A DNA stretch of 64,000 nucleotides from assembly GCA_050124795.1 (NCBI GenBank), contig JASFEO010000001.1, positions 1 through 64,000 of the forward strand, given 5' to 3'. How positions within the stretch are numbered: position 1 is the stretch's first letter; every line of letters starts with the position of its first letter. The translations under genes and the position numbers were made by a program. The notes beneath the pieces were generated by a model. The model was not told the DNA's origin. It saw only the letters and a program-made list of their open reading frames with translations, and did no database searches. Positions 1-64,000 of this stretch are shown here, piece by piece. This DNA is from Candidatus Pacearchaeota archaeon. Its GTDB lineage: Archaea > Nanobdellota > Nanobdellia > Pacearchaeales > GW2011-AR1.

Positions 1-126
1 AATCTTGGAGAATGAGATACAATCATTTTCGACCTCACACGAGCCTAAAAAGAAAAACTCCTGATGAAGTTTATAATGATTTTAGTTTGTTATTTTAGCC
101 TACGACATATGTCAGGTGGGAGCACA
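1..126 (+). mobile_element. Right end of an IS481/IS3-superfamily insertion sequence: transposase C-terminus (3..98) plus probable terminal inverted repeat ending ...GGGAGCACA
   Basis: The frame from nt 3 reads SWRMRYNHFRPHTSLKRKTPDEVY...*, the YNxxRPHxSLxxxTP rve/integrase C-terminal motif. The end read on the minus strand starts TGT, typical of IS481. Truncated by the window edge. Confidence 0.8.
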
Positions 127-176
127 TATAAATTTTCCTAAGCAAACTTTTTAATCTCAATTCTATTAAATTATTC

Positions 177-986
177 ATGACACTAAATTTAATTCAACAA
201 ATCCTCCTCGGAATTATCCAGGGAATAACTGAATGGTTGCCAATCTCTTCAAGCGGAGTTTTAACTTTAATCAATTCAAACTTTTTTCATATAACCGATA
301 TTTCAGAACTAATTCATATTGCCCTCTTTTTTCACTTTGGAACTTTTCTTGCAGCACTAATCTATTTCCGACGTGAAGTCTTGTCCTTAACAAAATCATT
401 ATTTAATTATAAATACTCTGACGATAAAACAAAAAAGACTTTAAAATTTCTAATTATATCGACGTTGATTTCAGGAATAATCGGGATTTTGATTTTAAAA
501 TTTTTAACTTCTTTTGAAACTGAAATGCAATTAACAGGAAAAACAATCACCCTTTCTGTTGTTCTTCTTTTATTTGTTTCAGGAATGATTCAATTAAGGG
601 CTCGCGAACACGGACATAAAAAAGAAAGACAAATTAAAAATTCTGATTCAGTTGTTTTAGGTTTTGCTCAAGGAGTTTCAACCTTGCCTGGAATTTCGCG
701 TTCAGGAATTACAGTTTCAACTCTTTTATTAAAAAATTTCGACGACACAACTGCAATAAAATTAAGTTTCTTAATGAGTCTTCCAATTGTTTTATTTGGG
801 AATTTAATTTTAAACTTTTCAGATTTCACACAAGTTGTAACTTTGCCGTCGATTTACGGACTCCTCATGAGTTTTCTCTTCGGCATTCTGGCAATTCACC
901 TTCTAATGAAACTAACAAAGAAAATTAACTTTGGATATTTTTTACTGATTGTTTCTATACTGATGGGACTGAGTTTGTTTATATAA
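177..986 (+). CDS. uppP: Undecaprenyl-diphosphate phosphatase (UppP/BacA family)
   Basis: GIIQGITEWLPISSSG and PGISRSG motifs; multi-TM. Confidence 0.9.
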   Translation: MTLNLIQQILLGIIQGITEWLPISSSGVLTLINSNFFHITDISELIHIALFFHFGTFLAALIYFRREVLSLTKSLFNYKYSDDKTKKTLKFLIISTLISGIIGILILKFLTSFETEMQLTGKTITLSVVLLLFVSGMIQLRAREHGHKKERQIKNSDSVVLGFAQGVSTLPGISRSGITVSTLLLKNFDDTTAIKLSFLMSLPIVLFGNLILNFSDFTQVVTLPSIYGLLMSFLFGILAIHLLMKLTKKINFGYFLLIVSILMGLSLFI

Positions 987-1256
987 ACTTCCGGGTAAAG
1001 GATTATCTCTAAGATATTTTAATATCTCTTTTTCGGGGAGTTCATCTTCTGCATATTCAGAATAATTATTCCCCCCCTTTCTAAAAAATGTCTTTTCCTC
1101 TTTAGGACAATCTATATGATGAATAAGTAAATTCCTAAACCTGTTTCTTAAAATCATTGCTTTTTGTAATTTTGGTTTTTCCATAAATTCAATTTCCAAA
1201 TCCCAAATTTCTTCAAGCCTCATTAGATAAATATCATTCATAACAAAATAACCCAA
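942..1256 (-). CDS. Hypothetical protein
   Basis: ORF with its own TATA-like upstream element; no recognised motif. Confidence 0.5.
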   Translation of the reverse strand: MGYFVMNDIYLMRLEEIWDLEIEFMEKPKLQKAMILRNRFRNLLIHHIDCPKEEKTFFRKGGNNYSEYAEDELPEKEILKYLRDNPLPGSLYKQTQSHQYRNNQ

Positions 1257-1323
1257 CTAAACTATTTAAAAATTATTATATTAAAATATAAAGATTTATA
1301 AAAATAAATTTTATTTTGATTTT

Positions 1324-1683
1324 ATGAAATATTGCATGACTCCGGTCATAGGTAAGGCAACTGCAGCACGTTCAAAAGTTAAAACAATTCTTGCTCTTAA
1401 TGGAATTGATATTGGTACCCCTCTTGCATATCCTTCATTTTTTGAATATGGCTCCCTGGAAAGATTAGACCTGGAACAAATAGAAGAATTAAATAATTTA
1501 GATTCAATTAAATTTTTTGGCTCAAAAAAAGATTTAACTCCAGAGTGTTTATTAAATATACATATTTATTTAGAATGTTCTAATCAAAATTACTTTCCTG
1601 AAGAAAAAGACACCGACAAAAGAAATAAAATAGAACTCCCAAGATCTTTCTATCTCCCAAGAGGAGTTTTTCCAAATTCTTGA
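1324..1683 (+). CDS. Hypothetical protein
   Basis: ORF with TTTATAAA about 25 nt upstream of the ATG. Confidence 0.55.
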   Translation: MKYCMTPVIGKATAARSKVKTILALNGIDIGTPLAYPSFFEYGSLERLDLEQIEELNNLDSIKFFGSKKDLTPECLLNIHIYLECSNQNYFPEEKDTDKRNKIELPRSFYLPRGVFPNS

Positions 1684-1689
1684 GAATTC

Positions 1690-1855
1690 TTAATTAACAT
1701 AATGAGGCAGGGGCATTTTTCTTATGATGGGGTCTTCATAAAAATCTTTTTGCCAAAAGCTTCATGAATTTCTTTTGCTGTTTTTCCATTACTAAAACTT
1801 TTTTCATCTTCTTCAGCATAAATAGTTCGATATTGTTTAGTTGCCCTTGCAAAAT
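1690..1855 (-). pseudogene. Degraded small gene remnant
   Basis: Coding-like frames FARATKQYRTIYAEEDEKSF... and KDFYEDPIIRKMPLPHYVN* offset by a frameshift; no start codon; promoter-like motif at 1871-1888. Confidence 0.35.
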
Positions 1856-1899
1856 TTAATAAAAAATAACTTTATAAGAATTATTATCTTCTAAAATAT

Positions 1900-4065
1900 C
1901 TATTGATTCTCACTCAATCCTTTTCTATCACGAATCTTCTTAATCAAGTCGTCATTCATTGAAGCAGGAACTTTTTCAAACAATTGATCCATTAAAGATG
2001 AAATACCTCGCCCTTCTGTTGCACTTCGCAGGTCATTGCTCCATCCAATCATTTCTGCAACAGGTATCTTTGCTTTGATGCTTGCATTTGCTCCTTCTTG
2101 ATTCATATCAATCATTTGTCCTCTTTTTCCTCCAACAAGTTTTGTAACTTTTCCTAAAAATGCATCTGGCATTTCAATCAAGTGAGTCTGCAAAGGTTCA
2201 AATAAAGTAGGAGAAGCTTTTGCCATTGACCCCTTAATTGCTTCACGAACTGCAGGATAAACTTGTGCAGGACCTCTGTGAATTGCATCCTCATGAAGTC
2301 TGATGTCAACTAAAGAAACTTTCATTTTCATGCACGGCTCCCTCGCCATTGACCCCTGGTCCATCACCATTTCAAATGCATCCAAAACCATTTCAATAAC
2401 TTCCCCAATATGAACCTCTCCTCGTGTTTCATCCAGAAAAACATTTCCTTTGTAAATATCCCGAACATTCCTGATTGTGTCTCCATCCCAACCTAATTTA
2501 GAAAGTATGTCTGCAACCTCTGTTGATTTTTTCTTGACTCTTATTTCAGGCAACTCTCCAGACTTTATTGCTTCATAAATATTATCCTCAAGTGGTTCAA
2601 CTTTTATGTAAAAACTATTGTGCTTGTTTGGGCTTCTTCCTTCAACAGCATCAGACTCTTTTGTAACAGTCTCACGATAAACAACAATCGGAGGTGAAGT
2701 TTTTACTTCTAAACCTTTTTCACTTTTAATTCTGTTTTCAATAATTTCCAAATGAAGTTCTCCCATGCCGCTCATCAAACTCTCTCCAGTCTGCTCATTA
2801 ATTTCAATTTTTATTGACGGATCTTCCTTTCCAATTTGTTTTAACACTTCAACAAGTTTTGGCAAATCAGCAGCCTTAGTTGCTTCAATAGATTTTGTAA
2901 CAACAGGGTCAAACAAATGCTTGATTGCTTCAAAAGGTTCAATCTCTCCTTTGCTCACAGTCTCCCCTGCAAAAACATTTTTCAAACCAACAACTCCTAC
3001 AATATTCCCTGCATTTGCCTCGTCAACTATAACTCTTTGCGCACCCTTGTAAACAGAAACCTGCTGAACCCTCACAGTTCTCTTTGCAAGATTCATGTAA
3101 ACATCATCACCCTGCTTAATTGTTCCTGAAAATAATCTTCCGCAGGCGACTTCTCCGGCGTGTTTGTCGACGACAATTTTAATTGGGACAAATGCAACAT
3201 CTCCTTTTGCATCACACGCAAGTAATTGTTTTCCCATTTCTGAATCCAAGTCTCCATGCCAAATTTTTGGAATTCTATATTTTTGTGCATCAACCGGATT
3301 CGGGTGATGCTTGATACTCATGCTTAAAACAACCTCATGAAGCGGAACTTTTTTTGCTAAACTTTTGTAATCATCTTTTTCATATGCGTCAATAACATCT
3401 TTGAAAGTAATTCCATGCTCTTTCATATATGGAAAACTTAATGCCCAGTTGTGGAATGCGGAACCAAATGCAACAGTTCCTTCACCGACGCCAACTTTCC
3501 ATTTTTCTTTGTAACCTTCAGGTGCAATCTGTCCAATTAATTTATTAACATACTCAATCTGAGAAATAAACTTCTTCTCCATTTCTGCAGGTGTTAATTT
3601 TACTTCCTTTATAAGACGGTCAACTTTGTTTATGAATAAAACCGGTTTAACTAATTCTTTCAATGCTTGTCTTAAAACAGTTTCAGTCTGGGGCATGACT
3701 CCTTCAACTGCGCAGCACAAAACAATGCACCCGTCAACTGCCCTCATTGCACGAGTAACATCGCCGCCGAAATCAACGTGTCCCGGAGTGTCAATTAAAT
3801 TAATTAAATAATCTTCTCCTCCGACTTTATGAATCATTGAAACCGACGCTGAATCAATTGTAATTCCTCTTGAAGATTCATCTTCATGAAAATCAAGCGC
3901 TCTTTGTTTTCCTGCCAAGTCTTCAGAAATCATTCCTGCACCAGCAAGCAAGTTATCTGAAAAAGTAGTTTTCCCGTGGTCAATATGCGCAGCCACACTA
4001 ATATTACGAATCTTAGTTTGGTCTTTCATTAAATGCACAATTTTTTCTGAATCCTTTTCAGCCAT
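1900..4065 (-). CDS. fusA: Archaeal elongation factor EF-2
   Basis: AHIDHGKTT, RGITI, DTPGH, NKVD; diphthamide loop HEDAIHRG. Confidence 0.98.
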   Translation of the reverse strand: MAEKDSEKIVHLMKDQTKIRNISVAAHIDHGKTTFSDNLLAGAGMISEDLAGKQRALDFHEDESSRGITIDSASVSMIHKVGGEDYLINLIDTPGHVDFGGDVTRAMRAVDGCIVLCCAVEGVMPQTETVLRQALKELVKPVLFINKVDRLIKEVKLTPAEMEKKFISQIEYVNKLIGQIAPEGYKEKWKVGVGEGTVAFGSAFHNWALSFPYMKEHGITFKDVIDAYEKDDYKSLAKKVPLHEVVLSMSIKHHPNPVDAQKYRIPKIWHGDLDSEMGKQLLACDAKGDVAFVPIKIVVDKHAGEVACGRLFSGTIKQGDDVYMNLAKRTVRVQQVSVYKGAQRVIVDEANAGNIVGVVGLKNVFAGETVSKGEIEPFEAIKHLFDPVVTKSIEATKAADLPKLVEVLKQIGKEDPSIKIEINEQTGESLMSGMGELHLEIIENRIKSEKGLEVKTSPPIVVYRETVTKESDAVEGRSPNKHNSFYIKVEPLEDNIYEAIKSGELPEIRVKKKSTEVADILSKLGWDGDTIRNVRDIYKGNVFLDETRGEVHIGEVIEMVLDAFEMVMDQGSMAREPCMKMKVSLVDIRLHEDAIHRGPAQVYPAVREAIKGSMAKASPTLFEPLQTHLIEMPDAFLGKVTKLVGGKRGQMIDMNQEGANASIKAKIPVAEMIGWSNDLRSATEGRGISSLMDQLFEKVPASMNDDLIKKIRDRKGLSENQ

Positions 4066-4073
4066 GTTAAAAA

Positions 4074-5021
4074 CTAAAGTTTTTTGTTTATAAACTTTTC
4101 CTGCACTCTTTTTAAACGTCTATACTTTCTCGTCCCTTTTTCAAAAAATATAATTGCTTTTTTAATCTCTGCCTGTCTTCCAATTGTTAATCTATATCTT
4201 TTATAATTGTCAGGCTTTTTTGAAACATGACTTAAACCAATTCCTAAATCTTTAATAATCTTTGAAGAATCAAGAATTAAATCTTTACTTCTTGATAAAA
4301 GATCAATTTGGCCGGTCTTTCTGAGAACAGAACCATCAAACATTAATATTCCTTTTATCACTGCAATCTTAATCTTCTTTGAAGACTCCCTAATTATCCC
4401 CGGAATTCTAACGGTCTCTGTTTTTCGCCCGGGACTAAAACCAAATATATTTGTGAAATATCTAAAAATAATTTTATTGCTAATATAAATTGAATAATGG
4501 TTTTTCTCTTTTTTTGGTTTAACATTGATATTAAAAACATTATTAATCCACTTTGCAAGTGCAGAAACATTTGAATAGTATTCTTCTCTAAAAACAAACT
4601 CATATCTCTTCCCTCTTTTTGTTTCTCTAAATCGTAAATGTCCGTCGGCGATAAATGCCCCAACAAAAGAAGCAAAATCTTCATTTGAATTATAAACTGC
4701 CTTTGCTTTTCTTTTGGAATCTCCTGTCCCGTATTCAAGAGATTTAATATGTTTTCTAAAATCAGCTTTACTTAATTTTTCTAATTCACAGAGGACGTAC
4801 AGCGGAATATAAGGATGTTTGTTTAAGTATTTCCATAATGTTCTGTAATCTGTTTTTGTTCTTTTGCAAAATTCTGTAAAAAATCCATAGCTCTTTAACT
4901 CCTTAACACAATTAAAGATTTCATTTTTCAACGCAGGATTCATAACTGCTCTTATAGAACCTTTGCCCTCATTTCCACCAAGTCCGTAAATATTTAACTT
5001 AAAATTCTTTTTCATAAACAA
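4074..5021 (-). CDS. Free-standing double-motif LAGLIDADG endonuclease-like protein with an N-terminal HTH-like region
   Basis: FVGAFIADGH and VIKGILMFDGS motifs; very basic; no intein splicing residues at the termini. Confidence 0.75.
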   Translation of the reverse strand: MFMKKNFKLNIYGLGGNEGKGSIRAVMNPALKNEIFNCVKELKSYGFFTEFCKRTKTDYRTLWKYLNKHPYIPLYVLCELEKLSKADFRKHIKSLEYGTGDSKRKAKAVYNSNEDFASFVGAFIADGHLRFRETKRGKRYEFVFREEYYSNVSALAKWINNVFNINVKPKKEKNHYSIYISNKIIFRYFTNIFGFSPGRKTETVRIPGIIRESSKKIKIAVIKGILMFDGSVLRKTGQIDLLSRSKDLILDSSKIIKDLGIGLSHVSKKPDNYKRYRLTIGRQAEIKKAIIFFEKGTRKYRRLKRVQEKFINKKL

Positions 5022-5123
5022 AATAATTAAATAAGTTATTTAAATTTTTGTGCGGCAATAGCAATACTTTATAATTCTATGAAATATAGTAATATTTTTA
5101 AACTTTTGAATTCTTGTTTTGTT

Positions 5124-5345
5124 ATGGATTACAAAGAAAAAGAAAAACCTAAAAGATTTCCTTTTAATGGGATGGCTATTGCAAGCAATGTTCCTCGAGA
5201 ATGGGGGTATGAAAGAGTTTTCGACCCAATGCCAAAAAGAGTTTTAACAGAAGAAGAAAAGAGAGAAAGCGAGGAATATGATAAACTTTTATTTGACAGA
5301 TTTTGCAAGGCACTTGAATACGCAGCAAAAAATAATAAATGGTAA
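5124..5345 (+). CDS. Small hypothetical protein (paralog of the next ORF)
   Basis: Likely start ATG 5124; similar to 5394..5591. Confidence 0.55.
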   Translation: MDYKEKEKPKRFPFNGMAIASNVPREWGYERVFDPMPKRVLTEEEKRESEEYDKLLFDRFCKALEYAAKNNKW

Positions 5346-5393
5346 CTTCCAGAACACAATAATCTTTTTATACTTATGAATTCTTGTTTTAAT

Positions 5394-5591
5394 ATGAAAA
5401 GGAACTACGACGAAAAAGATTTAGAAGAAAAAAGTTGTCAGGGTTATTCACTTGCTTCTGCTGCAGATGCAATGGGTTATCGGGGAAGAGTTCACAAACC
5501 GCGTTCAAGTCAGCCTCCTAAATACCCTGGTTGGTATGTGAGATTATTTAAAGATGCATTTGAAAATGCTGCTAGGAAAAATTCTAGATAA
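5394..5591 (+). CDS. Small hypothetical protein (paralog of the previous ORF)
   Basis: Likely start ATG 5394; shared upstream 14-mer. Confidence 0.55.
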   Translation: MKRNYDEKDLEEKSCQGYSLASAADAMGYRGRVHKPRSSQPPKYPGWYVRLFKDAFENAARKNSR

Positions 5592-5598
5592 TTTTTTT

Positions 5599-6177
5599 CT
5601 AAAAAGGAATCTCATCATCAGCTTCTGGAAAAGCATTATCACTAACTGCAAAAGTAAGACTATTGTACAAGCCCTCTTTTTCATCTGCCCATGAATAGCA
5701 TTTAAACTCTTCTGAATTAAGAATTCCTCTCTTAAGAAGATTGTAAGAATCATATTCAATTATTTCTTTCACACCAACACCATTAAAAGCTTCAGGATAA
5801 AGAACCTCTGGAAAATATTTTCTTGTTGCAGATTCTAAATTATTTTTTATCCATTTTTCATCATGTTTTCCTTTTAAGTAAATTCCATAAAAAGCAAAAA
5901 AATTGTCGTCGATATTTAATGTAACACATTCTGCACCAGGAATTTCATAAAGGCTTTCTCCAATTTTAAATTCTTCTTGCATTGAAACCAAATCCTTGCA
6001 ACCAATTAACTTTGCGCTTTGTTCCAAGGCAAGCCATTTAAACTCTTTTGGTGTTTCTCGATAAACATGAAAAAACCTTGTCAAACCATCACTCATAGCC
6101 TCGTCACTAAGTGAATAAGGAACTTTTGACATTTCATTGATAATTTTTTCAAGGAGTTCTGATTTGTTCATTTTCAC
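5599..6177 (-). CDS. Hypothetical protein
   Basis: 192-aa ORF with a 4-nt overlap with the upstream ORF. Confidence 0.65.
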   Translation of the reverse strand: MKMNKSELLEKIINEMSKVPYSLSDEAMSDGLTRFFHVYRETPKEFKWLALEQSAKLIGCKDLVSMQEEFKIGESLYEIPGAECVTLNIDDNFFAFYGIYLKGKHDEKWIKNNLESATRKYFPEVLYPEAFNGVGVKEIIEYDSYNLLKRGILNSEEFKCYSWADEKEGLYNSLTFAVSDNAFPEADDEIPF

Positions 6178-6545
6178 CTTTCAAAATAATCCCTAAAACT
6201 TTCAGAATTTCCATAACCCATTTTTTCAAGAATTGGTTTAACATTACCTAACCATTCTTCTACCAAAGGTTTTCTTTTTGGATCAAACTCATGAACTGTT
6301 GTTGTAATTGGTTTCTCATTTAATAAAATCAAATTTCCTTCAAGACCAATAATACTTGTCTTTGGAACTTTTGTTCTATTTAACACCCAATAATCATTCA
6401 TTCCAAGAACACTAAAAAAAGTCTCCCATTCCTGATTTGTCGACGGCAAAAACTGACTTCCAACATAAATTTTTTCATGAGGGATGCCAAAAGTATTTGG
6501 CTGCATTTGATAACCTTGCTCTTTAATTAATTTGTAGTCAGTCAT
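6174..6545 (-). CDS. Hypothetical protein
   Basis: 123-aa ORF. Confidence 0.6.
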   Translation of the reverse strand: MTDYKLIKEQGYQMQPNTFGIPHEKIYVGSQFLPSTNQEWETFFSVLGMNDYWVLNRTKVPKTSIIGLEGNLILLNEKPITTTVHEFDPKRKPLVEEWLGNVKPILEKMGYGNSESFRDYFER

Positions 6546-6600
6546 AAAAATAAAATACTTTATAGCTTTTTAAAAATTGTCGTCTTTTAATATATAAAAT

Positions 6601-7203
6601 TTATCGCGCACTATCAGCTTGTGCTTCACTTTCTCTTTTTTTCTTAACTGCAAAACTTTCCTGATTTCCTTCACTTGCCATGATAATTTCATCTGCCAGA
6701 CCTTGCGCAATATTTTTCTTTTTTCCAAAAGCCTTATCACTTGCTCCGTGAACAATCCATCTCAAAGACAAATTAACACGCCTTAAAGGCGCAACATCAA
6801 CTGCCTGAGGATAACGAGCACCACCATATTCAATAACAGTTGTCTCATCTCTTGGAGCAGTATTCTCAATTGCTTTAACAAAAACTTCCACAGGATTCTT
6901 GCCTGTCTTTTTCTCAATTAACTTAAATGCCTCTAAAATTGTTTTCATGTTCTTAGTGTATTTTCCAGTTGAGTGCCCCAAAATAATTCTATGCTTTTTA
7001 CCTCTGTGCCCTGCAACAGCTAAGTGATTCATTAACCTCTCAACAATATTAACTTTTGTCTGACCAAACTTATTAGAATTTCTTCCATAACTTTTCAAAA
7101 CAAGTTTTGGTTCTAAGTTAATCGCACTTTTGAGTCCAGGATCAACTACCTTAATCTCTGAAATATCATATAAGTCGAAAATTTTAAAATTTGTTTCTGG
7201 CAT
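6601..7203 (-). CDS. rps7: 30S ribosomal protein S7 (uS7)
   Basis: PRDETTVIEYGGARYPQAVDVAPLRR; C-terminal SAR; start likely 7203 (MPETNF). Confidence 0.97.
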   Translation of the reverse strand: MPETNFKIFDLYDISEIKVVDPGLKSAINLEPKLVLKSYGRNSNKFGQTKVNIVERLMNHLAVAGHRGKKHRIILGHSTGKYTKNMKTILEAFKLIEKKTGKNPVEVFVKAIENTAPRDETTVIEYGGARYPQAVDVAPLRRVNLSLRWIVHGASDKAFGKKKNIAQGLADEIIMASEGNQESFAVKKKRESEAQADSAR

Positions 7204-7204
7204 T

Positions 7205-7678
7205 TTATTCATTTAATGTTTGTAATTTAGTTATTAACCTCTCAATATTTTTTGGAATTTTTTCTCCTTTTGAGTAAGAAAAATCAATTCCAAGAGTTTC
7301 TGGGATAAGTCTTATTCCCATTTCTTTATATTCTAAAAAACCATTTCTTTTTTCAGGTTCTCCATATAATTTATTTAATTCCATTTCTAAATTTAAAAAA
7401 GTTGATTTTTTTGGATCATCTAAACATACCCTATAATAAACTTCTGATTCTTTATCTTCTCCAATAATATATCTAATAGTCCCATCATCTTCTTCAGCTC
7501 TGCCTTTATTATATTCTTCGAATTTATTATGGATCCGGCTATCTTTTTCAATATATCTTATTTGCACACGATTCTGTTTTTCAAGTTCATCTGTTCTTTT
7601 GAATACTCTTTTCATTTCCATTAAATAAATTCCTTCACCCAAACTACTGCCATATCCAATATCAACTCCCATGCTCAT
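7205..7678 (-). CDS. Hypothetical protein inserted between rps12 and rps7
   Basis: The ORF fills the rps12-rps7 gap; start likely 7678. Confidence 0.7.
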   Translation of the reverse strand: MSMGVDIGYGSSLGEGIYLMEMKRVFKRTDELEKQNRVQIRYIEKDSRIHNKFEEYNKGRAEEDDGTIRYIIGEDKESEVYYRVCLDDPKKSTFLNLEMELNKLYGEPEKRNGFLEYKEMGIRLIPETLGIDFSYSKGEKIPKNIERLITKLQTLNE

Positions 7679-7679
7679 T

Positions 7680-8102
7680 TTATCTTCTACCCTTTTCAAT
7701 CTTGCCCTTGACTAATCTTGGCAAAGGCTGATCATTTACTTGGATAACTTTCCACCTGATTCCACGAATATCTCCTTTTGCACGACCTTGTTTCCCGCCG
7801 ATTCTTTCAATCATAACTTCGTCGTGTTCATCAATGAATTTTTGTCCCAAATTTCCCGGAATAAAAGCCCCAACTGTTTTTCCGTTTTTTGTTAACTGAA
7901 CTTTGCAGCACTTTCTCATTGCAGAATTTGGCTGAGCAGCTTCCTTTTGAAACTTGCTTAAAACAATTCCCTTAGCCTGGTTCGCGCCCTCAAGCGGGTC
8001 AGACTTTGCAAACAAATTCAAAGTTCTAACTCTGTGAGTCCTCGAATTCCACTTAAACTTTTTTCTTGTCTTCTTTAATTTTGTAGCGCTCTTTAATCCC
8101 AT
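7680..8102 (-). CDS. rps12: 30S ribosomal protein S12 (uS12)
   Basis: [19 protein letters not shown]. Confidence 0.97.
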
Positions 8103-8180
8103 TCTAAAATAATTAGCGAAGAATTGCTTTATAAAACTTATTGTTAGTAAATTTTGGCTTCACCAAAAATAAATTAAAAT

Positions 8181-8950
8181 TCATAAATACAATCTGGCAT
8201 TGTTAAGACCGTCTATAATTATTTCTCTAATTTTGTTTTCAGAAACTCTTCCTTCATCGGGGATTAATAAATAATCTAATGTTTTTCCTCTTTTTATTGG
8301 ATGCTGAATCTTTTCATTTGGAATAATTGGTTTTTCCAGTGCAGTGCATTTCACATCTAAATATTCTTTATTGTCTTTTATATAATTAATTACTTCTGAT
8401 TCACTCCAGCATTCTCTATAACTAATTTTTTTTCTTCTGAAAACTTGTCTTCTAACATATGATCTTGCAATGGCCCCAAGCAGTGTAGCTCCATATGCAT
8501 ACTCTTCTTTGTTACAAGAGGTAATTACCATCCCCCTTCTAAGAAGATCCCTTTTTTCAAAAAATTCTATACTCGCCCCTGAATTGCAAGAATCATTAAT
8601 AAATATAAATTTTCCTTTGTGTTTAGAAATTTCTTTAGAAAAATAACCATAGTGAAGTAAACTTCCATTTGGAGAAAAAAATTCTTCATCTCCATGCCCA
8701 CAATAAATAAATATCAATGATTTATCTTGTCCAGAAAATTCATCTATAAATCCTTTAATTTCTTTTTTAATTTCATTCTTTTTTGAGATAAAACTCTTAT
8801 ATTTTCTTTTTCATAACCCACAATATTTTTTAGATAATCTCCCATATTTATAATTGCTTCTTCATGGCGAGATTCATTTCCATTCATTAACATTACATAA
8901 GCATTTTTCTTCAAATTATCCCCACTCATTATTTTGGAATTTATTATCAT
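8181..8950 (-). pseudogene. Caspase/legumain-like cysteine peptidase (clan CD, C13/C14-like), split by a -1 frameshift near 8762-8784
   Basis: FIYCGHG and FINDSCNSG catalytic dyad motifs lie in 8181..8717; the N-terminus is in 8744..8950; the frames join as ...NEIKKEIKGFIDEFSGQDKSLIFIYCGHG. Confidence 0.7.
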
Positions 8951-8976
8951 TATAAAAATATTTCGTTTCAGTATTT

Positions 8977-9393
8977 TTATACAATCCGAAAATCCCTTTT
9001 AAAAAAATCACTAACTATTTTTTGCATTTCAATTAATCGTCTTTTATTTCTCCCAATTAATGCAGCCTTGCTCTGACTTCCTGCAGTTAAAATAATCTCT
9101 TCATCAGTTACTTCCAAATCCTTAAAAGTCACGGGGCTGACAATTGCCTCAATAAATTTTTTCGCATCTTCAACACCTTTTGGCGACGGAATAACTTTTA
9201 CCTTTTTCCTTAAAATATAATTTATCTTTTTTATATTCGCCCCTTCAGGTCCGATTGCCTTTGAAACAAACCTTCTTGGAACAAAAAACAAAAGCGCGTC
9301 ATTATAAGTCGAACAAAGCCGTGTATTAACGCGAGTAATTTTATTAAACAAATTCAAATGCCTCATGTCCTGCATATTAAGTGTATTAACCAT
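8977..9393 (-). CDS. nusA: Archaeal NusA (KH domains)
   Basis: KAIGPEGANIK, AALIGRNKRRL; position after rpoA. Confidence 0.92.
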   Translation of the reverse strand: MVNTLNMQDMRHLNLFNKITRVNTRLCSTYNDALLFFVPRRFVSKAIGPEGANIKKINYILRKKVKVIPSPKGVEDAKKFIEAIVSPVTFKDLEVTDEEIILTAGSQSKAALIGRNKRRLIEMQKIVSDFFKRDFRIV

Positions 9394-9478
9394 TTACAGT
9401 TTTCACCGTTAAAGAACTTATAATAAAGTGTTTTATAAACTTTTAGTTTTTCAAAATTAACTTGTCGTCGGAGAATTT

Positions 9479-12400
9479 TTATTTATTAACCCTGTCAACA
9501 ACTTTCCCTTTAGCTGTTTTTTTGTCTTTTTCTTTTTTTACCAAAGGACCAATTACTTCAACTAAAAGTCCGGGCAAACCAGTTCCAATTGGCACAGGCT
9601 GATTTAAAATTATATTCTCAATCACACTAACTAACTTTTCACGATTCCCTTTTATCGACGCATTAACAAACTGCTTGTCAGGAATTTCAAAAGTTGCCCT
9701 CGCTAAAATTGATTCTTTCTGCGCGATAATTCCCATCCTTGTAACACCCTTAACACTTCCTGAATTTGTCATGGCGTCGGCAACAAGTTTCAAATGCCTT
9801 TGATTAATGTCAAGCCCCTGATTATTTATAACTGCATAAATTTCATTAATTATTAATTGCCTTGCAGCCTCAATTCCGAAAACTCCCGCAACTTCATGCA
9901 AATCATTTGAAAGAATCCTGTTCCCGTCAACTTCCCGTCGCTCAAGCATTTTTTTCAAATTTGTTCCAAGAGTCATAATCACATAATCTTTTTCCTTCTT
10001 CACAATTAAAATCTGCTCAATTCCTTTAACACCTGAAATAATTGTCTCCTTCAATTTCTCCTTCAATTTGTAAATGTCCCTGAATGTCGCATCCTTCACA
10101 CTAAGCATTATTGAATTCCCTTTATCCTTTGATTTATAGCCAAGGTCACTCAACTTATCAGCAACTTTCTTTGAAGTCATATGAACCTGCTTTAACGAAC
10201 CACTGTCAAGATTAATTTCTATTTTCTTGTCACTAAAATCCAAATTCACGCTTGTTGCAATTTCCTTTAATTTAACTTCTTTAATCTTTTCAGCAAAAAC
10301 CCTCGCATCTTTTTCATTATTAAATTCCTTGTTCAGATAAATTTCCATTTTTGGTGAAGAAGGTTTTTTCCTTGCATCGCAAATTTCAATCATCCTCGGA
10401 AGACCCATTGTAACCTGCATCTCTGCAACACCTGCCATATGAAAAGTTCTCATAACCATCTGAGTTGAAGGCTCTCCAAAACTCTGCGCAGTAATAATTC
10501 CAATTGCTTCTCCTGAATCAAGTTTTCCATCCATGTGCTCTTTTGCAACATCTATACCATCGTCCCCATAAATAAATTGAATAATATTATTATTGCTGTC
10601 TCTTATTGTTCCGTCATATTCTGCCCTTAAATCCTGAAGTGCATTTGATAATCTTCTATATAAATAACCTGACTTTGGGGTTCTTAATGCAGTATCCATT
10701 AGTGAATCACGTCCTGTAACTGCTCCAAAGAAAAATTCATCTGGTCTTAAACCCTTGATAAAAGGACTGTTAATAAATCCCCTCGCCCGAGGAGACAAAT
10801 CTCCTTTTGTAAAAAATGGCAAAGTTCTTCCGGTATAACCAAAATCAATTCTTCGTCCTGAAAGTTGCTGTTGACCAACACATGAAGCCATCTGAGTAAT
10901 ATTCAAAATATTTCCTCCCCCGCCTGACTTAATCATGTTGCTAACCGGATTAGTTTCTGGAAATTCTTTCTTAACAATATTACCAATTTTTGTTCTGACT
11001 TCATTTAACACCTGCAAAATTTTAATCTCCCTTGACTCTTCTCTGGTCTTGCCCGGGATTATTTCAAGAGTCTTTTCATTATATGAATCAATTAATTTCT
11101 GCGTTTCAACTTCAGCCTTTTTTATAATCTCTTTTCCTGCATCAATTAATTTTTGATCCAAATCCAAATCATTAACTGCAATAGTAATTCCCCTGTTTGA
11201 CAGATAAGCAGTTCCAAGATTAAACGCACTCCTGATAATGTCAAAAGTTTCCTCTCTGCCAACAGCCCTGTCAAGTTCCTTAATCACTTCACCATCCTCT
11301 TCACTAAATGCAGTCTTATCAATAACACCCTTTACAATTTCTCCGTTCTTTATCTCAATTGAATCATTCTTAAAATCTATCTTCGGCAAAATCTTTGAAA
11401 ATAACTCTGTTCCCTTGATGGTCTTCTTTGTAACTTTGGAATCAATTCCTGATTTATATAAAATCTGATTTGCGAAATCTTTTTGAATCTCATCAAGCCC
11501 CAATAAATAATTTCCAGTAACTGCATCAACAATACACCCAATTAAATTAGTATTATTCTTCGGGGAAATTAAATTCTTTTTTACATCAAGAAGAATCTTT
11601 GCCTCAGCCCTTGCTTCTTCAGTTTGAGGAGAGTGAATATTCATTTCATCACCATCGAAATCTGCATTATATGGAAAAGCTGCCGCAGGATGCACCCTAA
11701 AAGTTCGGCCAGGCAAAATCTTTGCAAAATGCGCCATTAAACTTCCTCTGTGTAGACTCGGATGACGATTAAATAAAAGAATGTCTCCGTCCTGTAAGTG
11801 CCTCTCAACCTTATAGCCAGGAACAATTTCATTTATTATTTCTTCTTTTAACTCAGGGGAAATTTTCTTTCTCTTGCCATCAGGCCTGATTACATAATTC
11901 GCACCAGGATACTCCGCCCCCTTTTCAATTAATTCTTTTAACTTGTCAATATTCAAATCAGTAACTGTTTCTGAAACTGTAACAACTTTTGCAATTTCAT
12001 AAGGAATCCCAACTTCATTAATTTCCATCGCCGGGTCAGGCGAAATAACTGTTCTTCCTGAAAAATTCACTCTTTTACCTGCAAGGTTCTTTCTTATCCT
12101 TCCTTCCTTCCCCTTGATTCTTTCAGTAATTGTCTTTAATGGCTGACCGCTTCTGTGTCTTGCCGGCGGAATCCTTGCAACGGAATTATCAAAAAATGTT
12201 GTAACATGAAACTGCAATAAATCCCACAAGTCCTCAATAATCACTTCAGGTGCACCTGCATTTAAATTTTCCCAAAGCCTTTGATTTGCTCTTATAATAT
12301 CTGACAATTTATGAGTTAAGTCATCTTCACTTCTCTCACCTGATTCCAAAATTATCGACGGTCTGACAGTTACAGGAGGAACTAAAAGCATTGTAAGAAT

Positions 12401-12976
12401 CGCCCACTCAGGCCTGGACGTTTCAGTATTCACCCCGATTTTATTTAACTCTTCATCAGGAATCTTAACTAATATCTCTCTTATTTCATTAGGAAAAATC
12501 CTTGTCTTCCCCCGATAAAAACTTGTTGGCTTATCTAACCTGATTTTTTCCTGGGGGGAATTGCAGTGAGGACATTTCTTTGAATCCTTTGCTTTTTTTG
12601 CTCTATTGCCCGGAGAATATTTTCCCAGATCTGCATCTTTAAGCATGAGTTTCCCGCACTCTTTACAAAAGCATCTTAAACTTAATTCAATTAATGGGAT
12701 ATATTTTAAATGCATAATGGGTCTTGCCATGTCAATACTTCCGGGATGCCCAAGACATTCTTTCAATCTTCCCCCGCAGGTTCGGCATCTGACACCAGGG
12801 TCAATCGCACCAAGTCTTAAATCCATCAATCCCCCGTCAACAGGATAACCGTCGATATCATAAAGTTCCGGGGTCACAATTTTCGCAGAAGACAATTTTT
12901 TAATTTTCTCAGGACTAAGTAATGAAAACTTTATGCTTCCGATTTTTTTTCTGATTATTTTTTGCATTTTATTCAT
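9479..12976 (-). CDS. rpoA: DNA-directed RNA polymerase subunit A, A'+A'' fused
   Basis: NADFDGDEMN active site, followed in the same chain by the A'' motifs GEAIGIITAQSFGEPSTQM and LARATFE. Confidence 0.97.
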   Translation of the reverse strand: MNKMQKIIRKKIGSIKFSLLSPEKIKKLSSAKIVTPELYDIDGYPVDGGLMDLRLGAIDPGVRCRTCGGRLKECLGHPGSIDMARPIMHLKYIPLIELSLRCFCKECGKLMLKDADLGKYSPGNRAKKAKDSKKCPHCNSPQEKIRLDKPTSFYRGKTRIFPNEIREILVKIPDEELNKIGVNTETSRPEWAILTMLLVPPVTVRPSIILESGERSEDDLTHKLSDIIRANQRLWENLNAGAPEVIIEDLWDLLQFHVTTFFDNSVARIPPARHRSGQPLKTITERIKGKEGRIRKNLAGKRVNFSGRTVISPDPAMEINEVGIPYEIAKVVTVSETVTDLNIDKLKELIEKGAEYPGANYVIRPDGKRKKISPELKEEIINEIVPGYKVERHLQDGDILLFNRHPSLHRGSLMAHFAKILPGRTFRVHPAAAFPYNADFDGDEMNIHSPQTEEARAEAKILLDVKKNLISPKNNTNLIGCIVDAVTGNYLLGLDEIQKDFANQILYKSGIDSKVTKKTIKGTELFSKILPKIDFKNDSIEIKNGEIVKGVIDKTAFSEEDGEVIKELDRAVGREETFDIIRSAFNLGTAYLSNRGITIAVNDLDLDQKLIDAGKEIIKKAEVETQKLIDSYNEKTLEIIPGKTREESREIKILQVLNEVRTKIGNIVKKEFPETNPVSNMIKSGGGGNILNITQMASCVGQQQLSGRRIDFGYTGRTLPFFTKGDLSPRARGFINSPFIKGLRPDEFFFGAVTGRDSLMDTALRTPKSGYLYRRLSNALQDLRAEYDGTIRDSNNNIIQFIYGDDGIDVAKEHMDGKLDSGEAIGIITAQSFGEPSTQMVMRTFHMAGVAEMQVTMGLPRMIEICDARKKPSSPKMEIYLNKEFNNEKDARVFAEKIKEVKLKEIATSVNLDFSDKKIEINLDSGSLKQVHMTSKKVADKLSDLGYKSKDKGNSIMLSVKDATFRDIYKLKEKLKETIISGVKGIEQILIVKKEKDYVIMTLGTNLKKMLERREVDGNRILSNDLHEVAGVFGIEAARQLIINEIYAVINNQGLDINQRHLKLVADAMTNSGSVKGVTRMGIIAQKESILARATFEIPDKQFVNASIKGNREKLVSVIENIILNQPVPIGTGLPGLLVEVIGPLVKKEKDKKTAKGKVVDRVNK

Positions 12977-15900
12977 ATTTATTTTTTAATTCAAAATCTG
13001 TGTGGATGTGCAAACCCTGCAGTTCTTCCATTAAAAGTTTGAAAGCATATGAAACCTCGACATGTTCAACTTCCTCGCTTCCGCAGATTTTGCATGAAAT
13101 TTTATTTCTAATTGAGTCATCAACTGCAATATTTCCGCACTTTGTGCAAATCGGCAAAGTCACTTTATCTGAATCATATCTCTCCTTTAATAACAAACTT
13201 GCTCCATGCGCAACAAGTGCCTGCTGTTCCATTTCTCCCAACCTTAATGCACCGCCGCGAGCGCGACCTTCAATTGGCTGTCGTGTCAAAAGCGCAACCT
13301 TTCCTGACGCTCTTCCGTGAATTCTGTTTCCAACCATATACTTTAATTTAAGATAATACAAATTACCAACAAAAATCTTTGTCTCAATTCTTTTGCCTGT
13401 AACACCATTATACATTGTCTCCTTTCCGTCATACCTAAACCCAAGTTCCTTCATTTCCTTTTCTAAATTTTTCTTGCTTACACCTGAAAACGCAGTCCCG
13501 TCAATAACTTCTCCTTTAAGTGCTCCGACTTTTCCTGCTAAAAGTTCAAGCAAATATCCAACAGTCATACGGCTCGGCAGACCATGTGGATTAAATAACA
13601 CATCGGGTCTTATTCCGCGTGAAGTAAATGGAATATCCTCTTCAGGAACAACCAAACCTAAAACGCCTTTCTGACCATGTGCAGTAGCAAACTTGTCTCC
13701 AAGTTCCGGAATTCTTTGGTCCCTTGTTTTAATCTGAACAATTTTATTTCCTTGCGAATCCTCTGTAACAAAAACAGCGTCGACAATCCCTGTCTCTTCC
13801 TGTCTCAATGAAACACTTGACTCTTTCTTTGTCTTAACTGAAATTTCCCGCGCTTCACTTAAAAACTTTGGTGGCGAAGTCTTTCCAATTAAAACTTCTG
13901 CATTTCCCATTTCTGCTTCAGGATAAACAATCCCGTCATCTTCTAAAAATCTGTAACTCTCTTCAGTCTTATAACCACTTGTGTCTTTTTCAGGGACCGC
14001 AATTTCATCTTTTAATCCTCCTGCATAATTCATCTCAACTGCGTTATATGGTCTGAAATAAAAACTCCTTCCGATTCCTCTGTCGACACTTCCTTTATTG
14101 AACACAAGTGCATCCTCCATATTGTAACCTTCATGAGTCATAATAGCGACGATTAAATTCTGTCCTGCCGGATAAGTATCAAGAGTATTATAAACAAAAC
14201 TTCTGACAATTGGCTTTTGAGGGTATTGCAAAATTGAAACATCTGTATCTAACTTGCACAAGTAATTTGCAGCATACAAACCAAGTGACTGCTTTTGAGT
14301 CTTGCTTCCCCTGTTTAACCTTGAACTCTGGTCGTGATTTCCGTATGGAACTAAACTCGTAACAACCCCGAATAAGTCAATATCATCAATTTCCAAATGA
14401 GTGTGGCTTGGAGTTATCTCTTCCCTATACAATGCAACCAAAGCATTTTCTTCTTCAGAAGCGTCGAGATATTCAATAATTCCTTTCTTTAATAAGTCCT
14501 CCCAGGAAATTTCATTTTGCTCAATTTGTATTAAGTGTTCACTCTTTAACTTAGGATTTCCATCTTCAATAATTACAAGTGGTCTCAAAACCCTTCCTGG
14601 TTCTGTTGAAATATTTATAATATTAAAATTTTCATCTAATCTAACACTAAGTTGAATTGGCAAATTTGAATCCCTTCTTTTTTCTTTAATTTTCTTGACA
14701 AATTCTTTTGCTTCGTCAACACTTCCAATGAACTGACCATTGAAGAAAATATCAGTTTCCTTTAAACCTTCCTTGTCCATGCCGTTACTTTCTAAATCTT
14801 TTAGGAATTTATTTTCATCCAAGGTTACCCTTGTTGAAACCTTTGCCAAAATAGCCAAATTTTTCCTTAAACCAATTTCTGTTCCTTCAGGAGTTTCAAT
14901 CGGGCAGAACCTTCCATAATGAGTCGGATGCAAAGTCCTTGCCAAAAAGTTTTCCTGATCACTTGAAAGCATTGAAGATACTCTCTGCAATTGCGAAATC
15001 GTCGCCAAATAATTTGTCTTATCCATGTTCTGAGTAACTCCGCTTCTCTCTCCTGCCCAGCTTCCTGTTGCAATTGCTGACTTAATCCTGTGGGAAAATA
15101 AAGTTGATTTTGCAGTTGTCTTAATAGAAAAAAACTTTCTTCTCTTGGTTGATTTCTGTAATGAGTATTGAATATCTCTGATTAAAATCCCGAGGTTAAC
15201 CCTGAACAAAGTCGCAAGCAAATCTCCTGAAAGACGAACCCTCTTATTTGCATAATGATCCTTATCTGTTCTTAATTTTGGATTTTTCTTTGCAATCAAA
15301 AACTGCTTGATTAATTTGCAAAGTGTAATTGCCTTCTTTTTTCTGTCTTCTTTTCCCTGCCCGATATGGGGAAACAAATAAGAATCAACTCTCTGATTTA
15401 TCCTGTCTAAGATTTCTTTCTTTGTCCCCTGCAAATAAGTTTTCTCAGCAATATACATCATGGCGTCTTCTCGTGTTGCTAAATCTGCAAATTCATACAA
15501 GTTCACAACAACGCTGTCTGTTTCACTGCCAATATATTTTGCAATGTCTGATTCCTTTGTCATACCCAGTGCCTTCAAAACAACTATCGCAGGAATTTCC
15601 TTGAATCTTGAAAATGTAACATCAAAAATTCCTTCCTTGTTCTCAGTTATTGTCACAGGAATTCTATAAGTCCCCCGAAGAGAAAATAACCTTAAATTAA
15701 GCTGACCCTTTTTATTGTCCTCGATAAACGGTTGGTTTTCAGCTAAATCCTCTGCCATAACCATGACTCTTTCATTTCCATTAATTATAAAATATCCACC
15801 AGGGTCTTTTGGATCATTATAATTTTCAACAAGTTCTTCTTTATTCATTCCCTGAGTATTACAAACCTTGCTTTTCACCATCACAGGAATTTTTCCAATT

Positions 15901-16220
15901 TCAACAATTTCAGAATCAACAGTATCATCCTTTCTTACTGTTATTTCCATTGTAATCGGTGCAGAATAAGTCAGATTTCTAAGCCTCGCTTCATAAGGCA
16001 TAACCAATGATGAACTTCCGTCAGCCTCAACTATTTTTGGCTTGTCCACTTTTATCTTGCCAAGGGTAATTTCAAAATCCTCATTATTTATTGTCTCATT
16101 AATTTCATTCACAATTTCCTGCATTCTCTTTTCAATAAAATTATTAAACGAGGTAATATTCGACTCAACTAAAGAATGATTTTCAAGATATTTTTTAACA
16201 ATTAAATGCTTATTTTCCAT
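12969..16220 (-). CDS. rpoB: DNA-directed RNA polymerase subunit B (unsplit)
   Basis: GGYFIINGNERV, GDKFATAHGQKG, RLGEME, C-terminal Zn ribbon. Confidence 0.98.
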   Translation of the reverse strand: MENKHLIVKKYLENHSLVESNITSFNNFIEKRMQEIVNEINETINNEDFEITLGKIKVDKPKIVEADGSSSLVMPYEARLRNLTYSAPITMEITVRKDDTVDSEIVEIGKIPVMVKSKVCNTQGMNKEELVENYNDPKDPGGYFIINGNERVMVMAEDLAENQPFIEDNKKGQLNLRLFSLRGTYRIPVTITENKEGIFDVTFSRFKEIPAIVVLKALGMTKESDIAKYIGSETDSVVVNLYEFADLATREDAMMYIAEKTYLQGTKKEILDRINQRVDSYLFPHIGQGKEDRKKKAITLCKLIKQFLIAKKNPKLRTDKDHYANKRVRLSGDLLATLFRVNLGILIRDIQYSLQKSTKRRKFFSIKTTAKSTLFSHRIKSAIATGSWAGERSGVTQNMDKTNYLATISQLQRVSSMLSSDQENFLARTLHPTHYGRFCPIETPEGTEIGLRKNLAILAKVSTRVTLDENKFLKDLESNGMDKEGLKETDIFFNGQFIGSVDEAKEFVKKIKEKRRDSNLPIQLSVRLDENFNIINISTEPGRVLRPLVIIEDGNPKLKSEHLIQIEQNEISWEDLLKKGIIEYLDASEEENALVALYREEITPSHTHLEIDDIDLFGVVTSLVPYGNHDQSSRLNRGSKTQKQSLGLYAANYLCKLDTDVSILQYPQKPIVRSFVYNTLDTYPAGQNLIVAIMTHEGYNMEDALVFNKGSVDRGIGRSFYFRPYNAVEMNYAGGLKDEIAVPEKDTSGYKTEESYRFLEDDGIVYPEAEMGNAEVLIGKTSPPKFLSEAREISVKTKKESSVSLRQEETGIVDAVFVTEDSQGNKIVQIKTRDQRIPELGDKFATAHGQKGVLGLVVPEEDIPFTSRGIRPDVLFNPHGLPSRMTVGYLLELLAGKVGALKGEVIDGTAFSGVSKKNLEKEMKELGFRYDGKETMYNGVTGKRIETKIFVGNLYYLKLKYMVGNRIHGRASGKVALLTRQPIEGRARGGALRLGEMEQQALVAHGASLLLKERYDSDKVTLPICTKCGNIAVDDSIRNKISCKICGSEEVEHVEVSYAFKLLMEELQGLHIHTDFELKNKYE

Positions 16221-16462
16221 TATACAACAACCCTGAAATATGTATTTACTTTGCTTCCCTCTTTTCGCTCAATTTTGACTATGTCTCCGACAACACATTC
16301 CTCAGGAAGTCCCGGGTCGCTTGAAAAAATTTTCGGCAATTGAGTTTTAGAAATATTTAATTTTGCAAGAAGTTCTTCACATTCTTTTTCATTGAGTTTA
16401 ATATGTTTGGGCTGTAGTATGTGCATTTTATCGAGGGAAATTATCAAACTGCGCATAATCAT
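16220..16462 (-). CDS. rpoH: RNA polymerase subunit H (Rpo5); start may be the downstream MHILQPKH
   Basis: HILQPKH...LPKI...DP...GDIVKIER. Confidence 0.95.
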   Translation of the reverse strand: MIMRSLIISLDKMHILQPKHIKLNEKECEELLAKLNISKTQLPKIFSSDPGLPEECVVGDIVKIERKEGSKVNTYFRVVV

Positions 16463-16586
16463 GACTTATAAACTTTTTTAACAACTTGATAATAATAAAA
16501 GTTACTAATTTTTCGTTTAAAAACCTTTCGTGTATAGTAGAATATATATTTTGTGATATATATTTTAGAGAATATAGATTGATTTG

Positions 16587-16959
16587 TTATTTTACTTGTT
16601 TTTCAAACTCCCAAAAACCCAATTTTCCTTTTGCATGAATTGGCTTAATTCTTTTAACATTTTTTAAAATAAATCCATAATTTCCCCATGAAGTATCTGC
16701 CAGATGAAGATTTTTATCTTTTTTGTGTTCTTTTTTATTTTCATATTTTTTTTACATCAACTAATTTAGCTTTGCCTAAAATAAATCCGCACGATAAATC
16801 GCAAAATCCAAATTTTTTCATAGCGCTTTTATCTGGAATTTTTGAGGCATGAATTAAAAACTCTCCACGGAATTTTGTATTCCAATTTCTCAGTTCAATT
16901 TTCTTTTTTCCATGCAAAATTAATTCTGCAAATGGCTGCTTTAGTGATAATGCTTTCAT
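16587..16959 (-). pseudogene. ASCH-domain protein frameshifted in an A8 run (16746-16753)
   Basis: LSLKQPFAELILHGKKKIELR; removing one A restores ...YGFILKNVKRIKPIHAKGKLGFWEF. Confidence 0.8.
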
Positions 16960-16999
16960 GAATATAAAAAAGAAAAGAGGGTTTTATAAATATCGATTA

Positions 17000-17088
17000 T
17001 GCCTCCGAAGGGATTTCCTTTATCTCCTAACCTTGCACAAAGTTTCTGTGCAGGCGATACTTTTACCACAAGGTTGCTCGACCCTCGA
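17000..17088 (-). repeat. Duplicated tRNA-Lys 3' end (T-arm/acceptor) interrupted by a 64-nt structured insert (17017-17080)
   Basis: Flanks TCGAGGGT and AAATCCCTTCGG match tRNA-Lys; the insert is 43/51 identical to 59001-59051. Confidence 0.8.
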
Positions 17089-17157
17089 ATTTCAATTTTG
17101 TTGAGTTTACGTGACTTTAAATCCCGGAGAATCAAAAGGATTTTTCAAATCCTCAAA

Positions 17158-17232
17158 TGGCCCCGAAGGGATTTGAACCCTCGACACCTAGGTTAAAAGC
17201 CTAGTGCTCTGACCAAGCTGAGCTACGGAGCC
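17158..17232 (-). tRNA. tRNA-Lys(UUU)
   Basis: Cloverleaf GGCTCCG...CGGGGCC-A; anticodon loop CTTTTAA; GGTTCAAATCC. Confidence 0.96.
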
Positions 17233-17274
17233 AATAAAAAATATAGAAAGAATTGGTTTATAAAACTTATCTAA

Positions 17275-18891
17275 TTAATTTTGCAGATTCCCTCTCTCTA
17301 AAAATAATTCAATATCATCTTTTTCATTACTAATTTTTTTCTTAGGCTTTTCTTTTTTCTTTCTCTTTTTCCAACTTCCAGTATTAATTATTATATTGTT
17401 CTTTTTTGTAGGAGTAATTATTCCGTCTTCATGAAAACACTTCCCGCAATAAGTATCCACCGAATTATGATGGCACATTCTAACTCTTCCATTATTATCT
17501 TTAATCATTTTTAACCAATCAGGGTGGACAAATGGTCTTGTCCATTTGTGATCCATTTCATGGCCAACAGAACCTGCAACCTTTAATTCAGGATGATATC
17601 TCCCAATCTCTTTTTCAATATCCCAATTTAATCCACTTAATTTATTATAAGGCTCTTTAGTTTTAAATCTTAATGGAAGCAGAAGAACAGGAGATTTATT
17701 TTCAAGAAAGAAATTAATATAATTCAAATCTCTTTTTGTCGGAGAATCATTTGCAATAATATGCAAAAACGGAAAAGCATTAACTTTGGAATCTCGATAC
17801 TCAAGTATTTTTTCAACTCTGTATTCATTAGGGCATTCATTTAAAACCGCTCCTTGTTCATATTCATCGCGACCAATACTATAAGGAATAACTGAATTAG
17901 TGCTTCTGAATAATTCTACTAATTCTTTTTGAAACGGAAGAAGTTTGATTGGGATGATTCCTTTTGTTTTTGTTTTAATCATTAATTCTAAAGTTTTCTT
18001 GAAATTTTCCTGTGTCGCAACTGTCCAGGATTCAGTCCATTTCCCAAATCTTAAATATTCAACTGGAAACCCTTGAGGAATATCACTATTATGTTCAGGG
18101 CAAAACCCCCCCATTAAAAGACGTTCCAATTCATTAAAATCAATTCTATGAAGTGTTTTTGAAAAAGGTTTGTTATTATGTCGTTCTGCATAACAAGGAT
18201 ATCCGCATTGACCCCATGGAGCAAAAAACCAATTTTTGAATTCTCCTTTTTCGGTAACAGGACTTCCTTCATAAGTTGCATCTTCACCAGGAATAAAACT
18301 TGTTTGGCACCCTTTTACAAAATCAATATTTGCAGGATAGATGCATTCACTAACAAATAATTTTTTCCCAATATCAAGCAATCTTTTTGGTGTAACCCAC
18401 TTAGCCTGTGTTCTTGGAATTATTTTTTCAACCTCTTCTATTTTTTCTCCACGATAATTTTTGGCAACAGCCTCGCTGCAAAATTTCGCAACATCTGCAA
18501 TAGTTCCATAAATAATATCTTGTTTCATTTCCTGAGGCAAGTCGCTTCTTAATTGTATCTGCACATCATATATCTTCATAAGCTCATTTAATAATTTTTC
18601 ATTCTGGTATCTCCGTCTTGTTCCTCCCTTGTCAATAGTTGTGATTTTGTCAGAAACTTTTAATCTTGTTTGATGACTTATTGTTCTTTTAGAATCAGTT
18701 AAGTCCTTTGATAAAAAGACATCTCCTCCACCCTCATAGCCTCCTCGTGAATAAGAAAAATGCGCAACAGCTGAAACTCCTGGTTCAGGGCAATTATAAA
18801 TATCATGATGAAAGTTGTAAGTTGCAGAATATTCCTGTCCTTTTTGTCCGACCCATTTTCCTCCTGAAAATTTTTTCATGAAAATCAACAC
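17275..18891 (-). CDS. Hypothetical protein, possibly radical-SAM/SplB-like with an expanded Cys motif
   Basis: DFVKGC-x33-CGYPCYA; C-terminal CHH...YCGKC. Confidence 0.45.
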   Translation of the reverse strand: MLIFMKKFSGGKWVGQKGQEYSATYNFHHDIYNCPEPGVSAVAHFSYSRGGYEGGGDVFLSKDLTDSKRTISHQTRLKVSDKITTIDKGGTRRRYQNEKLLNELMKIYDVQIQLRSDLPQEMKQDIIYGTIADVAKFCSEAVAKNYRGEKIEEVEKIIPRTQAKWVTPKRLLDIGKKLFVSECIYPANIDFVKGCQTSFIPGEDATYEGSPVTEKGEFKNWFFAPWGQCGYPCYAERHNNKPFSKTLHRIDFNELERLLMGGFCPEHNSDIPQGFPVEYLRFGKWTESWTVATQENFKKTLELMIKTKTKGIIPIKLLPFQKELVELFRSTNSVIPYSIGRDEYEQGAVLNECPNEYRVEKILEYRDSKVNAFPFLHIIANDSPTKRDLNYINFFLENKSPVLLLPLRFKTKEPYNKLSGLNWDIEKEIGRYHPELKVAGSVGHEMDHKWTRPFVHPDWLKMIKDNNGRVRMCHHNSVDTYCGKCFHEDGIITPTKKNNIIINTGSWKKRKKKEKPKKKISNEKDDIELFLERGNLQN

Positions 18892-18924
18892 AAAACCCTA
18901 TTTATAAGAATTATTATCCTAAAA

Positions 18925-19908
18925 CTATTTCTTTAGTTCTTTTAGTAACTTTGTTCCTCTAAAAATTAACGGAGTAAAAATCTGAATTTCACTTGCACCA
19001 TAATCCTTTCTTTCTTTAACTTTTTCTCTTGAATTTATTCCTCCGCAAGCAATTATTTTTTTGTTAGAATTTTTTAATCTTTCATAAAATTTTTTCTGGG
19101 TTTCAAATGAAGGATTCCAAACAAGATTTCCACTTCCTCCACCTTTTTCATAATTATGTTGCGTCGTTGTATTTGTTAAAGTGTATCCATCAACTAAATC
19201 AGATGTTGAAGCAATAAATTCATCAATCTCTTTGTCAGTCATATCAGGTGAGACTTTCACATACAAGTCTTTTCCAGGAGCAAATTGCCTGTGAACCCAA
19301 AGCATATCTCTTGTCTCCCCTAATCTATCTTTTTTCGATATCTCTGTATTTGGGCAGGAAGGGTTATATTCAAATCGGTCAACAAAAGGAAAATATCTAA
19401 ATGCGCAAATTGTCTTGGCAACATCTTTAATGCGCCTATCTCCATTCAATGAAATATCTGGCGTCGGAGTTATGCTAATGGTAAGAGGAAAGTCTAAGCC
19501 ATCTTCATAATTTTGTCTAACTTTTTTTGCAACAACTTCTGCTCCCTCGCTATTTAGCCCCATCCAGTTTATTAAAGATTCATTTTCCAAATCCCTTACT
19601 ATTCTTGGTCTTTCATTTCCTTTCCAGTACTTTCCATTTACAGAACCAATAACTCCCCTATCAAAACCCAAATTCTTTAAAACTCTTAAAGGGATTTCGC
19701 AATCTTTGTTAAATCCTGCTGCATTTGAAATTGGAATTTTTGATTGTTCATTTGTTTTTAATAATCTATCAAGCCCTGTTGAATAAATCATCCTACAAAA
19801 AGAGCTAAAGAGTTCATGTGCTTTTTCAGGGTCATTATGAGTGATTTTGAAAATTCCAATTTTTATCCTATCATAAAAATTATCAAATCCTTTTCTTACT
19901 AAATCCAT
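18925..19908 (-). CDS. pyrD: Dihydroorotate dehydrogenase (family 2-like)
   Basis: DPEKAHE, NAAGFNK, NWMGLNS, NPSCPNT, KVSPD, TNTT, GGGSG. Confidence 0.88.
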   Translation of the reverse strand: MDLVRKGFDNFYDRIKIGIFKITHNDPEKAHELFSSFCRMIYSTGLDRLLKTNEQSKIPISNAAGFNKDCEIPLRVLKNLGFDRGVIGSVNGKYWKGNERPRIVRDLENESLINWMGLNSEGAEVVAKKVRQNYEDGLDFPLTISITPTPDISLNGDRRIKDVAKTICAFRYFPFVDRFEYNPSCPNTEISKKDRLGETRDMLWVHRQFAPGKDLYVKVSPDMTDKEIDEFIASTSDLVDGYTLTNTTTQHNYEKGGGSGNLVWNPSFETQKKFYERLKNSNKKIIACGGINSREKVKERKDYGASEIQIFTPLIFRGTKLLKELKK

Positions 19909-20978
19909 TTTAAAATTCCTTTTGGTCTTAAGTTGGGATATTCATCAAGAGTTTCGTCTCCTGAATTATCAGACTTTTTTATAATTCCTTCAAGACCAAA
20001 TAATTTAACCTGATTATCAAAAGTTAATGTGCTAATTTTTTCTTTTGATAAACATTCTTCTTTAAGCCTTCTTGCAACCCTCGGCCATAAATCAAGACCT
20101 GGAATTCCTGAAAAATATTTTTCTTTTTTTTCATCTTCTGAATGGGGTGCATGGTCAGTTCCAATTGTGTCTATCTCTCCATTTTTTAAACACTGCAAGA
20201 GCCCTTGTTGAATTTTTCTTGGTCTTAATGCAGGATTAACTTTTAATAAAATTCCGTCTTCTTCATTCATTAATTCATTAAATAAAAATAAATGATTTGG
20301 AGTTGCTTCACATGAAACTTTTAAACTGGTAACTTCTCCTGGCATTAAATATTTTTTAACTTTTGAAATATAATCCACTTCTTCAGGGCTTGAAACATGA
20401 AAAAAATGAAGCTTTCCCTGAAAATTTGCACTTAATGCAAACTCAACTTGATCTTTCATTGATTCAACTTTCGAAATAATTGGTCTTGCATAAGAATGAG
20501 TTATAGGATTTTTTGGATTCCAAATTTCAGGTTTCATTAAATCTTTTCTCCCGCAATGAGTTGCCAATACTCCCTCATAGCCATTACTACTTAAAACAGG
20601 ATAAACCATTTTCTGCTCTTCTAATTTTGATAAATTAAGATTTCCTACTGATTCTCCTGCGAACATTTTTCCCCCGATCATTCCAACTTTTGCCCCAGGC
20701 TTTGGAAAAAATTCATAATAAAGTTTCACACACTCTTCAATCTGTTTCGGATTGTTAGTAATCCCGAAATATAATCCATAAAAAACTTTTGAATTTGCCT
20801 TTTCTGCAAGTTCAAGTCTTTCTTCAACTCTTCTTCTTGTTGTAACAGGATTATTTGTATTGACAACATCAAAAACTGCATCAACTCCTGCAACCTCGGC
20901 AATTTCTAAAACGTGTTTTATTGTTTCTTTATAACTTTGCTCTTCATCACGAAGATGCACATGTTCGTCAATATACAT
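19899..20978 (-). CDS. pyrC: Dihydroorotase
   Basis: IDEHVHLRD, EATPNHL, KVNPALR, IGTDHAPH. Confidence 0.92.
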   Translation of the reverse strand: MYIDEHVHLRDEEQSYKETIKHVLEIAEVAGVDAVFDVVNTNNPVTTRRRVEERLELAEKANSKVFYGLYFGITNNPKQIEECVKLYYEFFPKPGAKVGMIGGKMFAGESVGNLNLSKLEEQKMVYPVLSSNGYEGVLATHCGRKDLMKPEIWNPKNPITHSYARPIISKVESMKDQVEFALSANFQGKLHFFHVSSPEEVDYISKVKKYLMPGEVTSLKVSCEATPNHLFLFNELMNEEDGILLKVNPALRPRKIQQGLLQCLKNGEIDTIGTDHAPHSEDEKKEKYFSGIPGLDLWPRVARRLKEECLSKEKISTLTFDNQVKLFGLEGIIKKSDNSGDETLDEYPNLRPKGILKWI

Positions 20979-21053
20979 AAACTTCTAAGGAAATTTTAAT
21001 TTAAAAATAAATGTGTTCTAAAAAATATAATTTAAAAGCTTCCCTGGAAATTT

Positions 21054-21380
21054 CTAAAGATGCCCTTTTAACTTTTCTTCAAAATCTTCCTGACTCATTC
21101 CTCCGACAAAATTATCAATTGCCTTGCCGTCTTTAAATAACACAAAATTCGGAATCGAGCGAACTTCAAACTTCTCAGCCAGACTCTGATTGTCCTCAAT
21201 ATTAACTTTCCCGAATTTTATTTTACCTTTAAACTTTTCACTTAATTCATCAACTATCGGCCCCATCATCATGCACGGCATACACCACTCTGCAAAAAAA
21301 TCAACCAACACAAAACCCTCCTTTACAAAATCCTCAAATCCACTATTTGTTAACTCCGGCACCTTGTCATTATCTATCAT
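21054..21380 (-). CDS. trxA: Thioredoxin
   Basis: VDFFAEWCMPC, RSIP. Confidence 0.93.
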   Translation of the reverse strand: MIDNDKVPELTNSGFEDFVKEGFVLVDFFAEWCMPCMMMGPIVDELSEKFKGKIKFGKVNIEDNQSLAEKFEVRSIPNFVLFKDGKAIDNFVGGMSQEDFEEKLKGHL

Positions 21381-21428
21381 AATTCCCTAACGAGTTAATA
21401 ATTTAAAAGGTTTTTGATGATATTCTGA

Positions 21429-21758
21429 TTATCTATTATCAGGAAATTCCCTTGCTAATTCTAATTGCTTATTAACATATTTTCTAATCAAAGGTCTGTT
21501 ATTAAAAATATCTTTGGCAGTTTTTTCAATTCCTTCTTCTATTTTTTCCTCGCTATTATGCCCGAGACTTTTTCCTCTAAATTCTGGGAAGTCATGAACC
21601 AATTCATGCAACAAAGCCAGGCATTGAGTTTCTTCATCAAAACGCGAACTAATCAAAAAAAGGTCCCCCATTCTATAGCCCGAGCCTTCAAATTCATCAA
21701 TAATAATATTTTTAGGTTTGCAGGGAATTAAACAGCTATAAATCTCTTTGTAAAACAT
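21429..21758 (-). CDS. Hypothetical protein with an HExxH (zincin-like) motif
   Basis: ALLHELVH. Confidence 0.55.
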   Translation of the reverse strand: MFYKEIYSCLIPCKPKNIIIDEFEGSGYRMGDLFLISSRFDEETQCLALLHELVHDFPEFRGKSLGHNSEEKIEEGIEKTAKDIFNNRPLIRKYVNKQLELAREFPDNR

Positions 21759-21874
21759 TTTCTTAATATTAAATTTATGCTTTTAATTTCTTATATCATA
21801 AAAAACATGTTTGAAACTCAATATATATTCTGCAGTATATAATTCCTTAAAAAGTTTAACGATTTTTATTTTTC

Positions 21875-22687
21875 ATGAAAATACATAAAATAGAGGCGAG
21901 AGATTTGCCAGACCTTTGGTTTCAGGCGGTTCATGATATTCTTGATAATGGAAGGAGATTCAAAATTGACAGAGGTTCATATGCAGGGCAAACAAGACTT
22001 GAATATGATTTTTTTACAGGACATGTTAAACACCCTGGGACTCAGCCTTTAATTCCAGACATCCCTGCCTCATGCGGAATTCCAAATCCAGTTGAAGAAG
22101 CATATATTTACGGTGGGGATGGATATGAGCGTTCTTATATTGGATATTTAATGACTGGAGAAAAACAACCAGGAGAGTCTTATACTTATGGTGAGAGATT
22201 AGTAAAAGCTCCAATAACTGGAGACAAACTAAGATGGATTCAAGAAGCAAATACAGATATTATTGATGAGCGATTGCCTGAACTAATTAAAAATCCTGAT
22301 GGTAAAATTGTCTTCAGAGAAAATGACCAACTTTATCTTAATCAAACTGAATGGGTAATTGACACTTACAAAACATTCGGGGCAAGAAATAATCAAATGG
22401 TTTTACAGGTTGCAAATAATTCTGATTTAACTTTAATTGACCCGCCGTGCTTAAGAAGTATTGACACAAGAGTTCAGGATGACCAATTAAACTTTATTAT
22501 TTATTTCAGGTCATGGGATCTATGGGGGGGTATGCCTGCAAATTTAGCAGGAATTCAAAATCTAAAAGAATACGTGGCAGGAGAAATCGGAGTTAAAGAC
22601 GGAGAAATGATTGTTGAAAGTAAAGGCTTACATCTTTATGGCTATGCAGAAGACTTGGCAAAACTTCGTTGCATGAAGACTGATTAA
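21875..22687 (+). CDS. thyA: Thymidylate synthase (ThyA, archaeal-like short type)
   Basis: YTYGERL, DPPCL, FRSWD...PAN, HLY. Confidence 0.9.
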   Translation: MKIHKIEARDLPDLWFQAVHDILDNGRRFKIDRGSYAGQTRLEYDFFTGHVKHPGTQPLIPDIPASCGIPNPVEEAYIYGGDGYERSYIGYLMTGEKQPGESYTYGERLVKAPITGDKLRWIQEANTDIIDERLPELIKNPDGKIVFRENDQLYLNQTEWVIDTYKTFGARNNQMVLQVANNSDLTLIDPPCLRSIDTRVQDDQLNFIIYFRSWDLWGGMPANLAGIQNLKEYVAGEIGVKDGEMIVESKGLHLYGYAEDLAKLRCMKTD

Positions 22688-22708
22688 ATTTTTAGAGGTT
22701 TTTAGAAA

Positions 22709-23353
22709 ATGAAAATTCCATTTTATATGACATTAGAAGGACCCGAAGGTTCTGGAAAATCTACACAAATAAATCTTGTTAAAGATGAACTATTTAAAAG
22801 GGGTTTAGAAGTTGTAGTCACAAGAGAACCTGGCGGAACAGAAATTGGATCAAGAATCAGAGGAGTTTTACTTGATCCTGATTCTAAGAATCTATCTCCC
22901 AAAGCAGAATTACTTCTTTACTGTGCAGATCGGGCTCAGCATAATGAAGAAGTAATAAAACCTGCATTATCTTCGGGAAAATCTGTTTTAAGTGACCGCG
23001 GACCAGATGCAACTTTACTATACCAAGGTTATGCAAGAGGAATGGATCTAGAACTAATCAAAAACCTAAATAACATTGCTCTTGATGGAAGACTGCCTGA
23101 CTTGACAATCTTTGTTGCAGGAGATGCAGAATATTTTTTAAACAGAGCATGGGGATCAATTGAAAAAACCGGAGACACACAAACACGTTTTGAACAAGAG
23201 GCTCTTGGTTTTCACAAAAGAGTTGTAGATGGAATTTACAAACTTGCGCCAACAGAAAAAAGATATGCAATTGTTGAGGATAGAGAAGGAGATTCAATCA
23301 AAACTGTAAATGAAAAAATAATGAAAGTAATTTATGAAAGATTAAACCTCTAA
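22709..23353 (+). CDS. tmk: Thymidylate (dTMP) kinase
   Basis: EGPEGSGKST, TREPGGT, DRAQH, SDR. Confidence 0.95.
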   Translation: MKIPFYMTLEGPEGSGKSTQINLVKDELFKRGLEVVVTREPGGTEIGSRIRGVLLDPDSKNLSPKAELLLYCADRAQHNEEVIKPALSSGKSVLSDRGPDATLLYQGYARGMDLELIKNLNNIALDGRLPDLTIFVAGDAEYFLNRAWGSIEKTGDTQTRFEQEALGFHKRVVDGIYKLAPTEKRYAIVEDREGDSIKTVNEKIMKVIYERLNL

Positions 23354-23772
23354 AGCCCAGTGCTTCCAAATCCTCCAGACCCTCTTTCTGTTTCACTTAA
23401 TTCTTTAACTTGTTTAAAACTCATTTTTCTATAACGCATTGCAATAATTTGTGCAACTCTTTCTCCAACCTCATATTCTCTTTCCTGAAATTTTTTAAAT
23501 CTTACTTTTAGTTCTCCTCGGTAATCTGGGTCCAAAACTCCAACGCAATTTGCCATGATTAAACCAGTATTTGTTACACTGCTTCTTGGGAATACAAATA
23601 TTCCATAACCCACAGGAATTTCAAAACACCAGCCAGTGTTATATTGAATGCAATATTCTTTAATTTCTTTTTCAACTGCAGTAACATCCATTGCTGCTGC
23701 CCAGGGAGTCATGTATCTTGGAATAACTGCATTTTTGTGAACTTTTTTAATTTTTATTTCGAGATTTTTCAT
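23350..23772 (-). CDS. dut: Trimeric dUTPase
   Basis: PRSS, GVLDPDYRGE, RVAQ, RGSGGFGSTG. Confidence 0.95.
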   Translation of the reverse strand: MKNLEIKIKKVHKNAVIPRYMTPWAAAMDVTAVEKEIKEYCIQYNTGWCFEIPVGYGIFVFPRSSVTNTGLIMANCVGVLDPDYRGELKVRFKKFQEREYEVGERVAQIIAMRYRKMSFKQVKELSETERGSGGFGSTGL

Positions 23773-23857
23773 TTTAATAAAACCACTTAAAAGATAATTT
23801 ATAAAAATTATCCTTCCGCATTACACTTTTTAATTTGCCTAAAATAATCCAGAAAAA

Positions 23858-24103
23858 TTGGTAGGAAGTGCAGTAAAATGGCTTTTTGATGATTACCTTA
23901 AAATCTCAAAAGAATTAATCCCCGCCTATGCAACAGTAAAATTATTCCGGGATGTGGGTTTTTGGGGAATCCTCGCTAAAAGATTTAATTCTTCTCCTTA
24001 TGCTGCGGTAAATAAGGCTTATCCGGGGGAGTTTGGAAAAGAAGATTTTAATACTCGTCGTAAAATTATTTGTCTGCCAAAAAGAAATTTTGCCAAACAA
24101 TAA
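23858..24103 (+). CDS. Small DUF4046-like protein or fragment
   Basis: GILAKRFNSSPYAAVNKAYPGEF resembles the DUF4046 repeat; TTG start. Confidence 0.45.
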   Translation: MVGSAVKWLFDDYLKISKELIPAYATVKLFRDVGFWGILAKRFNSSPYAAVNKAYPGEFGKEDFNTRRKIICLPKRNFAKQ

Positions 24104-24170
24104 AAAATAATCAAAATTTTATGTGATTGAGAGTAGAAATATTTATATTAAGAGATAATCTTTAGTTTAT

Positions 24171-24584
24171 ATGTTTCAATTTCCAATCCCAGTAGTTAGA
24201 ATTATTCTAGAAGATTCAGAAGATAGAATTTTGCTCTTACGTCGATCGAATAAATCAAGGTACAAAAAAGGTGAATATTGTTTGCCCGGAGGCAAAGTTA
24301 AGTATGGTCAAACTATTGAGAAAGCATGTATTGATGAAGTTGAAACGGAAACAAGGTTAGAAATATCCAATTTAGAATTTTTATTTTATCAGGATAATTT
24401 GCCGGGTTTCTCTGATATGCATTTAATCAACTTATATTTTTCAGCAAATCATTCCGGGAAAGTGCAAATAAATAACGAATCAAGTTCATCTGCATGGGTG
24501 CACCCAAACAAATTACATAAATACAAAATTGCATTCAAAAACAAAAAAGGAATTGAAAGGTATTTAAAAATAAAAAAGATATAA
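24171..24584 (+). CDS. Nudix hydrolase
   Basis: LPGGKVKYGQTIEKACIDEVETET (Nudix box variant). Confidence 0.88.
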   Translation: MFQFPIPVVRIILEDSEDRILLLRRSNKSRYKKGEYCLPGGKVKYGQTIEKACIDEVETETRLEISNLEFLFYQDNLPGFSDMHLINLYFSANHSGKVQINNESSSSAWVHPNKLHKYKIAFKNKKGIERYLKIKKI

Positions 24585-24667
24585 TGAACTTGTTTGAATT
24601 TTTCTCTTTCCTAAACTATCTAATTAACAACATAAATCCTTAAAAAAGAATTTTTAATTTTCTTATT

Positions 24668-25765
24668 ATGATAATTGGTTTAACCGGAACACTTGGTGCA
24701 GGAAAGGGAACTCTTGCAGATTTTCTCGATGATGAAGGATTCAAGCATTATTCTGTAACTAACTTTTTAACTCAGGAGATAGAAAAAAGAAAAGAAACAG
24801 TTAATTGTGATTCAATGGTTAGAGTTGCAAATGAATTAAGACAAGAACATGGTCCGGATTATATTGTAAAGAGGTTATACAAAAGAGCAAAAAGAGGAAA
24901 GAAAAATGCACTAATTGAGAGCATAAGAACTAAAGGTGAAGTTGACACTCTCAAAAGTTTAGATGATTTTTGTTTAATTGCAGTTGATGCAGATCCGAAA
25001 TTAAGATATGATCGTATCATGAAAAGAAAATCTGAAAAAGATCAGGTTAGTTTAGAAAAATTTTTGTCAGATGAAAAAAGAGAAATGTTTTCAACTGACC
25101 CTGCAAAACAATCGCTGTCTTCATGCATCAATGCAAGTGATTATATTTTTATAAATAATTTTAATGATGGAACTCCTGAGGAGAATATTGCAAAAGCAAG
25201 ATATGAATTTGTAGAAGGCAAAATTGGTTTTGTTAATCTAATTAAAGGAGAGAGAAGAAGACCGGGTTTTGATGAAAAATACATGAATGAAGCTTTTGAT
25301 TGGGCATCTCGCTCAACTTGCCTAAGAAGAGCAGTCGGAGCAGTCATAGTAAAAGGAGACAGAGTAGTTTCACAAGGATATAACGGGGCAGTAAGAAACT
25401 CCAGACATTGCAAGGAATTAGGATGCAGACGAGAACAGCTAAATGTTCCTTCAGGGGAAAGGCTGGAATCTTGCAGAGGAGTTCATGCAGAAGAGAATGC
25501 TATTATAAATGCAGGAAGACATGGAATTAATGTTATCGGAGCCACATTATATTGCACAACTAAACCCTGCTCTCTTTGCACAAAAACAATAATTCAGTCA
25601 GGAATAACAAGAGTAGTTTATGATTCCGGATATGGAGACGAACTTTCAGAAGAAATGTTTAATGAAGTTGGGATAAATGTCGAGAGATATTCAGGAGTCT
25701 CTCCTTTTTCATTCAAGAGATTTTGGGGGAGAAAGGATAAAGGATTTTTGGAACCAATTAAATAA
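24668..25765 (+). CDS. Fusion of a P-loop nucleotide kinase (dephospho-CoA/NMP kinase-like) and dCMP deaminase
   Basis: GLTGTLGAGKGT...ESIR; then STCLRRAVGAV, GYNG, HAEENA, PCSLC. Confidence 0.88.
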   Translation: MIIGLTGTLGAGKGTLADFLDDEGFKHYSVTNFLTQEIEKRKETVNCDSMVRVANELRQEHGPDYIVKRLYKRAKRGKKNALIESIRTKGEVDTLKSLDDFCLIAVDADPKLRYDRIMKRKSEKDQVSLEKFLSDEKREMFSTDPAKQSLSSCINASDYIFINNFNDGTPEENIAKARYEFVEGKIGFVNLIKGERRRPGFDEKYMNEAFDWASRSTCLRRAVGAVIVKGDRVVSQGYNGAVRNSRHCKELGCRREQLNVPSGERLESCRGVHAEENAIINAGRHGINVIGATLYCTTKPCSLCTKTIIQSGITRVVYDSGYGDELSEEMFNEVGINVERYSGVSPFSFKRFWGRKDKGFLEPIK

Positions 25766-25812
25766 AATTAGAAAATTTTCAACCAAAACCTTAATCCTAT
25801 TTAAAAAATTTA

Positions 25813-26718
25813 CTACAAATTTTTTCGTATTTCTTCATAAGCAGTCTTTGCAGCAATTGCCCCTTCAGCACATGCAGTTACAACCTGCTTTAATGGATTA
25901 TTAGTAATATCTCCTGCAACAAAAACCCCCTTAACATTTGTCTCATGATTTTTATTCACAACAACATAACCCCCATCTAATTCAAGACCTAAAGGCTTCA
26001 GCAATTTCTCATCAGGAACTGAGCCAATCTCAATAAAAACTCCGTCTAATTTTATTTCCTCATTATTGTCAAGCTTCACTCCCTCAACACCCTTGCTCCC
26101 AAAAATCTCAACAACATTTGAATTAAAAACTGGTTTTATTTTTTTATTTTTTTCAACCTGTTCAATCCATGCAGGCTCGGCTTTTGTGAATTTATCTTTT
26201 CTGTAAATTAAATAAACCTCTGTTGCATATTCTGATAACAATAACGCTGCAGTCAGTGCTGAATTTCCACCGCCAACAACACCCACTTTTTTATCCTTGT
26301 AAAATGCTCCGTCGCAGGTTGCGCAATAACTAACCCCTCTGCCAAAAAAATCCCTCTCACCCTTAACATCAAGCATTCGCCTTTTTGTTCCAATCGCCAA
26401 AATAATCTTTTTTGAAAAATGCTCATTTGCTTTTGTCTTGATTTTAAAATTCTCATTTTTCTTTATTTCAATCACTTCCTCATTATTAATTAAAACCCCC
26501 ATTGCCTTGACTTGCGCAACCATTTTCTGGCCCAATTCAAAACCCTTTATTCCCTCGTAAGTTGGAAAATTGCAAACCTTGTGTGCCTCATTAATCAGCC
26601 CTCCTGGAACTCTCCCCAAAACCAAAACATTTAATTTATACCTCGCAGCATAAACCGCAGCAGTTAATGCAGCCGGCCCAGCACCAATAATGATTAAATC
26701 ATAAATTTTATCTTTCAT
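25813..26718 (-). CDS. trxB: Thioredoxin reductase
   Basis: GAGPAALTAA, GVSYCATCDG, GGGNSA, AGD. Confidence 0.93.
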   Translation of the reverse strand: MKDKIYDLIIIGAGPAALTAAVYAARYKLNVLVLGRVPGGLINEAHKVCNFPTYEGIKGFELGQKMVAQVKAMGVLINNEEVIEIKKNENFKIKTKANEHFSKKIILAIGTKRRMLDVKGERDFFGRGVSYCATCDGAFYKDKKVGVVGGGNSALTAALLLSEYATEVYLIYRKDKFTKAEPAWIEQVEKNKKIKPVFNSNVVEIFGSKGVEGVKLDNNEEIKLDGVFIEIGSVPDEKLLKPLGLELDGGYVVVNKNHETNVKGVFVAGDITNNPLKQVVTACAEGAIAAKTAYEEIRKNL

Positions 26719-26762
26719 AAATTCTAAAGAATATTGTTGTTTAAAAAATTATGTAAAAATTC

Positions 26763-29183
26763 TTAGCCGCATTTGCTAAATCCGCATGTGCATTTCATAC
26801 ATCCCTCCTCAGGTCTTAACTTATCCCCACAATCCGGGCAAACATCTTTAGGAGTCTTTTTCCCTTTTCCGTTTAAACTTTTTCTTTCATTTTCTTTCAA
26901 ATACTCTTCAAAATTATCTCCGCGAATTATTCCCGAAACCTCTTCGTCAAGTTCGTCAAAATCAACTCTCCCCAAAAGGATATCTTTAATAGGGTGGGTT
27001 CTTCTTGCGAGTTCATATTTCATTAAAGCTCTTGAAAATCCTTGCGGGATTGAACTGACTAACCCCGAGTTTGTAATGGAGCTATCTTTTGAACCAATAT
27101 CTTTTAGTTTTTTAATTAGCCCCAATGAGCTTCCGCCCCCCCTTAAATGTTCTGAAGAAAGTCTCCCGATTGCCTCTAAACTTGCAGCGATTTCACCGCC
27201 TGCATTCCCAATTGTCCCGAATGCTTCCACAACATCATAATTTCTTTTTGGGTCGATACTCATGTTTACATGCATATTCCCCTTTGGTGTTGCTTGTTTT
27301 ACTTTAAGTGCAGAAATAATATTTGGAATCCTTATTAAATTTTCAAGAGAAGCTTTTGTTCCGTCTTCTTTTTCGCCTGTTGTCAAAATTTGCTTTTCCT
27401 TGCTTCCATCCCGATAAATTGTAATTCCTTTGCAATCTAATTCATATGCTAAGTCATAGATTCTGCGAACATCTTCCACTGTGGCATCCTTTGTCAAATT
27501 AACAGTTTTGCTCACTGCATTATGAACATATTTTTGAAAAGCTGCCTGCATTCTCACATGCCACTCAGGAGCAACATCATGCGCTGTTGGGAATAATTCC
27601 TTTATTTCATTTTTTATTTTTTCTGGGAGGAACGTATTTTTAAGATGAGGATCTTTTGCGATCGCCATCAAAAGTTCTTTGCTATATAGATCTTTCTCTT
27701 TAAGGTATTCTTCAAAAGTTGGATTAACCTCAATTAAATCTTTTCCAAGACTGTCTCCAACATTTCTATTAAAAACTGGAGCAAAAAGTGGTTCAATTCC
27801 TGAAGAAGCATTCGCAATAACTGAAAGTGTTCCTGTCGGGGCGATTGTTGTAAGAGTCGCATTTCTTCTTGGAGGAAGATTTTGTTCTGCATAAATGCTC
27901 TCATCAAAATTTGGAAAAGCTCCTCTTTCCTGTGCTAATTTTTCTGATTCATCAATTGAAGTTTTATTAATGAATTTCATAACTTTTTTTGCTTCAATCA
28001 ATGCTTTTTTACTTTGATAACTAATTTTTTTTCTTGCTAAGTAATCTGAAAATCCCATGACTCCAAGACCAATTTTTCTGTTTGCAAGAACCATTTTTTC
28101 TATTTGCGGCAAGGGATATTTTCCGACTTCAATCGCATTATCTAAACTCCTTGTTGCGATTCTAACAATCCTCTCAAGATTATTCCAGTCTGTGTCACCA
28201 TTCTTAGTAACTACTTTCCCCAGATTTATCGAGCCAAGATTGCATGCCTCCATTGGAAGAAGCGGCTGTTCTCCACAGGGATTTGTTGATTCTATCTTTC
28301 CAACTTTTGGTGTTGGATTATCTTTATTCATTTTATCAATAAACACAACCCCAGGGTCTCCATTGTGGTGCGCCTGCACAACAAGCTTTTCATAAACATT
28401 CCTTGCATCCAATTCTCCTGCGACACTTCCATCCTTCGGATTGATTAGATTATAATTTCTTCCCTCTCTAACTGCATTCATAAATTCGTCAGTAACTCCA
28501 ACAGACAAATTAAAATTATTAAGTTCCCCATCTTTTTCTTTAGCATAAATAAAATCAAGAATATCTGGATGATCAACATTAAGAATTCCCATATTGGCCC
28601 CCCTTCTTGTTCCGCCTTGTTTAACCTGCTCTGTTGCAGAATTAAAAATTTTCATAAATGAAATTGGCCCGGATGCAACCCCCCCAGTTGTCCCAACATA
28701 ACTATCTTTTGACCTTAATCTTGAAAATGAAAAACCTGTTCCCCCCCCAGATTTATGAACCATCGCAGTCCATTTCAGAGAATCAAAAATTTCTTCCATG
28801 CTATCCCCAACAGGCAAAACAAAACATGCTGCAAGCTGCTGCAAATCTCCTCCTGCGTTCATCAGTGTCGGAGAGTTAAATAAAAATTCTCCATTATACA
28901 TCACTCCAAAAAGGTCTTCCTCAAACTCTTTTACCCTCGCATCTTCGCCGATAATCTCATAGCGTTCACTAAAAGGCATTTCTTTTGTTACCTTGTCTTT
29001 TAATCCTTTAAGATAAAATGCTTCAGCAGATGCAATATTTCTTGCAACCCTTCTATACATATCTGTCGCTGTTTCAAGAACTCTCCCTTTTTCATCTTTT
29101 TTTAAATATCTTCCTTCAAGAGCGGTTATAGATGAATCTGCTAATTCTAAATTATCTTCCAAACCGCTTGAATATTTCGCCAT
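26763..29183 (-). CDS. nrdJ: Class II (adenosylcobalamin-dependent) ribonucleotide reductase
   Basis: NSPTLMN, ACFV, TNPCGEQPL, IAPTGT, C-terminal CPDC...CMKCTCG; no intein seen. Confidence 0.95.
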   Translation of the reverse strand: MAKYSSGLEDNLELADSSITALEGRYLKKDEKGRVLETATDMYRRVARNIASAEAFYLKGLKDKVTKEMPFSERYEIIGEDARVKEFEEDLFGVMYNGEFLFNSPTLMNAGGDLQQLAACFVLPVGDSMEEIFDSLKWTAMVHKSGGGTGFSFSRLRSKDSYVGTTGGVASGPISFMKIFNSATEQVKQGGTRRGANMGILNVDHPDILDFIYAKEKDGELNNFNLSVGVTDEFMNAVREGRNYNLINPKDGSVAGELDARNVYEKLVVQAHHNGDPGVVFIDKMNKDNPTPKVGKIESTNPCGEQPLLPMEACNLGSINLGKVVTKNGDTDWNNLERIVRIATRSLDNAIEVGKYPLPQIEKMVLANRKIGLGVMGFSDYLARKKISYQSKKALIEAKKVMKFINKTSIDESEKLAQERGAFPNFDESIYAEQNLPPRRNATLTTIAPTGTLSVIANASSGIEPLFAPVFNRNVGDSLGKDLIEVNPTFEEYLKEKDLYSKELLMAIAKDPHLKNTFLPEKIKNEIKELFPTAHDVAPEWHVRMQAAFQKYVHNAVSKTVNLTKDATVEDVRRIYDLAYELDCKGITIYRDGSKEKQILTTGEKEDGTKASLENLIRIPNIISALKVKQATPKGNMHVNMSIDPKRNYDVVEAFGTIGNAGGEIAASLEAIGRLSSEHLRGGGSSLGLIKKLKDIGSKDSSITNSGLVSSIPQGFSRALMKYELARRTHPIKDILLGRVDFDELDEEVSGIIRGDNFEEYLKENERKSLNGKGKKTPKDVCPDCGDKLRPEEGCMKCTCGFSKCG

Positions 29184-29186
29184 TCT

Positions 29187-29627
29187 TTAATTCATCCCCC
29201 TAATCTCTCGCCGAAAATCTCCTAAATCCTGAAAATCTCGGTAAACAGATGCAAATCTAATATACGCGACATTATCAACTGATTTTATCTTCTTCATAAT
29301 CAGTTCCCCTAAAAAAGAACTTGGAATTTCTTTCTTCCCCTTTTTCCTCAATTGTTCCTCAATTTGATTTATCATTTTGTCAATTTTTTCATGTGATACA
29401 GGTCTTTTTTCAAATGCCTTTTCAATCCCGCATCGCAATTTTTCTCTTGAAAATTTCTCTCTCCTTTTATCTTTTTTGATGATGTAAAACATATGTTCAA
29501 CTATATTTTCATAAGTTGTAAACCTTTTTTTGCATTTTTTGCACTCGCGTCTTCGCCTTATGCCTGTTGGCGAATCTCTTTTATCAGTCACCCGAAGACT
29601 TGAATGTGCACAATATGGGCATTCCAT
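29187..29627 (-). CDS. nrdR: Transcriptional repressor NrdR
   Basis: CPYC...IRRRRECKKCKKRFTTYE, ATP cone, VAYIRFASVY. Confidence 0.96.
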   Translation of the reverse strand: MECPYCAHSSLRVTDKRDSPTGIRRRRECKKCKKRFTTYENIVEHMFYIIKKDKRREKFSREKLRCGIEKAFEKRPVSHEKIDKMINQIEEQLRKKGKKEIPSSFLGELIMKKIKSVDNVAYIRFASVYRDFQDLGDFRREIRGMN

Positions 29628-29640
29628 TGTTTTTATTTTA

Positions 29641-29688
29641 CTACAATATATTGTATGTTATAATACTTAACAACTCAATAAATTGTAT
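29641..29688. promoter_or_regulatory. Tandem NrdR boxes upstream of nrdR-nrdJ
   Basis: CTACAATATATTGTAT (29641-29656) matches CwAtATaTwG; a second box ACTCAATAAATTGTAT (29673-29688) lies 32 bp away. Confidence 0.8.
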
Positions 29689-29792
29689 TTAATGCAAAAC
29701 ATAAAAATCTTTTTCTATTTAAACTTTTAGAACTATCAAAAAAAAGTAACACAAACTTTTGAGAAATATTTATAAACTGAATTCTTATAATA

Positions 29793-30062
29793 TTGTTAAG
29801 AGGTAAAATGGTAAACGATTATTTGGCAATTGCTTCAGCAGCATTGGGTGTTCCAATTTGGGTGCTTGTCTTAATTGTAATTTGGTCAGGAGTTTGGAAA
29901 CTTCTTGCACTTTGGAAATCTGCCCGCAAAGGCTCAATACCATGGTTCATAGTTTTAGGAATTCTAAACACCTTAGGAATTTTAGAAATACTTTACATTT
30001 TTGTTTTCTCTAAAATGAAAATAAAAAACATATTTAAGAAAAAAGGTAAAAAAGAAGATTAA
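29793..30062 (+). CDS. DUF5652-like small membrane protein (start probably ATG 29808)
   Basis: WKLLALWKSARK...WFIVLGILNTLGILEILYIF. Confidence 0.8.
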   Translation: MLRGKMVNDYLAIASAALGVPIWVLVLIVIWSGVWKLLALWKSARKGSIPWFIVLGILNTLGILEILYIFVFSKMKIKNIFKKKGKKED

Positions 30063-30079
30063 GGCCTTAAGTTATTACT

Positions 30080-30436
30080 TTAATCGGGATGATGTGCTTC
30101 AAAATATCTTACACTATGCACGGCATATTCTTCCCTGAGTGTAAAATCCCCTACTCTGCCCTTAAAAACTTTTTTTTCTTGTGCAAATTCACGCAAAATA
30201 CTCTCTGAAATCCCCCCCACCATAAATCCTTCTGTTACATCTTTTATTAGAAATCTTTCGTAACCCTTTTTTACTAAATAGTCCGCCACAATACAATCAA
30301 CATCAAAATTGCATATACTTGCATCATTGATTGTGATGTATGGAGATTCTAATAAACAACTTTCTATAACTCTCTTGCATTCATTTTTTTCATTATTGAG
30401 TTTTTCATCAATTCCTTTTTCCATAAAAATAAACAA
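30080..30436 (-). CDS. Hypothetical protein
   Basis: ORF with its own TATA; start likely MEKGID. Confidence 0.55.
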   Translation of the reverse strand: MFIFMEKGIDEKLNNEKNECKRVIESCLLESPYITINDASICNFDVDCIVADYLVKKGYERFLIKDVTEGFMVGGISESILREFAQEKKVFKGRVGDFTLREEYAVHSVRYFEAHHPD

Positions 30437-30543
30437 CCTCTAATATTTATAAAGATTTATATGTTGTAGAAATTATGCAGCAGAAATCAAAACATCTTTT
30501 TGAGTATACAAATAATTATAAATAATAATTTTCTCTTTTAATT

Positions 30544-30990
30544 ATGGATACAAAAATGCAAAGATATTCTGAACATGGGGTTAGAAAAACCGGTAGAAGG
30601 GTGGGGAATGAAAATCTATTTTATGTTCTTTTAAAATGGGGTGAAGATTCTTATCCAATGCATAGTGAAATGATTGTAGATAAAGAGAATATTTCTGTGG
30701 GCTTTTATGCAAGAGTATTAATCGCAGATAATAAAGAAAGGATTGTAAAAGGAAAGTTTTTAGATAATCTTTTTTTAGTGAAGGGAATTTTGAAGAAGAT
30801 AAAAATCAGCAAATCCAGGTGGGAGACCAGGTTGCAATAAGATACACCCGGGAAGATGTGGAAAAAAAAAGAATCTGGATTTTATCAGTCGCAGCATACG
30901 ATTAAAAATATAATTGAAGTTCCAAGTGAGATTTTTGATCGTTGCGCAAGGGCTGCATTGTTGCATCAACATTCTGCAGTTGGTTTCTAG
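30544..30990 (+). pseudogene. Hypothetical gene with apparent frameshifts at T7 (30770-30776) and A9 (30862-30870)
   Basis: Consecutive coding-like frames FSEGNFEEDKNQQIQVGDQVAIRY and ESGFYQSQHTIKNIIEVPSEIFDRC. Confidence 0.45.
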
Positions 30991-31032
30991 CAATTCAAAC
31001 TTTTTGAAAAAAATTAAAAATAAAATCTCTCT

Positions 31033-31848
31033 TTAGACAAATCTCACCAACTCACACTTCTTGCAAATTTTATTCATCGTCGGTTCTCCGCATTTTTCAC
31101 AATATTGCAATTTAACTTTTTCCTTTTTCCTTTTTCCTAAAACTTCCTGAGAATTTTTCACAATATTCATCTTCTCTTTTGTTGGCAAGTTTTCCAAAAA
31201 ACTTCTAACCTGTATTCGATAAGAATCAATTGCGCACGGGCATTTTTCATAATTCACAGGCAGCCTTTTTTCTTTAGAAAATTTTTTTATATCTTTTTCT
31301 GCCAAATAAAACAAAGGCTTTATCCTCGGGATGAATTTTTTATTCTTCACATTCTGAGTAATTGCTCCTGTCCCGAAACTTAATTTTAAATTCCCCTTTA
31401 AAATATTCAACAAATAAGTCTGTGCTTCATCGTCGAGATTATGCCCTGTTGCAATTTTGTCAAACTTTAATTTTCTTGCCTCGCGATTCATTATCCATTT
31501 TTTGATAACTCCGCAAATTGCGCAATTTTTAATTTGCCCTTTTTTGTGTTTTGACTGAATTGCGCCTCTCAAATAACACATGCTGCTCCCCATTTCTTTT
31601 TTCACACCATACAAATGAAGTTCGATTCCAAGGTCACTGCAAAGTTCTTTTACTTTTTTCAAACATTCCTCGCTATACTCCCCCATCCCAAGATCAATAT
31701 GAAAACCCTTAATATCAAATCCAAACTTTTTTAAGAAATATGCCATGATAGTTGAATCCTTGCCACCTGAGAGCGCAACTAAAATTTTGTCTGATTTTTT
31801 TAAACCAATATCCTTCAAAGTTTTTTTTACTATTGTTTCTATTTTCAT
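31033..31848 (-). CDS. tRNA 2-thiolation protein, TtuA/Ncs6 family (PP-loop)
   Basis: SGGKDS, CAICG, TGHNLDD, C-terminal CEKC...CKKC; lacks the N-terminal Zn finger. Confidence 0.88.
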   Translation of the reverse strand: MKIETIVKKTLKDIGLKKSDKILVALSGGKDSTIMAYFLKKFGFDIKGFHIDLGMGEYSEECLKKVKELCSDLGIELHLYGVKKEMGSSMCYLRGAIQSKHKKGQIKNCAICGVIKKWIMNREARKLKFDKIATGHNLDDEAQTYLLNILKGNLKLSFGTGAITQNVKNKKFIPRIKPLFYLAEKDIKKFSKEKRLPVNYEKCPCAIDSYRIQVRSFLENLPTKEKMNIVKNSQEVLGKRKKEKVKLQYCEKCGEPTMNKICKKCELVRFV

Positions 31849-31945
31849 TTTATAATATGGGAAAAATTCTTTTTAAGTTTTGCAATCACTCAAAAAACCT
31901 CATAAAAACTTAAAAACCCTAATAATTTTCAACACCTATTAAAAG

Positions 31946-32575
31946 ATGGAAGACCAGCAAAAATTCAAACGACACACAGCATACAAATTTCGAATCGGAG
32001 ACTTGTTAATTGGAAAACCAATAATGGACAATGAAAGATTTTCTTTTTTAGAATTAGGAGATAAAAAAATAGTCAGAATTAATGTAATCGGAAACATAGT
32101 TGACAGATACGACAGCGAAGGAGAAACCAAGTTCACTTCTTTTACAATCGACGACGGCTCAGGACAAATGAAAATGAGAGTCTTTGCTGACGATGTTGGG
32201 AAATTCAAAAATATTTTACAAGGACAAACTGTTGTTGTAATAGGTCTCTTAAGATTTTACAATAATGAAATTTATATTTCCCCAGACATAATAAAAGAAC
32301 ATGATTCAAAATATTTACTAATTAGAAAACTTGAAACAGAAAAAGAGCGAAATAAAAACACAACCCCTGTCGAGAGAACAGAAATGATCGCAATAAAAGA
32401 TAAAATTTTAGAAAAAATAAAATCATCTGAAGAAGACGGCGGCATTGAAACAGACAAAATCATCATGGAGTTAAGAGAGGCAACACCAGAAATAATAAAT
32501 CAGGAAATTCAAAAGCTCCTTGAAGAAGGAATTATTTTTGAACCCCGCCCTGGAAAAGTTCGTTGGCTGGGTTAA
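31946..32575 (+). CDS. RPA32/RPA2-like OB-fold + winged-helix protein
   Basis: RINVIG, IDDGSG, C-terminal EGIIFEPRPG. Confidence 0.85.
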   Translation: MEDQQKFKRHTAYKFRIGDLLIGKPIMDNERFSFLELGDKKIVRINVIGNIVDRYDSEGETKFTSFTIDDGSGQMKMRVFADDVGKFKNILQGQTVVVIGLLRFYNNEIYISPDIIKEHDSKYLLIRKLETEKERNKNTTPVERTEMIAIKDKILEKIKSSEEDGGIETDKIIMELREATPEIINQEIQKLLEEGIIFEPRPGKVRWLG

Positions 32576-32576
32576 A

Positions 32577-32957
32577 ATGGAGCTAAACAGAGATGAATTA
32601 ATTTTTGCAGAAGAAGTTCTTTATCTGTTATACAATAAAGGAATAAAAAGTTTCCCATTTAAAACCAGGCAATATCACTTTGCATTAAAAAAGATTAAAA
32701 ATGATTTTGAGAAAAAAAGAGAACTGAATTTTCCATTAGATTTTTTATTGACGCTTGAACCTATTACTGGAGAATTTCCAAGAATGTATGCTGCGATTAT
32801 GAGGAATTTAGGAGAATGTGCTGCAATAAAATCACCTTACTTTAATGAAATAACTTTTGACTCATACTCCAGAAGAATTCAGAATTTTTTAGTTAAGGGT
32901 AATCCTTTGGTTGAAAAATTTACAAAGAGTTTTATTAAAGAACTTAAACTTTGTTAA
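32577..32957 (+). CDS. Hypothetical protein
   Basis: ATG directly after the upstream stop. Confidence 0.55.
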   Translation: MELNRDELIFAEEVLYLLYNKGIKSFPFKTRQYHFALKKIKNDFEKKRELNFPLDFLLTLEPITGEFPRMYAAIMRNLGECAAIKSPYFNEITFDSYSRRIQNFLVKGNPLVEKFTKSFIKELKLC

Positions 32958-32968
32958 AAATCTAAGAG

Positions 32969-33250
32969 TTAACTATAATCTTTTTTAATAGAAAATGTAT
33001 CTCCTATCCCAGACATTTTTTCATAGAGTTTAAATGTTCTTTTTAGTACTCCTTCAAATTTTGAAGAGTATAGATAGGCAGTCTCATGTAGATTGCTGAT
33101 TCCAAAAATCGTTTTTTTCTTTCTCTTTGACTTTTATCCATTCTGGGGTGTATTTTACTTCAACATCAAAACTTTTTCCATAAAGTGAATCAATAAAACA
33201 TGAAAGTTCTCTAAAAGCTTTTCCCCAGTTATATCTTTAATCTTTGCCAT
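32969..33250 (-). pseudogene. Small hypothetical gene with two frameshifts
   Basis: MAKIKDITGEKLL / ELSCFIDSLYGKSFDVEVKYTPEWIKV / TIFGISNLHETAYLYSSKFEG...; promoter-like TTTATAAA upstream. Confidence 0.4.
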
Positions 33251-33301
33251 AACTTTTCATAGAAATATCTCTTTATAAAAATTTATATCTTTTGAAATAA
33301 C

Positions 33302-33808
33302 TTATTTTTTATGGTATTTTTTATTAAACCAATAAGCCACATAAATTACAATAACTAATCCAACTAAGCTTAATAAAAATTTCATCAGGTCTGCAGAATA
33401 TTGCCAGTATCCCCCGACGCCGTAAAGAATTGTTGCAACTCCTCCGCCCATAAGTCCTGCGCCAACTGCTTCAAGACCAAAAACTAAAGCGCCAATTGCA
33501 ATTATAATTATCCCAAGAGGAAGAGTCACTAAAAAAACTTTTTTATAATATTTCTCCCTTGCCTTGTCATATTCCTCTTCGCAACCGGAATAAATATTGC
33601 AATAACCATGGTCTTCCCACACTCCTCCTTCTGCAGCACATTCGCTTTGAGTTTCAATAACTTTCGCAGTTCTCACACTTCCGCAAAAATCATCGTACTC
33701 AGGCTTTTCAAAAATTAAATTATTTCCATAAACAACCACGAAAATTGTCAGAATCATAATCGCAATTCCAAGAACAATATTTTTTATATCCATAACCAAA
33801 CAATGCAA
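33302..33808 (-). CDS. Membrane protein with a Cys-containing extracellular loop
   Basis: 4 TM segments; PEYDDFC...C...C...C. Confidence 0.7.
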   Translation of the reverse strand: MHCLVMDIKNIVLGIAIMILTIFVVVYGNNLIFEKPEYDDFCGSVRTAKVIETQSECAAEGGVWEDHGYCNIYSGCEEEYDKAREKYYKKVFLVTLPLGIIIIAIGALVFGLEAVGAGLMGGGVATILYGVGGYWQYSADLMKFLLSLVGLVIVIYVAYWFNKKYHKK

Positions 33809-33835
33809 ATTTAGTTTATATAGTTTTTTATAAGT

Positions 33836-34285
33836 TCAATTTTCTCTGAACATCTCAATCATTTTATCTGTCCATCCCCAGCTTTTAAGAATCTCATTTC
33901 TAGTTTCATTATCAAAATCATTTGGGTCTGGGATTTCCAGATATTCTCCGAGAATATTTTCTGCTTCTTCCCGAAGTTCTTCAGAAGTTTTATGTTTTAA
34001 GTCTTTTCCTAATTCAATAAAATTATAATAAGCATTTGATATAAACTCCCCCGGAATTCCCAGGGAATCAATAGGACTTATTCCTGTCCAGTTAAGTGGC
34101 GTAGTTAATTCATTCATTATCTCTCCATATTTTCTTTCATAATATCTTCTACTAGAGGCAATATATCTTTTATCTTTATTCTTTCCTGCATGAGCAATGC
34201 AATGAAGAGTTCCCTTTAATTCATCTTCAAGAGTTCTTAGAAAAATTTCCATTCCATCACTGACAACATCAAACACACTTTCCAT
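33836..34285 (-). CDS. Hypothetical protein
   Basis: 149-aa ORF. Confidence 0.6.
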   Translation of the reverse strand: MESVFDVVSDGMEIFLRTLEDELKGTLHCIAHAGKNKDKRYIASSRRYYERKYGEIMNELTTPLNWTGISPIDSLGIPGEFISNAYYNFIELGKDLKHKTSEELREEAENILGEYLEIPDPNDFDNETRNEILKSWGWTDKMIEMFREN

Positions 34286-34345
34286 TAATTATTTTAAGAT
34301 TTCTATTTTATAAAAATTTATATACTCTGATTTCGCGAGATAATT

Positions 34346-34753
34346 ATGACATACGAACAATTACTAGATGAAGCATACAAAAAGGTCAAGCAGGTTAATA
34401 CAAATAGCGATCGCTTTGAAATTCCTAGAATTGAGGGTCACTTTGAAGGAAAGAAAACTGTTCTTACTAATTTTCTTGCAATTGCCTCTCACTTAAGACG
34501 TAAGCCAGGGCATTTTCAAAAGTTCATTCTAAAAGAACTTGCAGCATCCGGTCAAATTGAAGGAGAGAGATTAGTCTTAAACATAAAAGTTCCAAGTGCT
34601 AAGATAAATCAAAAAATTGCAGATTATGCAAAAGAATTTGTAATTTGCCGAGAGTGCGGAAAACCAGACACTGAAATCAAAAAAGAAGACAGATTAAATT
34701 TTGTTCATTGTTTAGCTTGCGGTGCTAAGCATTCAGTGAGGGGTAAGATATAA
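34346..34753 (+). CDS. eif2b: Translation initiation factor aIF-2 beta
   Basis: YEQLLDEAY, RFEIP, CRECGKPDT, CLACGA. Confidence 0.95.
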   Translation: MTYEQLLDEAYKKVKQVNTNSDRFEIPRIEGHFEGKKTVLTNFLAIASHLRRKPGHFQKFILKELAASGQIEGERLVLNIKVPSAKINQKIADYAKEFVICRECGKPDTEIKKEDRLNFVHCLACGAKHSVRGKI

Positions 34754-35038
34754 ATGGACTTAATGGGATTTTATATTTTTGGGGTTAATAAAGAAATCAG
34801 TAATCCTGATGGAGGTATTACTTATGAAGGAACACTTTCATTTAGAGAGTTAACTCAGAAAGATATAAATAATTCTTCTACAAAAGATTTAGAAAGATTC
34901 TTAGAAACAATACGTGTTCAGTTAAATGGCGGGGGGTGTTTTTCTGATTCAAATATTTTTAGGAATAGAATAAATCAAAGCGCAATATATCGTGCTAAAT
35001 ATTTTGTTGGAGAAAAATTATCTAATCAAAATCCTTAA
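34754..35038 (+). CDS. Hypothetical protein
   Basis: ORF abuts aIF-2 beta. Confidence 0.5.
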   Translation: MDLMGFYIFGVNKEISNPDGGITYEGTLSFRELTQKDINNSSTKDLERFLETIRVQLNGGGCFSDSNIFRNRINQSAIYRAKYFVGEKLSNQNP

Positions 35039-35101
35039 AAACCCTCGCTACTTAAGGTTTTTAGAGATTCTATTGAATCTATAATTAAATCGGAGGTAAA
35101 A

Positions 35102-35311
35102 ATGGTAGAAGGATATTGTGTTGTGTGCAAAAAGTCTGGCGGAAAAACAAAAAGAAAAATGAAAGACCCTGTAATTGAAAAAACTTCAAAGGGCGGATTT
35201 ATTGCAAAGGGAATATGTTCTGATTGCGGCAAGACAAAAATGTGCGCAATGATGTCAAAAGACAATGCTGAAAAAGCAATTTCATCAGGCGAAGCTAAAA
35301 AAGGCTTTTAG
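35102..35311 (+). CDS. Small basic Zn-ribbon protein (DUF5679-like)
   Basis: YCVVCK...KRKMKDP...KGICSDCG; strong SD GGAGGT. Confidence 0.75.
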   Translation: MVEGYCVVCKKSGGKTKRKMKDPVIEKTSKGGFIAKGICSDCGKTKMCAMMSKDNAEKAISSGEAKKGF

Positions 35312-35459
35312 TTTTACTTTTATTTTTTTCTTTTTATTTTTTATTAAACAATTCTTAATTGGATATTCTAGAAAATTAAAACGCATTCATCTGAAACCAA
35401 TAGTTGTCGTCTCTATTCATATATGCTTCAAAATCATTTAGAAATATCCCAAAATCTCC

Positions 35460-36014
35460 CTAAAAGCCAATTGGTCTTATTATATCACATGACTTGGCAA
35501 AATCTGCATTAGCTATCTTTTTTAGATAAGTTAAATTTTCATCTGCAGAGAATATTCTATATGCCATGCTTGCCTCAACAATTGATTTAGATTCATACCC
35601 TTTTTGCAGTAAATGTTCATAATAATTTTTAATCCCTTTTTTACCTTGCTTCATTGCCCAATAATATATGCTTCCAAGATGAGTGACCATCTCACGCAAA
35701 CTTTCATCTTCTTCTGAAAAGTCTTTTAATCTTTTTCCTTCATAATGTTCCTTTCTTGCAAAAGGATGCAAAAAATGCCCACACTCATGGCTTGTTATAA
35801 ACATAATATCTTTTTTATCATCATAAATATTATTTACTAAGATAGTGTCTGGGTCATAGAAAAAACCTCCTGCAGAAAGAATCCCCTCTATCCCGACTTC
35901 ACAATAACCAGGATGATTCTGCAGCCCAAAGAACTTGTGCATTCTATTAACATAATCTTTATGTGTTTCAAGTGCAAATTTTTGCCTTTTCTGAATATCT
36001 TCAATTTTTTCCAT
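35460..36014 (-). CDS. Hypothetical protein with an HExxH motif
   Basis: SHECGHFLH...E. Confidence 0.6.
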   Translation of the reverse strand: MEKIEDIQKRQKFALETHKDYVNRMHKFFGLQNHPGYCEVGIEGILSAGGFFYDPDTILVNNIYDDKKDIMFITSHECGHFLHPFARKEHYEGKRLKDFSEEDESLREMVTHLGSIYYWAMKQGKKGIKNYYEHLLQKGYESKSIVEASMAYRIFSADENLTYLKKIANADFAKSCDIIRPIGF

Positions 36015-36086
36015 AAATTTTCATTACAATAATCCTTTTTAACAATTATTATCTAAAATTATATAAATAAGATCTAATTTATTTTT

Positions 36087-36380
36087 TTATGAAATCAATC
36101 CATATTTAATTACTACAAGTTCTTGTCTAATTGTGGGGTTGTCCCCCCTTTTGCAAAAATCATAGGGTCTTTCATCTCCTAAAGCGACTATTTTTGAATA
36201 AAACCAATTTCTTGCTTTCTCCTTTGTTCCAAAAACATCAATCATCATATTAATTAATTCTTCTCCTGCATACTTTTGCATCTCTTTAGTCAATAATAAA
36301 TCAAGTTTATGCATCTCTTTAGTCAATAATAAATCAAGTTCTTTGAATTCTTCTCTTTCTAAAAAGTGATCAATTTGCAT
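36087..36380 (-). CDS. MbcA/ParS/Xre antitoxin C-terminal-domain protein with an internal 11-aa duplication
   Basis: DVFGTKEKARNWF...ALGDERP; 31-nt direct repeat at 36277-36307 and 36310-36340. Confidence 0.7.
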   Translation of the reverse strand: MQIDHFLEREEFKELDLLLTKEMHKLDLLLTKEMQKYAGEELINMMIDVFGTKEKARNWFYSKIVALGDERPYDFCKRGDNPTIRQELVVIKYGLIS

Positions 36381-36430
36381 TTAATAATAAGACAAGCAAA
36401 ATATATAAATCCTTCCTCTCTAAATTTTTT

Positions 36431-36727
36431 ATGCTAATAAAAATTCATAAATCTTATAGAGATGTTGTTGCAGTTTGCGACAAAGAACTTCTTGGAAAAT
36501 ATTTTGAAGAAGGCAAATTTCAACTGGATGTGAAAGTTTCTTTTTTTGAAGGTGATGAAAAAAATTCTGAAGAAATGATTGAGGCAATGAAAAATCTAAT
36601 TCGCGAAGATGCAACATTTAATATAATTGGTGAAAAATCAGTTGATTGCGCTATTAAGTCAGGAATTATAACTGAAAGTTCAGTCGGAAAAATTCAGGGC
36701 ATCCCTTTTGCCTTAGTTCTGCTTTAA
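36431..36727 (+). CDS. DUF424 family protein
   Basis: VVAVCDKELLGK...FF.G...NIIGEKSV. Confidence 0.85.
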   Translation: MLIKIHKSYRDVVAVCDKELLGKYFEEGKFQLDVKVSFFEGDEKNSEEMIEAMKNLIREDATFNIIGEKSVDCAIKSGIITESSVGKIQGIPFALVLL

Positions 36728-36869
36728 ATGGCTTTGGAACATAATAATCACATTTAGTTTTGTCTTTAAACAAATAACCACACCTTTTTCTCCCTAAGTT
36801 TTTATCAATCTTTCTAAGATAACAATTTTCAACCCTTCCATCAAGGCTAAAACAACATTCTTTTTCCAT
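36666..36869 (-). CDS. Small Cys-rich hypothetical protein
   Basis: Own TATA; overlaps the 3' end of DUF424. Confidence 0.4.
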   Translation of the reverse strand: MEKECCFSLDGRVENCYLRKIDKNLGRKRCGYLFKDKTKCDYYVPKPFKAELRQKGCPEFFRLNFQL

Positions 36870-36915
36870 AACAGAAAAATAAAAAATTAGTTTTTAAAAA
36901 TTTATATTCTAAACT

Positions 36916-37452
36916 TTAACTCTTCTTTTTACATAAAATTAAAAATTCCCTATTCCCGCCTTTTTTCCCGACCAAAGGAGACTCAACAATATTTACAATA
37001 TCTACAATTCCGGATATCTCTTTTTTAACTTTCTCTAGGATTTCCTGCAAGTGTTCTTCATTTCTTATTTTTTCATTTGCTTCATAATGCGGTTTTATTA
37101 AACTAACAATTTCCCCATTATCTTTTAAATTCTTGATTGCATTCGGTAAAATCTTTTTTTGAATTGTCCATCCTGCATCAATAGAAATAAAATCACACTT
37201 TTCAGGCAACTTAATATGAATGGCATTTGTTTTATCAAGGACTATAACTCTCTCGTCATCTTTTAATGCAAAATGCAATCTGTTTTTTGAAGTTTCAATT
37301 GAATAAATTTTTTCAGGACCTTCTTCTAAAATTGCCTGCACAAAACCTCCGGTTGAAGAACCAAAATCTGCGCAAACTTTATTTTTTAAATTTAACTTAA
37401 ATTTTTCAATTGCAAACTTTAATTTATGATATCCACGTGAAACCGGCTGCAT
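36916..37452 (-). CDS. TlyA-like/FtsJ RNA 2'-O-methyltransferase lacking the S4 domain
   Basis: VSRGYHKL, DFGSSTGGF, LIKPHYE, GNREFL. Confidence 0.85.
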   Translation of the reverse strand: MQPVSRGYHKLKFAIEKFKLNLKNKVCADFGSSTGGFVQAILEEGPEKIYSIETSKNRLHFALKDDERVIVLDKTNAIHIKLPEKCDFISIDAGWTIQKKILPNAIKNLKDNGEIVSLIKPHYEANEKIRNEEHLQEILEKVKKEISGIVDIVNIVESPLVGKKGGNREFLILCKKKS

Positions 37453-37522
37453 AAAAGTAATTGTTTTCTTTGTTTAAATTTTTTTCCAAACATTTTATAA
37501 ACTAAATCTTTCTATAATTTTT

Positions 37523-37858
37523 ATGGCATATTTTAATAAAAAGAAACAAAATAATTCTGAAGAGCCAAAAATTGTTAGGGCTCCGTTGCCAAAGGAAAAT
37601 CAAGTTATTGGAATTGTTGAACAGCGCTTAGGTGGAAATAAAATGATGGTGAATTGCCTTGATGGCAAAGCAAGAAATTGCCGGGTTCCCGGAAGACTCA
37701 GGAGAAGACTTTGGTTGCGTCCAGATGATGTTGTGATAATTGAACCTTGGGAACTCGACGACAAAAAAGGAGATGTTTTGTTTAAGTATCGCAATAATCA
37801 AATTGAATGGCTTAAGAAAAATGGTTATCTTAAAACTGAAGGTGTTAATGAGTTTTAA
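37523..37858 (+). CDS. eif1a: Translation initiation factor aIF-1A
   Basis: LGGNKM.V.C.DG..R.CRVPGRLRRRLW. Confidence 0.95.
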   Translation: MAYFNKKKQNNSEEPKIVRAPLPKENQVIGIVEQRLGGNKMMVNCLDGKARNCRVPGRLRRRLWLRPDDVVIIEPWELDDKKGDVLFKYRNNQIEWLKKNGYLKTEGVNEF

Positions 37859-37913
37859 AAAATATATTTTAGAATATGCAAATAAATAAAAAGGAATTCT
37901 CCTAAATAAAAAA

Positions 37914-38099
37914 ATGAGATGTCCAAAAAAAGACTGCATGTACAATGATAGGAATAATCCCCTTTCTGAAGAAGATGAAAAAATTAGAGATTTAGCATTA
38001 CGAGATAATTCAAGTATAGTTTCTGACTGCAGTAGTCCTAATCAAATGACTTTTTTTGGCGAATGCATAACTTATATTCCATTGAAACAAGAAGGTTAA
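37914..38099 (+). CDS. Small Cys-containing hypothetical protein
   Basis: CPKKDCMYN...C...C; flanked by 14-bp direct repeats. Confidence 0.5.
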   Translation: MRCPKKDCMYNDRNNPLSEEDEKIRDLALRDNSSIVSDCSSPNQMTFFGECITYIPLKQEG

Positions 38100-38121
38100 T
38101 GAGTTTTAGAAATTTCACATT

Positions 38122-38589
38122 TCACTCTAAAGAACAACTATCTCTGGAGGTTATCCTCTCTAATTCTTTTAAAAAGGAAACCATCCTTGTATAATCTTTA
38201 TTTTCTCGAATGGAATTAATATTATTAGGTTCTTTGGCTATTTTCTTAAGCAAGCCTTCAAAACCTTTTATCTTTTTTGAATATTTCTCTCTTGATTTTC
38301 CAATAGGATAGCCAACTTTCTTTAAAATTCGGGTACTAAGCCTTGAAAAGAAAGATATTTCATTTAAATCTACAAGTAATAGATTATTCCCATATTCTTT
38401 TTCAACAGAACGCCAATCAGGACCATATGACCTCATTGTTGCAAAAAGTCCTGCAGAATCTCTTCCAAGATATTCAACTTCTCCTTTAATCATATCCTTA
38501 TTTTTTTCTAAATCATCTAGGACACAGAGTGTATAATGCGCTACGTTATTAATTGAATCCCATGACATAAGAACCAAAACAAATTTCAC
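38122..38589 (-). CDS. Hypothetical protein
   Basis: 155-aa ORF. Confidence 0.55.
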   Translation of the reverse strand: MKFVLVLMSWDSINNVAHYTLCVLDDLEKNKDMIKGEVEYLGRDSAGLFATMRSYGPDWRSVEKEYGNNLLLVDLNEISFFSRLSTRILKKVGYPIGKSREKYSKKIKGFEGLLKKIAKEPNNINSIRENKDYTRMVSFLKELERITSRDSCSLE

Positions 38590-38649
38590 TTAATAAATAT
38601 TTATGTCCTAAAAGATAATTATAAAAACATTATTTTTTTTATTTCTATT

Positions 38650-39150
38650 ATGAAAGTAATACTTTGTGAAAAACTACCAAGAATTTTAAAGAATAAAAAA
38701 AAATTAGAGAAAACTCTAAATGTTAAAATTCAGAACAGAGGCAAAGAAGTTAAAATTGAAGGGAAAGGCGAAGATGAATTTATTGCTGAGAAAGTAATTG
38801 ATGCTCTTAATTTTGGTTTTTCTTATTCAGATGCAATCTCAATAAAATCTGAAGATTTTGATTTTGAAGTTATTAGTATAAAAGATTACACAAAAAGAAA
38901 AGATTTGAAATCAGTCAGGGCAAGGATAATTGGCGGGGGGGGGAAAACTTTGAAAGTGTTGTCAGACTTATCGCGTTGTTCTTTAGAATTAAAGGAAAAC
39001 TCAGTTGGCATAATTGGTCCGCCTGAGTGCATTCAAAACGCGATTGATGGAATTTCTTCAATTTGTCATGGCTCAAAGCAGTCAAATGTTTACAAACTTC
39101 TAGAAGAACATCAAATTAAAGAACCAGTTGATTTAGGTTTGAAGAAATAA
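38650..39150 (+). CDS. KH-domain ribosome biogenesis protein (Dim2/Pno1/KRR1-like)
   Basis: RARIIGGGGKT, GSKQSNVY; usual aIF-1A neighbour. Confidence 0.88.
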   Translation: MKVILCEKLPRILKNKKKLEKTLNVKIQNRGKEVKIEGKGEDEFIAEKVIDALNFGFSYSDAISIKSEDFDFEVISIKDYTKRKDLKSVRARIIGGGGKTLKVLSDLSRCSLELKENSVGIIGPPECIQNAIDGISSICHGSKQSNVYKLLEEHQIKEPVDLGLKK

Positions 39151-39201
39151 TGTCCCTTTAGTTCAGAAAGGTTTTATAAAAGATATTTATCTTATTAATT
39201 A

Positions 39202-39969
39202 ATGTATATTCAATTAGATAAAGAAAAACAAAAGTTAATCATAAAACAATCTATTGCTAAAGCTGGTTCTTATAGAAAATTAGCCAAAGAATTAAAGATT
39301 CCTCTTTCATCAATCTGCGCCTATGAAAATGGTAGAGTAATTCTTAAAGAAAGATTCCAAAAAATAATTAGTTTTTTAAAATTAAATCAAAGCAAATTAG
39401 ATTTCAAGGAATTAGATGACAACTGGAGACAAGTTATTGGGGGTAAAAATTGTGTTAAATCAAAAAAACAAAAAGGGACTTATGAGGAACAATTAAGAAA
39501 GGCTCAACAATCTGGAGCATTAAAATTAAAAGATTGGCATAAATCAATGAAGAAAAATAATCCTAGAAAATACTATGAAATGCAGCATTCTAAATTTAAG
39601 ATGATTGCAGGATATAAATTTATAGCAAAAAAAGGACATAAGGTTAGAAATCTCTTTGAAAAAAAGGTAGCAGATATTTTGCATGAATTAAATATTAATT
39701 ATGAATATGAGCCTTTGGTAAAATCAAGAGGGAAAAACGTCTTTCCTGATTTTGTGGTAAATAAAAAAACAATTTTAGAGTGCACTGCCTGGAGAAATGA
39801 GACAAAGGCATATCAATTAAGGGATAAGATAGAGTATTTAAAAAATAATTATCGTGTGTTTGTGGTGATTCCAAAAGGTTTATATAGATATTATCGGATT
39901 TTAGATAAACGTCTGATTCACGGATTAGATGAATTTGTCCCCGTAGCTCAGACTTTTCATTCGTCATAA
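39202..39969 (+). CDS. HTH + PD-(D/E)XK endonuclease-like protein overlapping tRNA-Asn
   Basis: SYRKLAKELKIPLSSICAYENG (HTH); FEKKVA...YEYEP...FPDF...ILEC. Confidence 0.75.
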   Translation: MYIQLDKEKQKLIIKQSIAKAGSYRKLAKELKIPLSSICAYENGRVILKERFQKIISFLKLNQSKLDFKELDDNWRQVIGGKNCVKSKKQKGTYEEQLRKAQQSGALKLKDWHKSMKKNNPRKYYEMQHSKFKMIAGYKFIAKKGHKVRNLFEKKVADILHELNINYEYEPLVKSRGKNVFPDFVVNKKTILECTAWRNETKAYQLRDKIEYLKNNYRVFVVIPKGLYRYYRILDKRLIHGLDEFVPVAQTFHSS

Positions 39970-40047
39970 AAAGCGAGGAAAAGGAGCAATTGGCAGAGCG
40001 CATGGCTGTTAACCATGGTGTCGTTGGTTCGAGTCCAGCCGGGGACG
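39937..40047 (+). tRNA. tRNA-Asn(GUU) with a 38-nt D-loop intron (39952-39989, position 15/16)
   Basis: Acceptor GTCCCCG/CGGGGAC; anticodon loop CTGTTAA; BHB motif GCTC-AG^A-CTTTTC...GAAAAG-GAGC-AA^T. Confidence 0.92.
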
Positions 40048-40101
40048 TTTTATATTTTCCAAAACAGATATTTATTTAAACTAAGAATTACTAACTATTT
40101 T

Positions 40102-40376
40102 ATGAAAACATTAGATGAAATTAGACAGATTGCATTTCAGATAGATGAACTGGCTCTCTCTCTCAGTTAGGGGATAAAGGAGATTACCTTGTTGGTGTTG
40201 GAATATATTTTACAAATAATCCCGAACATGATTTGCCAAAAGATTATTCTGAAAAATTTTATATTTGTGTTCAAGGTGCAGATGATATGAAAAGACCCGA
40301 TGAATTAAAGCTTCCGGAATATAAGGACGGAATTTTTATCACAGAAGAGCAAACAGGCAGACCACAATTCGCCTAA
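40102..40376 (+). pseudogene. Small hypothetical gene frameshifted in a (CT)n microsatellite (40154-40164)
   Basis: Deleting one CT unit joins MKTLDEIRQIAFQIDELALS to QLGDKGDYLVGVGIY...PQFA*. Confidence 0.6.
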
Positions 40377-40418
40377 GAAATTAATTAATTTTATAAACAT
40401 CTTTCTCTTTTACCAATC

Positions 40419-40973
40419 ATGGACTTAACAAAAGCAATTTACAAAAGAAGAAGTGTAAAAAAATATTCTAAAAAAAAGCCTGACTGGAGAGATATTGTTG
40501 AGGCAATTGATGCATCTAGGCACGCACCAATGGCAGGAAATAATTTTTCATTAAAATTTATAATTATAGATGATGAAGAAAAAATAAAAAAATTAGCTTC
40601 TGCAGCTCAACAGCAATTTATTCAAAATGCTCAGTATGTCGTCGTAGCATGCACAAATCCCTCGAGAACAATTAATGCTTATGAAGAACGAGGAAAAATT
40701 TATTGTCGTCAGCAGGCAGGAGCAGCAATTCAAAACTTTCTTCTCAAACTCGAAGAAAGAAAACTAGCAACCTGTTGGGTTGGTCACTTTGTAGAAAAAT
40801 TAATTAAAGAAGCAGTCGGAGTTCCAGAAGACATTGATGTTGAAGCAATTTTTCCAATAGGTTATGAACAAGGAAAAACTCCAAAAAAATCAAAAACAGA
40901 ATTAAGAAATATTTTATATTTTAACAAGTATGGAAAAAAGGGAATGATAACTCCGAGGCAGTTGGAAGTGTAA
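40419..40973 (+). CDS. Nitroreductase family protein
   Basis: RRSVKKY, APMAGN, LATCWVG. Confidence 0.9.
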   Translation: MDLTKAIYKRRSVKKYSKKKPDWRDIVEAIDASRHAPMAGNNFSLKFIIIDDEEKIKKLASAAQQQFIQNAQYVVVACTNPSRTINAYEERGKIYCRQQAGAAIQNFLLKLEERKLATCWVGHFVEKLIKEAVGVPEDIDVEAIFPIGYEQGKTPKKSKTELRNILYFNKYGKKGMITPRQLEV

Positions 40974-41026
40974 AATATATCTTTTAGAATATAAATCTAT
41001 AAAAAGAAACTAATAATTAATCTTTT

Positions 41027-41506
41027 ATGAAAAAAGAGGAAAAGCCTTGCACTTTTTGTGTTCTTCGTGACAAGGGGGGGCATTTATATGAAGATGAATT
41101 TTTTTATTCAAGGTTTGACAGATTCCCCTGCACCCCGGGGCATGTTGAAGTTATCCCAAAAAAGCATGTTGCAGATTTGCAAGATTTAACCAAAGAAGAA
41201 TGGACTTTTTATTTTCCTGCTATTAAGAAAACATTAGACAGAATAAATAAAACTAATCTTGAAAAATTGTATAAAAGTTATGTTAAAGAACCCTTAAATG
41301 AAAAATCACTTGGTTTTTGCAAAGACGCACTAAAACATCCTTACCTAAATCAGGATTTTGAAGATTGTTTAATTGGCTGGAATAATGGGGAAAAAGCCGG
41401 AAGAACAGTTCATCATTTACATCTTCATATAATTCCTGCGTATCCCGGAGACATCCGCGAAGGAGGGATAAGGCATGCAGTTGAGGGAAAAGGATTTTAT
41501 CGATAA
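41027..41506 (+). CDS. HIT family hydrolase
   Basis: CTFC, PGHVEVIPKKH, HHLHLHIIP. Confidence 0.92.
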   Translation: MKKEEKPCTFCVLRDKGGHLYEDEFFYSRFDRFPCTPGHVEVIPKKHVADLQDLTKEEWTFYFPAIKKTLDRINKTNLEKLYKSYVKEPLNEKSLGFCKDALKHPYLNQDFEDCLIGWNNGEKAGRTVHHLHLHIIPAYPGDIREGGIRHAVEGKGFYR

Positions 41507-41552
41507 AAACTATTAAAATTTTCCTTTAAAAAACAATATGTTTCAGGAAATT

Positions 41553-41816
41553 TCAAATTTTCCCGGCATTTCTATAATCTACTTCAAAATAAGTTGCAGT
41601 CGCCCCGCAAACACTACAAACATAGGTCACTGCATCACCTCCTTCAACATCTATGCTCCTTGGGACCCTTAATTGTTCAACCATAAAATCAAATTTATGA
41701 ATTTTATTTTTAAAATCAACGCATTTCAAAAGTTCTGTTATACTTTTTTTATCAATTTCCATAAAAACAGAATTAAAACTCTCTTTAAAAAGATTGTTGT
41801 GGTATAGCAAAAACAA
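41553..41816 (-). CDS. Small hypothetical protein (CxxC); start likely MEIDKK
   Basis: YVCSVCG. Confidence 0.45.
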   Translation of the reverse strand: MFLLYHNNLFKESFNSVFMEIDKKSITELLKCVDFKNKIHKFDFMVEQLRVPRSIDVEGGDAVTYVCSVCGATATYFEVDYRNAGKI

Positions 41817-41820
41817 AAAA

Positions 41821-41846
41821 CCCTCCCGAAGATTTCTCCTCGGAAG
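41821..41846 (-). terminator. Hairpin followed by a U-rich tract downstream of ftsZ
   Basis: TCTTCCGAGGAGAAATCTTCGGGAGGG then TTTTTTG on the minus strand. Confidence 0.5.
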
Positions 41847-41885
41847 ATTTAATAAATAATTTAATTTGTCATAGACAAATCTTTT

Positions 41886-42965
41886 TTATCTCCAGACTTC
41901 AATACCTAAATCTGAAATTTCTTTACTTACAGGCAAACTGTCACTTGCAACTTCCTTTCCCAAAACATACGGAGACTTAACTCCTGTCATTATTGTTATC
42001 ACTCTCACTTTTCCCGAAAATTCTTTACTAATTCTGGCGCCAATAATGACCTGTGCCTCAGGACTTAAGTTTTCTGAAACTGCTCTGCCGATAACATCAA
42101 ACTCTTCCAGTTTTAAATCAGGTCCGCAAGTTATGTGTATCAACGCGCCCGTAGCACCTGCATAATCCACATCAAGTAGAGGATGAGTAAGTGCCTGTTT
42201 GACTGCATCATTAACACGGTCCTGCGTATTTGATTCACCAATACCAATAACTGAAACACCGCCGTTTCTCATGATAGCAGAAACATCTGCATAATCCAAA
42301 TTAATTAAACTTGGAATTGTTATACATTCGACAATACCCTTAATCATAGTGCTCACAAGTTCGTTCGCCACTGCAAAAGCCTGTTCAATTGGCAGTTGCC
42401 CTGCAATATCAACTAATCTGTTGTTGTCTAAAACAATGCAAGTATCTGTGACTTCTCTTAATTCTTGAAGTCCGAATTCAGCCTTGTCAATTCTTGCTTT
42501 CTCACTTTCAAAAGGCATTGTAACAACTCCTATGACAACTGCGCCGGTTTCTTTAGCTAATTGCGCCACAACCGGAGCTGCTCCTGTTCCTGTTCCTCCG
42601 CCTTCACCGGCAAGAACAAAAACCATGTCCCCGCCTGAGATTGCTTTTTTAAGATCAACAATTGCTTCCTTTGCAGCCTCTCTTCCTCGTGCAGCATTTC
42701 CGCCAGCACCTAATCCACGAGTTAATTCCTTGCCAATTAAGATTTTTTCATCAGCCTTTGTAACACTCAAATGCAATGCATCTGTGTTTGCAGCATAGAC
42801 TGTTGCTCCGTTGACACCTTTGTTGAAAAGCCAGGTAACAAAGTTGCATCCACTGCCTCCAACACCAATAACTTTAATGCTTGCCTTCCCGGCTTTCAGT
42901 TCATCAAAGTTAATACTATGGCTTTCTGCATTTTGTATTGCCTCTTTTGCAAAATCTAATACCAT
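41886..42965 (-). CDS. ftsZ: Cell division protein FtsZ
   Basis: GVGGSGCN, NTD, GGGTGTG, INLDYADV. Confidence 0.97.
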   Translation of the reverse strand: MVLDFAKEAIQNAESHSINFDELKAGKASIKVIGVGGSGCNFVTWLFNKGVNGATVYAANTDALHLSVTKADEKILIGKELTRGLGAGGNAARGREAAKEAIVDLKKAISGGDMVFVLAGEGGGTGTGAAPVVAQLAKETGAVVIGVVTMPFESEKARIDKAEFGLQELREVTDTCIVLDNNRLVDIAGQLPIEQAFAVANELVSTMIKGIVECITIPSLINLDYADVSAIMRNGGVSVIGIGESNTQDRVNDAVKQALTHPLLDVDYAGATGALIHITCGPDLKLEEFDVIGRAVSENLSPEAQVIIGARISKEFSGKVRVITIMTGVKSPYVLGKEVASDSLPVSKEISDLGIEVWR

Positions 42966-43179
42966 TTCTTTTTTACCTCCTTGTAACTCTATTCACCTCT
43001 CACTATGCAAGAGTCGCGCAAAATTAACGAAATGTTTAAATAATTCACGCACTTACATTTATTATAAAGAATTCAGCCTCGTGGATTTAAATTAATTTAA
43101 TCTACATGATGTTTAAATTAATATTAAAAAAATGAGGCTTTTTTTATTTATATAGATTTCTATGGTTTTTTGTATATTT

Positions 43180-43740
43180 CTAAACAACTTTCTCCAACTT
43201 CATAATCTTCCACCAGGCTTTCTCTAATTTTTTATTAGCCTCACTAACAATTATTTTTAAAAAATTTTCATCAACTAAAAGTTTTCCACGTCGCATAATT
43301 GGAAACTCTAATTTCTCAGTTGAATTTAATTCTAGAATAATTTTATTTTTTGAAGTAATCATGCCAGACCTTTTCCAGCCAATCTCTCTTGCCTCGTCCA
43401 ATAACTTTTGAGCATCAGTTAAATTCTCACACGCAACATGAAGTATGCAACTTTCCATTTTAAATTTTATATTTTCTTTTTTATTAATTTCATCTAAAGT
43501 TTTTTTCAATTCTTCAAAACTAATTTTATCATGCCAGACTTTTAAAAATAAATTTCCTCTTTCTTCATCTTTATCAATCAACAAAACAATTCTTCCCGCG
43601 CACGACGAAGTCGTATAAAAATTTTCTTTTTTGTTTATTTTTTCACAAAGCGAAATTATTTTCTTATCCCAACTTCCCTTAGTTGATTTATCTAACTTAG
43701 AAAGAACTGAACTTTTTCTTTGATTAAAATTTGAAGTCAT
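43180..43740 (-). CDS. taw3: tRNA wyosine methyltransferase Taw3/TYW3
   Basis: DKSTKGSWD, YTTSSCAGRI, ILHVAC. Confidence 0.9.
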   Translation of the reverse strand: MTSNFNQRKSSVLSKLDKSTKGSWDKKIISLCEKINKKENFYTTSSCAGRIVLLIDKDEERGNLFLKVWHDKISFEELKKTLDEINKKENIKFKMESCILHVACENLTDAQKLLDEAREIGWKRSGMITSKNKIILELNSTEKLEFPIMRRGKLLVDENFLKIIVSEANKKLEKAWWKIMKLEKVV

Positions 43741-44228
43741 TTTAACTCTTCTTCTAATTCTTCATAAGAAATATATTTCAAATTAATTTTTCTCACAGCA
43801 TCTTTTGGCAACTCTCCTGAAACAAGTTCCTTTATTATATAAACTATCTTTGGACGAAACCATTTTGAGTAAGCAATTTCAACCAAAACCCCTTCCGCAT
43901 AACCCAAACAAATCAACAAGTCAGTTTCTTCATTTAATCTCTCAGGCTGATTTCTCCAGGTTTTGCAATTAATATTTTTTCCGATCTCTTGATTAACCCA
44001 ATCAAATCCAAACTCTTTATCGTCGAGTGGAATTATTGAATAAACTTTTTTCCCTTTATTTTCAATATAACTTTTTGCAAAAAATTCAGACACACTTCCT
44101 TTATCAGGAGTTAAAACAATTTCACATTCAGAAACTTTCTTTGAAATTTCTGAAACTATTCTCTTAGCGTCTTTATTTATTTCTTCAGGAGAAGAAAAAC
44201 TTGTTGGTCCAATTATTCCGATTTTCAT
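43737..44228 (-). CDS. Hypothetical protein, possibly SLOG/Rossmann-like
   Basis: MKIGIIG start; G.L.EI motif. Confidence 0.55.
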   Translation of the reverse strand: MKIGIIGPTSFSSPEEINKDAKRIVSEISKKVSECEIVLTPDKGSVSEFFAKSYIENKGKKVYSIIPLDDKEFGFDWVNQEIGKNINCKTWRNQPERLNEETDLLICLGYAEGVLVEIAYSKWFRPKIVYIIKELVSGELPKDAVRKINLKYISYEELEEELK

Positions 44229-44890
44229 TCTTTCTCCAAAATTTCACATTTAATTTTATCTTCTTCGCAAAGTTCACAAAACTCTTTTGCATCATCAATA
44301 CTTCCGACAATACTTCCATAATGCATTGGAATCGCTAATGTAGGTTTAATTAATTTTACCGCTTCATGCGCTTCTTCTGCAGACATTGTAAATCTCCCCC
44401 CAACAGGTAAAAGCGCAACAAACTCTTTTCCTTCTTTTTTATGACCAGTAAGTTTTTGCATTTCAGGAATTTTGTCAGTATCTCCTGCATGGTAAATTAA
44501 AACATCATGTATCTTAATTAAATATCCCACCCATGACTCATCTTTTGAATGAAATGGTTTGTCAATGTTATAAGCTGCAAGAGCTGAAATTTTAACATCC
44601 CCATAGTTTAATTCATCTTCTTTTTCAATAATTTCTATTTTTATTGGAATACTAAATCTTGTGATTTTGCTCTGGCAACCAGCAGGTGCAACAATCCGAG
44701 TTCCATCTCTAACAATTTTTTGCAAATCAGCCACACTGCAATGATCATAATGACTATGCGTCAATAAAATCAAATCTGCTTTTGGCAAATTTTCTGTTAT
44801 ATTATACGGGTCAATATAAATCACCTTTGAATTTAAAATTAAAAAACCAGAATGACCAAGCCACTTAAGTTCAACATCATTAATTTTCAT
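44225..44890 (-). CDS. Metallo-beta-lactamase-fold hydrolase
   Basis: WLGHSGF, THSHYDH, YHAGDT, PMHYG. Confidence 0.92.
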   Translation of the reverse strand: MKINDVELKWLGHSGFLILNSKVIYIDPYNITENLPKADLILLTHSHYDHCSVADLQKIVRDGTRIVAPAGCQSKITRFSIPIKIEIIEKEDELNYGDVKISALAAYNIDKPFHSKDESWVGYLIKIHDVLIYHAGDTDKIPEMQKLTGHKKEGKEFVALLPVGGRFTMSAEEAHEAVKLIKPTLAIPMHYGSIVGSIDDAKEFCELCEEDKIKCEILEKE

Positions 44891-44914
44891 AAAAATAAAA
44901 ACATGAATTAGTTT

Positions 44915-45428
44915 TTAAAAATTTCCTTCTGGAAACTTTTTCCAACTCTCAACTTTGCCGCCTTTCTTTAATTTCTTATCTAATATTAAAAGCTCTTCAT
45001 AAATTCCCTCAATAAGGTCATAATTTTTTGCTTCGTCAATTGTCACCCATTCGTAATCAGTCAAAGCATTGCATAATTTTACTTCCTTGTTTTCTGTTTC
45101 TGCCCACAAACTAATAATCAGCGACGGAACATTGTCAGACCGAACATAAACCAAACTTGTTACATAATCAAGATTATCAACTGAAATTCCAACCTCCTCT
45201 TTAACTTCTTTTTTTTGCTAAGTCTTCCAAAACATTATACCAATGAACTTTTGTATCTTTTTCCCTTAATGCATAATCCAAGACTTCTAGTTTTCCACCA
45301 GGCACAGTCCATTTATTTGGAAAAGCTTTTTCCCAACTCGCGCGTTTGCAAATTAAAAACTTGTTTTCTTTATCTGCTAAAATCACAGTTGCAGTAACAT
45401 AATGAACCTGATTTTTGTCATATTTCAT
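44915..45428 (-). pseudogene. Nudix hydrolase frameshifted in an A8 run (45209-45216)
   Basis: WTVPGGKLE...LAKK | EVKEEVGI: the Nudix box is split between two ORFs. Confidence 0.8.
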
Positions 45429-45481
45429 AGAAAAAATCCATCACAATTATATTTAAATAGTTCCTCAAAACTTTTGAGTAA

Positions 45482-46084
45482 ATGGAAAGCGAGATACTAA
45501 AAGCATTTCTTTATAACGAGAAATTGAAATTTAACGAGATTGAGAAACTTGCTAAACTGCGCTCAAACAAACTTGCATATCATATTAAAAAACTTGAAGA
45601 AAAAGGAGTTTTACAAAAAGAAAAAGATTTTTACAAATTAAGCGAGGCTGCTGAAAAATTAATTCCTTACTTAAGTGATAAAAGATCAAGCCTATCTGTT
45701 GTTTTAATTGCATTAACTAAAGACAAAAAAGTATTTTTACATTCAAGAAAAAAACGTCCTTTCAAAAATAAATTATCCCTTCCTGGGGGAAGATTACTTT
45801 CCGGCGAAGAAATCAGCGATGCTGTAAAAAGAATGATGAAAGAAAAATTTAGCATAAATGCAAAACTCGAAAAAATAAATTCAATAACACTTGAGCATGT
45901 AAAAAATAAAGACAAAAAAATTCACTCATTCATTTTAATTCTCGTAACAGCCTCGACAAAAGAAAAAATAAAATATACTGAAATCAATAAAAACAAATCA
46001 AAAATTATTCCAAGTGATTATAAATTAATAAAAAGCGATTTGGACAAAGAAATTGAGATTATGACTTTTTTGACATCGGATTAA
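45482..46084 (+). CDS. Winged-HTH + Nudix-like domain protein (possible regulator)
   Basis: SNKLAYHIKKLEEKG; LPGGRLLSGE. Confidence 0.8.
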   Translation: MESEILKAFLYNEKLKFNEIEKLAKLRSNKLAYHIKKLEEKGVLQKEKDFYKLSEAAEKLIPYLSDKRSSLSVVLIALTKDKKVFLHSRKKRPFKNKLSLPGGRLLSGEEISDAVKRMMKEKFSINAKLEKINSITLEHVKNKDKKIHSFILILVTASTKEKIKYTEINKNKSKIIPSDYKLIKSDLDKEIEIMTFLTSD

Positions 46085-46126
46085 TTTTAAAGCAAATTTA
46101 ATAAACCCAATCTTCTTTCCTTTTTC

Positions 46127-47482
46127 ATGGTAAAAATCGGTCTGGAAATTCATGGTTATATTAATACAAAAGAAAAATTATTTTGTAGTTGCGACGCTAT
46201 TCACGGCGTAAAGCACACAAAACCAAACATAAATCTTTGCCCAGTGTGCACTGCGCAGCCTGGTTCAAAACCAAACTTGCCAAATAGTGAAGCAATAAAA
46301 AAAGCAATTCAAATTTCTTTAATTTTAGGTTGCAAAATAAATGAAGAATTAATTTGGCAGCGTAAACATTATGACTGGCCTGACTTGCCAAAAGGCTATC
46401 AAAACACTTTGTCCGGTCCGCACGCAATTCCCGTAGGTGAAAAGGGAAAATTCATGAACATAAAAATTACTGAAGCGCACTTGGAAGAAGACCCTGCTGC
46501 ATGGAACCCAAAAACAGGCGAGATAGACTACAATCGCTCAGGAAGCCCGTTAATAGAAATTGTAACTGAACCTGATTTTAAAGATTCTGAAACTGTGATA
46601 GATTGGCTAAAACAATTAATCGCAACACTCAGTTACATAAAAGCAATTGACAAAAAGTCGGGAATAAAAGCAGATGTCAATGTTTCAATTGAAGGCGGAA
46701 AAAGAATTGAAATAAAAAATATTAATGGACTTAAAAAAATAAAATCTGCAATTGATTCAGAAATTGCAAGACAAAAAAAAGACTTGCCTCTGGAGCAGGA
46801 AACAAGAATGTTTGATGAAGAAAAAAACATTACAATAAAAATGAGAAGTAAAGAAGATGCAGAAGATTATCGTTTTATTGCAGACCCTGATTTGCCGGCA
46901 ATAAAATTAGATAAAAAAAGAATTAAAAAATTAAAATCAAACCTTCCTGAAACGCCTGCAGAAAAACTAAAAAAAATAATTAAAAAACATAAAATAGAAA
47001 AAAAGTCTGCTGAAATTCTAACTAAAAAACTTGACATAGTTAAATTCTTTGAAGAAATCATAGAACGAGCAAATCAAAAATTAGCAATTCGCTGGGTGAC
47101 TGAAGAACTGTTAAGTGTTTTAAATTATAATAAATTAGAACTTGAAGACCTTGAAATAATCCCAAATCATTTTATTGAACTACTTGATTTAATTGAGGAA
47201 AACAAATTAACAGAATTAAAAGCAAAAGAAATTTTAAGAAGCTGGACAAAAAAATCAACTTCCCCAAAAAAAGAAATTAAAAAACATTCACAAATTTCAG
47301 ATAAAAAAGAAATTGAAAAATTAGCAAAAAAAATAATAAAGAAAAATCCTGAAGCAGTTAAAAATTATAAATCCGGAAAAAAACAATCAATTAATTTTCT
47401 CGTCGGGCAGGTAATGCGAGAAACAAAAAACAGAGCAGACTTTAAAATTGTAAAACAAGTTTTGGAAAAAGAATTAAAGTAG
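46127..47482 (+). CDS. gatB: Asp/Glu-tRNA amidotransferase subunit B
   Basis: IGLEIH, RKHYDWPDLPKGYQ, HLEED, PLIEIVTEPD, DVNVS. Confidence 0.95.
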   Translation: MVKIGLEIHGYINTKEKLFCSCDAIHGVKHTKPNINLCPVCTAQPGSKPNLPNSEAIKKAIQISLILGCKINEELIWQRKHYDWPDLPKGYQNTLSGPHAIPVGEKGKFMNIKITEAHLEEDPAAWNPKTGEIDYNRSGSPLIEIVTEPDFKDSETVIDWLKQLIATLSYIKAIDKKSGIKADVNVSIEGGKRIEIKNINGLKKIKSAIDSEIARQKKDLPLEQETRMFDEEKNITIKMRSKEDAEDYRFIADPDLPAIKLDKKRIKKLKSNLPETPAEKLKKIIKKHKIEKKSAEILTKKLDIVKFFEEIIERANQKLAIRWVTEELLSVLNYNKLELEDLEIIPNHFIELLDLIEENKLTELKAKEILRSWTKKSTSPKKEIKKHSQISDKKEIEKLAKKIIKKNPEAVKNYKSGKKQSINFLVGQVMRETKNRADFKIVKQVLEKELK

Positions 47483-47503
47483 AAATTTTGTTATACAAAT
47501 TTT

Positions 47504-48025
47504 TTATTCACAATTTAAAATTTCTTTAGTTTTTGCATTAGTGCATGAAACAATTTGCTTTCTATTATTTTCAACTTGCCAGCGGGCAGGCACAATTTCA
47601 ACTGAATAAAGTATGCCAAAACTTGAATTGCTTAAATTAAAAATATTTATTTCATCAGGATCTCCTGGTTTAAATGAATTTTCAGTACCAATAAACTTAA
47701 CCAAATTTCCAACAACATCCCCTGTATTAAATGATGACAACTCTTTTGTAGCGAGACTTTGGTCTGTTGAATTTGTCGCATAAATAAAATATCCCCCGAC
47801 ATTGAATTTTCCATTATTTATTATAGTTAATTCCAAAATCTGGCTTGTGCAATTATATTCATAATCCTTTAAAAAAAGCGAAGTCTCATCAGGACATGAA
47901 GCAACCTCCCTTGGCACATAAGTTTTCATCCATGAAAAAACCGTAACCCCGATTATAATCGCAAAAGTTATCAATAAAACATATCCAATCATCGGGCTAA
48001 TTCCTTTTTTATTTTTCATTCTCAT
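47504..48025 (-). CDS. Type IV pilin/archaellin-like protein
   Basis: Class III signal KKG|ISPMIGYVLLI. Confidence 0.8.
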   Translation of the reverse strand: MRMKNKKGISPMIGYVLLITFAIIIGVTVFSWMKTYVPREVASCPDETSLFLKDYEYNCTSQILELTIINNGKFNVGGYFIYATNSTDQSLATKELSSFNTGDVVGNLVKFIGTENSFKPGDPDEINIFNLSNSSFGILYSVEIVPARWQVENNRKQIVSCTNAKTKEILNCE

Positions 48026-48035
48026 TTTTCATTCC

Positions 48036-48590
48036 CTATCCATATATAACATATTTTTGTCCCTCAATAACCTGCGAAAGTATAAAATAAAAATTCTCCC
48101 CTGGATTCAATTCAAAACCAAACTCATTAATTTCATCCCCGTAGTGAATCTTTATTGAAATAGTTTCTATATCAAGCGCCCCCTCTTCAAATCCCTGATA
48201 CTCCACCTGCTGCTTTCTTATTTCAAGCGGGCTATATTCTCCCTCATTAATTCCAACATCCACAAGCACTGTTTCATTTAATTGCTGGTAACCCATAAAA
48301 GTTATATTCTGCGCATTTCCAAAAATAAAATAAAGTTCCTGCAAATTCCCAATCTTTGAATATTCCTCAATAAACCCATCTAATAAATTCTCCATTTGCT
48401 CTATTCCAATATTTTCATTATAAATACCATAACTCAAAACCTGCGCACTCTCAATTTCAAGTTCCTGACCAATGTCATACGCACGGGTATATTCCTGTGT
48501 TCGCGAATAATTTGATACAGCAGCAAAACCAATAATCAAGACAATAATCACAAGTGCTGCCATAAGATAAAACTGCCCTCTTTTTTCCAT
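48036..48590 (-). CDS. Pilin-like protein (class III signal)
   Basis: KRG|QFYLMAALVII. Confidence 0.7.
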   Translation of the reverse strand: MEKRGQFYLMAALVIIVLIIGFAAVSNYSRTQEYTRAYDIGQELEIESAQVLSYGIYNENIGIEQMENLLDGFIEEYSKIGNLQELYFIFGNAQNITFMGYQQLNETVLVDVGINEGEYSPLEIRKQQVEYQGFEEGALDIETISIKIHYGDEINEFGFELNPGENFYFILSQVIEGQKYVIYG

Positions 48591-48629
48591 AATAAAAATT
48601 AATCAAAATAAGTTTATATAAGTTATTGT

Positions 48630-48962
48630 TTACTTTGAAAATCTCCTGCTTACAATTTCCAGTGCTTTTCTTTTCGGGCGCTCCTCATAATCATCGCAAT
48701 CATTTTCATCTAAAATATCCGCAAGTTCAATTTGCTTTTTTAATTTCTCCAGATTCTCTGAATCAGTATTATTAAGATTATATTCTATTGTTATGCTTGT
48801 GTGGGAAAAAGGTCTTCTTGAAACCACTTTTGATTCAGCAAGTTTTTGCCTCGGATTTGACTCTTTGCTCCAGACATGCCCGCCATATAATTCATATTTA
48901 TCTGGATATTTTTCAACAACACTAATATATCCAATTCCATTATTAGTATCTAATGTCCACAT
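48630..48962 (-). CDS. Hypothetical protein
   Basis: 110-aa ORF. Confidence 0.5.
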   Translation of the reverse strand: MWTLDTNNGIGYISVVEKYPDKYELYGGHVWSKESNPRQKLAESKVVSRRPFSHTSITIEYNLNNTDSENLEKLKKQIELADILDENDCDDYEERPKRKALEIVSRRFSK

Positions 48963-49016
48963 AAAAAATATAATCTTTTTGTGTTTATATTAATTATCAT
49001 TCTGTAGAATATATTT

Positions 49017-49844
49017 TTAATTGTCAAAATCTATTTGTTGATTCCCAATGATCCTGGAATAGATGCTTATCCCCGCGTGTATTGAGCCAAAAAAATATGG
49101 AGATAAAATCCCTGTTCTTTTTTCTTCCGAGGGTTTTCTTTCAATACTCAATCCTTTCTTAAGTGATTTCCTGACTGTATCTGAATTTGTTAAATCTAGT
49201 AGGGGGATCATCATCCAATTTCTTCCCAATTCAAACAATGAATGATTATCATCAGAAATTATTGAGCCAAGGTTTGGATAAATTTTCTTCCACTCCTTAT
49301 AAAATTCTTCTGCTTTTTTATTTGGAAAAAAAGGAAAACTTGGTGCCCAGAATCCAGCTAGATTATTATAAACTTCTACAAAATCCAATTGCCTGATTAA
49401 TTCAGGATATTTTTCAAAATAATGCCCAGACCCATAAGGTGAAAAAGGATGGTCAATTCCAACAATTCCTTCTGCATCCTTTGCTTCTTTTATTGAGTCT
49501 TCAATAGTTCTCTCGTTTTTTATCCTTGTATTTTTGTCATGAGCCAAAACTAAAAGATGGCTTTCAATTCCTTCCTTTGTTCTCGCTAAAACTTCCTGAC
49601 CATTTATGCAAACTAAATTATCTTTCTCTGGGACATAAAAGCAATTCCCCAGATCAATTCTTTCATATCCTTCAGGAGATTCTGCAACTTGTTTATACCA
49701 ACCATTTCCAAAATGTATCTGTCCGAATATTCCTCCTGGACCGAGCCTTTTGTAGGCAGTATCTATGATTTTGTTAAATGGTTTTTTAACATTAAAACTA
49801 GTGAGATGCCCGTGCAATGTTGCTTTTACTTTTTGTTTTTCCAT
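49017..49844 (-). CDS. PHP-family metal-dependent phosphoesterase-like protein
   Basis: LHGH, GQEV, HLLV, DHPF, EVYN, SDDNH. Confidence 0.75.
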   Translation of the reverse strand: MEKQKVKATLHGHLTSFNVKKPFNKIIDTAYKRLGPGGIFGQIHFGNGWYKQVAESPEGYERIDLGNCFYVPEKDNLVCINGQEVLARTKEGIESHLLVLAHDKNTRIKNERTIEDSIKEAKDAEGIVGIDHPFSPYGSGHYFEKYPELIRQLDFVEVYNNLAGFWAPSFPFFPNKKAEEFYKEWKKIYPNLGSIISDDNHSLFELGRNWMMIPLLDLTNSDTVRKSLKKGLSIERKPSEEKRTGILSPYFFGSIHAGISIYSRIIGNQQIDFDN

Positions 49845-49887
49845 TTTCTTAATTTTATCAGAACTCTTTTTCCTTTCAGGTTTTTTA

Positions 49888-50149
49888 TACAGACTCGGGA
49901 AGGTTGCTCAAAGCTCACATGCAGGCTACCTTTATTTTTTCTCAGCTCTGCGACCTGTTAAGCATCTGTGCAAATGTTTAGGGCTGCTACATTCCTGTCC
50001 TGACCCGGTTCGCAATTGCAAGATCAAAACAGACAAAGCGTCAACGTCAAAATAAAGACCTTCAAACTCACTTGTCACGTCCTTCCTTGCAGTTTGCCAT
50101 AAAGCCCGTTTGCAAATAGCGGAGGGCTAACCCGCCAACCTAGTCTGTA
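49888..50149 (-). ncRNA. ffs: Signal recognition particle (7S) RNA
   Basis: Helix-8 motif GGGTCAGGACAGGAATGTAGCAGCCC; terminal helix TACAGACT/AGTCTGTA; 5' Alu-like hairpins. Confidence 0.88.
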
Positions 50150-50201
50150 AAAATATTAAAAATAATTAGTTTTTAAAACTATGTTTTTGAGAATTTTCAA
50201 A

Positions 50202-52634
50202 TCACTTTTTCTTTTTAATAACAGCGATTAACAAAAGAATTAATAAAATCAAAAGAAGCAAGAACATTAAAAGTAATCCATAACCTTGTTTTAGGAATTT
50301 TACAAATGCGCTATCTTCAATTTCCTTTTCTTCTTCCTCCTCAATAAAATATCCTATTCCTGAAAAACCAGGAGTGACTGGTTCGAATATTTCCCTGTGT
50401 CCAATAATATTATTGCTTCCTCCACCTCCTCCGCCACCACCGCCGGAGTTTTTCTTTACGGTTATACTGATATTTGCCTCTGCATAATCATTATCCAAAT
50501 CATAAAGTCTTAATGTCAATTCTTCTGTGCCTTTTTCAATTCCTTTAATTGTAAGAACTTTCCTGTCGATTGCCGCATCAAAATAATCACTTTCTTCAAT
50601 AACTTCCCAGGTTAAATCATCTCCTGAATCTTCCAAATCATTTTCATAATCTTCCAAATCAATTGTTATCTCTTTATCAATATAAACAGATTCTTCATCA
50701 TCCATGCCTTCTATCCAGGGCAAATTATTTCTTATGATTAAATTAACTTCGCTCTGACCTCCTGAACCATCTGTGAAATTAAATGCAAATGCAAATATGT
50801 TGCTGTCACCAAAAAAGTCATGCGTCAATGGAATTAAATTTAACTTGTAAAAATATTCTCCGTTTGAATTTTCAATTTCCCCTAAATCTGCTCTTCCCCC
50901 AGGAAGACTCACCAAAGTTGCTTTTGTTACCATGTCCTCAGCCGGCCCATTGTCTCCAATAACTTTAAATGAAACATAAAAACCTTCTCCTCTGTAAAAA
51001 TCATAATCTTCATTTAGAAATTCAGAATCATTAAAAACTTTCAAATCTTTAATTTCATATTTTTCTTCCAAAACTGAATAAGAAAACTTTGGATTTTTAT
51101 CTAAGTCTGGGTTGGATCCATTCTTTGTTGCAATTGCATAGACAGTAAAATTCCCAACTGTTTCCTGAAGGTCCTTTACAGAGCAGCCTCCTGAAATTGA
51201 ATCTGTTGTGCACTTTCCAAATAAACTTCCGTCGTTATAATAAACTTTGACCTCTGAATCACTTGCCGGGTTTCCAAAAGAATTCTCAACATAAATACTG
51301 CAGCTTTGGTTATTGTTTTCAATCACATTTTCAAAACATGTTAAATCTGTAATCTCCAAGGTGTCTTTTTCTGTTCCAATGTTGACTGTCGCTGAATCAC
51401 TATCCCCGTCAGAATCTTCTACTGTGCATGCCGCTGTGTAACTTCCAAAATTTGTATAAGTATGACTTGGGTTTTGCAAATCTGAACTTTCACCGTCGCC
51501 AAAACTCCATGAATAAGATAAAGTTCCATCTCCTCCTGAAGCTTGGCAAGTAAAATCAACATCAAGTGGAACAACTCCTGAATCTGGTGTTGCAGAGATA
51601 GTTGTAATTGTCGGCTTCTTGTCTTCAATAACGTTTATTGAAACTGTTGCTGAATCCTCATCATTATCAGAATCTCTTACAGTGCATGCCGCTGTGTAAC
51701 TTCCAAAATTTGTATAAGTATGACTTGGGTTTTGCAAATCTGAACTTTCACCGTCGCCAAAACTCCAATGATAAGAAAGTTGTCCATTTCCGCTACTTGC
51801 AGAACAAGAAAAACTAACTGTCAAAGGCTCCACTCCTGAACTTGGATTTGCAGAAACTGAATTTATTTCTGGATTTGTGTCCGGCTCATTAATATGAATA
51901 TCCCCTGTTTTTAAATCAAAATTATAACTTAAACATTTTTCTTCATTATCAAGACTTGTGTAAACTCTGATAGTATAATCCCCCGGACTTAAAGTCCTTG
52001 AAAAACTAACTTGAGAATTTTCTGAAAAATCAATTGTCTTTTGTTTTATCTCTGTATAAATAATATCTTCATTTGAATTTTTGATTTCTAAATTAATATC
52101 AACTTTTGTTGAATAATGATTTGTTAATTCCGCAGGTATTACTTTTAACGGACCTGCATTATCTATCGGCGAATCAACAACTGCATTAACATTAACTGTC
52201 TGCCCTGAAACTGAAACATCAAAATTATTAATTGTTGAAATGCATGATTGTTTTCTTGTTAAATAATCTGTATTTGTCAAAGTGCCAGTACCATCATATG
52301 TAACTTTTCTTTCATAAGGAATGTAACCATTTTTATAAATATAAACTGCATAACCTTCTCCCTGTAAAGTTTCTGGGTATGTAAAGATGAGTGAACTTGA
52401 ACTTGTGCTTTTTCCCCATAATGTCTTTGAAAAACTAGTGCATGCAGAATCAGCGCATACAAATGCAATTGCATTAACTCCATTAACAGGGGTGTTTGTT
52501 TTGATAAGATTTTCATTTGAATCATAATAAGCATATTTGAAATTATTTTCCTCCGTTACTGTTGCATTAATTAATTGAAAAGAATTCACTAAAAGAATAA
52601 TTCCAAAGATAAAAAAGAAATTAATCTTTTTCAT
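50202..52634 (-). CDS. Surface protein with two PKD domains and a C-terminal TM anchor
   Basis: Signal peptide; WSFGDG...NPSHTY twice; Gly linker; TM + KKKK. Confidence 0.85.
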   Translation of the reverse strand: MKKINFFFIFGIILLVNSFQLINATVTEENNFKYAYYDSNENLIKTNTPVNGVNAIAFVCADSACTSFSKTLWGKSTSSSSLIFTYPETLQGEGYAVYIYKNGYIPYERKVTYDGTGTLTNTDYLTRKQSCISTINNFDVSVSGQTVNVNAVVDSPIDNAGPLKVIPAELTNHYSTKVDINLEIKNSNEDIIYTEIKQKTIDFSENSQVSFSRTLSPGDYTIRVYTSLDNEEKCLSYNFDLKTGDIHINEPDTNPEINSVSANPSSGVEPLTVSFSCSASSGNGQLSYHWSFGDGESSDLQNPSHTYTNFGSYTAACTVRDSDNDEDSATVSINVIEDKKPTITTISATPDSGVVPLDVDFTCQASGGDGTLSYSWSFGDGESSDLQNPSHTYTNFGSYTAACTVEDSDGDSDSATVNIGTEKDTLEITDLTCFENVIENNNQSCSIYVENSFGNPASDSEVKVYYNDGSLFGKCTTDSISGGCSVKDLQETVGNFTVYAIATKNGSNPDLDKNPKFSYSVLEEKYEIKDLKVFNDSEFLNEDYDFYRGEGFYVSFKVIGDNGPAEDMVTKATLVSLPGGRADLGEIENSNGEYFYKLNLIPLTHDFFGDSNIFAFAFNFTDGSGGQSEVNLIIRNNLPWIEGMDDEESVYIDKEITIDLEDYENDLEDSGDDLTWEVIEESDYFDAAIDRKVLTIKGIEKGTEELTLRLYDLDNDYAEANISITVKKNSGGGGGGGGGSNNIIGHREIFEPVTPGFSGIGYFIEEEEEKEIEDSAFVKFLKQGYGLLLMFLLLLILLILLLIAVIKKKK
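51424..51767. repeat. 86-bp identical direct repeat (51424-51509 and 51682-51767) in the PKD domains
   Basis: Direct comparison of the two copies. Confidence 0.9.
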
Positions 52635-52636
52635 TA

Positions 52637-52936
52637 TTATTGTCCTCCAACCCCGTCTGATGAACCCCCGCCAACTCCTCCGCCATTATCATTTCCGCCG
52701 TCATTGTTGCCATTATCATCCCCTTCTCCGTCATTGTCATTTCCATGATAAAGTTGATACTTTTCTATATTTCTTTCCCCGTGTCCGGGACTTCTATCCG
52801 GAAGATAATATCTTCGCGGGCATCCGCATCCTGTGATTATTGCTGCGCCGACTATTCCTGCTAAACCTGTGCATGCAATTTTTTTTATTGTAGAATAATT
52901 TCCCTTCACTGAGTTGTAAATATCTTTTATTGCCAT
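52637..52936 (-). CDS. Small secreted/lipoprotein-like protein with a G/D/N-rich tail
   Basis: Hydrophobic segment ending AIITGC. Confidence 0.55.
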   Translation of the reverse strand: MAIKDIYNSVKGNYSTIKKIACTGLAGIVGAAIITGCGCPRRYYLPDRSPGHGERNIEKYQLYHGNDNDGEGDDNGNNDGGNDNGGGVGGGSSDGVGGQ

Positions 52937-52986
52937 TTTGTTGTAATTTTACAATTAAAACGCTTTATAAATATTTCTATTTCTTT

Positions 52987-53907
52987 TTATATAAGATTTA
53001 TTAATATAATTAGCAAAACAATAAATGTAATCACCCCGATCGCAATAAATGGAAAAATACTTTTTTGATTTTTTTCAGAAACAAGTAATTTTGATTTTGA
53101 GATAATTGTACAACCTGTTGACTCCGCAGGTTTGTTATATTCGCGGTCACAATTATTTTTATCAACACATGTTCTTGTTCTTATTCCATTGTTGCATCCG
53201 GACCAATCTGGGCATTCCCAGTTGTTTACACAAAAATCCCCAACTAATTTATATCCTGATAAAGAACTTTTTTTCTCATTATCTTCTTCTTTGCATTCTC
53301 CATTTTTACAATAATCTTCACATTCCTCCACAATTTCTGTTGCACTTTCATTTCTACAAAATCCTGAATTGCAAACAGGAGTTATTAAATCTCTTGCAAT
53401 ATTTTCGGCAGAACAATATTTTTCTTCATAATAAGACCCCCCGCAATCAGAATTTATTTTGCATTCTGGTTCAAAACAGACTCCGCAATCTATTTCACAT
53501 CTTGAACAGTCTTCATCATTATTGCAAATTCCATCCCCGCAAAAATCAATAGGTTCAGGAATTTCAATTGTGCAATTTTCTGAGCATCCGTCGTTATTTA
53601 TTAAATTTCCGTCGTCGCATTCTTCACAAACCTGCTTTATTCCGTCGCTGCAATAATTTGTTATTGTTTTTAATTTGCAGGTATCTGCGCAATATTCACA
53701 ACTGCTTCCATAATTCGCCCAGCATAAAAAGCCATTTAACAAGCCATAATCGCATTCCTCAAAATTCTGGTTGACTTCTCCATCTCCGCAAAAATTATCT
53801 TCAACAGGATGTGCTAATACAAAACTCATCAAAGATATTAAAATAAAAATTCCAAAAACAAAAATCAATAACCTTCTTTTAACCATATAAAAACCTAATT
53901 CATTCAC
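52987..53907 (-). CDS. Cys-rich membrane-anchored surface protein (DUF4215/Myxococcus Cys-rich-like repeats)
   Basis: CGDG...EECDDGN...DGCS; C-terminal TM. Confidence 0.8.
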   Translation of the reverse strand: MNELGFYMVKRRLLIFVFGIFILISLMSFVLAHPVEDNFCGDGEVNQNFEECDYGLLNGFLCWANYGSSCEYCADTCKLKTITNYCSDGIKQVCEECDDGNLINNDGCSENCTIEIPEPIDFCGDGICNNDEDCSRCEIDCGVCFEPECKINSDCGGSYYEEKYCSAENIARDLITPVCNSGFCRNESATEIVEECEDYCKNGECKEEDNEKKSSLSGYKLVGDFCVNNWECPDWSGCNNGIRTRTCVDKNNCDREYNKPAESTGCTIISKSKLLVSEKNQKSIFPFIAIGVITFIVLLIILINLI

Positions 53908-53946
53908 TTTAAAAATATAATTGTATCAGAAAATATATTTTAAGAA

Positions 53947-54948
53947 TTACCTCTCCTCTTTCTTTAACTCACTCATTTTCACAACCTTAATTGGTTTTGA
54001 CTTTTTCTTGCCCGAAGTTTTCTTCTTAACAGACTTTGTATTTTTCTTTTCTCCTTTTTTAGACCTTGCATAAACAACTATCCCGATAATTAAAAGAACC
54101 AAAAGTAAAACCACTTTACCTGTTTTTGATTTAGCTAAATCTGAAATCACATTTCCTGTTGAAGAACTTTTTTCATTATTTGTTTCTTCTGATTCTAACT
54201 TACTTAAATCAGTCTCTTGTGTTTGTGTTGTGTTTGCTCCATCCTCTGTTGATAATGCTTGTGTTGGCAATCCTCCACCTGAAGAACTACCTCCTCCGCC
54301 ACCGCCAGATGAGCCTCCTCCGCTTGAACTTCCTCCTCCTGATGAAGAAGATGAACTGCTTGAAGAAGGTGCAGTGCAGTTTGAAATGTCATAAGTGCAA
54401 GTTGGAGAACATCCTAACTCTCCTGAATAGCCGGACAATCCATAATAATAAAGCATAACACTCTCACAAGTTGCATGTAAAGAAAAATTTCCTCCATCAC
54501 ACTGTTCACCTGCATTTGAATTCAAATCTCCATTTCCGCAAGGATCATTTGAAGGAATTTCTTCATCAAAATATAAATCTAAAGTAACTTTTTGACCTCT
54601 TTCATCTTCATAATTATTCCATGAACTTTTATTCAAAGATTCAACTCCATTTATTATAAAAGTAATTTCTCCATAATAATTTGGGTCCCCTGTCGATACT
54701 TGAAGTCCTGAATAATTAGAATTAAAAATATCAAGAACAGCAACAGGTTCATTATTAATTATTGCTCTCAAAGAATATGTTCCATTTTCTAAAAGAGTTC
54801 CATTAACATAGATTTCTCCTGAAAAAATCTTTGGCGGGCCTCCTGGTTGAACTAATATATCTGCTAGGATAAAACTAGTTAAAAAGATTAATGCAACCCA
54901 CAATAATAAAATATTTTTTCTCATGCTTTTCTCAAAGATTTTTTCCAT
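53947..54948 (-). CDS. Membrane-anchored surface protein with Cys-rich and Ser/Gly linker regions
   Basis: Signal peptide; CGNG...GEQCDG; S/G tract; TM; basic tail. Confidence 0.75.
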   Translation of the reverse strand: MEKIFEKSMRKNILLLWVALIFLTSFILADILVQPGGPPKIFSGEIYVNGTLLENGTYSLRAIINNEPVAVLDIFNSNYSGLQVSTGDPNYYGEITFIINGVESLNKSSWNNYEDERGQKVTLDLYFDEEIPSNDPCGNGDLNSNAGEQCDGGNFSLHATCESVMLYYYGLSGYSGELGCSPTCTYDISNCTAPSSSSSSSSSGGGSSSGGGSSGGGGGGSSSGGGLPTQALSTEDGANTTQTQETDLSKLESEETNNEKSSSTGNVISDLAKSKTGKVVLLLVLLIIGIVVYARSKKGEKKNTKSVKKKTSGKKKSKPIKVVKMSELKKEER

Positions 54949-55051
54949 TTAAAAAGATTGTTGTCCTTAATAAATTATTTTGTAGTTGTATTTAGTATTC
55001 ACTAACTTGTTAAAAAATAAAAGAAAAAGAAAATAAAATTGTTTTAGTTAA

Positions 55052-57571
55052 TCAAGGTCCCCAAAGACAAGCTTTATTGGCATATGCATAACTGTCATCT
55101 CCCTGTGCAAAGAACCAATATCCTTCTCCTGGATTCATAATGTAAGCATCATAAAATGCAGAATCATATCCTACTAATGTGCTCCATTTATTGAAGATTG
55201 ATGCTAATGCACAAATTCTTGGTTTTGATGCAAGACCATAATGTCCAATTAAATTCCATCCCGAACTTATAGGAACACTATTGCCAGGATTGTTACCTGC
55301 TTCAAACAAACTTCCTCCAACAATCAAATCAGTGGAATCACTTGTTTTAACCCAGTAACCTCTGCCCGGAACAATATTCACTAAATTTGAATCTTCGTCA
55401 CCAGGAATGTAATAAAACCATTCTCCACCTTCATATGACCAAACTTCTTCAATATTTTCATCATCGCCAAAAACTTCTTCAACATTTGAACTTAATAAAT
55501 TAACTGGAACTGAAATTAAATTCCATTTTTTATCAAGAGATATAGGGAAGTTTTCACCAATTACCTTGAAAACTTTTAATCCACTTGAAGATTTGTTCAC
55601 ATTATCATAGCAAGTATATTCTACTCTATGTCTGCATGATCCTTCAAACCAGAAAGTTACTTCATCATTTGAAACACATTCTTCTGTTGGTTCTTCAGTA
55701 TCTTTATCCCAATAGATAGTGTAACAGATTTCACGAACTTCTGAGGGATGGTTTCCTTGGTCTTCACAACTTAATGTAATTGGAGTGCCCATTGTAACAA
55801 TCCAATCCCAATCATCTTCACATTGGGGCCTAAGAGCTTCCCATATTCCATTACAATCATGCGAATATTCACCTACTTCCAAATCTAATTTTGGAGCAGT
55901 ATGATCAGAAAACACAAACTCTACATTGATATGTTCTTCATTTCCAAGTAAATCAGTAGAGTAATACTCAATCACATGGCATGATTCTTCAATTCCGAAA
56001 GGAGCAGTGTATTCCTGCCAACTTTGGTCATCTTTTGGAGTTTCCTGCCATTGAGAACTACTATTTCTATAACACCAACTATTATCCTTAAGCCTTTCAA
56101 CTCTGTAGTAAGTCTTGTCAACTCCTACTGGGTGAGGCTCTGGGTCAGCTGATGTTAAGACAACTCTTGAAACAGTATCAATCCATTGAACTTCGTCTTC
56201 ATGATAATAATAAGGTCCTTCAAAACCAATTCTTGTATTAGGAGCCTGTGTATCGACAATAAACTGTTCAACTAAATCTCTGTCCTTGTTTCCTAAAAGA
56301 TCTGTAGCCTCGCAAATTAATTGATGGTAAGAATCTTCATGGAAATAAAAACATCCATTATTAAGTGCGATTCTAAGAATATCATCCGGGTCTCCGGAAT
56401 TATCTTCTGCCCACCAGTTTGACCAGCAAGTGATTGTATCTAATCCTACTGGATGAGGCTCTGGATCATAAGCATCAACACAAATCTTTGTATTTTGATT
56501 TATGTAACACTCATTATCAATGCAAACCATTGGTTCTCCAACAACTGTATCTTCAAAAATTGGTCCAACTGAATCCACAATGAAATTTTTTGTCTCAGTG
56601 TCAACTTTTCCAACTTTATCAAAACATCTGTATTCTAATTCATGTCTTGAATCCTCAAGAAAATAAAAACTCATAGCTTCTTCCCATTCAGTCCATTCTC
56701 CCCAGAGTTCTGTGTCTTCATTATAGACTCTATATCTATATTCTCTATAATCCACCCCAGATTGCCAATCAGCACCTGAATCAGAACAGCTTAGTTTTAT
56801 TTCAGTTGCATGATTTACATAACAAGCATCAGAAGTTCCTTCTTCATCGTCCTCACAATCTCCTTGTTGAGGTGTTTGAACATTCAACGAAACTTCGGGC
56901 GGAGTCAAATCCAGATACCAAATTCCTGAATCCCCGCTAACATGTGTCCCAGTTCCCTGATCCATTCTTACTCTAATGCAATATTCTCCGCTTGGAACAT
57001 CGTCAAGAGCAGGGTCCCACCAATAAGACATTGGAATTGGTTCTGAATCAACAGTCTCTATTGTATGCCATATTGAAGTGTCACAACTTTCTCCATATTG
57101 GATAGTATAAGTTGAAGGATTACAATCTCCTGAATATGTCCAGTTTATCCAAAGAGGATCATAATATTCTCCAGATTCTGGGGATAAAACAGTCACTTTA
57201 CACTCAGGAAGTTGACAATTACTTGTATCAATTAAACAATTATTCAGTGGATTTGAATCGCTCATTGTACAACTTAATGTTCCAACATAACCTTCTCCCA
57301 TCTCGCTTTCACAAGTCGCGTCTCCAAAGTCAAACCAGTCACATTCTTCACTTTGTTGATTTATTATCCTATCTCCGCAATATCCTTCTCCCTGACAATC
57401 CTGAATCGGTGTTCCCGCACATATGCCTTGTGCATCACAAGTATCACCTATAGTGCAATCATCTCCGTCGTCGCAAGACTCACCAGGTGTACAAACCATA
57501 GCACTAACAACACCAAAACTTGTCATCACTAAAACACCAATCATCAAACTAATTAATAATAATTTTTTCAT
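55052..57571 (-). CDS. Large acidic secreted protein with Cys-rich, Ig-like and WNLI...PGxGYW repeats
   Basis: Signal peptide; repeated DPEPHPVG and H..EY...D..GN; strong SD. Confidence 0.8.
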   Translation of the reverse strand: MKKLLLISLMIGVLVMTSFGVVSAMVCTPGESCDDGDDCTIGDTCDAQGICAGTPIQDCQGEGYCGDRIINQQSEECDWFDFGDATCESEMGEGYVGTLSCTMSDSNPLNNCLIDTSNCQLPECKVTVLSPESGEYYDPLWINWTYSGDCNPSTYTIQYGESCDTSIWHTIETVDSEPIPMSYWWDPALDDVPSGEYCIRVRMDQGTGTHVSGDSGIWYLDLTPPEVSLNVQTPQQGDCEDDEEGTSDACYVNHATEIKLSCSDSGADWQSGVDYREYRYRVYNEDTELWGEWTEWEEAMSFYFLEDSRHELEYRCFDKVGKVDTETKNFIVDSVGPIFEDTVVGEPMVCIDNECYINQNTKICVDAYDPEPHPVGLDTITCWSNWWAEDNSGDPDDILRIALNNGCFYFHEDSYHQLICEATDLLGNKDRDLVEQFIVDTQAPNTRIGFEGPYYYHEDEVQWIDTVSRVVLTSADPEPHPVGVDKTYYRVERLKDNSWCYRNSSSQWQETPKDDQSWQEYTAPFGIEESCHVIEYYSTDLLGNEEHINVEFVFSDHTAPKLDLEVGEYSHDCNGIWEALRPQCEDDWDWIVTMGTPITLSCEDQGNHPSEVREICYTIYWDKDTEEPTEECVSNDEVTFWFEGSCRHRVEYTCYDNVNKSSSGLKVFKVIGENFPISLDKKWNLISVPVNLLSSNVEEVFGDDENIEEVWSYEGGEWFYYIPGDEDSNLVNIVPGRGYWVKTSDSTDLIVGGSLFEAGNNPGNSVPISSGWNLIGHYGLASKPRICALASIFNKWSTLVGYDSAFYDAYIMNPGEGYWFFAQGDDSYAYANKACLWGP

Positions 57572-57814
57572 ATTTTATAACCTCCTTTCAATACTTTCTT
57601 CCCAATTTAATTGGTCTCAGTTGCAAAATTAAATTCTGCCAAAAACCGTTATACACGTTATACGTATAACTATGATGTAAGTGGTGAATAATCCCTGAAA
57701 TATTTCCCTTTTTTGCCATTTTCAATAGAATTCTTATTCTGATGAAAATTTCTTTTAAAAGTATTTTGTCGACGGAAAATATACTTTTTGTAATTACTCA
57801 AAATTAATGAAAAC

Positions 57815-58615
57815 TTAATAACTCTTCCACAAAACTAATTTATTTTTATCATCCCTTAAAAACATTGTATCCCCTGAATCAGTCCAAACATAATCTTCCC
57901 TACCCCAAAAAATTTCACTTTGAGTATTTCCCCCTTCCCCCACTTTTACTTCCACTTTCTTTCCAGCTTCTAAAATAAAATCCTCAAAACTAAAATGTTT
58001 TCTTCCTTCATCCTTTATACCCCAATTTGTTAAGTCGCAATCAAAACTGCATTTATTATAAAAAACTAAAATTTCACTTTTATAATCAAACTTTTTTAAC
58101 TCAATGCAATCAGCGCAAATATCCTCAGACTTTTCACACAAATTTATTTTTTTATTTAAACAATTTTTCCATGCACTTCTAAAATCTTCATAATAATTAT
58201 CTTTTCCCGACGGAAAATAATAATTTGCAAAACCTGCTTCAACAATTTCTTGGTTTACATTTTCATTTCCTAAATAAACATAAGCTAAGATTCTTTTGTA
58301 TTTGTCATATTTATCTCTTCCAAAAACTAACTCAACTTCTCTCCCTAAAATTTCACCTTCTAAAAATTCTTTTGCCTCATTAGAATACTCCTCTCCTTTT
58401 TCAGGGGTGTTAATTCCTAAAAGTCTAATATGTTCACCAGTTTCAATTTCAATTGTATCTCCGTCAATAACTCTTGTAACAATAACTCTTGTAACATTTA
58501 CAACTCTGTCACCTGACAAAGATCTCTCAACCATGGAATTAAGATAAGGATAATTTATTGTGAAGAGAATTAATATTAATAAAACCAAAAAATAAATCTG
58601 ATTCTTCTTTTCCAT
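57815..58615 (-). CDS. Membrane-anchored thermonuclease (SNase) + lamin-tail-like domain
   Basis: RVIDGDT, IRLLGINTPE, DKYKRILAY; C-terminal VWTDSGDT..LRD. Confidence 0.88.
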   Translation of the reverse strand: MEKKNQIYFLVLLILILFTINYPYLNSMVERSLSGDRVVNVTRVIVTRVIDGDTIEIETGEHIRLLGINTPEKGEEYSNEAKEFLEGEILGREVELVFGRDKYDKYKRILAYVYLGNENVNQEIVEAGFANYYFPSGKDNYYEDFRSAWKNCLNKKINLCEKSEDICADCIELKKFDYKSEILVFYNKCSFDCDLTNWGIKDEGRKHFSFEDFILEAGKKVEVKVGEGGNTQSEIFWGREDYVWTDSGDTMFLRDDKNKLVLWKSY

Positions 58616-58705
58616 AGTTTTATATAAAATCTCTTTTTTTAAAATTAATGAAATTGGGTTTAAATTCTAAAGATTTTTATATGGTTAATTTCTGATATCT
58701 TCAAA

Positions 58706-58808
58706 CGAGGGTGCCTACGTTGCTCCCAGCCACATTTGCGATTCTTTAAATTTACTTTCAGGATTTATTGCTAATGTAACTGCTCGGTCAAACTGTTAGC
58801 CCACTCCG
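58706..58808. repeat. Duplicated tRNA-Leu 5' end interrupted by a 70-nt stem-loop insert (58716-58785)
   Basis: CGAGGGTGCC and GGTCAAAC match tRNA-Leu; the insert on the minus strand reads CGAGC-AGTTACATT...AATGTGGCT-GGGAG. Confidence 0.7.
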
Positions 58809-58844
58809 TAATAATTAAAAAGTCATTTTTTCTAAAAAATATAT

Positions 58845-58928
58845 GCGAGGGTGCCGGAGTGGTCAAACGGGCTGGACTTAAGATCCAGTAGCTTAGTGCT
58901 TGCGCAGGTTCAAATCCTGTCCCTCGCA
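58845..58928 (+). tRNA. tRNA-Leu(UAA)
   Basis: GCGAGGG/CCCTCGC-A; anticodon loop CTTAAGA; long variable arm. Confidence 0.96.
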
Positions 58929-58991
58929 TGAATGGAATTAAAAATTCCATAATTCTAGATAGAGTGTTTGCTAAATTCAAAAAGATTTATT

Positions 58992-59069
58992 TTCGAATCC
59001 GAGCAATTCCGTGGTAGAAGTATCGCCTGCACAGAAACTTCGTGCGAGATTGAGAGTTAGTCCCTCGCA
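58992..59069 (+). repeat. Duplicated tRNA-Leu 3' end interrupted by a ~59-nt structured insert
   Basis: TTCGAATCC...GTCCCTCGCA flanks; insert homologous to 17030-17080. Confidence 0.8.
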
Positions 59070-59092
59070 TTATAAACATTTTAGAATTATAC

Positions 59093-59539
59093 TTATTCAT
59101 CAACACTTAATTTAAGCCCTTTAAACTTCGGAGAATTTTCCACATATTCTTCAACACCATGGCAAGTCCTTCGATAAAATTCTTCTGCACCGCAAATTAA
59201 TCTTCCATCAAGGCAACAAGATCCATCTAAAATTCTCTTTCCATTTCTTGTGTAAATCGACGGAGACTCCTCATTTTTAGGGAAATTTCTAAGTGAGTAA
59301 CTAAAAAAATCAATCATTTTGTCCTCTCCATTTTCCCAAGGCAGCACAATAAAATAATCTGCTTTTTTTATTAATTCTAAATCTTCAAATGTTTCTAATA
59401 CATGATCTCTTGCATTATGAAAAGTTCCAAATTCAAATATATCTCCATAAACATAAATTCTCATTCCTTTTTCTGGTAAATTAAATCTCGCAGTAATATC
59501 TGGTTTTTTTCTAAGTTTTGTGAAATCTAATAAATCCAT
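59093..59539 (-). CDS. Hypothetical protein
   Basis: 148-aa ORF. Confidence 0.6.
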   Translation of the reverse strand: MDLLDFTKLRKKPDITARFNLPEKGMRIYVYGDIFEFGTFHNARDHVLETFEDLELIKKADYFIVLPWENGEDKMIDFFSYSLRNFPKNEESPSIYTRNGKRILDGSCCLDGRLICGAEEFYRRTCHGVEEYVENSPKFKGLKLSVDE

Positions 59540-59540
59540 T

Positions 59541-59771
59541 TTACTGCTTTTGCAATTTTACACCAAGTTCTTCAAGCCGTTTCATGTGCGCCTGCATAAT
59601 TGCCTCGACATTTTGCATCATCTTAAACAATTCATTTCTTTCAGCAACCAAAGTGTTCAAGGCACCCTTATGAAAACCAATTTCTTCTTCCTTTGGAATT
59701 TGAGGTGCAGCATCTTTATTAAGTGCTTTTTCCAAATTATCTTTGTTTAGTTCTACCATAAAACTTCTCAC
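59541..59771 (-). CDS. Small coiled-coil hypothetical protein
   Basis: EIGFHKGALNTLVAERNEL. Confidence 0.7.
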   Translation of the reverse strand: MRSFMVELNKDNLEKALNKDAAPQIPKEEEIGFHKGALNTLVAERNELFKMMQNVEAIMQAHMKRLEELGVKLQKQ

Positions 59772-59846
59772 AAAAATTGGTTAATAAATGTTTCTAATTA
59801 AATTTCCTAACGACAAATTTATAACCTTCTTTAAGTTCTAAGTAAT

Positions 59847-61535
59847 ATGAAACAAAAAATAATTAAACTAATTGAAAAAACTTTGGAAAAAGAAAAAATC
59901 AATTTAGGAAATATTGAGAACTTAATTGAAATTCCGCCGAATCCTGAAATGGGAGATTTTGCTTTTCCATGTTTTTCATTATCAAAAATTTTTAAAAAAA
60001 ATCCAAATGAAATCGCCAAGGATTTAAAACAAAAAATAAAATTAAATTCTGAAATTGAAAAAATTGAAACTAAAGGTGCATATTTAAATTTCTTTATTAA
60101 CAAAAAAGATTTTGCAGAAGAAATTATAAAAAGAATATTAAATGAAAAACAAAACTTTAGAAAACAAAAAAACAAAAAAACAAAAATGATTGAGTTCTCC
60201 CAGGCTAACACTCACAAGGCTTTTCACGTCGGTCATATAAGAGGAACAAGTTTAGGGGAATCACTTTCAAGAATTTCAGAATTTCTAGGGGAAAAAATAA
60301 CTCGCGCGAATTACGAAGGAGACACCGGGGTGCATGTTGCAAAATGGTTATGGTGTTTTCAAAAATATCATAAATTATCTGAATTAAAAGATAATGAAGA
60401 GTGGATTGCTTCAATCTACGTCGAAGCAGTTAAGCGTCTTGAAAGATCTCCAAAATTAAAATTTGAAGTTGAGGAAATTAATCGTCGATTAGAACTTGGA
60501 ATTGATAATGACTTAAACAAACTCTGGAAAAAAACAAGAAAATTCTCATTAGATGCTCTTGAAAAAATCTACAAAGAATTAAACACGCATTTTGATATCT
60601 ATTTTTTTGAAAGTGAGGTTGAAGAAAGAGGAAAGGAAATTGTTAAGGATTTAGTAAAAAAGGGAATTGCCGAAATAAGCGATAATGCAACAATAATTAA
60701 TTTTGAAAAATATGGAATGGGAGTCTTGGTTTTTATCCGAAGAGATGGAACAGTTCTTTATGGGGGAAAAGATTTAGCACTAGCTGAAAAAAAATCAATT
60801 GAATATCCAAACCTTGAGGAATATATTTATGTTGTTGGAAATGAACAGGATTTGTATTTCAGGCAAATCTTCAAAACCCTTGAATTAATGAAATTAAATA
60901 TTTATGATAAAGTAAAAAATGTCTCATTTGGGATGGTTCGTCTTCCACATGGAAAAATGTCTTCAAGAACAGGGGACAATATTTTATATTCAGATTTTTT
61001 ACGAGAAGTTACAGATTATGCAAAAAAAAGAATTAGTGAACGAAATAAAAAATTAGGAAAAAAAGAATTGGAAAAAAGAGCCTTGATTGTTTCAATTGCC
61101 GCAATAAAATATTCAATGCTAAAACAAAGCCCAAATAAAAATATTATTTTTGAAAAACGTGATGCATTAAATTTCGAAGGCGACACTGGTCCATATCTAC
61201 TTTATAGTTTTGCAAGAGCAAATTCAATATTAAAAAAAGCAAAATCAAAAAATAAAAATTTTGAAATCAAAAAATTAAATTCTTCAGAAATTGCATTAAC
61301 AAAAAGATTATCTTTATTTCCTGAGATTGTAATAAATGCACATAAAAATTATAATCCGTCGCTAATTGCAAATTATTCTTATGAATTAGCAAAAATTTTT
61401 AATGAATTTTATCATGCCTCTCCTGTAATTAATTCTGAAAATGAAACTTTTAGATTAAACTTAGTAAAAAGTTTTAAGACTATTTTAGGAAATTCTCTTA
61501 ATCTTTTAGGAATTGAAACTTTGGATGAAATGTAA
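59847..61535 (+). CDS. argS: Arginine--tRNA ligase
   Basis: ANTHKAFHVGH, KMSSRTG, GDTGPYLLY, anticodon-binding C-terminus ending in M. Confidence 0.96.
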   Translation: MKQKIIKLIEKTLEKEKINLGNIENLIEIPPNPEMGDFAFPCFSLSKIFKKNPNEIAKDLKQKIKLNSEIEKIETKGAYLNFFINKKDFAEEIIKRILNEKQNFRKQKNKKTKMIEFSQANTHKAFHVGHIRGTSLGESLSRISEFLGEKITRANYEGDTGVHVAKWLWCFQKYHKLSELKDNEEWIASIYVEAVKRLERSPKLKFEVEEINRRLELGIDNDLNKLWKKTRKFSLDALEKIYKELNTHFDIYFFESEVEERGKEIVKDLVKKGIAEISDNATIINFEKYGMGVLVFIRRDGTVLYGGKDLALAEKKSIEYPNLEEYIYVVGNEQDLYFRQIFKTLELMKLNIYDKVKNVSFGMVRLPHGKMSSRTGDNILYSDFLREVTDYAKKRISERNKKLGKKELEKRALIVSIAAIKYSMLKQSPNKNIIFEKRDALNFEGDTGPYLLYSFARANSILKKAKSKNKNFEIKKLNSSEIALTKRLSLFPEIVINAHKNYNPSLIANYSYELAKIFNEFYHASPVINSENETFRLNLVKSFKTILGNSLNLLGIETLDEM

Positions 61536-61628
61536 AAATATGCTTCGCAGAATTTAGAAGCATTCTCTTGAAACCAAAACTTATTTAAATTCTTTTAACG
61601 TCGTAAAATTATAAAAAGGAGGTTGAAA

Positions 61629-61853
61629 ATGGCTAAGAAAAAAGCTAAAACAATGAATCATAGCCTGATGCATTTTGTTGCCTGGCTGACAGGAGTGATT
61701 GTCTCACTTTCAGTTGGTTTTGCAATGATTGACGGAACACTAACTCTTCCAAACTGGCTTGGCGGCGTAATAGTTGCAATGGTTGCAGGATGGATTGTAG
61801 TTCTCACAACAGCAATCAGCGTTATCCTTGCAATAATGCACTACTTAAAATAA
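61629..61853 (+). CDS. Small two-TM membrane protein
   Basis: SD AGGAGGT then ATG 61629; two hydrophobic helices. Confidence 0.7.
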   Translation: MAKKKAKTMNHSLMHFVAWLTGVIVSLSVGFAMIDGTLTLPNWLGGVIVAMVAGWIVVLTTAISVILAIMHYLK

Positions 61854-61951
61854 TTTTTTACTTTTTCTAATTTTTTATTTTTATAAAAACAAAACTTCTA
61901 TCCCTATTTATATCAGAAACATTTAAATATCATCCTGTCTCATTAAATATC

Positions 61952-62164
61952 ATGGAAATAAAAATTAAGCCAAGAAAATGGGGAAATTCTCTGGCAGTTA
62001 TTTTGCCAAAACTAATTGTGGATGCAAACAGGATTAAAGAAAATCAGGAAATTACAATCGAAATTAAAGATAAACCAACTGCAAAAAAAATATTTGGGAT
62101 GCTGCCAAGAAAATCAAAAAAAAGTGCACAGCAAATAAAAGATGAGATGAGAAAAGGATGGTAG
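61952..62164 (+). CDS. vapB: AbrB/MazE-type antitoxin (VapB)
   Basis: RKWGNSLAVILPK; overlaps the PIN gene. Confidence 0.88.
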   Translation: MEIKIKPRKWGNSLAVILPKLIVDANRIKENQEITIEIKDKPTAKKIFGMLPRKSKKSAQQIKDEMRKGW

Positions 62165-62523
62165 ATTATTTCTTTGATAGTTATGCTGTAATTGAATTAA
62201 TCGAAGGCAATTCAAACTATGCTAAATATTCTAATGAATCTTTTGTTATCACTATTTTTAACTTAACAGAAATATATTGGTTTGCACTTAGAGAATATTC
62301 AGAAAAAGAAGCTGGCAAAATTTATGATTATTTCAGCCAATTTGTAATTAAAATAAATGATGAAACATTAAAACATGCAATTAAATTTAGAATTAAAAAT
62401 AAAAAGAAAGATTTGTCTTATGCAGATTGTATTGGTTATATTTATGCTCTTAAGAATGATATGAAATTTTTAACAGGAGATAAAGAATTTGGAAAACTCA
62501 AAAATGTTGAATTTGTAAAATAA
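62158..62523 (+). CDS. vapC: PIN-domain toxin (VapC)
   Basis: FFDSYAVIE, LSYADC, TGDKEF. Confidence 0.9.
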   Translation: MVDYFFDSYAVIELIEGNSNYAKYSNESFVITIFNLTEIYWFALREYSEKEAGKIYDYFSQFVIKINDETLKHAIKFRIKNKKKDLSYADCIGYIYALKNDMKFLTGDKEFGKLKNVEFVK

Positions 62524-62576
62524 TTTTTAGATATTAAAATAGTGAAATATTTAAACTTGTTTTATTGTCATAATTT

Positions 62577-64000
62577 ATGGAAAAATTTTTTTGGGCAGAC
62601 CAGATTGCTGAAGACCTGATAAAACAAAAAGGAGACAAATCAAAATATGTCTGTGCCTCAGGAATAACCCCCTCGGGAACAATTCATATTGGAAATTTTA
62701 GAGAAGTTATCACAACTGAATTAGTCCTAAGAGCATTAAAAGACAATGGAAAAAAAGTTAGATTCATTTATTCATGGGATGACTTTGACAGATTTAGAAA
62801 AGTTCCTAAAAATGTTTCAGGAGAATATGAAAAATATCTTGGCATGCCTGTTAGCGAGGTGCCTTCGCCATTTGAAAAAAATTCAGATTATGCAAGACAC
62901 TTTGAAAAAGAATTTGAGGACTCTCTTTCTGAAGTTGGGATAAAGCCGGAATTTATTAGGCAAAGTGTGATGAATAAAAATTGTGAGTATGCTGAATTAA
63001 TAAAAATTGCAATTGAGAAAAAAAATGAAATTATTAAAGTCTTAAATAAATATCGTAAAGAACCACTTGGTAAAAACTGGATGCCATTAGAAGTTTATTG
63101 CGGCAAATGCAAAAAAGATTCAACAAAAATAATTAATGCAAAAGATTATGAAATAGATTATGAATGCGCCTGCGGGTTTAAAGAAAAAATTGATATTCGA
63201 AAAAAAGGAATTGTAAAATTAAAATGGCGTGTTGATTGGCCTGCAAGATGGACTTATGAAAAAGTTGATTTTGAACCCGGAGGAATTGACCATAGTGTTT
63301 ATGGGGGAAGTTTTATGACTTCAAAAGAAATTGTAAAAAGAATTTTCAACTTTACTGCACCGTCTTATCAATTATATGAATGGGTAAGAATAAAGGGGGG
63401 CAAAGAATTCTCAAGTTCTTCAGGAAATGCAATTTCATTAAAAGAAGTTTTAGAAGTTTATGAGCCTGAGATTTTAAGATACATTTTTGTGAGCACCAGA
63501 CCGAGAAAAGGTTTTCAAATTAGTTTTGACAATGACATAATGAAAATTTATAGTGATTATGATTTGCTGGAAAAAAAATATTATGAAGACAAGGCAACAG
63601 AGCAGGAAAAAAGAATTTATGAATTGTCGCAAGTTAATAAAGTTAAAAATAAAAAACCTGAGAAGGAAAGTTTCAGGCATTTGATAACTTATGTTCAGTT
63701 GAATAAACTCGATGAATTAAATTCTGAATCAAAAGCGAGGGCAAAAAAAGTTGCAAACTGGATTGAAAAGTATGCAGAAGAAGATATGAAGTTTGAAGTG
63801 AGAAAAAAATTTTCTGCAGATTTAAGTGAAAAAGAAAAACAGGCAATGATTGAATTAAAAAATTCTTTAATGAAAAAAGAATATTCAGAAGAAGAATTGT
63901 TTGATGAGTTTTATAGTATATGTGAAAAGTTAAAAATCAAAAACACAGAATTTTTTAATGCAGCATATAAAACAATTATCGGAAAAACAAAAGGTCCGAG
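62577..64000 (+). CDS. lysS: Class I lysine--tRNA ligase (runs off the window)
   Basis: MEKFFWAD...ASGITPSGTIHIGNFREV, KLKWRVDWPARW, FSSSSGN; absent from the ORF track because there is no stop in the window. Confidence 0.95.
   Translation, partial: MEKFFWADQIAEDLIKQKGDKSKYVCASGITPSGTIHIGNFREVITTELVLRALKDNGKKVRFIYSWDDFDRFRKVPKNVSGEYEKYLGMPVSEVPSPFEKNSDYARHFEKEFEDSLSEVGIKPEFIRQSVMNKNCEYAELIKIAIEKKNEIIKVLNKYRKEPLGKNWMPLEVYCGKCKKDSTKIINAKDYEIDYECACGFKEKIDIRKKGIVKLKWRVDWPARWTYEKVDFEPGGIDHSVYGGSFMTSKEIVKRIFNFTAPSYQLYEWVRIKGGKEFSSSSGNAISLKEVLEVYEPEILRYIFVSTRPRKGFQISFDNDIMKIYSDYDLLEKKYYEDKATEQEKRIYELSQVNKVKNKKPEKESFRHLITYVQLNKLDELNSESKARAKKVANWIEKYAEEDMKFEVRKKFSADLSEKEKQAMIELKNSLMKKEYSEEELFDEFYSICEKLKIKNTEFFNAAYKTIIGKTKGP

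Follow-up and report, generated by a model that had tools for sequence, protein, structure and literature searches.

A small hairpin element in duplicated tRNA 3′ ends, protein genes and other RNAs of one DPANN-type family, probably a selfish insertion element

The insert found downstream of tRNA-Lys in the window (the whole stretch of 64,000 nt that was analysed) is probably one copy of a small, selfish and strand-specific insertion element, called K here, that has spread within one DPANN-type family. Among the options offered in the preliminary description, that of a tiny non-autonomous mobile element fits best. K is read as a selfish element and not as a dedicated tRNA accessory because its occurrence is patchy and variable both in copy number and within genera, its insertion is precise and free of target duplication, and it lies in sense orientation at permissive sites. 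On the best reading, K survives only where it is harmless: the permissive sites comprise surface loops of proteins, the periphery of RNase P RNA, the intron site of tRNA-Gln(CUG) and the T-loops of redundant 3′-end copies. Judged from their sequences, the two copies in the window most likely travel in the pre-tRNA trailer as inert passengers, lacking a splicing motif and sitting in redundant, partly decayed tails.

The genome that contains the window (G000) is 1.06 Mb long in 38 contigs, has 32% G+C, is 90% complete and encodes an archaeal SRP RNA. Its contigs are coded C2, C3, C4, C5, C11 and so on, and its relatives Gnnn.

The two loci in the window

The intact tRNA-Lys(UUU), parent of the duplicated 3′ end, occupies 17158..17232 on the minus strand (ARAGORN; Rfam RF00005, 70.3 bits), and all further features of this locus lie on the same strand. 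Directly 3′ of the tRNA there is a hairpin with the stem AGGATTT/AAATCCT (17135..17154, from sequence and fold), which includes the T-loop antisense GGATTTGAA; the antisense T-arm match has a shuffle p of ~0. It is followed by segment A, CTCCGGGATTTAAAG (17115..17129), a fold-back (inverted) copy of the 3′ strands of the tRNA T-stem and acceptor stem. The right flank of the insert is a possible pairing partner of segment A, and the MFE fold pairs the segment with 17000-17016. The next feature, evident from the alignment of both window loci and from the listings of all loci, is a conserved box (GTAAACTCAACAAAATTGAAAT, 17089..17110) that forms a small hairpin with an A/U stem. The left flank x5, TCGAGGGT (17081..17088), copies the 5′ strand of the tRNA-Lys T-stem plus T54; it matches over 8/8 positions in a local alignment that ends at the core boundary, and it adjoins the core on the core's 5′ side. 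The core element K itself is 57 nt long (17024..17080; covariance model R1, 68 bits, E 1e-16; covariation). A linker, ATAAAGG (17017..17023), separates K from the right flank; it is a 3′ extension of the Lys element subtype that also accompanies K in the RNase P RNA of G008 and at tRNA-Thr, again on its 3′ side. The right flank X3, AAATCCCTTCGGAGGCA(T) (16999..17016), matches the tRNA at 16/18 positions; it is derived from tRNA-Lys positions 57-73 plus one trailer nucleotide and is decaying.

The duplication of the tRNA-Lys 3′ end around an insert, as originally described, is borne out by the repeat at 17000-17016: the 3′ end AAATCCCTTCGG.G..CA is found twice, there and at 17158-17174, with 0.07 occurrences expected from shuffling. 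The partial copy differs from tRNA-Lys by G>A and C>G changes only, and TCGAGGGT and the downstream 3′-end repeat are 64 nt apart.

The sister locus on the plus strand has the same order of parts. The intact tRNA-Leu(UAA) (58845..58928, ARAGORN and Rfam) is followed directly by a hairpin (ATGGAATT/AATTCCAT, 58932..58950, sequence and fold), the conserved box (CTAAATTCAAAAAGATTTAT, 58971..58990, sequence and alignment of both window loci), a T-loop-like left flank, TTCGAATC (58992..58999), that matches the tRNA-Leu T-loop at 7/8 positions and adjoins the core, and the 57-nt sister copy of K (59000..59056; R1, 71.5 bits, E 1e-17). The right flank, GTCCCTCGCAT (59060..59070), repeats the final 10 nt of tRNA-Leu and one trailer nucleotide without a mismatch; this sequence stands at 58919-58929 and 59060-59070, with 0.24 occurrences expected and two copies reached in 2/100 shuffles. 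The central 30 nt of the core occur exactly twice in the window, at 17040-17069 (minus strand) and 59011-59040 (plus strand), with 0 expected. A recount gave eight differing positions in the 51-nt stretches of the two cores, in agreement with the reported identity of 43/51. Sequence and fold likewise corroborate the hairpin noted right after the tRNA at both loci, and the alignment does so for the shared spacer AAAYTCAA...TTCGA. Neither copy of K interrupts a functional RNA gene: the tRNAs upstream are intact, and K is housed in partial 3′ fragments.

Fold and covariation of K

K ranges from 55 to 85 nt, and its consensus reads CGAG, P1 (8 bp), UGGUA, P2 (5 bp) around a variable loop of ~10-40 nt, GUG, P1′ and GGAG. 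The CGAG...GGAG ends are conserved, the internal loop UGGUA/GUG is strongly conserved, and the two helices covary. Among the 17 copies from G000 that were used to build the covariance model R1, 95.5% of the paired cells are complementary vs 81.6% in shuffles, and both sides change in 10/13 pairs; the observed values were reached in 0/500 shuffles, and pairing falls to ~45% when the partner is slid by one column. Across 97 copies from 31 genomes, 92.7% of the cells are paired (78.9% after shuffling) and 11/13 pairs change on both sides; P1 is paired in 98% of cells in this alignment, which was fitted to the model, and its arms change on both sides in 6/8 pairs. The fold is specific to the sense strand, because U-G pairs are frequent.

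The strong covariation of both helices over the 97 copies, measured against shuffles, supports the structured nature claimed for the element. The compensatory changes seen earlier in the closing stem are real, and this stem covaries in the wider copy sets. The three-way junction proposed for the two window copies fared less well: its closing stem stands, the two inner hairpins are confined to the 'GUAUCGCCUGCACAG' loop subtype, and the fold at the level of the family is P1 plus P2, with the second helix, GAAGU/ACUUC, enclosing a variable loop. A D-arm-like hairpin (CUUC-GUGGUA-GAAG) was rejected, as it has no covariation support in the Pro, Cys and Gln copies. A hammerhead was dismissed by eye, since GAUGAG...CGA of the short units comes without the GAAA core, and K-turn and C/D box readings were considered by eye and dropped.

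The suggestion that the family is unrecognised agrees with the Rfam results. At the gathering threshold only the SRP RNA and two tRNAs were matched in the whole window, and a permissive scan of 16960-17260 gave no match above noise for the core. The 159-nt Lys unit had no blastn match in phage and plasmid collections. An exact-pattern scan of IMG/VR returned three stretches, none confirmed by the covariance model (one is truncated, E 0.007) and none with a tRNA nearby. Among sequencing runs, one DNA run, possibly the source, was listed and no RNA run; contigs of that run matching 16000-18200 comprised only fragments of other K copies and of tRNAs, with no joints, and thus bear on neither chimerism nor polymorphism.

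Copies in the host genome and anatomy of the tRNA-linked units

Searching with R1, as the preliminary description had advised for a covariance model, revealed 18 copies of K in G000 (E 1e-12 to 1e-17) and more in related DPANN-type genomes. BLAST, motif scans and ARAGORN likewise placed the core 3′ of many tRNAs. In G000, 14/18 copies lie 25-174 nt downstream of tRNAs, all 14 in the orientation of the tRNA: Lys-UUU, Leu-UAA, Pro-UGG, Ser-GCU, Glu-CUC, Arg-UCG, Thr-UGU, Gly-UCC, Leu on C11, Cys, Asp, Ala, Val-UAC and Ile-GAU. The remaining four are an intron of tRNA-Gln(CUG), two insertions in the two copies of an RT gene and one intergenic copy. Truncated units were also noted 3′ of tRNA-Arg(CCU) and tRNA-Lys(CUU).

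The placement of copies within partial tRNA duplicates, first seen at the window loci, holds for most copies of G000 according to the flank alignments. At 12/14 loci the left flank runs up to the K boundary and shares 6-17 nt with the 5′ strand of the cognate T-stem or with the T-loop; at Thr it stops 1 nt short of the boundary and at Cys there is no match. The right flank, 0-7 nt past K, matches the cognate tRNA 3′ end over 9-21 nt, often extending 1-7 nt into the trailer. From both flank matches it follows that K interrupts a partial tRNA copy (~47-76) within the stretch from position 53 to 62. The resulting direct repeats measure 10-36 nt, begin within the T-loop or T-stem and continue beyond the tRNA end, and the material between them (~75-175 nt at the 14 loci) contains no ORF. 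Several right flanks are decayed (Thr, Asp and Cys), so they cannot all be working 3′ exons.

The 5′ part of the units combines a hairpin with a T-rich stretch and with a segment in which the T-arm and the acceptor 3′ region recur as their reverse complement; the antisense T-arm match in the trailer is significant against shuffles at 7/14 loci. In the long units the conserved box, TAAAYTCAAGAAYRATT, comes next, and it is common to tRNA-linked units of different tRNAs and genera. Short units (Arg-UCG, Gly-UCC and Leu on C11) carry their own reverse complement directly 5′ of the T-arm piece. Some units are arranged in tandem, at tRNA-Ala (G000), at Gly-UCC and Ser-UGA (both in G078), and also in G094 and G082.

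The duplication of tRNA 3′ ends is independent of K in this family, because K-less tRNA-Lys loci with a downstream copy of their own 3′ end are present in at least 5/28 other genera. Among the 29 tRNA-Lys loci listed (30 were fetched, from 30 genera), K occurs at that of G000 only.

An intron in tRNA-Gln(CUG)

The idea that the element is tied to tRNA duplicates did not hold, as one copy is an ordinary tRNA intron. In tRNA-Gln(CUG) of G000, K forms a 63-nt intron at the canonical position 37/38. When the 18 copies of this genome were scanned by script for a BHB motif (h of 4 bp, bulge, H of 4 bp, bulge, h), the full hBHBh′ was found in this copy only (1/18), with CUCU/GGAG, the bulges GG|U and AU|A and an h′ of 3 bp. 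Its H helix pairs C32-U35 with the GGAG of K next to the anticodon stem, and the predicted BHB fold of the precursor is within 0.2 kcal/mol of the MFE. Since the GGAG end pairs with the anticodon loop to give a full BHB, the splicing endonuclease should be able to remove this copy, which on sequence grounds looks like a predicted spliceable BHB intron, the sole one among the K copies of G000. The intron is a lineage-specific gain, because the Gln(CUG) genes seen in G123 and G084 are uninterrupted.

The Lys copy of the window gave no BHB match in the same scan. The Leu copy gave an A/U-only match with an h′ of 1 bp and splice sites inside K, and 33/200 versions with shuffled flanks did so too. 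Altogether, three tRNA-linked copies have such A/U-only matches with a 1-bp h′, and these are no commoner than with shuffled flanks.

K outside tRNA loci

The association with tRNAs, which had appeared to define the element, turned out to be one context among several: its other hosts are protein genes and RNase P RNA, and further copies stand at the 3′ end of a HerA-like gene or within intergenic repeats that resemble MITEs. The topoisomerase IA gene of G099 has 57 extra nucleotides (19 codons) in comparison with its 68%-identical ortholog in G000, with at most 1 nt of ambiguity in the boundaries and no target duplication. K is in frame and read through in 6/7 ORF-embedded copies, the hosts being RT copy 2 (G000), topoisomerase IA (G099), a RIO/Bud32-like kinase (G042), an RsmB/F methyltransferase (G087), MnmA (G218) and a small ORF (G052). 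RT copy 1 of G000 is frameshifted by 2 nt through a (CT)n run within the loop of K. The ORF copies use just the two reading frames of K that are free of TAG. A reading of the RT-gene copy as an obligatory spliced intron was weakened, as homologs have a loop of variable length at this place and one encodes part of K in frame; the BHB scan of the RT-gene copies found no motif.

The proposed check for empty sites in relatives was answered in part. K-less counterparts were found for topoisomerase in G000, a comparison across genera, and for MnmA in G023, a congener of G218 that has no extra segment; the two MnmA genes share ~74% nucleotide identity and are too diverged to define the insertion boundaries. 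In G008, the RNase P RNA is otherwise full-length and carries K with the AUAAAGG tail on the same strand between the P5/7 region and P8. The last 30-40 nt of a HerA-like ATPase gene are duplicated downstream in six genera (G054, G082, G122, G134, G100 and G021); K lies between CCTGGCATGG and GGAGAAGC..., and a short palindrome (ATGCC.GGCAT) marks the copy at its 5′ edge. Duplications built in this way are therefore not confined to tRNAs. Most copies in G087 and G078 belong to longer intergenic repeats with inverted-repeat flanks, and in G078 a second small element has been inserted into P1 of several K copies. The orientation of K is that of the host gene in every case in which the strand of that gene was determined.

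Distribution among relatives

K was detected in 29/150 other genera of the same family, in 1-33 copies per genome, with G087 (33 copies), G078 (24) and G059 (9) being the richest; it was not found in the genomes searched from the other 121/150, many of the surveyed relatives being 60-90% complete. A first sample had K in 4/24 genomes of the same family and 0/16 from other families, and an order-wide sample in 15/105 and in 0/45 from eight other families. Presence also varies within genera, with K in 1/8 species of g24 and in 3/5 of g103. By context, the 97 copies comprise one tRNA intron, 30 copies at most 420 nt downstream of a co-oriented tRNA, and 66 others.

The tRNA-linked architecture recurs in G078 (Glu-CUC, Gly-UCC, Ser-UGA, Gly-GCC, Lys-UUU and Met), G125 (Leu-CAA), G144 (Thr-UGU), G123 (Glu-CUC), G079 (Phe) and others; most relatives compared represent different genera. 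Units at the same tRNA are shared by G000 and G078 (Lys and Gly(UCC)), by G000 and G144 (Thr), and by G000, G078 and G123 (Glu), with the architecture kept though the hairpin sequences differ. The partial copies match the tRNA of their own genome: at nucleotide 67 of tRNA-Glu, the tRNA and the copy alike have T in G000, C in G078 and A in G123. Such tracking might mean that the copies are no junk and are either selected for a host function or subject to gene conversion.

Candidate mobilising enzymes

G000 encodes an RT with the motif LGNLTSQ, which we take to be the signature of DGR-type RTs, and has a template/variable pair (C2:491-577 vs C4:72742-72828). RT genes showed no clear association with K, being present in 13/29 K-positive and 43/121 K-negative genera. 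The same is true of Y1 transposases (10/29 and 37/121), and neither enzyme was found in G078, which has 24 copies of K and is 84% complete. The element ends of the two IS200-type Y1 transposases of G000 are unrelated to K. Pfam models of the IS110 recombinase and TnpB gave no match in this 90% complete genome. Its two tyrosine-recombinase matches (C3:1195-1668 and C5:24061-24540) are both more than 10 kb from any K copy. Inspection by eye showed no common target motif before K. Against the explanation that we prefer stand the lack of tracking by either candidate enzyme and of a target motif, the unexplained origin of the conserved box, the unit architecture kept across genera and the match of the copies to their own tRNA.

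Possible mechanism and alternative explanations

For the movement of K as a selfish element we tentatively propose that it travels as a single strand into hairpin loops, and that a partial copy of the target is fixed beside its parent by snap-back synthesis. Single-stranded K, as RNA (with the help of the splicing ligase and a polymerase) or as DNA, would enter the loop of a hairpin, and hairpin-primed (snap-back) DNA synthesis would then fix the partial copy next to the parent gene. Both window copies belong to a composite unit of a hairpin, a fold-back copy of the tRNA 3′ part, the conserved box, a short direct copy of the T-stem/T-loop, K and a direct 3′-end copy; the proposed synthesis would explain the inverted and direct duplication in it. 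A replicative single-strand step of the snap-back type is suggested because the 3′-end duplication is first inverted and then direct, palindromes mark the 5′ edges and units form tandem arrays. A bolder and less probable extension is that K represents a family of archaeal tRNA introns caught while mobile: ligase and polymerase would paste the hairpin into the loops of any RNA, and the product, fixed in DNA, would become an intron where GGAG meets a complementary exon and be accompanied by fold-back 3′-end duplications elsewhere. Two rivals, a host function and integrase scars, are kept alive by the conservation of units across genera, by the tracking of the own tRNA by the copies and by the unexplained box.

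Unlikely, yet the most probable of the rivals, is that the units are scars of site-specific integration by small integrative elements or by larger ones of which remnants are left, with the tRNA 3′ end as att site, the repeats as attL/attR and K as the conserved end of the element or a secondary insertion into the spare att copy. The direct repeats of 10-36 nt from the T-loop/T-stem past the tRNA end, the 3′-end copies at K-less tRNA-Lys loci, the tandem units, the two tyrosine recombinases of G000 and the same pattern at a protein-gene 3′ end would all be expected. Integrating elements that left tRNA fragments in Caldiarchaeum provide a precedent, according to the available part of that source (PMC3293823). 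Against such scars, the ~75-175 nt between the repeats at 14 loci are too uniform for random decay, and K splits the duplicated T-arm into x5 and X3 instead of adjoining an att copy that is uninterrupted. Moreover, segment A, x5 and X3 are tRNA-specific, so each tRNA would need a different attP, and K also inserts alone, with no repeats.

It is less likely still that the units are cis elements of pre-tRNA trailers that benefit the host, in which segment A and the right flank would mimic the top half of a tRNA and K would act as a protein-binding module; such a unit might serve in 3′ processing, termination or quality control, or as a tRNA-specific decoy. The architecture with its hairpin is kept at the same tRNAs across genera under differing hairpin sequences, the copies track their own tRNA, the UGGUA/GUG loop is strongly conserved and the orientation is always that of the tRNA, as a functional element would require. 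Such a role fits poorly with an occurrence at only 14/32 Rfam-called tRNAs of G000, with the 121/150 related genera in which K was not found and with the single K-bearing locus among the 29 listed for tRNA-Lys. Decayed right flanks (Thr, Asp and Cys) and truncated units (Arg-CCU and Lys-CUU) also weigh against it, and the role would be senseless for the copies in ORFs and other RNAs.

A further version of the mobilisation step, an RNA route, appears improbable in its specific form. Excised K would be ligated by the tRNA-splicing ligase into cleaved loops of tRNAs, mRNAs and RNase P RNA and copied by an RT, and a 5′-truncated, snapped-back cDNA would recombine beside the parent. It would account for the sense orientation, the missing target duplication and the RNA-type covariation with G-U pairs, and the insertions in hairpin loops (the anticodon loop and T-loop positions 53-62) are in line with it. 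Every duplication includes the parent transcript's 3′ end with a few trailer nucleotides, the palindromes at the 5′ boundaries are those that hairpin-primed second-strand synthesis predicts, and DGR-type RT genes are present, one of them carrying K. The RT does not track K, however, and the 24-copy genome G078 has no RT match; besides, DGR RTs are template-specific. This route offers no simple explanation for the conserved box and for the long inverted segment, and RNAs with ORF copies that have no splicing motif could not have released K. The idea of a decoy or neutralised att site from the preliminary description gained no support from any test.

Relation to known systems

K shares features with several known systems and departs from each of them. 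For the BHB tRNA introns of Thermoproteales, the available part of one source reports evidence of 'intron transposition' by a mechanism that it describes as unknown (Fujishima et al. 2010, via PMC4090602). As far as that part goes, these introns resemble K in the occurrence of related short sequences at several tRNA sites, in lineage-specific gain and in the canonical 37/38 intron with hBHBh′ that one K copy represents. They differ from K, to the same extent of the source, in that the splicing motif accompanies only 1/18 of the copies in G000, the T-loop copies stand in non-functional partial duplicates, and K has further hosts in RNase P RNA, intergenic repeats and ORFs, in the last of which it is apparently translated.

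With MITEs and the PATEs of IS200/IS605, K has in common that it is non-autonomous, variable in copy number and patchily distributed; as in IS200/IS605, there is no target duplication and hairpins are strand-specific, and the longer units with inverted-repeat flanks in G087 and G078 are MITE-like. With regard to PATEs, inspection by eye showed no conserved target tetranucleotide before K, the ends of the resident IS200-like elements are unrelated to it, and Y1 is present in G000 but does not track K across the 150 genera. Unlike MITEs, it has neither terminal inverted repeats conserved in sequence, as the P1 arms covary freely, nor a fixed target-site duplication (the topoisomerase repeat is at most 1 nt), and the outer 'inverted repeats' of the units are target sequence that differs from tRNA to tRNA.

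Integrating elements of the SSV/pNOB8 type, which target tRNAs, likewise produce direct repeats of the tRNA 3′ end and leave the functional gene intact; the K units, in contrast, span ~75-175 nt without a gene, their distal copy is interrupted by K and their proximal part is inverted. The VR/TR arrangement of DGRs, a system present in G000, is similar in that a gene 3′ end has a near-copy nearby and a hairpin follows the first copy. The K units differ from it by the absence of adenine-specific mismatches, by their targets (tRNAs and the HerA-like ATPase gene instead of genes for variable proteins) and by copies of 10-36 nt.

The Rickettsia palindromic elements (RPE), reportedly characterised by Ogata and colleagues in 2000, are like K short hairpin repeats with no known transposase; their host genome, too, is reduced, and they reside in RNA genes and, in frame, in protein genes that are unrelated to each other. 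K is half their size and archaeal, has conserved single-stranded loop motifs and G-U-rich covariation, doubles as a tRNA intron that is predicted to be spliceable and, again unlike RPE, is tied to fold-back and direct 3′-end duplications.

Significance

For the annotation of DPANN genomes, the units matter as a source of false partial tRNAs, extra peptide segments and frameshifts. Their wider interest lies in the fact that one family joins a canonical intron, non-spliceable T-loop insertions, in-frame insertions in housekeeping proteins and an insertion in RNase P RNA. The arrival of archaeal tRNA introns is an acknowledged open question, still presented as such in the available part of a 2026 preprint on Asgard tRNAs (bioRxiv 10.64898/2026.10.13.758758), and K offers a rare lead. 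Within the limits of the sources at hand, it is the clearest link between a repeat family and tRNA intron gain known to us, with GGAG acting as the end of a BHB intron where the exon offers CUCU. The presence/absence of K within genera and its range from 0 to 33 copies provide defined substrates for EndA and ligase as well as loci for strain-resolved metagenomes. If the mobile-intron reading is true, K would represent a concrete and testable route to the gain of BHB introns.

Copies of K at tRNA loci

Downstream of the tRNA-Ala gene of G000, the genome to which the window belongs, two units follow in succession (C18; L010:1-560). The first of them is without K, the hairpin element that such units normally carry inside a partial copy of the upstream tRNA 3' end, and terminates in a pseudo 3' end (CCTAGGTCCAT); the second is complete. 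Three intron-bearing tRNA genes are clustered within 1.7 kb of the same genome (C3:77169-78900; L003): Ile-UAU has a 48-nt intron, the intron of Gln-CUG is K itself, and Glu-CUC has an unrelated intron of 109 nt and a K unit downstream.

In other genera, the tRNA-Lys 3' end is recopied downstream without K (L116, L118, L123, L128, L134), and an antisense T-loop (GGATTTGAAC) often lies directly 3' of the gene. At L123, a 65-nt insert stands between the two copies of a perfect repeat; this repeat is about 34 nt long and reaches from the T-loop to 17 nt beyond the tRNA-Lys gene. Some tRNA-Lys matches fall into two pieces, 1-40 and 39-75, at canonical introns (G056:C6:24775-25052; G042:C7 and C5; G008:C15 and C1); at the G056 locus, the 5' half is present twice, adjoining a single 3' half.

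Within the window, a 65-aa ORF (16999-17196, plus strand) spans tRNA-Lys and its unit on the opposite strand and is almost certainly spurious. The archaeal SRP RNA is located at 49887-50150 on the minus strand (RF01857; 98 bits, just over the gathering score).

K outside tRNA loci and other small elements

The archaeal RNase P RNA of the relative G008 (L019:1226-1647, 103.7 bits) contains, between its P5/7 region and P8, a K copy followed by the tail AUAAAGG, and five pairs of the model are unformed at this site. Six genera have, directly downstream of a HerA-like (DUF87) ATPase gene, a further copy of its 3' end, and K lies within that copy (L051, L044, L057, L061, L062, L021); in G082, this unit with K occurs in tandem repeats. 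K itself is a site of insertion in G078, where another small element, about 70 nt long (TGAAAATTGCC...CACAGGTTAGGAGTA) and accompanied by a 9-nt repeat of GAGTAACTT / GAATAACTT, sits in the 5' strand of the P1 helix of several copies (L098, L105, L106, L092); these are nested mini-elements.

G000 also encodes two IS200-like Y1 transposases (C26:1500-2100 and C27:8300-9000). Hairpins of the CGCAGCTCTGCTGCG type are present at each end of the C26 copy, and a fragment of its hairpin end is found again at C3:10203-10258.

K in the reverse-transcriptase genes

The DGR cassette of G000 (C2:1-1722, L015:1-1722; also L016:1293-2186) comprises a variable-repeat-like gene end where the contig begins, a template repeat of 87 nt (C2:491-577; 11 mismatches to C4:72742-72828) and a reverse-transcriptase (RT) gene bearing LGNLTSQ. 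The second RT copy, 37 kb distant, is 5'-truncated and 92% identical. A 2-nt difference between the copies, located in a (CT)n run within K, puts copy 1 out of frame. Many related genomes have an RT gene that is broken into two adjoining frames at about profile position 106-108 (e.g., G118:C1:649129-649783, G072:C3:27391-28046 and G109:C6:29991-30633), the same position that K occupies in G000. This loop of the protein varies in length, contains many simple repeats (in homologs, ERERE...) and may be a slippage-prone, phase-variable site.

What the first reader, a model, noticed from the sequence alone, without database searches (positions are those of the whole stretch)
39202..40047. Nuclease gene that reads through a tRNA-Asn 5' exon and terminates inside its D-loop intron
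Seen: the HTH/PD-(D/E)XK ORF ends ...EFVPVAQTFHSS*. Its last codons are the tRNA 5' exon (39937-39951), and its TAA (39967-39969) lies in the apical loop of a 38-nt BHB intron at the non-canonical position 15/16. Established: archaeal EndA cuts BHB motifs, and free-standing homing endonucleases can be paired with introns that protect their target. Inference: the nuclease and intron may form a collaborative homing unit targeting intron-less tRNA-Asn. tRNA processing (RNase P or EndA cleavage) would also remove the stop codon from a shared transcript, coupling nuclease expression to splicing. The intron 3' end GGAGCAA also matches the end of the insert upstream of tRNA-Leu, so this enzyme is a candidate mobiliser (speculative).
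Basis: partly seen in the sequence, partly recalled or inferred. Interest (0 to 1): 0.78.

Follow-up and report, generated by a model that had tools for sequence, protein, structure and literature searches.

The report
Nuclease gene fused onto intron-bearing tRNA-Asn
A rare nuclease-like gene of tiny DPANN archaea nearly always sits directly on the front edge of the asparagine tRNA gene, usually one with an unusual D-loop intron, and behaves like a selfish mobile gene that may show how archaeal tRNA introns spread.

Summary
ORF 39202-39969 (255 aa, HTH plus PD-(D/E)XK-fold domain) reads through the first 15 nt of tRNA-Asn(GTT) (39937-40047). It stops at a TAA in the apical loop of a 38-nt bulge-helix-bulge intron at position 15/16.

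The arrangement is not a one-off:
- In 46 of 49 informative species-genome loci and 71 of 78 metagenome loci, homologues abut tRNA-Asn. A few abut tRNA-Thr instead.
- The stop lies inside the tRNA gene in 76 of 80 intact loci.
- The gene is rare: 9 of 151 genomes of the order and 10 of 301 of the phylum.
- It is a clean 0.8-kb insertion between a KH-domain gene and tRNA nucleotide 1, and it carries the tRNA's TATA box within its own codons.
- It is under purifying selection, decays to remnants, and shows at least one sharp ORF-sized lateral exchange.

The D-loop intron accompanies the ORF far more often (7/9, 10/10) than it accompanies ORF-less tRNA-Asn (3/120, about 12/291).

Best reading (about 0.5): a free-standing homing-endonuclease-like gene with the intron as a linked passenger or protector. 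No cleavage activity is shown and the canonical catalytic Lys is absent. The position of the stop codon is not conserved, so coupling of expression to splicing is unsupported.

The parts
38650..39150 (+). KH-domain protein gene; the conserved left flank of the insertion site
   Evidence: Pfam KH_KRR1_2nd 8.7e-8 and KH_1 5e-6. In ORF-less relatives this gene ends about 40-70 nt before tRNA-Asn.
39172..39181 (+). TTTTATAAAA, a TATA-like box about 20 nt before the ORF's ATG; the ORF probably has its own promoter and a leaderless mRNA
   Evidence: Read directly from the sequence. The promoter role is inferred.
39202..39969 (+). 255-aa ORF with an N-terminal HTH, a helical linker and a C-terminal PD-(D/E)XK-fold nuclease-like domain. 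Its last 11 codons and stop are tRNA gene sequence.
   Evidence: (AF2 pLDDT 93.9); dN/dS 0.12-0.18
39202..39411 (+). HTH (Cro/C1-like) domain, residues about 1-70
   Evidence: Pfam HTH_19 2.5e-4, below the cut-off. VIA-align Z 6.6-7.9 to HTH repressors over residues 4-70.
39583..39936 (+). Nuclease-like domain, residues about 128-245. Invariant R149, E153, D183, E193, T195 and W197.
   Evidence: Profile against PDB: T7 endonuclease I, E 5.9e-4, aligning E153/D183/E193 with E20/D55/E65 and T195 at the K67 place. VIA-align: Bax1 Z 9.9, I-Bth0305I catalytic domain Z 9.7, NGO0050 Z 9.1, Vsr Z 7.8.
39879..39886 (+). TTTATATA inside the ORF codons (x-L-Y-x), at -58..-51 from the tRNA; probable tRNA promoter TATA box embedded in the coding sequence
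   Evidence: Conserved as TTTATATA/TTTAAATA across the 46 filled loci. The variable preceding codon always ends in T.
39898..39909 (+). ATTTTAGATAAA, a second AT-rich TATA-like stretch (codons I-L-D-K) at -39..-28
   Evidence: The position matches the BRE/TATA of empty sites (-33..-24).
39937..40047 (+). tRNA-Asn(GTT) gene interrupted by one intron
39937..39951 (+). 5' exon (tRNA nt 1-15), read by the ORF as V-P-V-A-Q
39952..39989 (+). 38-nt BHB intron at position 15/16 in the D-loop
39967..39969 (+). TAA stop of the ORF, in the apical loop of the intron hairpin
39990..40047 (+). 3' exon (tRNA nt 16-73)
40048..40058 (+). T-rich tract TTTTATATTTT directly after the tRNA; a likely shared terminator
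   Evidence: Read from the sequence. The role is inferred.

Best explanation
The ORF is a free-standing, homing-endonuclease-like selfish gene whose fixed home is the 5' edge of the tRNA-Asn gene in DPANN archaea.

Shown:
- It is a single-gene cassette of about 0.8 kb. It replaces the short promoter spacer between the upstream gene and tRNA nucleotide 1.
- It brings its own TATA box and re-creates a TATA box for the tRNA inside its last codons.
- It has no stop of its own, so it ends wherever the tRNA gene first offers one. Here that is the intron loop.
- It is rare, scattered among genera, under purifying selection, decays to C-terminal remnants, and has been exchanged laterally at least once as an ORF-sized block.

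Inferred:
- The protein (HTH plus nuclease domain) cuts ORF-less alleles in or next to the tRNA gene, and break repair copies the ORF in.
- The 15/16 BHB intron lies 15 bp from the junction. It travels with the ORF by co-conversion and/or splits the D-arm target and so protects it. It outlives the ORF when the ORF decays.
- The host splicing endonuclease (EndA) removes the intron, so the only tRNA-Asn stays functional.
For: 1. Site fidelity. tRNA-Asn(GTT) lies at the ORF's 3' end in 46 of 49 informative GTDB loci; one more has tRNA-Thr(TGT). It does so in 71 of 78 informative metagenome loci. The adjacent tRNA is Asn in 8 and Thr in 2 of the 10 ORF-bearing genomes of the phylum sample. This holds where the upstream KH synteny is absent (L034-L050) and where the ORF-tRNA pair is inverted relative to KH (L021, L022, L031, L052).
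2. Patchiness. Full-length copies occur in 9 of 151 genomes of the order (4 of 69 at >=90% completeness) and 10 of 301 of the phylum, one copy each. On a KH-gene tree the ORF state needs at least 15 changes among 62 rows.
3. Clean filled and empty sites. L015 (filled) and its sister L057 (empty) are homologous up to the KH gene end and again from exactly tRNA nt 1. In between, 813 nt stand against a 58-nt spacer. The 32 empty sites carry BRE/TATA at -33..-24. The 46 filled sites carry TTTATATA/TTTAAATA within codons at -58..-51, with a DNA-level constraint on the preceding wobble base.
4. Lateral exchange. Between L005 and L008 the KH protein is 61% identical and the ORF 92%. DNA identity jumps from 53-70% to 82-98% exactly over the ORF and falls again at the tRNA. 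L008's close relative L106 (KH 94%) has an ORF only 80% identical. The ORF data reject a KH clade with 99% SH-aLRT support (p-AU 0.0038).
5. Decay. L011, L033 and L043 have frameshifts. L042 and L173 have internal stops. L049, L051, L052 and G120 keep only C-terminal remnants next to the tRNA.
6. A functional protein. dN/dS is 0.12-0.18 in 9 pairs. The acidic triad E153/D183/E193 is invariant. The nearest folds include a bona fide homing-endonuclease catalytic domain, I-Bth0305I (Z 9.7, rmsd 2.7 A over 89 residues).
7. Intron linkage. See the counts. Intron state is clustered on the ORF tree: 6 changes against 13.3 when shuffled, 0 of 500 shuffles as low. Two of the three intron-only loci of the order are starred sisters of ORF+intron loci.
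8. Intron spread. Homologous D-loop introns also sit in tRNA-Asp, Thr, Lys and Phe genes that share the D-arm sequence.
Against: - No nuclease activity, target site or homing event has been observed.
- The canonical Lys of (D/E)XK is an invariant Thr.
- Pfam, NCBIfam and Foldseek give no significant family assignment.
- Most of the ORF tree agrees with the KH tree: clades A and D are recovered and C is not rejected. Pairwise identities correlate positively (Pearson 0.46-0.63). Inheritance is therefore largely vertical.
- ORF-only lineages are old and stable, and their D-arm sequences mostly also occur in ORF-less genomes. The intron cannot be a general requirement for self-protection.
- Many intron-bearing tRNA-Asn genes of the wider phylum have no ORF: about 12 of 21.
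- Seven of 78 metagenome loci have the ORF without an adjacent tRNA.
- The independent-pairs test of ORF against intron is not significant.
- No relatives were found in viral contigs, so no vector is known.
- The KH protein is a short and weak proxy for the species tree.
Confidence: 0.5

Rival explanations
1. An ancestral, vertically inherited accessory gene of DPANN archaea with a cellular job, such as a structure-specific nuclease or resolvase, or an HTH regulator. It merely happens to lie upstream of tRNA-Asn. It is often lost and occasionally swapped by ordinary homologous recombination between conserved flanks. On this view the intron association reflects shared ancestry.
For: - Purifying selection.
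- The ORF and KH trees largely agree, with deep separation of the Micr-, Iain- and Aenigmarchaeota-labelled copies.
- One copy per genome.
- Weak similarity to Holliday-junction resolvases: T7 endonuclease I at E 5.9e-4 and phrog_9019 at 1.6e-3.
- The independent-pairs test is not significant.
Against: - A prevalence of 3-6%, scattered over many genera, needs dozens of independent losses while selection keeps the gene intact in the few carriers.
- Linkage to the tRNA survives changes of upstream neighbour, inversion, and a switch to tRNA-Thr.
- There is an ORF-sized lateral exchange with sharp borders.
- This reading gives no reason for a 15- to 40-fold enrichment of a D-loop intron next to the gene.
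Confidence: 0.25
2. The protein works on RNA. It binds or cuts the pre-tRNA (a cloverleaf is a four-way junction) and helps process or splice the D-loop intron, so the gene and the intron depend on each other functionally.
For: - Tight physical linkage to the tRNA, and similarity to junction-resolving enzymes.
- The only EndA-domain hit in the genome is a 176-aa ORF. From recall, that size suggests the type with narrow specificity.
Against: - Intron-bearing tRNA-Asn genes exist without the ORF: 3 in the order sample and about 12 in the phylum sample.
- ORFs exist without the D-loop intron.
- The HTH domain and the acidic triad point to DNA as the substrate.
- Other non-canonical introns in the same genome have no such partner.
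Confidence: 0.07
3. One reading: the stop codon in the intron loop matters. RNase P or EndA cleavage of a shared transcript removes the stop and ties nuclease synthesis to tRNA splicing.
For: The stop lies inside the tRNA gene in 76 of 80 intact loci, so any read-through mRNA does contain tRNA sequence.
Against: - The stop position is not conserved. Of 57 intron-bearing loci it lies in the intron in 29, the 3' D-arm in 13, the anticodon loop in 7, beyond it in 4, at U8-A9-G10 in 3, and before the tRNA in 1.
- The tail after VAQTF varies in length and sequence.
- The tRNA has its own conserved TATA box inside the ORF.
- No RNA data were available.
Confidence: 0.05
4. A remnant of a virus or plasmid that integrated into tRNA-Asn.
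For: tRNA genes are common integration sites. Partial duplications of the tRNA 3' half are seen downstream in L044 and L049.
Against: - The insertion is a single gene with no integrase and no flanking repeat of tRNA sequence.
- It lies on the 5' side of the tRNA.
- 0 of 205 pattern matches in viral contigs encode a relative.
Confidence: 0.05

Closest known systems
Free-standing homing endonucleases that act together with an ORF-less intron ('collaborative homing'). Examples: F-CphI beside the psbA intron of cyanophage S-PM2, and T4 MobE promoting trans-homing of the nrdB intron. PMC6083498 and PMC2790892 were seen only as search listings with the start of each abstract; the rest is recalled.
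   Same: A nuclease gene sits next to, not inside, a gene interrupted by a small intron that has no endonuclease of its own. Distribution is patchy, and gene and intron co-occur.
   Different: The host is a cellular archaeal genome, not a phage. The intron is a protein-spliced BHB intron, not a group I ribozyme. The target is a tRNA gene. The ORF overlaps the target gene and carries its promoter. No cleavage has been shown.
I-Bth0305I (EDxHD family) and I-Ssp6803I (a PD-(D/E)XK homing endonuclease in a tRNA-fMet group I intron). I-Ssp6803I is recalled, not tested here.
   Same: Restriction-endonuclease-like fold. VIA-align Z 9.7, rmsd 2.7 A, 89 of 98 residues, 22% identity to the I-Bth0305I catalytic domain. 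Modular nuclease plus DNA-binding region.
   Different: No significant sequence match. The motifs differ (E...PD...E-C-T here). These enzymes are intron-encoded and bacterial.
Phage T7 endonuclease I (junction-resolving enzyme)
   Same: The only sequence-level hit among solved structures (E 5.9e-4). R, E20, D55 and E65 align with R149, E153, D183 and E193.
   Different: K67 is replaced by an invariant Thr. There is an extra N-terminal HTH and a helical region. The Foldseek match is weak (E 0.14).
tRNA intron transposition in Thermoproteales (Fujishima et al. 2010, as described in the review PMC4090602, section 17; passages read)
   Same: Near-identical BHB introns occur in different tRNA genes at non-canonical positions. 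Here the same D-loop intron type is found in the Asn, Asp, Thr, Lys and Phe genes.
   Different: No associated protein was known there; the review states that the mechanism is unknown. Here a candidate nuclease gene is physically linked to the intron.
Archaeal rRNA BHB introns that encode LAGLIDADG homing endonucleases, such as I-DmoI (recalled; PMC4496867 seen only in a listing)
   Same: A BHB-spliced archaeal intron coupled to a DNA endonuclease that makes it mobile.
   Different: There the endonuclease is inside the intron and the host gene is rRNA. Here the intron is 22-41 nt, non-coding, and the ORF is outside it.

Membership tests
Archaeal bulge-helix-bulge (BHB) tRNA intron | Two 3-nt bulges on opposite strands, separated by a 4-bp helix, with the splice sites in the bulges | tested here: met
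   Fold. 28 of 33 homologous introns share the register GCTC/GAGC plus bulges AGA and AA(T/C), with compensatory changes in the 6-bp inner helix. The outer helix is weak (relaxed form).
Archaeal bulge-helix-bulge (BHB) tRNA intron | Removal restores a canonical tRNA | tested here: met
   ARAGORN finds tRNA-Asn(gtt), 73 nt, only after 39952-39989 is removed.
Archaeal bulge-helix-bulge (BHB) tRNA intron | The host encodes the splicing endonuclease EndA, and the intron is actually spliced | tested here: inconclusive
   One PF01974 hit above the cut-off at G000:C11:19984-20238. Splicing itself could not be tested because no RNA run holds the stretch.
PD-(D/E)XK nuclease superfamily / T7 endonuclease I-like | Restriction-endonuclease-like alpha/beta core | tested here: met
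   AF2 model with pLDDT 93.9. VIA-align Z 8.1-9.9 to Bax1, I-Bth0305I, NGO0050, Can2, PspGI and BstEII over residues about 128-255.
PD-(D/E)XK nuclease superfamily / T7 endonuclease I-like | Catalytic motif E ... PD ... (D/E)-X-K | tested here: not met
   E153, P182-D183 and E193 are invariant or nearly so, but the K position is an invariant T195 (E-C-T) in 44 of 44 sequences. It is therefore a variant, not a canonical member. K154 and K202 are >=90% conserved and might substitute (inference).
Homing endonuclease gene (free-standing) | Sporadic distribution at one and the same genomic site, with empty sites in relatives | tested here: met
Homing endonuclease gene (free-standing) | Horizontal transfer, seen as incongruence with the host phylogeny | tested here: inconclusive
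   One sharp ORF-sized exchange and one rejected clade (p-AU 0.0038). The other clades are congruent, and only a single short host marker was used.
Homing endonuclease gene (free-standing) | Site-specific cleavage of the allele that lacks the gene | not testable with these tools
   Needs biochemistry.
Collaborative homing (endonuclease plus ORF-less intron) | Endonuclease gene and intron co-occur more often than expected | tested here: met
   Intron frequency with the ORF: 7 of 9 and 10 of 10. Without the ORF: 3 of 120 and about 12 of 291. Caveat: kin are not independent, and the independent-pairs test had a median p of 0.25.
Collaborative homing (endonuclease plus ORF-less intron) | The enzyme cuts at the intron insertion site and the intron blocks cutting | not testable with these tools
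   Indirect evidence is mixed. ORF-only loci mostly have ordinary D-arms. One ORF-only clade has A15 at the insertion site, seen in 1 of about 125 ORF-less sequences.

The most novel reading that the evidence does not exclude
This gene family is the long-sought vehicle by which archaeal protein-spliced (BHB) tRNA introns spread. A free-standing endonuclease breaks tRNA genes at the conserved D-arm. Repair from an ORF+intron donor installs the ORF and the 15/16 intron together. Occasional ectopic repair seeds the same intron into other tRNA genes that share the D-arm (Asp, Thr, Lys, Phe). After the ORF decays, the intron remains as a scar that also immunises the site.
Probability: 0.3. Interest if true: 0.9.

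Novelty: new variant of a known kind. Interest (0 to 1): 0.8.

Why it matters
How non-canonical tRNA introns arrive in archaeal genes is an acknowledged open question. [quoted passage not shown] A 2026 preprint (10.64898/2026.10.13.758758, abstract read) concludes that how introns arrive remains open.

Here a specific, expressible 255-aa protein is physically and statistically tied to one intron position in one tRNA gene across several DPANN lineages. That turns the question into a bench experiment. It also shows an extreme case of gene overlap: a protein gene that carries the tRNA's promoter in its codons and borrows its stop codon from the tRNA gene.

My four literature searches found no description of such a tRNA-flanking nuclease in archaea. 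Subscription journals and supplementary files were not searchable.

Tried and rejected
- Foldseek against the PDB gave no match at E <= 0.001.
- NCBIfam gave no family.
- Pfam gave only sub-threshold HTH_19, HTH_3 and Tox-REase-7.
- PADLOC gave one local hit, PDC-S68, 5.9e-7 over 50 residues. I did not interpret it.
- PHROGs gave weak endonuclease and resolvase hits only.
- Viral contigs: 0 relatives among 205 pattern matches.
- Sequencing runs: one DNA holder, which may be the source sample, and no RNA holder listed.
- A brute-force scan that deleted one interval at a time and ran ARAGORN across the genome was too permissive to map other non-canonical introns.
- My first general D-loop-intron pattern was mis-written and missed even the window. 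It was corrected.
- L014 against L122 shows a recombination break just upstream of the ORF, but the identical tract runs at least 2 kb downstream. It is not ORF-specific and I do not count it as evidence.
- An integrated-element origin and an RNA-processing role were considered and ranked low (see rivals).
Full report
**Observation**

The window comes from a low-GC (about 32%) archaeon. It carries an archaeal SRP RNA, and homologues of the ORF are labelled Pace-/Woesearchaeota.

ORF 39202-39969 (+) encodes 255 aa ending ...EFVPVAQTFHSS*. ARAGORN and Rfam find no tRNA at this place. Deleting 39952-39989 from 39937-40047 yields a canonical 73-nt tRNA-Asn(gtt), while the unspliced stretch yields nothing. 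No other tRNA-Asn is called among the 36 tRNAs of the 1.06-Mb, 90%-complete assembly, so this interrupted gene is presumably essential.

The RNA fold gives these elements:
- a 4-bp helix, D-stem GCUC paired with intronic GAGC
- a 5' bulge AGA
- an 11-bp interrupted inner hairpin whose loop CAUAAAAA contains the ORF's UAA
- a 3' bulge AAU

**The protein**

AlphaFold2 on a 44-sequence alignment gives a confident model with pLDDT 93.9.
- Residues about 4-70 are a Cro/C1-type HTH. Pfam HTH_19 scores 2.5e-4, below the cut-off. VIA-align gives Z 6.6-7.9.
- Residues about 128-255 have the restriction-endonuclease fold. VIA-align gives Bax1 Z 9.9, the catalytic domain of the homing endonuclease I-Bth0305I Z 9.7, NGO0050 Z 9.1 and Vsr Z 7.8.
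- The only sequence-level hit among solved structures is T7 endonuclease I (E 5.9e-4). It aligns R149, E153, D183 and E193 with the T7 active site. The place of the catalytic K67 is an invariant Thr.
- From recall, Vsr-like and EDxHD nucleases also lack that Lys and are active. The absence is therefore a caution, not a disproof.
- dN/dS of 0.12-0.18 in nine pairs shows that the protein is kept functional.
- The family is small. A profile search of 1.84 billion cluster representatives finds 52 at E <= 1e-30 and 131 at E <= 1e-10.

**A conserved gene-tRNA junction**

The C-terminus ...GLDEF-VPVAQTF is conserved in most homologues. VPVAQ is simply tRNA nucleotides 1-15 read in frame.

| Set | Result |
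|---|---|
| 50 GTDB loci | 49 informative: 46 tRNA-Asn(GTT) at the ORF end, 1 tRNA-Thr(TGT), 2 other tRNAs 54 and 277 nt away |
| 80 metagenome loci (many duplicate the GTDB loci) | 78 informative: 71 tRNA-Asn, 7 no adjacent tRNA |
| 10 ORF-bearing genomes among 301 of the phylum | 8 abut tRNA-Asn, 2 abut tRNA-Thr(TGT) |

Among 80 non-duplicate intact loci the stop codon lies inside the tRNA gene in 76, but not at one place. It falls in the D-loop intron (29), the 3' D-arm (16), the anticodon-loop TAA (10), beyond the anticodon loop (10), or the universal U8-A9-G10 read as TAG in another frame (11). What is conserved is the fusion to tRNA nucleotide 1, not the stop in the intron loop.

**A rare insertion at a fixed site**

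In 151 genomes of the order, full-length copies occur in 9: G000, G149, G063, G022, G006, G010, G105, G103 and G106. G120 holds remnants. The other hits match only the N-terminal HTH.

The order shares the synteny KH-domain gene, then tRNA-Asn, then nitroreductase. In ORF-less genomes the KH gene ends 40-70 nt before the tRNA.

The sister pair L015 (filled) and L057 (empty) lose homology just after the KH gene and regain it at exactly tRNA nt 1. Between these points, 813 nt stand against a 58-nt spacer.

Promoters differ between the two states:
- Empty sites (32) carry a BRE/TATA, AA(C)TTTAAATA, at -33..-24.
- Filled sites (46) carry TTTATATA/TTTAAATA within codons x-L-(Y/N)-x at -58..-51. The variable preceding codon always ends in T, which is a DNA-level constraint.
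- Filled sites also have a second AT-rich box at -39..-29.
- In L031, L032 and L036 the ORF's TAA lies inside the canonical TATA box.

The ORF thus carries the tRNA promoter in its coding sequence. It has its own TATA-like box at 39172-39181, about 20 nt before the ATG (the promoter role is inferred).

**Mobility against vertical descent**

Evidence for transfer:
- L005 and L008 share 92% ORF identity but only 61% KH identity.
- Their DNA identity rises from 53-70% to 82-98% exactly over the ORF and drops at the tRNA.
- L106 is a close relative of L008 (KH 94%) but has an ORF only 80% identical.
- The ORF alignment rejects a KH clade with 99% support, made of L007, L013, L031 and L036 (p-AU 0.0038).
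- ORF presence needs at least 15 changes on the KH tree.
- Decayed copies exist, and they keep the promoter-bearing 3' end.

Evidence for vertical descent:
- Two other KH clades are recovered and one is not rejected.
- Copies labelled as other DPANN phyla form a separate half of the tree.
- Identities correlate positively.

I read this as long residence with loss and occasional re-invasion, as expected of a homing-endonuclease life cycle. The KH protein is a weak host marker.

**The intron**

28 of 33 parsed D-loop introns share the BHB register. The inner helix shows compensatory pairs: CTTTTC/GAAAAG, CTATTT/AAATAG, CAGATT/AGTCTG, CAAAGT/GCTTTG, CGGCGC/GTGTCG and CAGAGT/GCTCTG.

Order sample (22 further genomes matched neither tRNA-Asn pattern):

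| State | Genomes |
|---|---|
| ORF plus intron | 7 |
| ORF only | 2 |
| Intron only | 3 |
| Intron-less tRNA-Asn, no ORF | 117 |

Phylum sample:
- All 10 ORF carriers have the intron in the adjacent tRNA.
- About 12 of 291 ORF-less genomes have it in tRNA-Asn. Ten were parsed by script, two were read by eye, and one more at a contig edge is undetermined.

Further points:
- Intron state is clustered on the ORF tree: 6 changes against 13.3 when shuffled.
- Two of the three intron-only loci of the order are well-supported sisters of ORF+intron loci. One of those sisters has an ORF that is already frameshifted.
- A phylogenetically independent-pairs test had too few pairs: same direction 2.6, opposite 0.0, median p 0.25.
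- The same intron type also occurs, without an ORF, in tRNA-Asp(GTC) of G149 and G123. The G123 copy is nearly identical over its 3' half to tRNA-Asn introns of other genomes.
- It also occurs in Thr, Lys and Phe genes elsewhere in the phylum.

**Mechanism**

Shown:
- the overlap and the BHB intron
- the fixed insertion site
- the embedded promoter
- rarity, decay and purifying selection
- one clear lateral exchange
- the enrichment of the intron next to the ORF

Inferred:
- The protein cleaves ORF-less tRNA-Asn loci and is copied in by repair.
- The intron, 15 bp from the junction, is co-converted with it and may also protect the D-arm target.

ORF-only lineages have ordinary D-arms, so protection cannot be the whole story. 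Self-immunity through the insertion itself, with the intron as a hitch-hiker, fits better. The idea that splicing controls nuclease expression is not supported. The GGAGCAA link to tRNA-Leu is chance.

**Novelty**

Four literature searches found no archaeal tRNA-flanking nuclease of this kind. A review and a 2026 preprint both state that the route by which archaeal tRNA introns arrive is unknown. The closest analogue is collaborative homing in phages (listings only). I therefore rate this a new variant of a known kind, of high interest, with the mechanism about even odds. Supplementary files and subscription journals could not be searched.

Noticed in passing
window 58705-58716 and 58845-58928: About 140 nt upstream of tRNA-Leu(TAA) lies a partial copy (ACGAGGGTGCC) of that tRNA's 5' end. 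It may be an old att-like duplication or a remnant of a rearrangement.
   Followed up: no
G000:C4:61381-61650 (-), locus L002: A 98-aa ORF that matches only the N-terminal HTH part of the family (E 5.5e-10) lies about 100 nt upstream of tRNA-Val(GAC) (c[61211,61282]). Similar HTH-only hits, in ORFs of 85-350 aa, occur in 34 of the 151 genomes of the order.
   Followed up: partly
G000:C4:64615-64723: ARAGORN calls this 'tRNA-Ser(tga) with intron'. By eye it looks like tRNA-Thr(TGT) with a non-canonical intron of about 36 nt after the D-arm. Several other ARAGORN intron calls in this genome look doubtful (C11:10318-10441, C16:7189-7281, C4:18264-19199 with an 841-nt 'intron').
   Followed up: partly
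L044 (3247-3370) and L049 (2695-2899): A tandem partial duplication of the 3' half of tRNA-Asn lies directly downstream of the gene. This is the usual footprint of an integrative element at that tRNA.
   Followed up: no
L184, L186, L188, L035, L042 and L185: tRNA-Asn and tRNA-Thr genes of other orders carry two to four introns each (D-loop, anticodon stem, anticodon loop, T-arm). Standard tRNA finders would miss them.
   Followed up: no
L014 against L122 (L014 about 2294-2413): Two contigs are 100% identical from just upstream of the ORF for at least 2 kb downstream, but only 82-98% identical upstream, with an indel at the break. This is a strain-level recombination break or an assembly chimera at the left edge of the ORF.
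   Followed up: partly
window 49887-50150 (-): Archaeal SRP RNA at 98 bits, just above the gathering score of 96.5, with a shortened helix. It confirms the archaeal origin.
   Followed up: no
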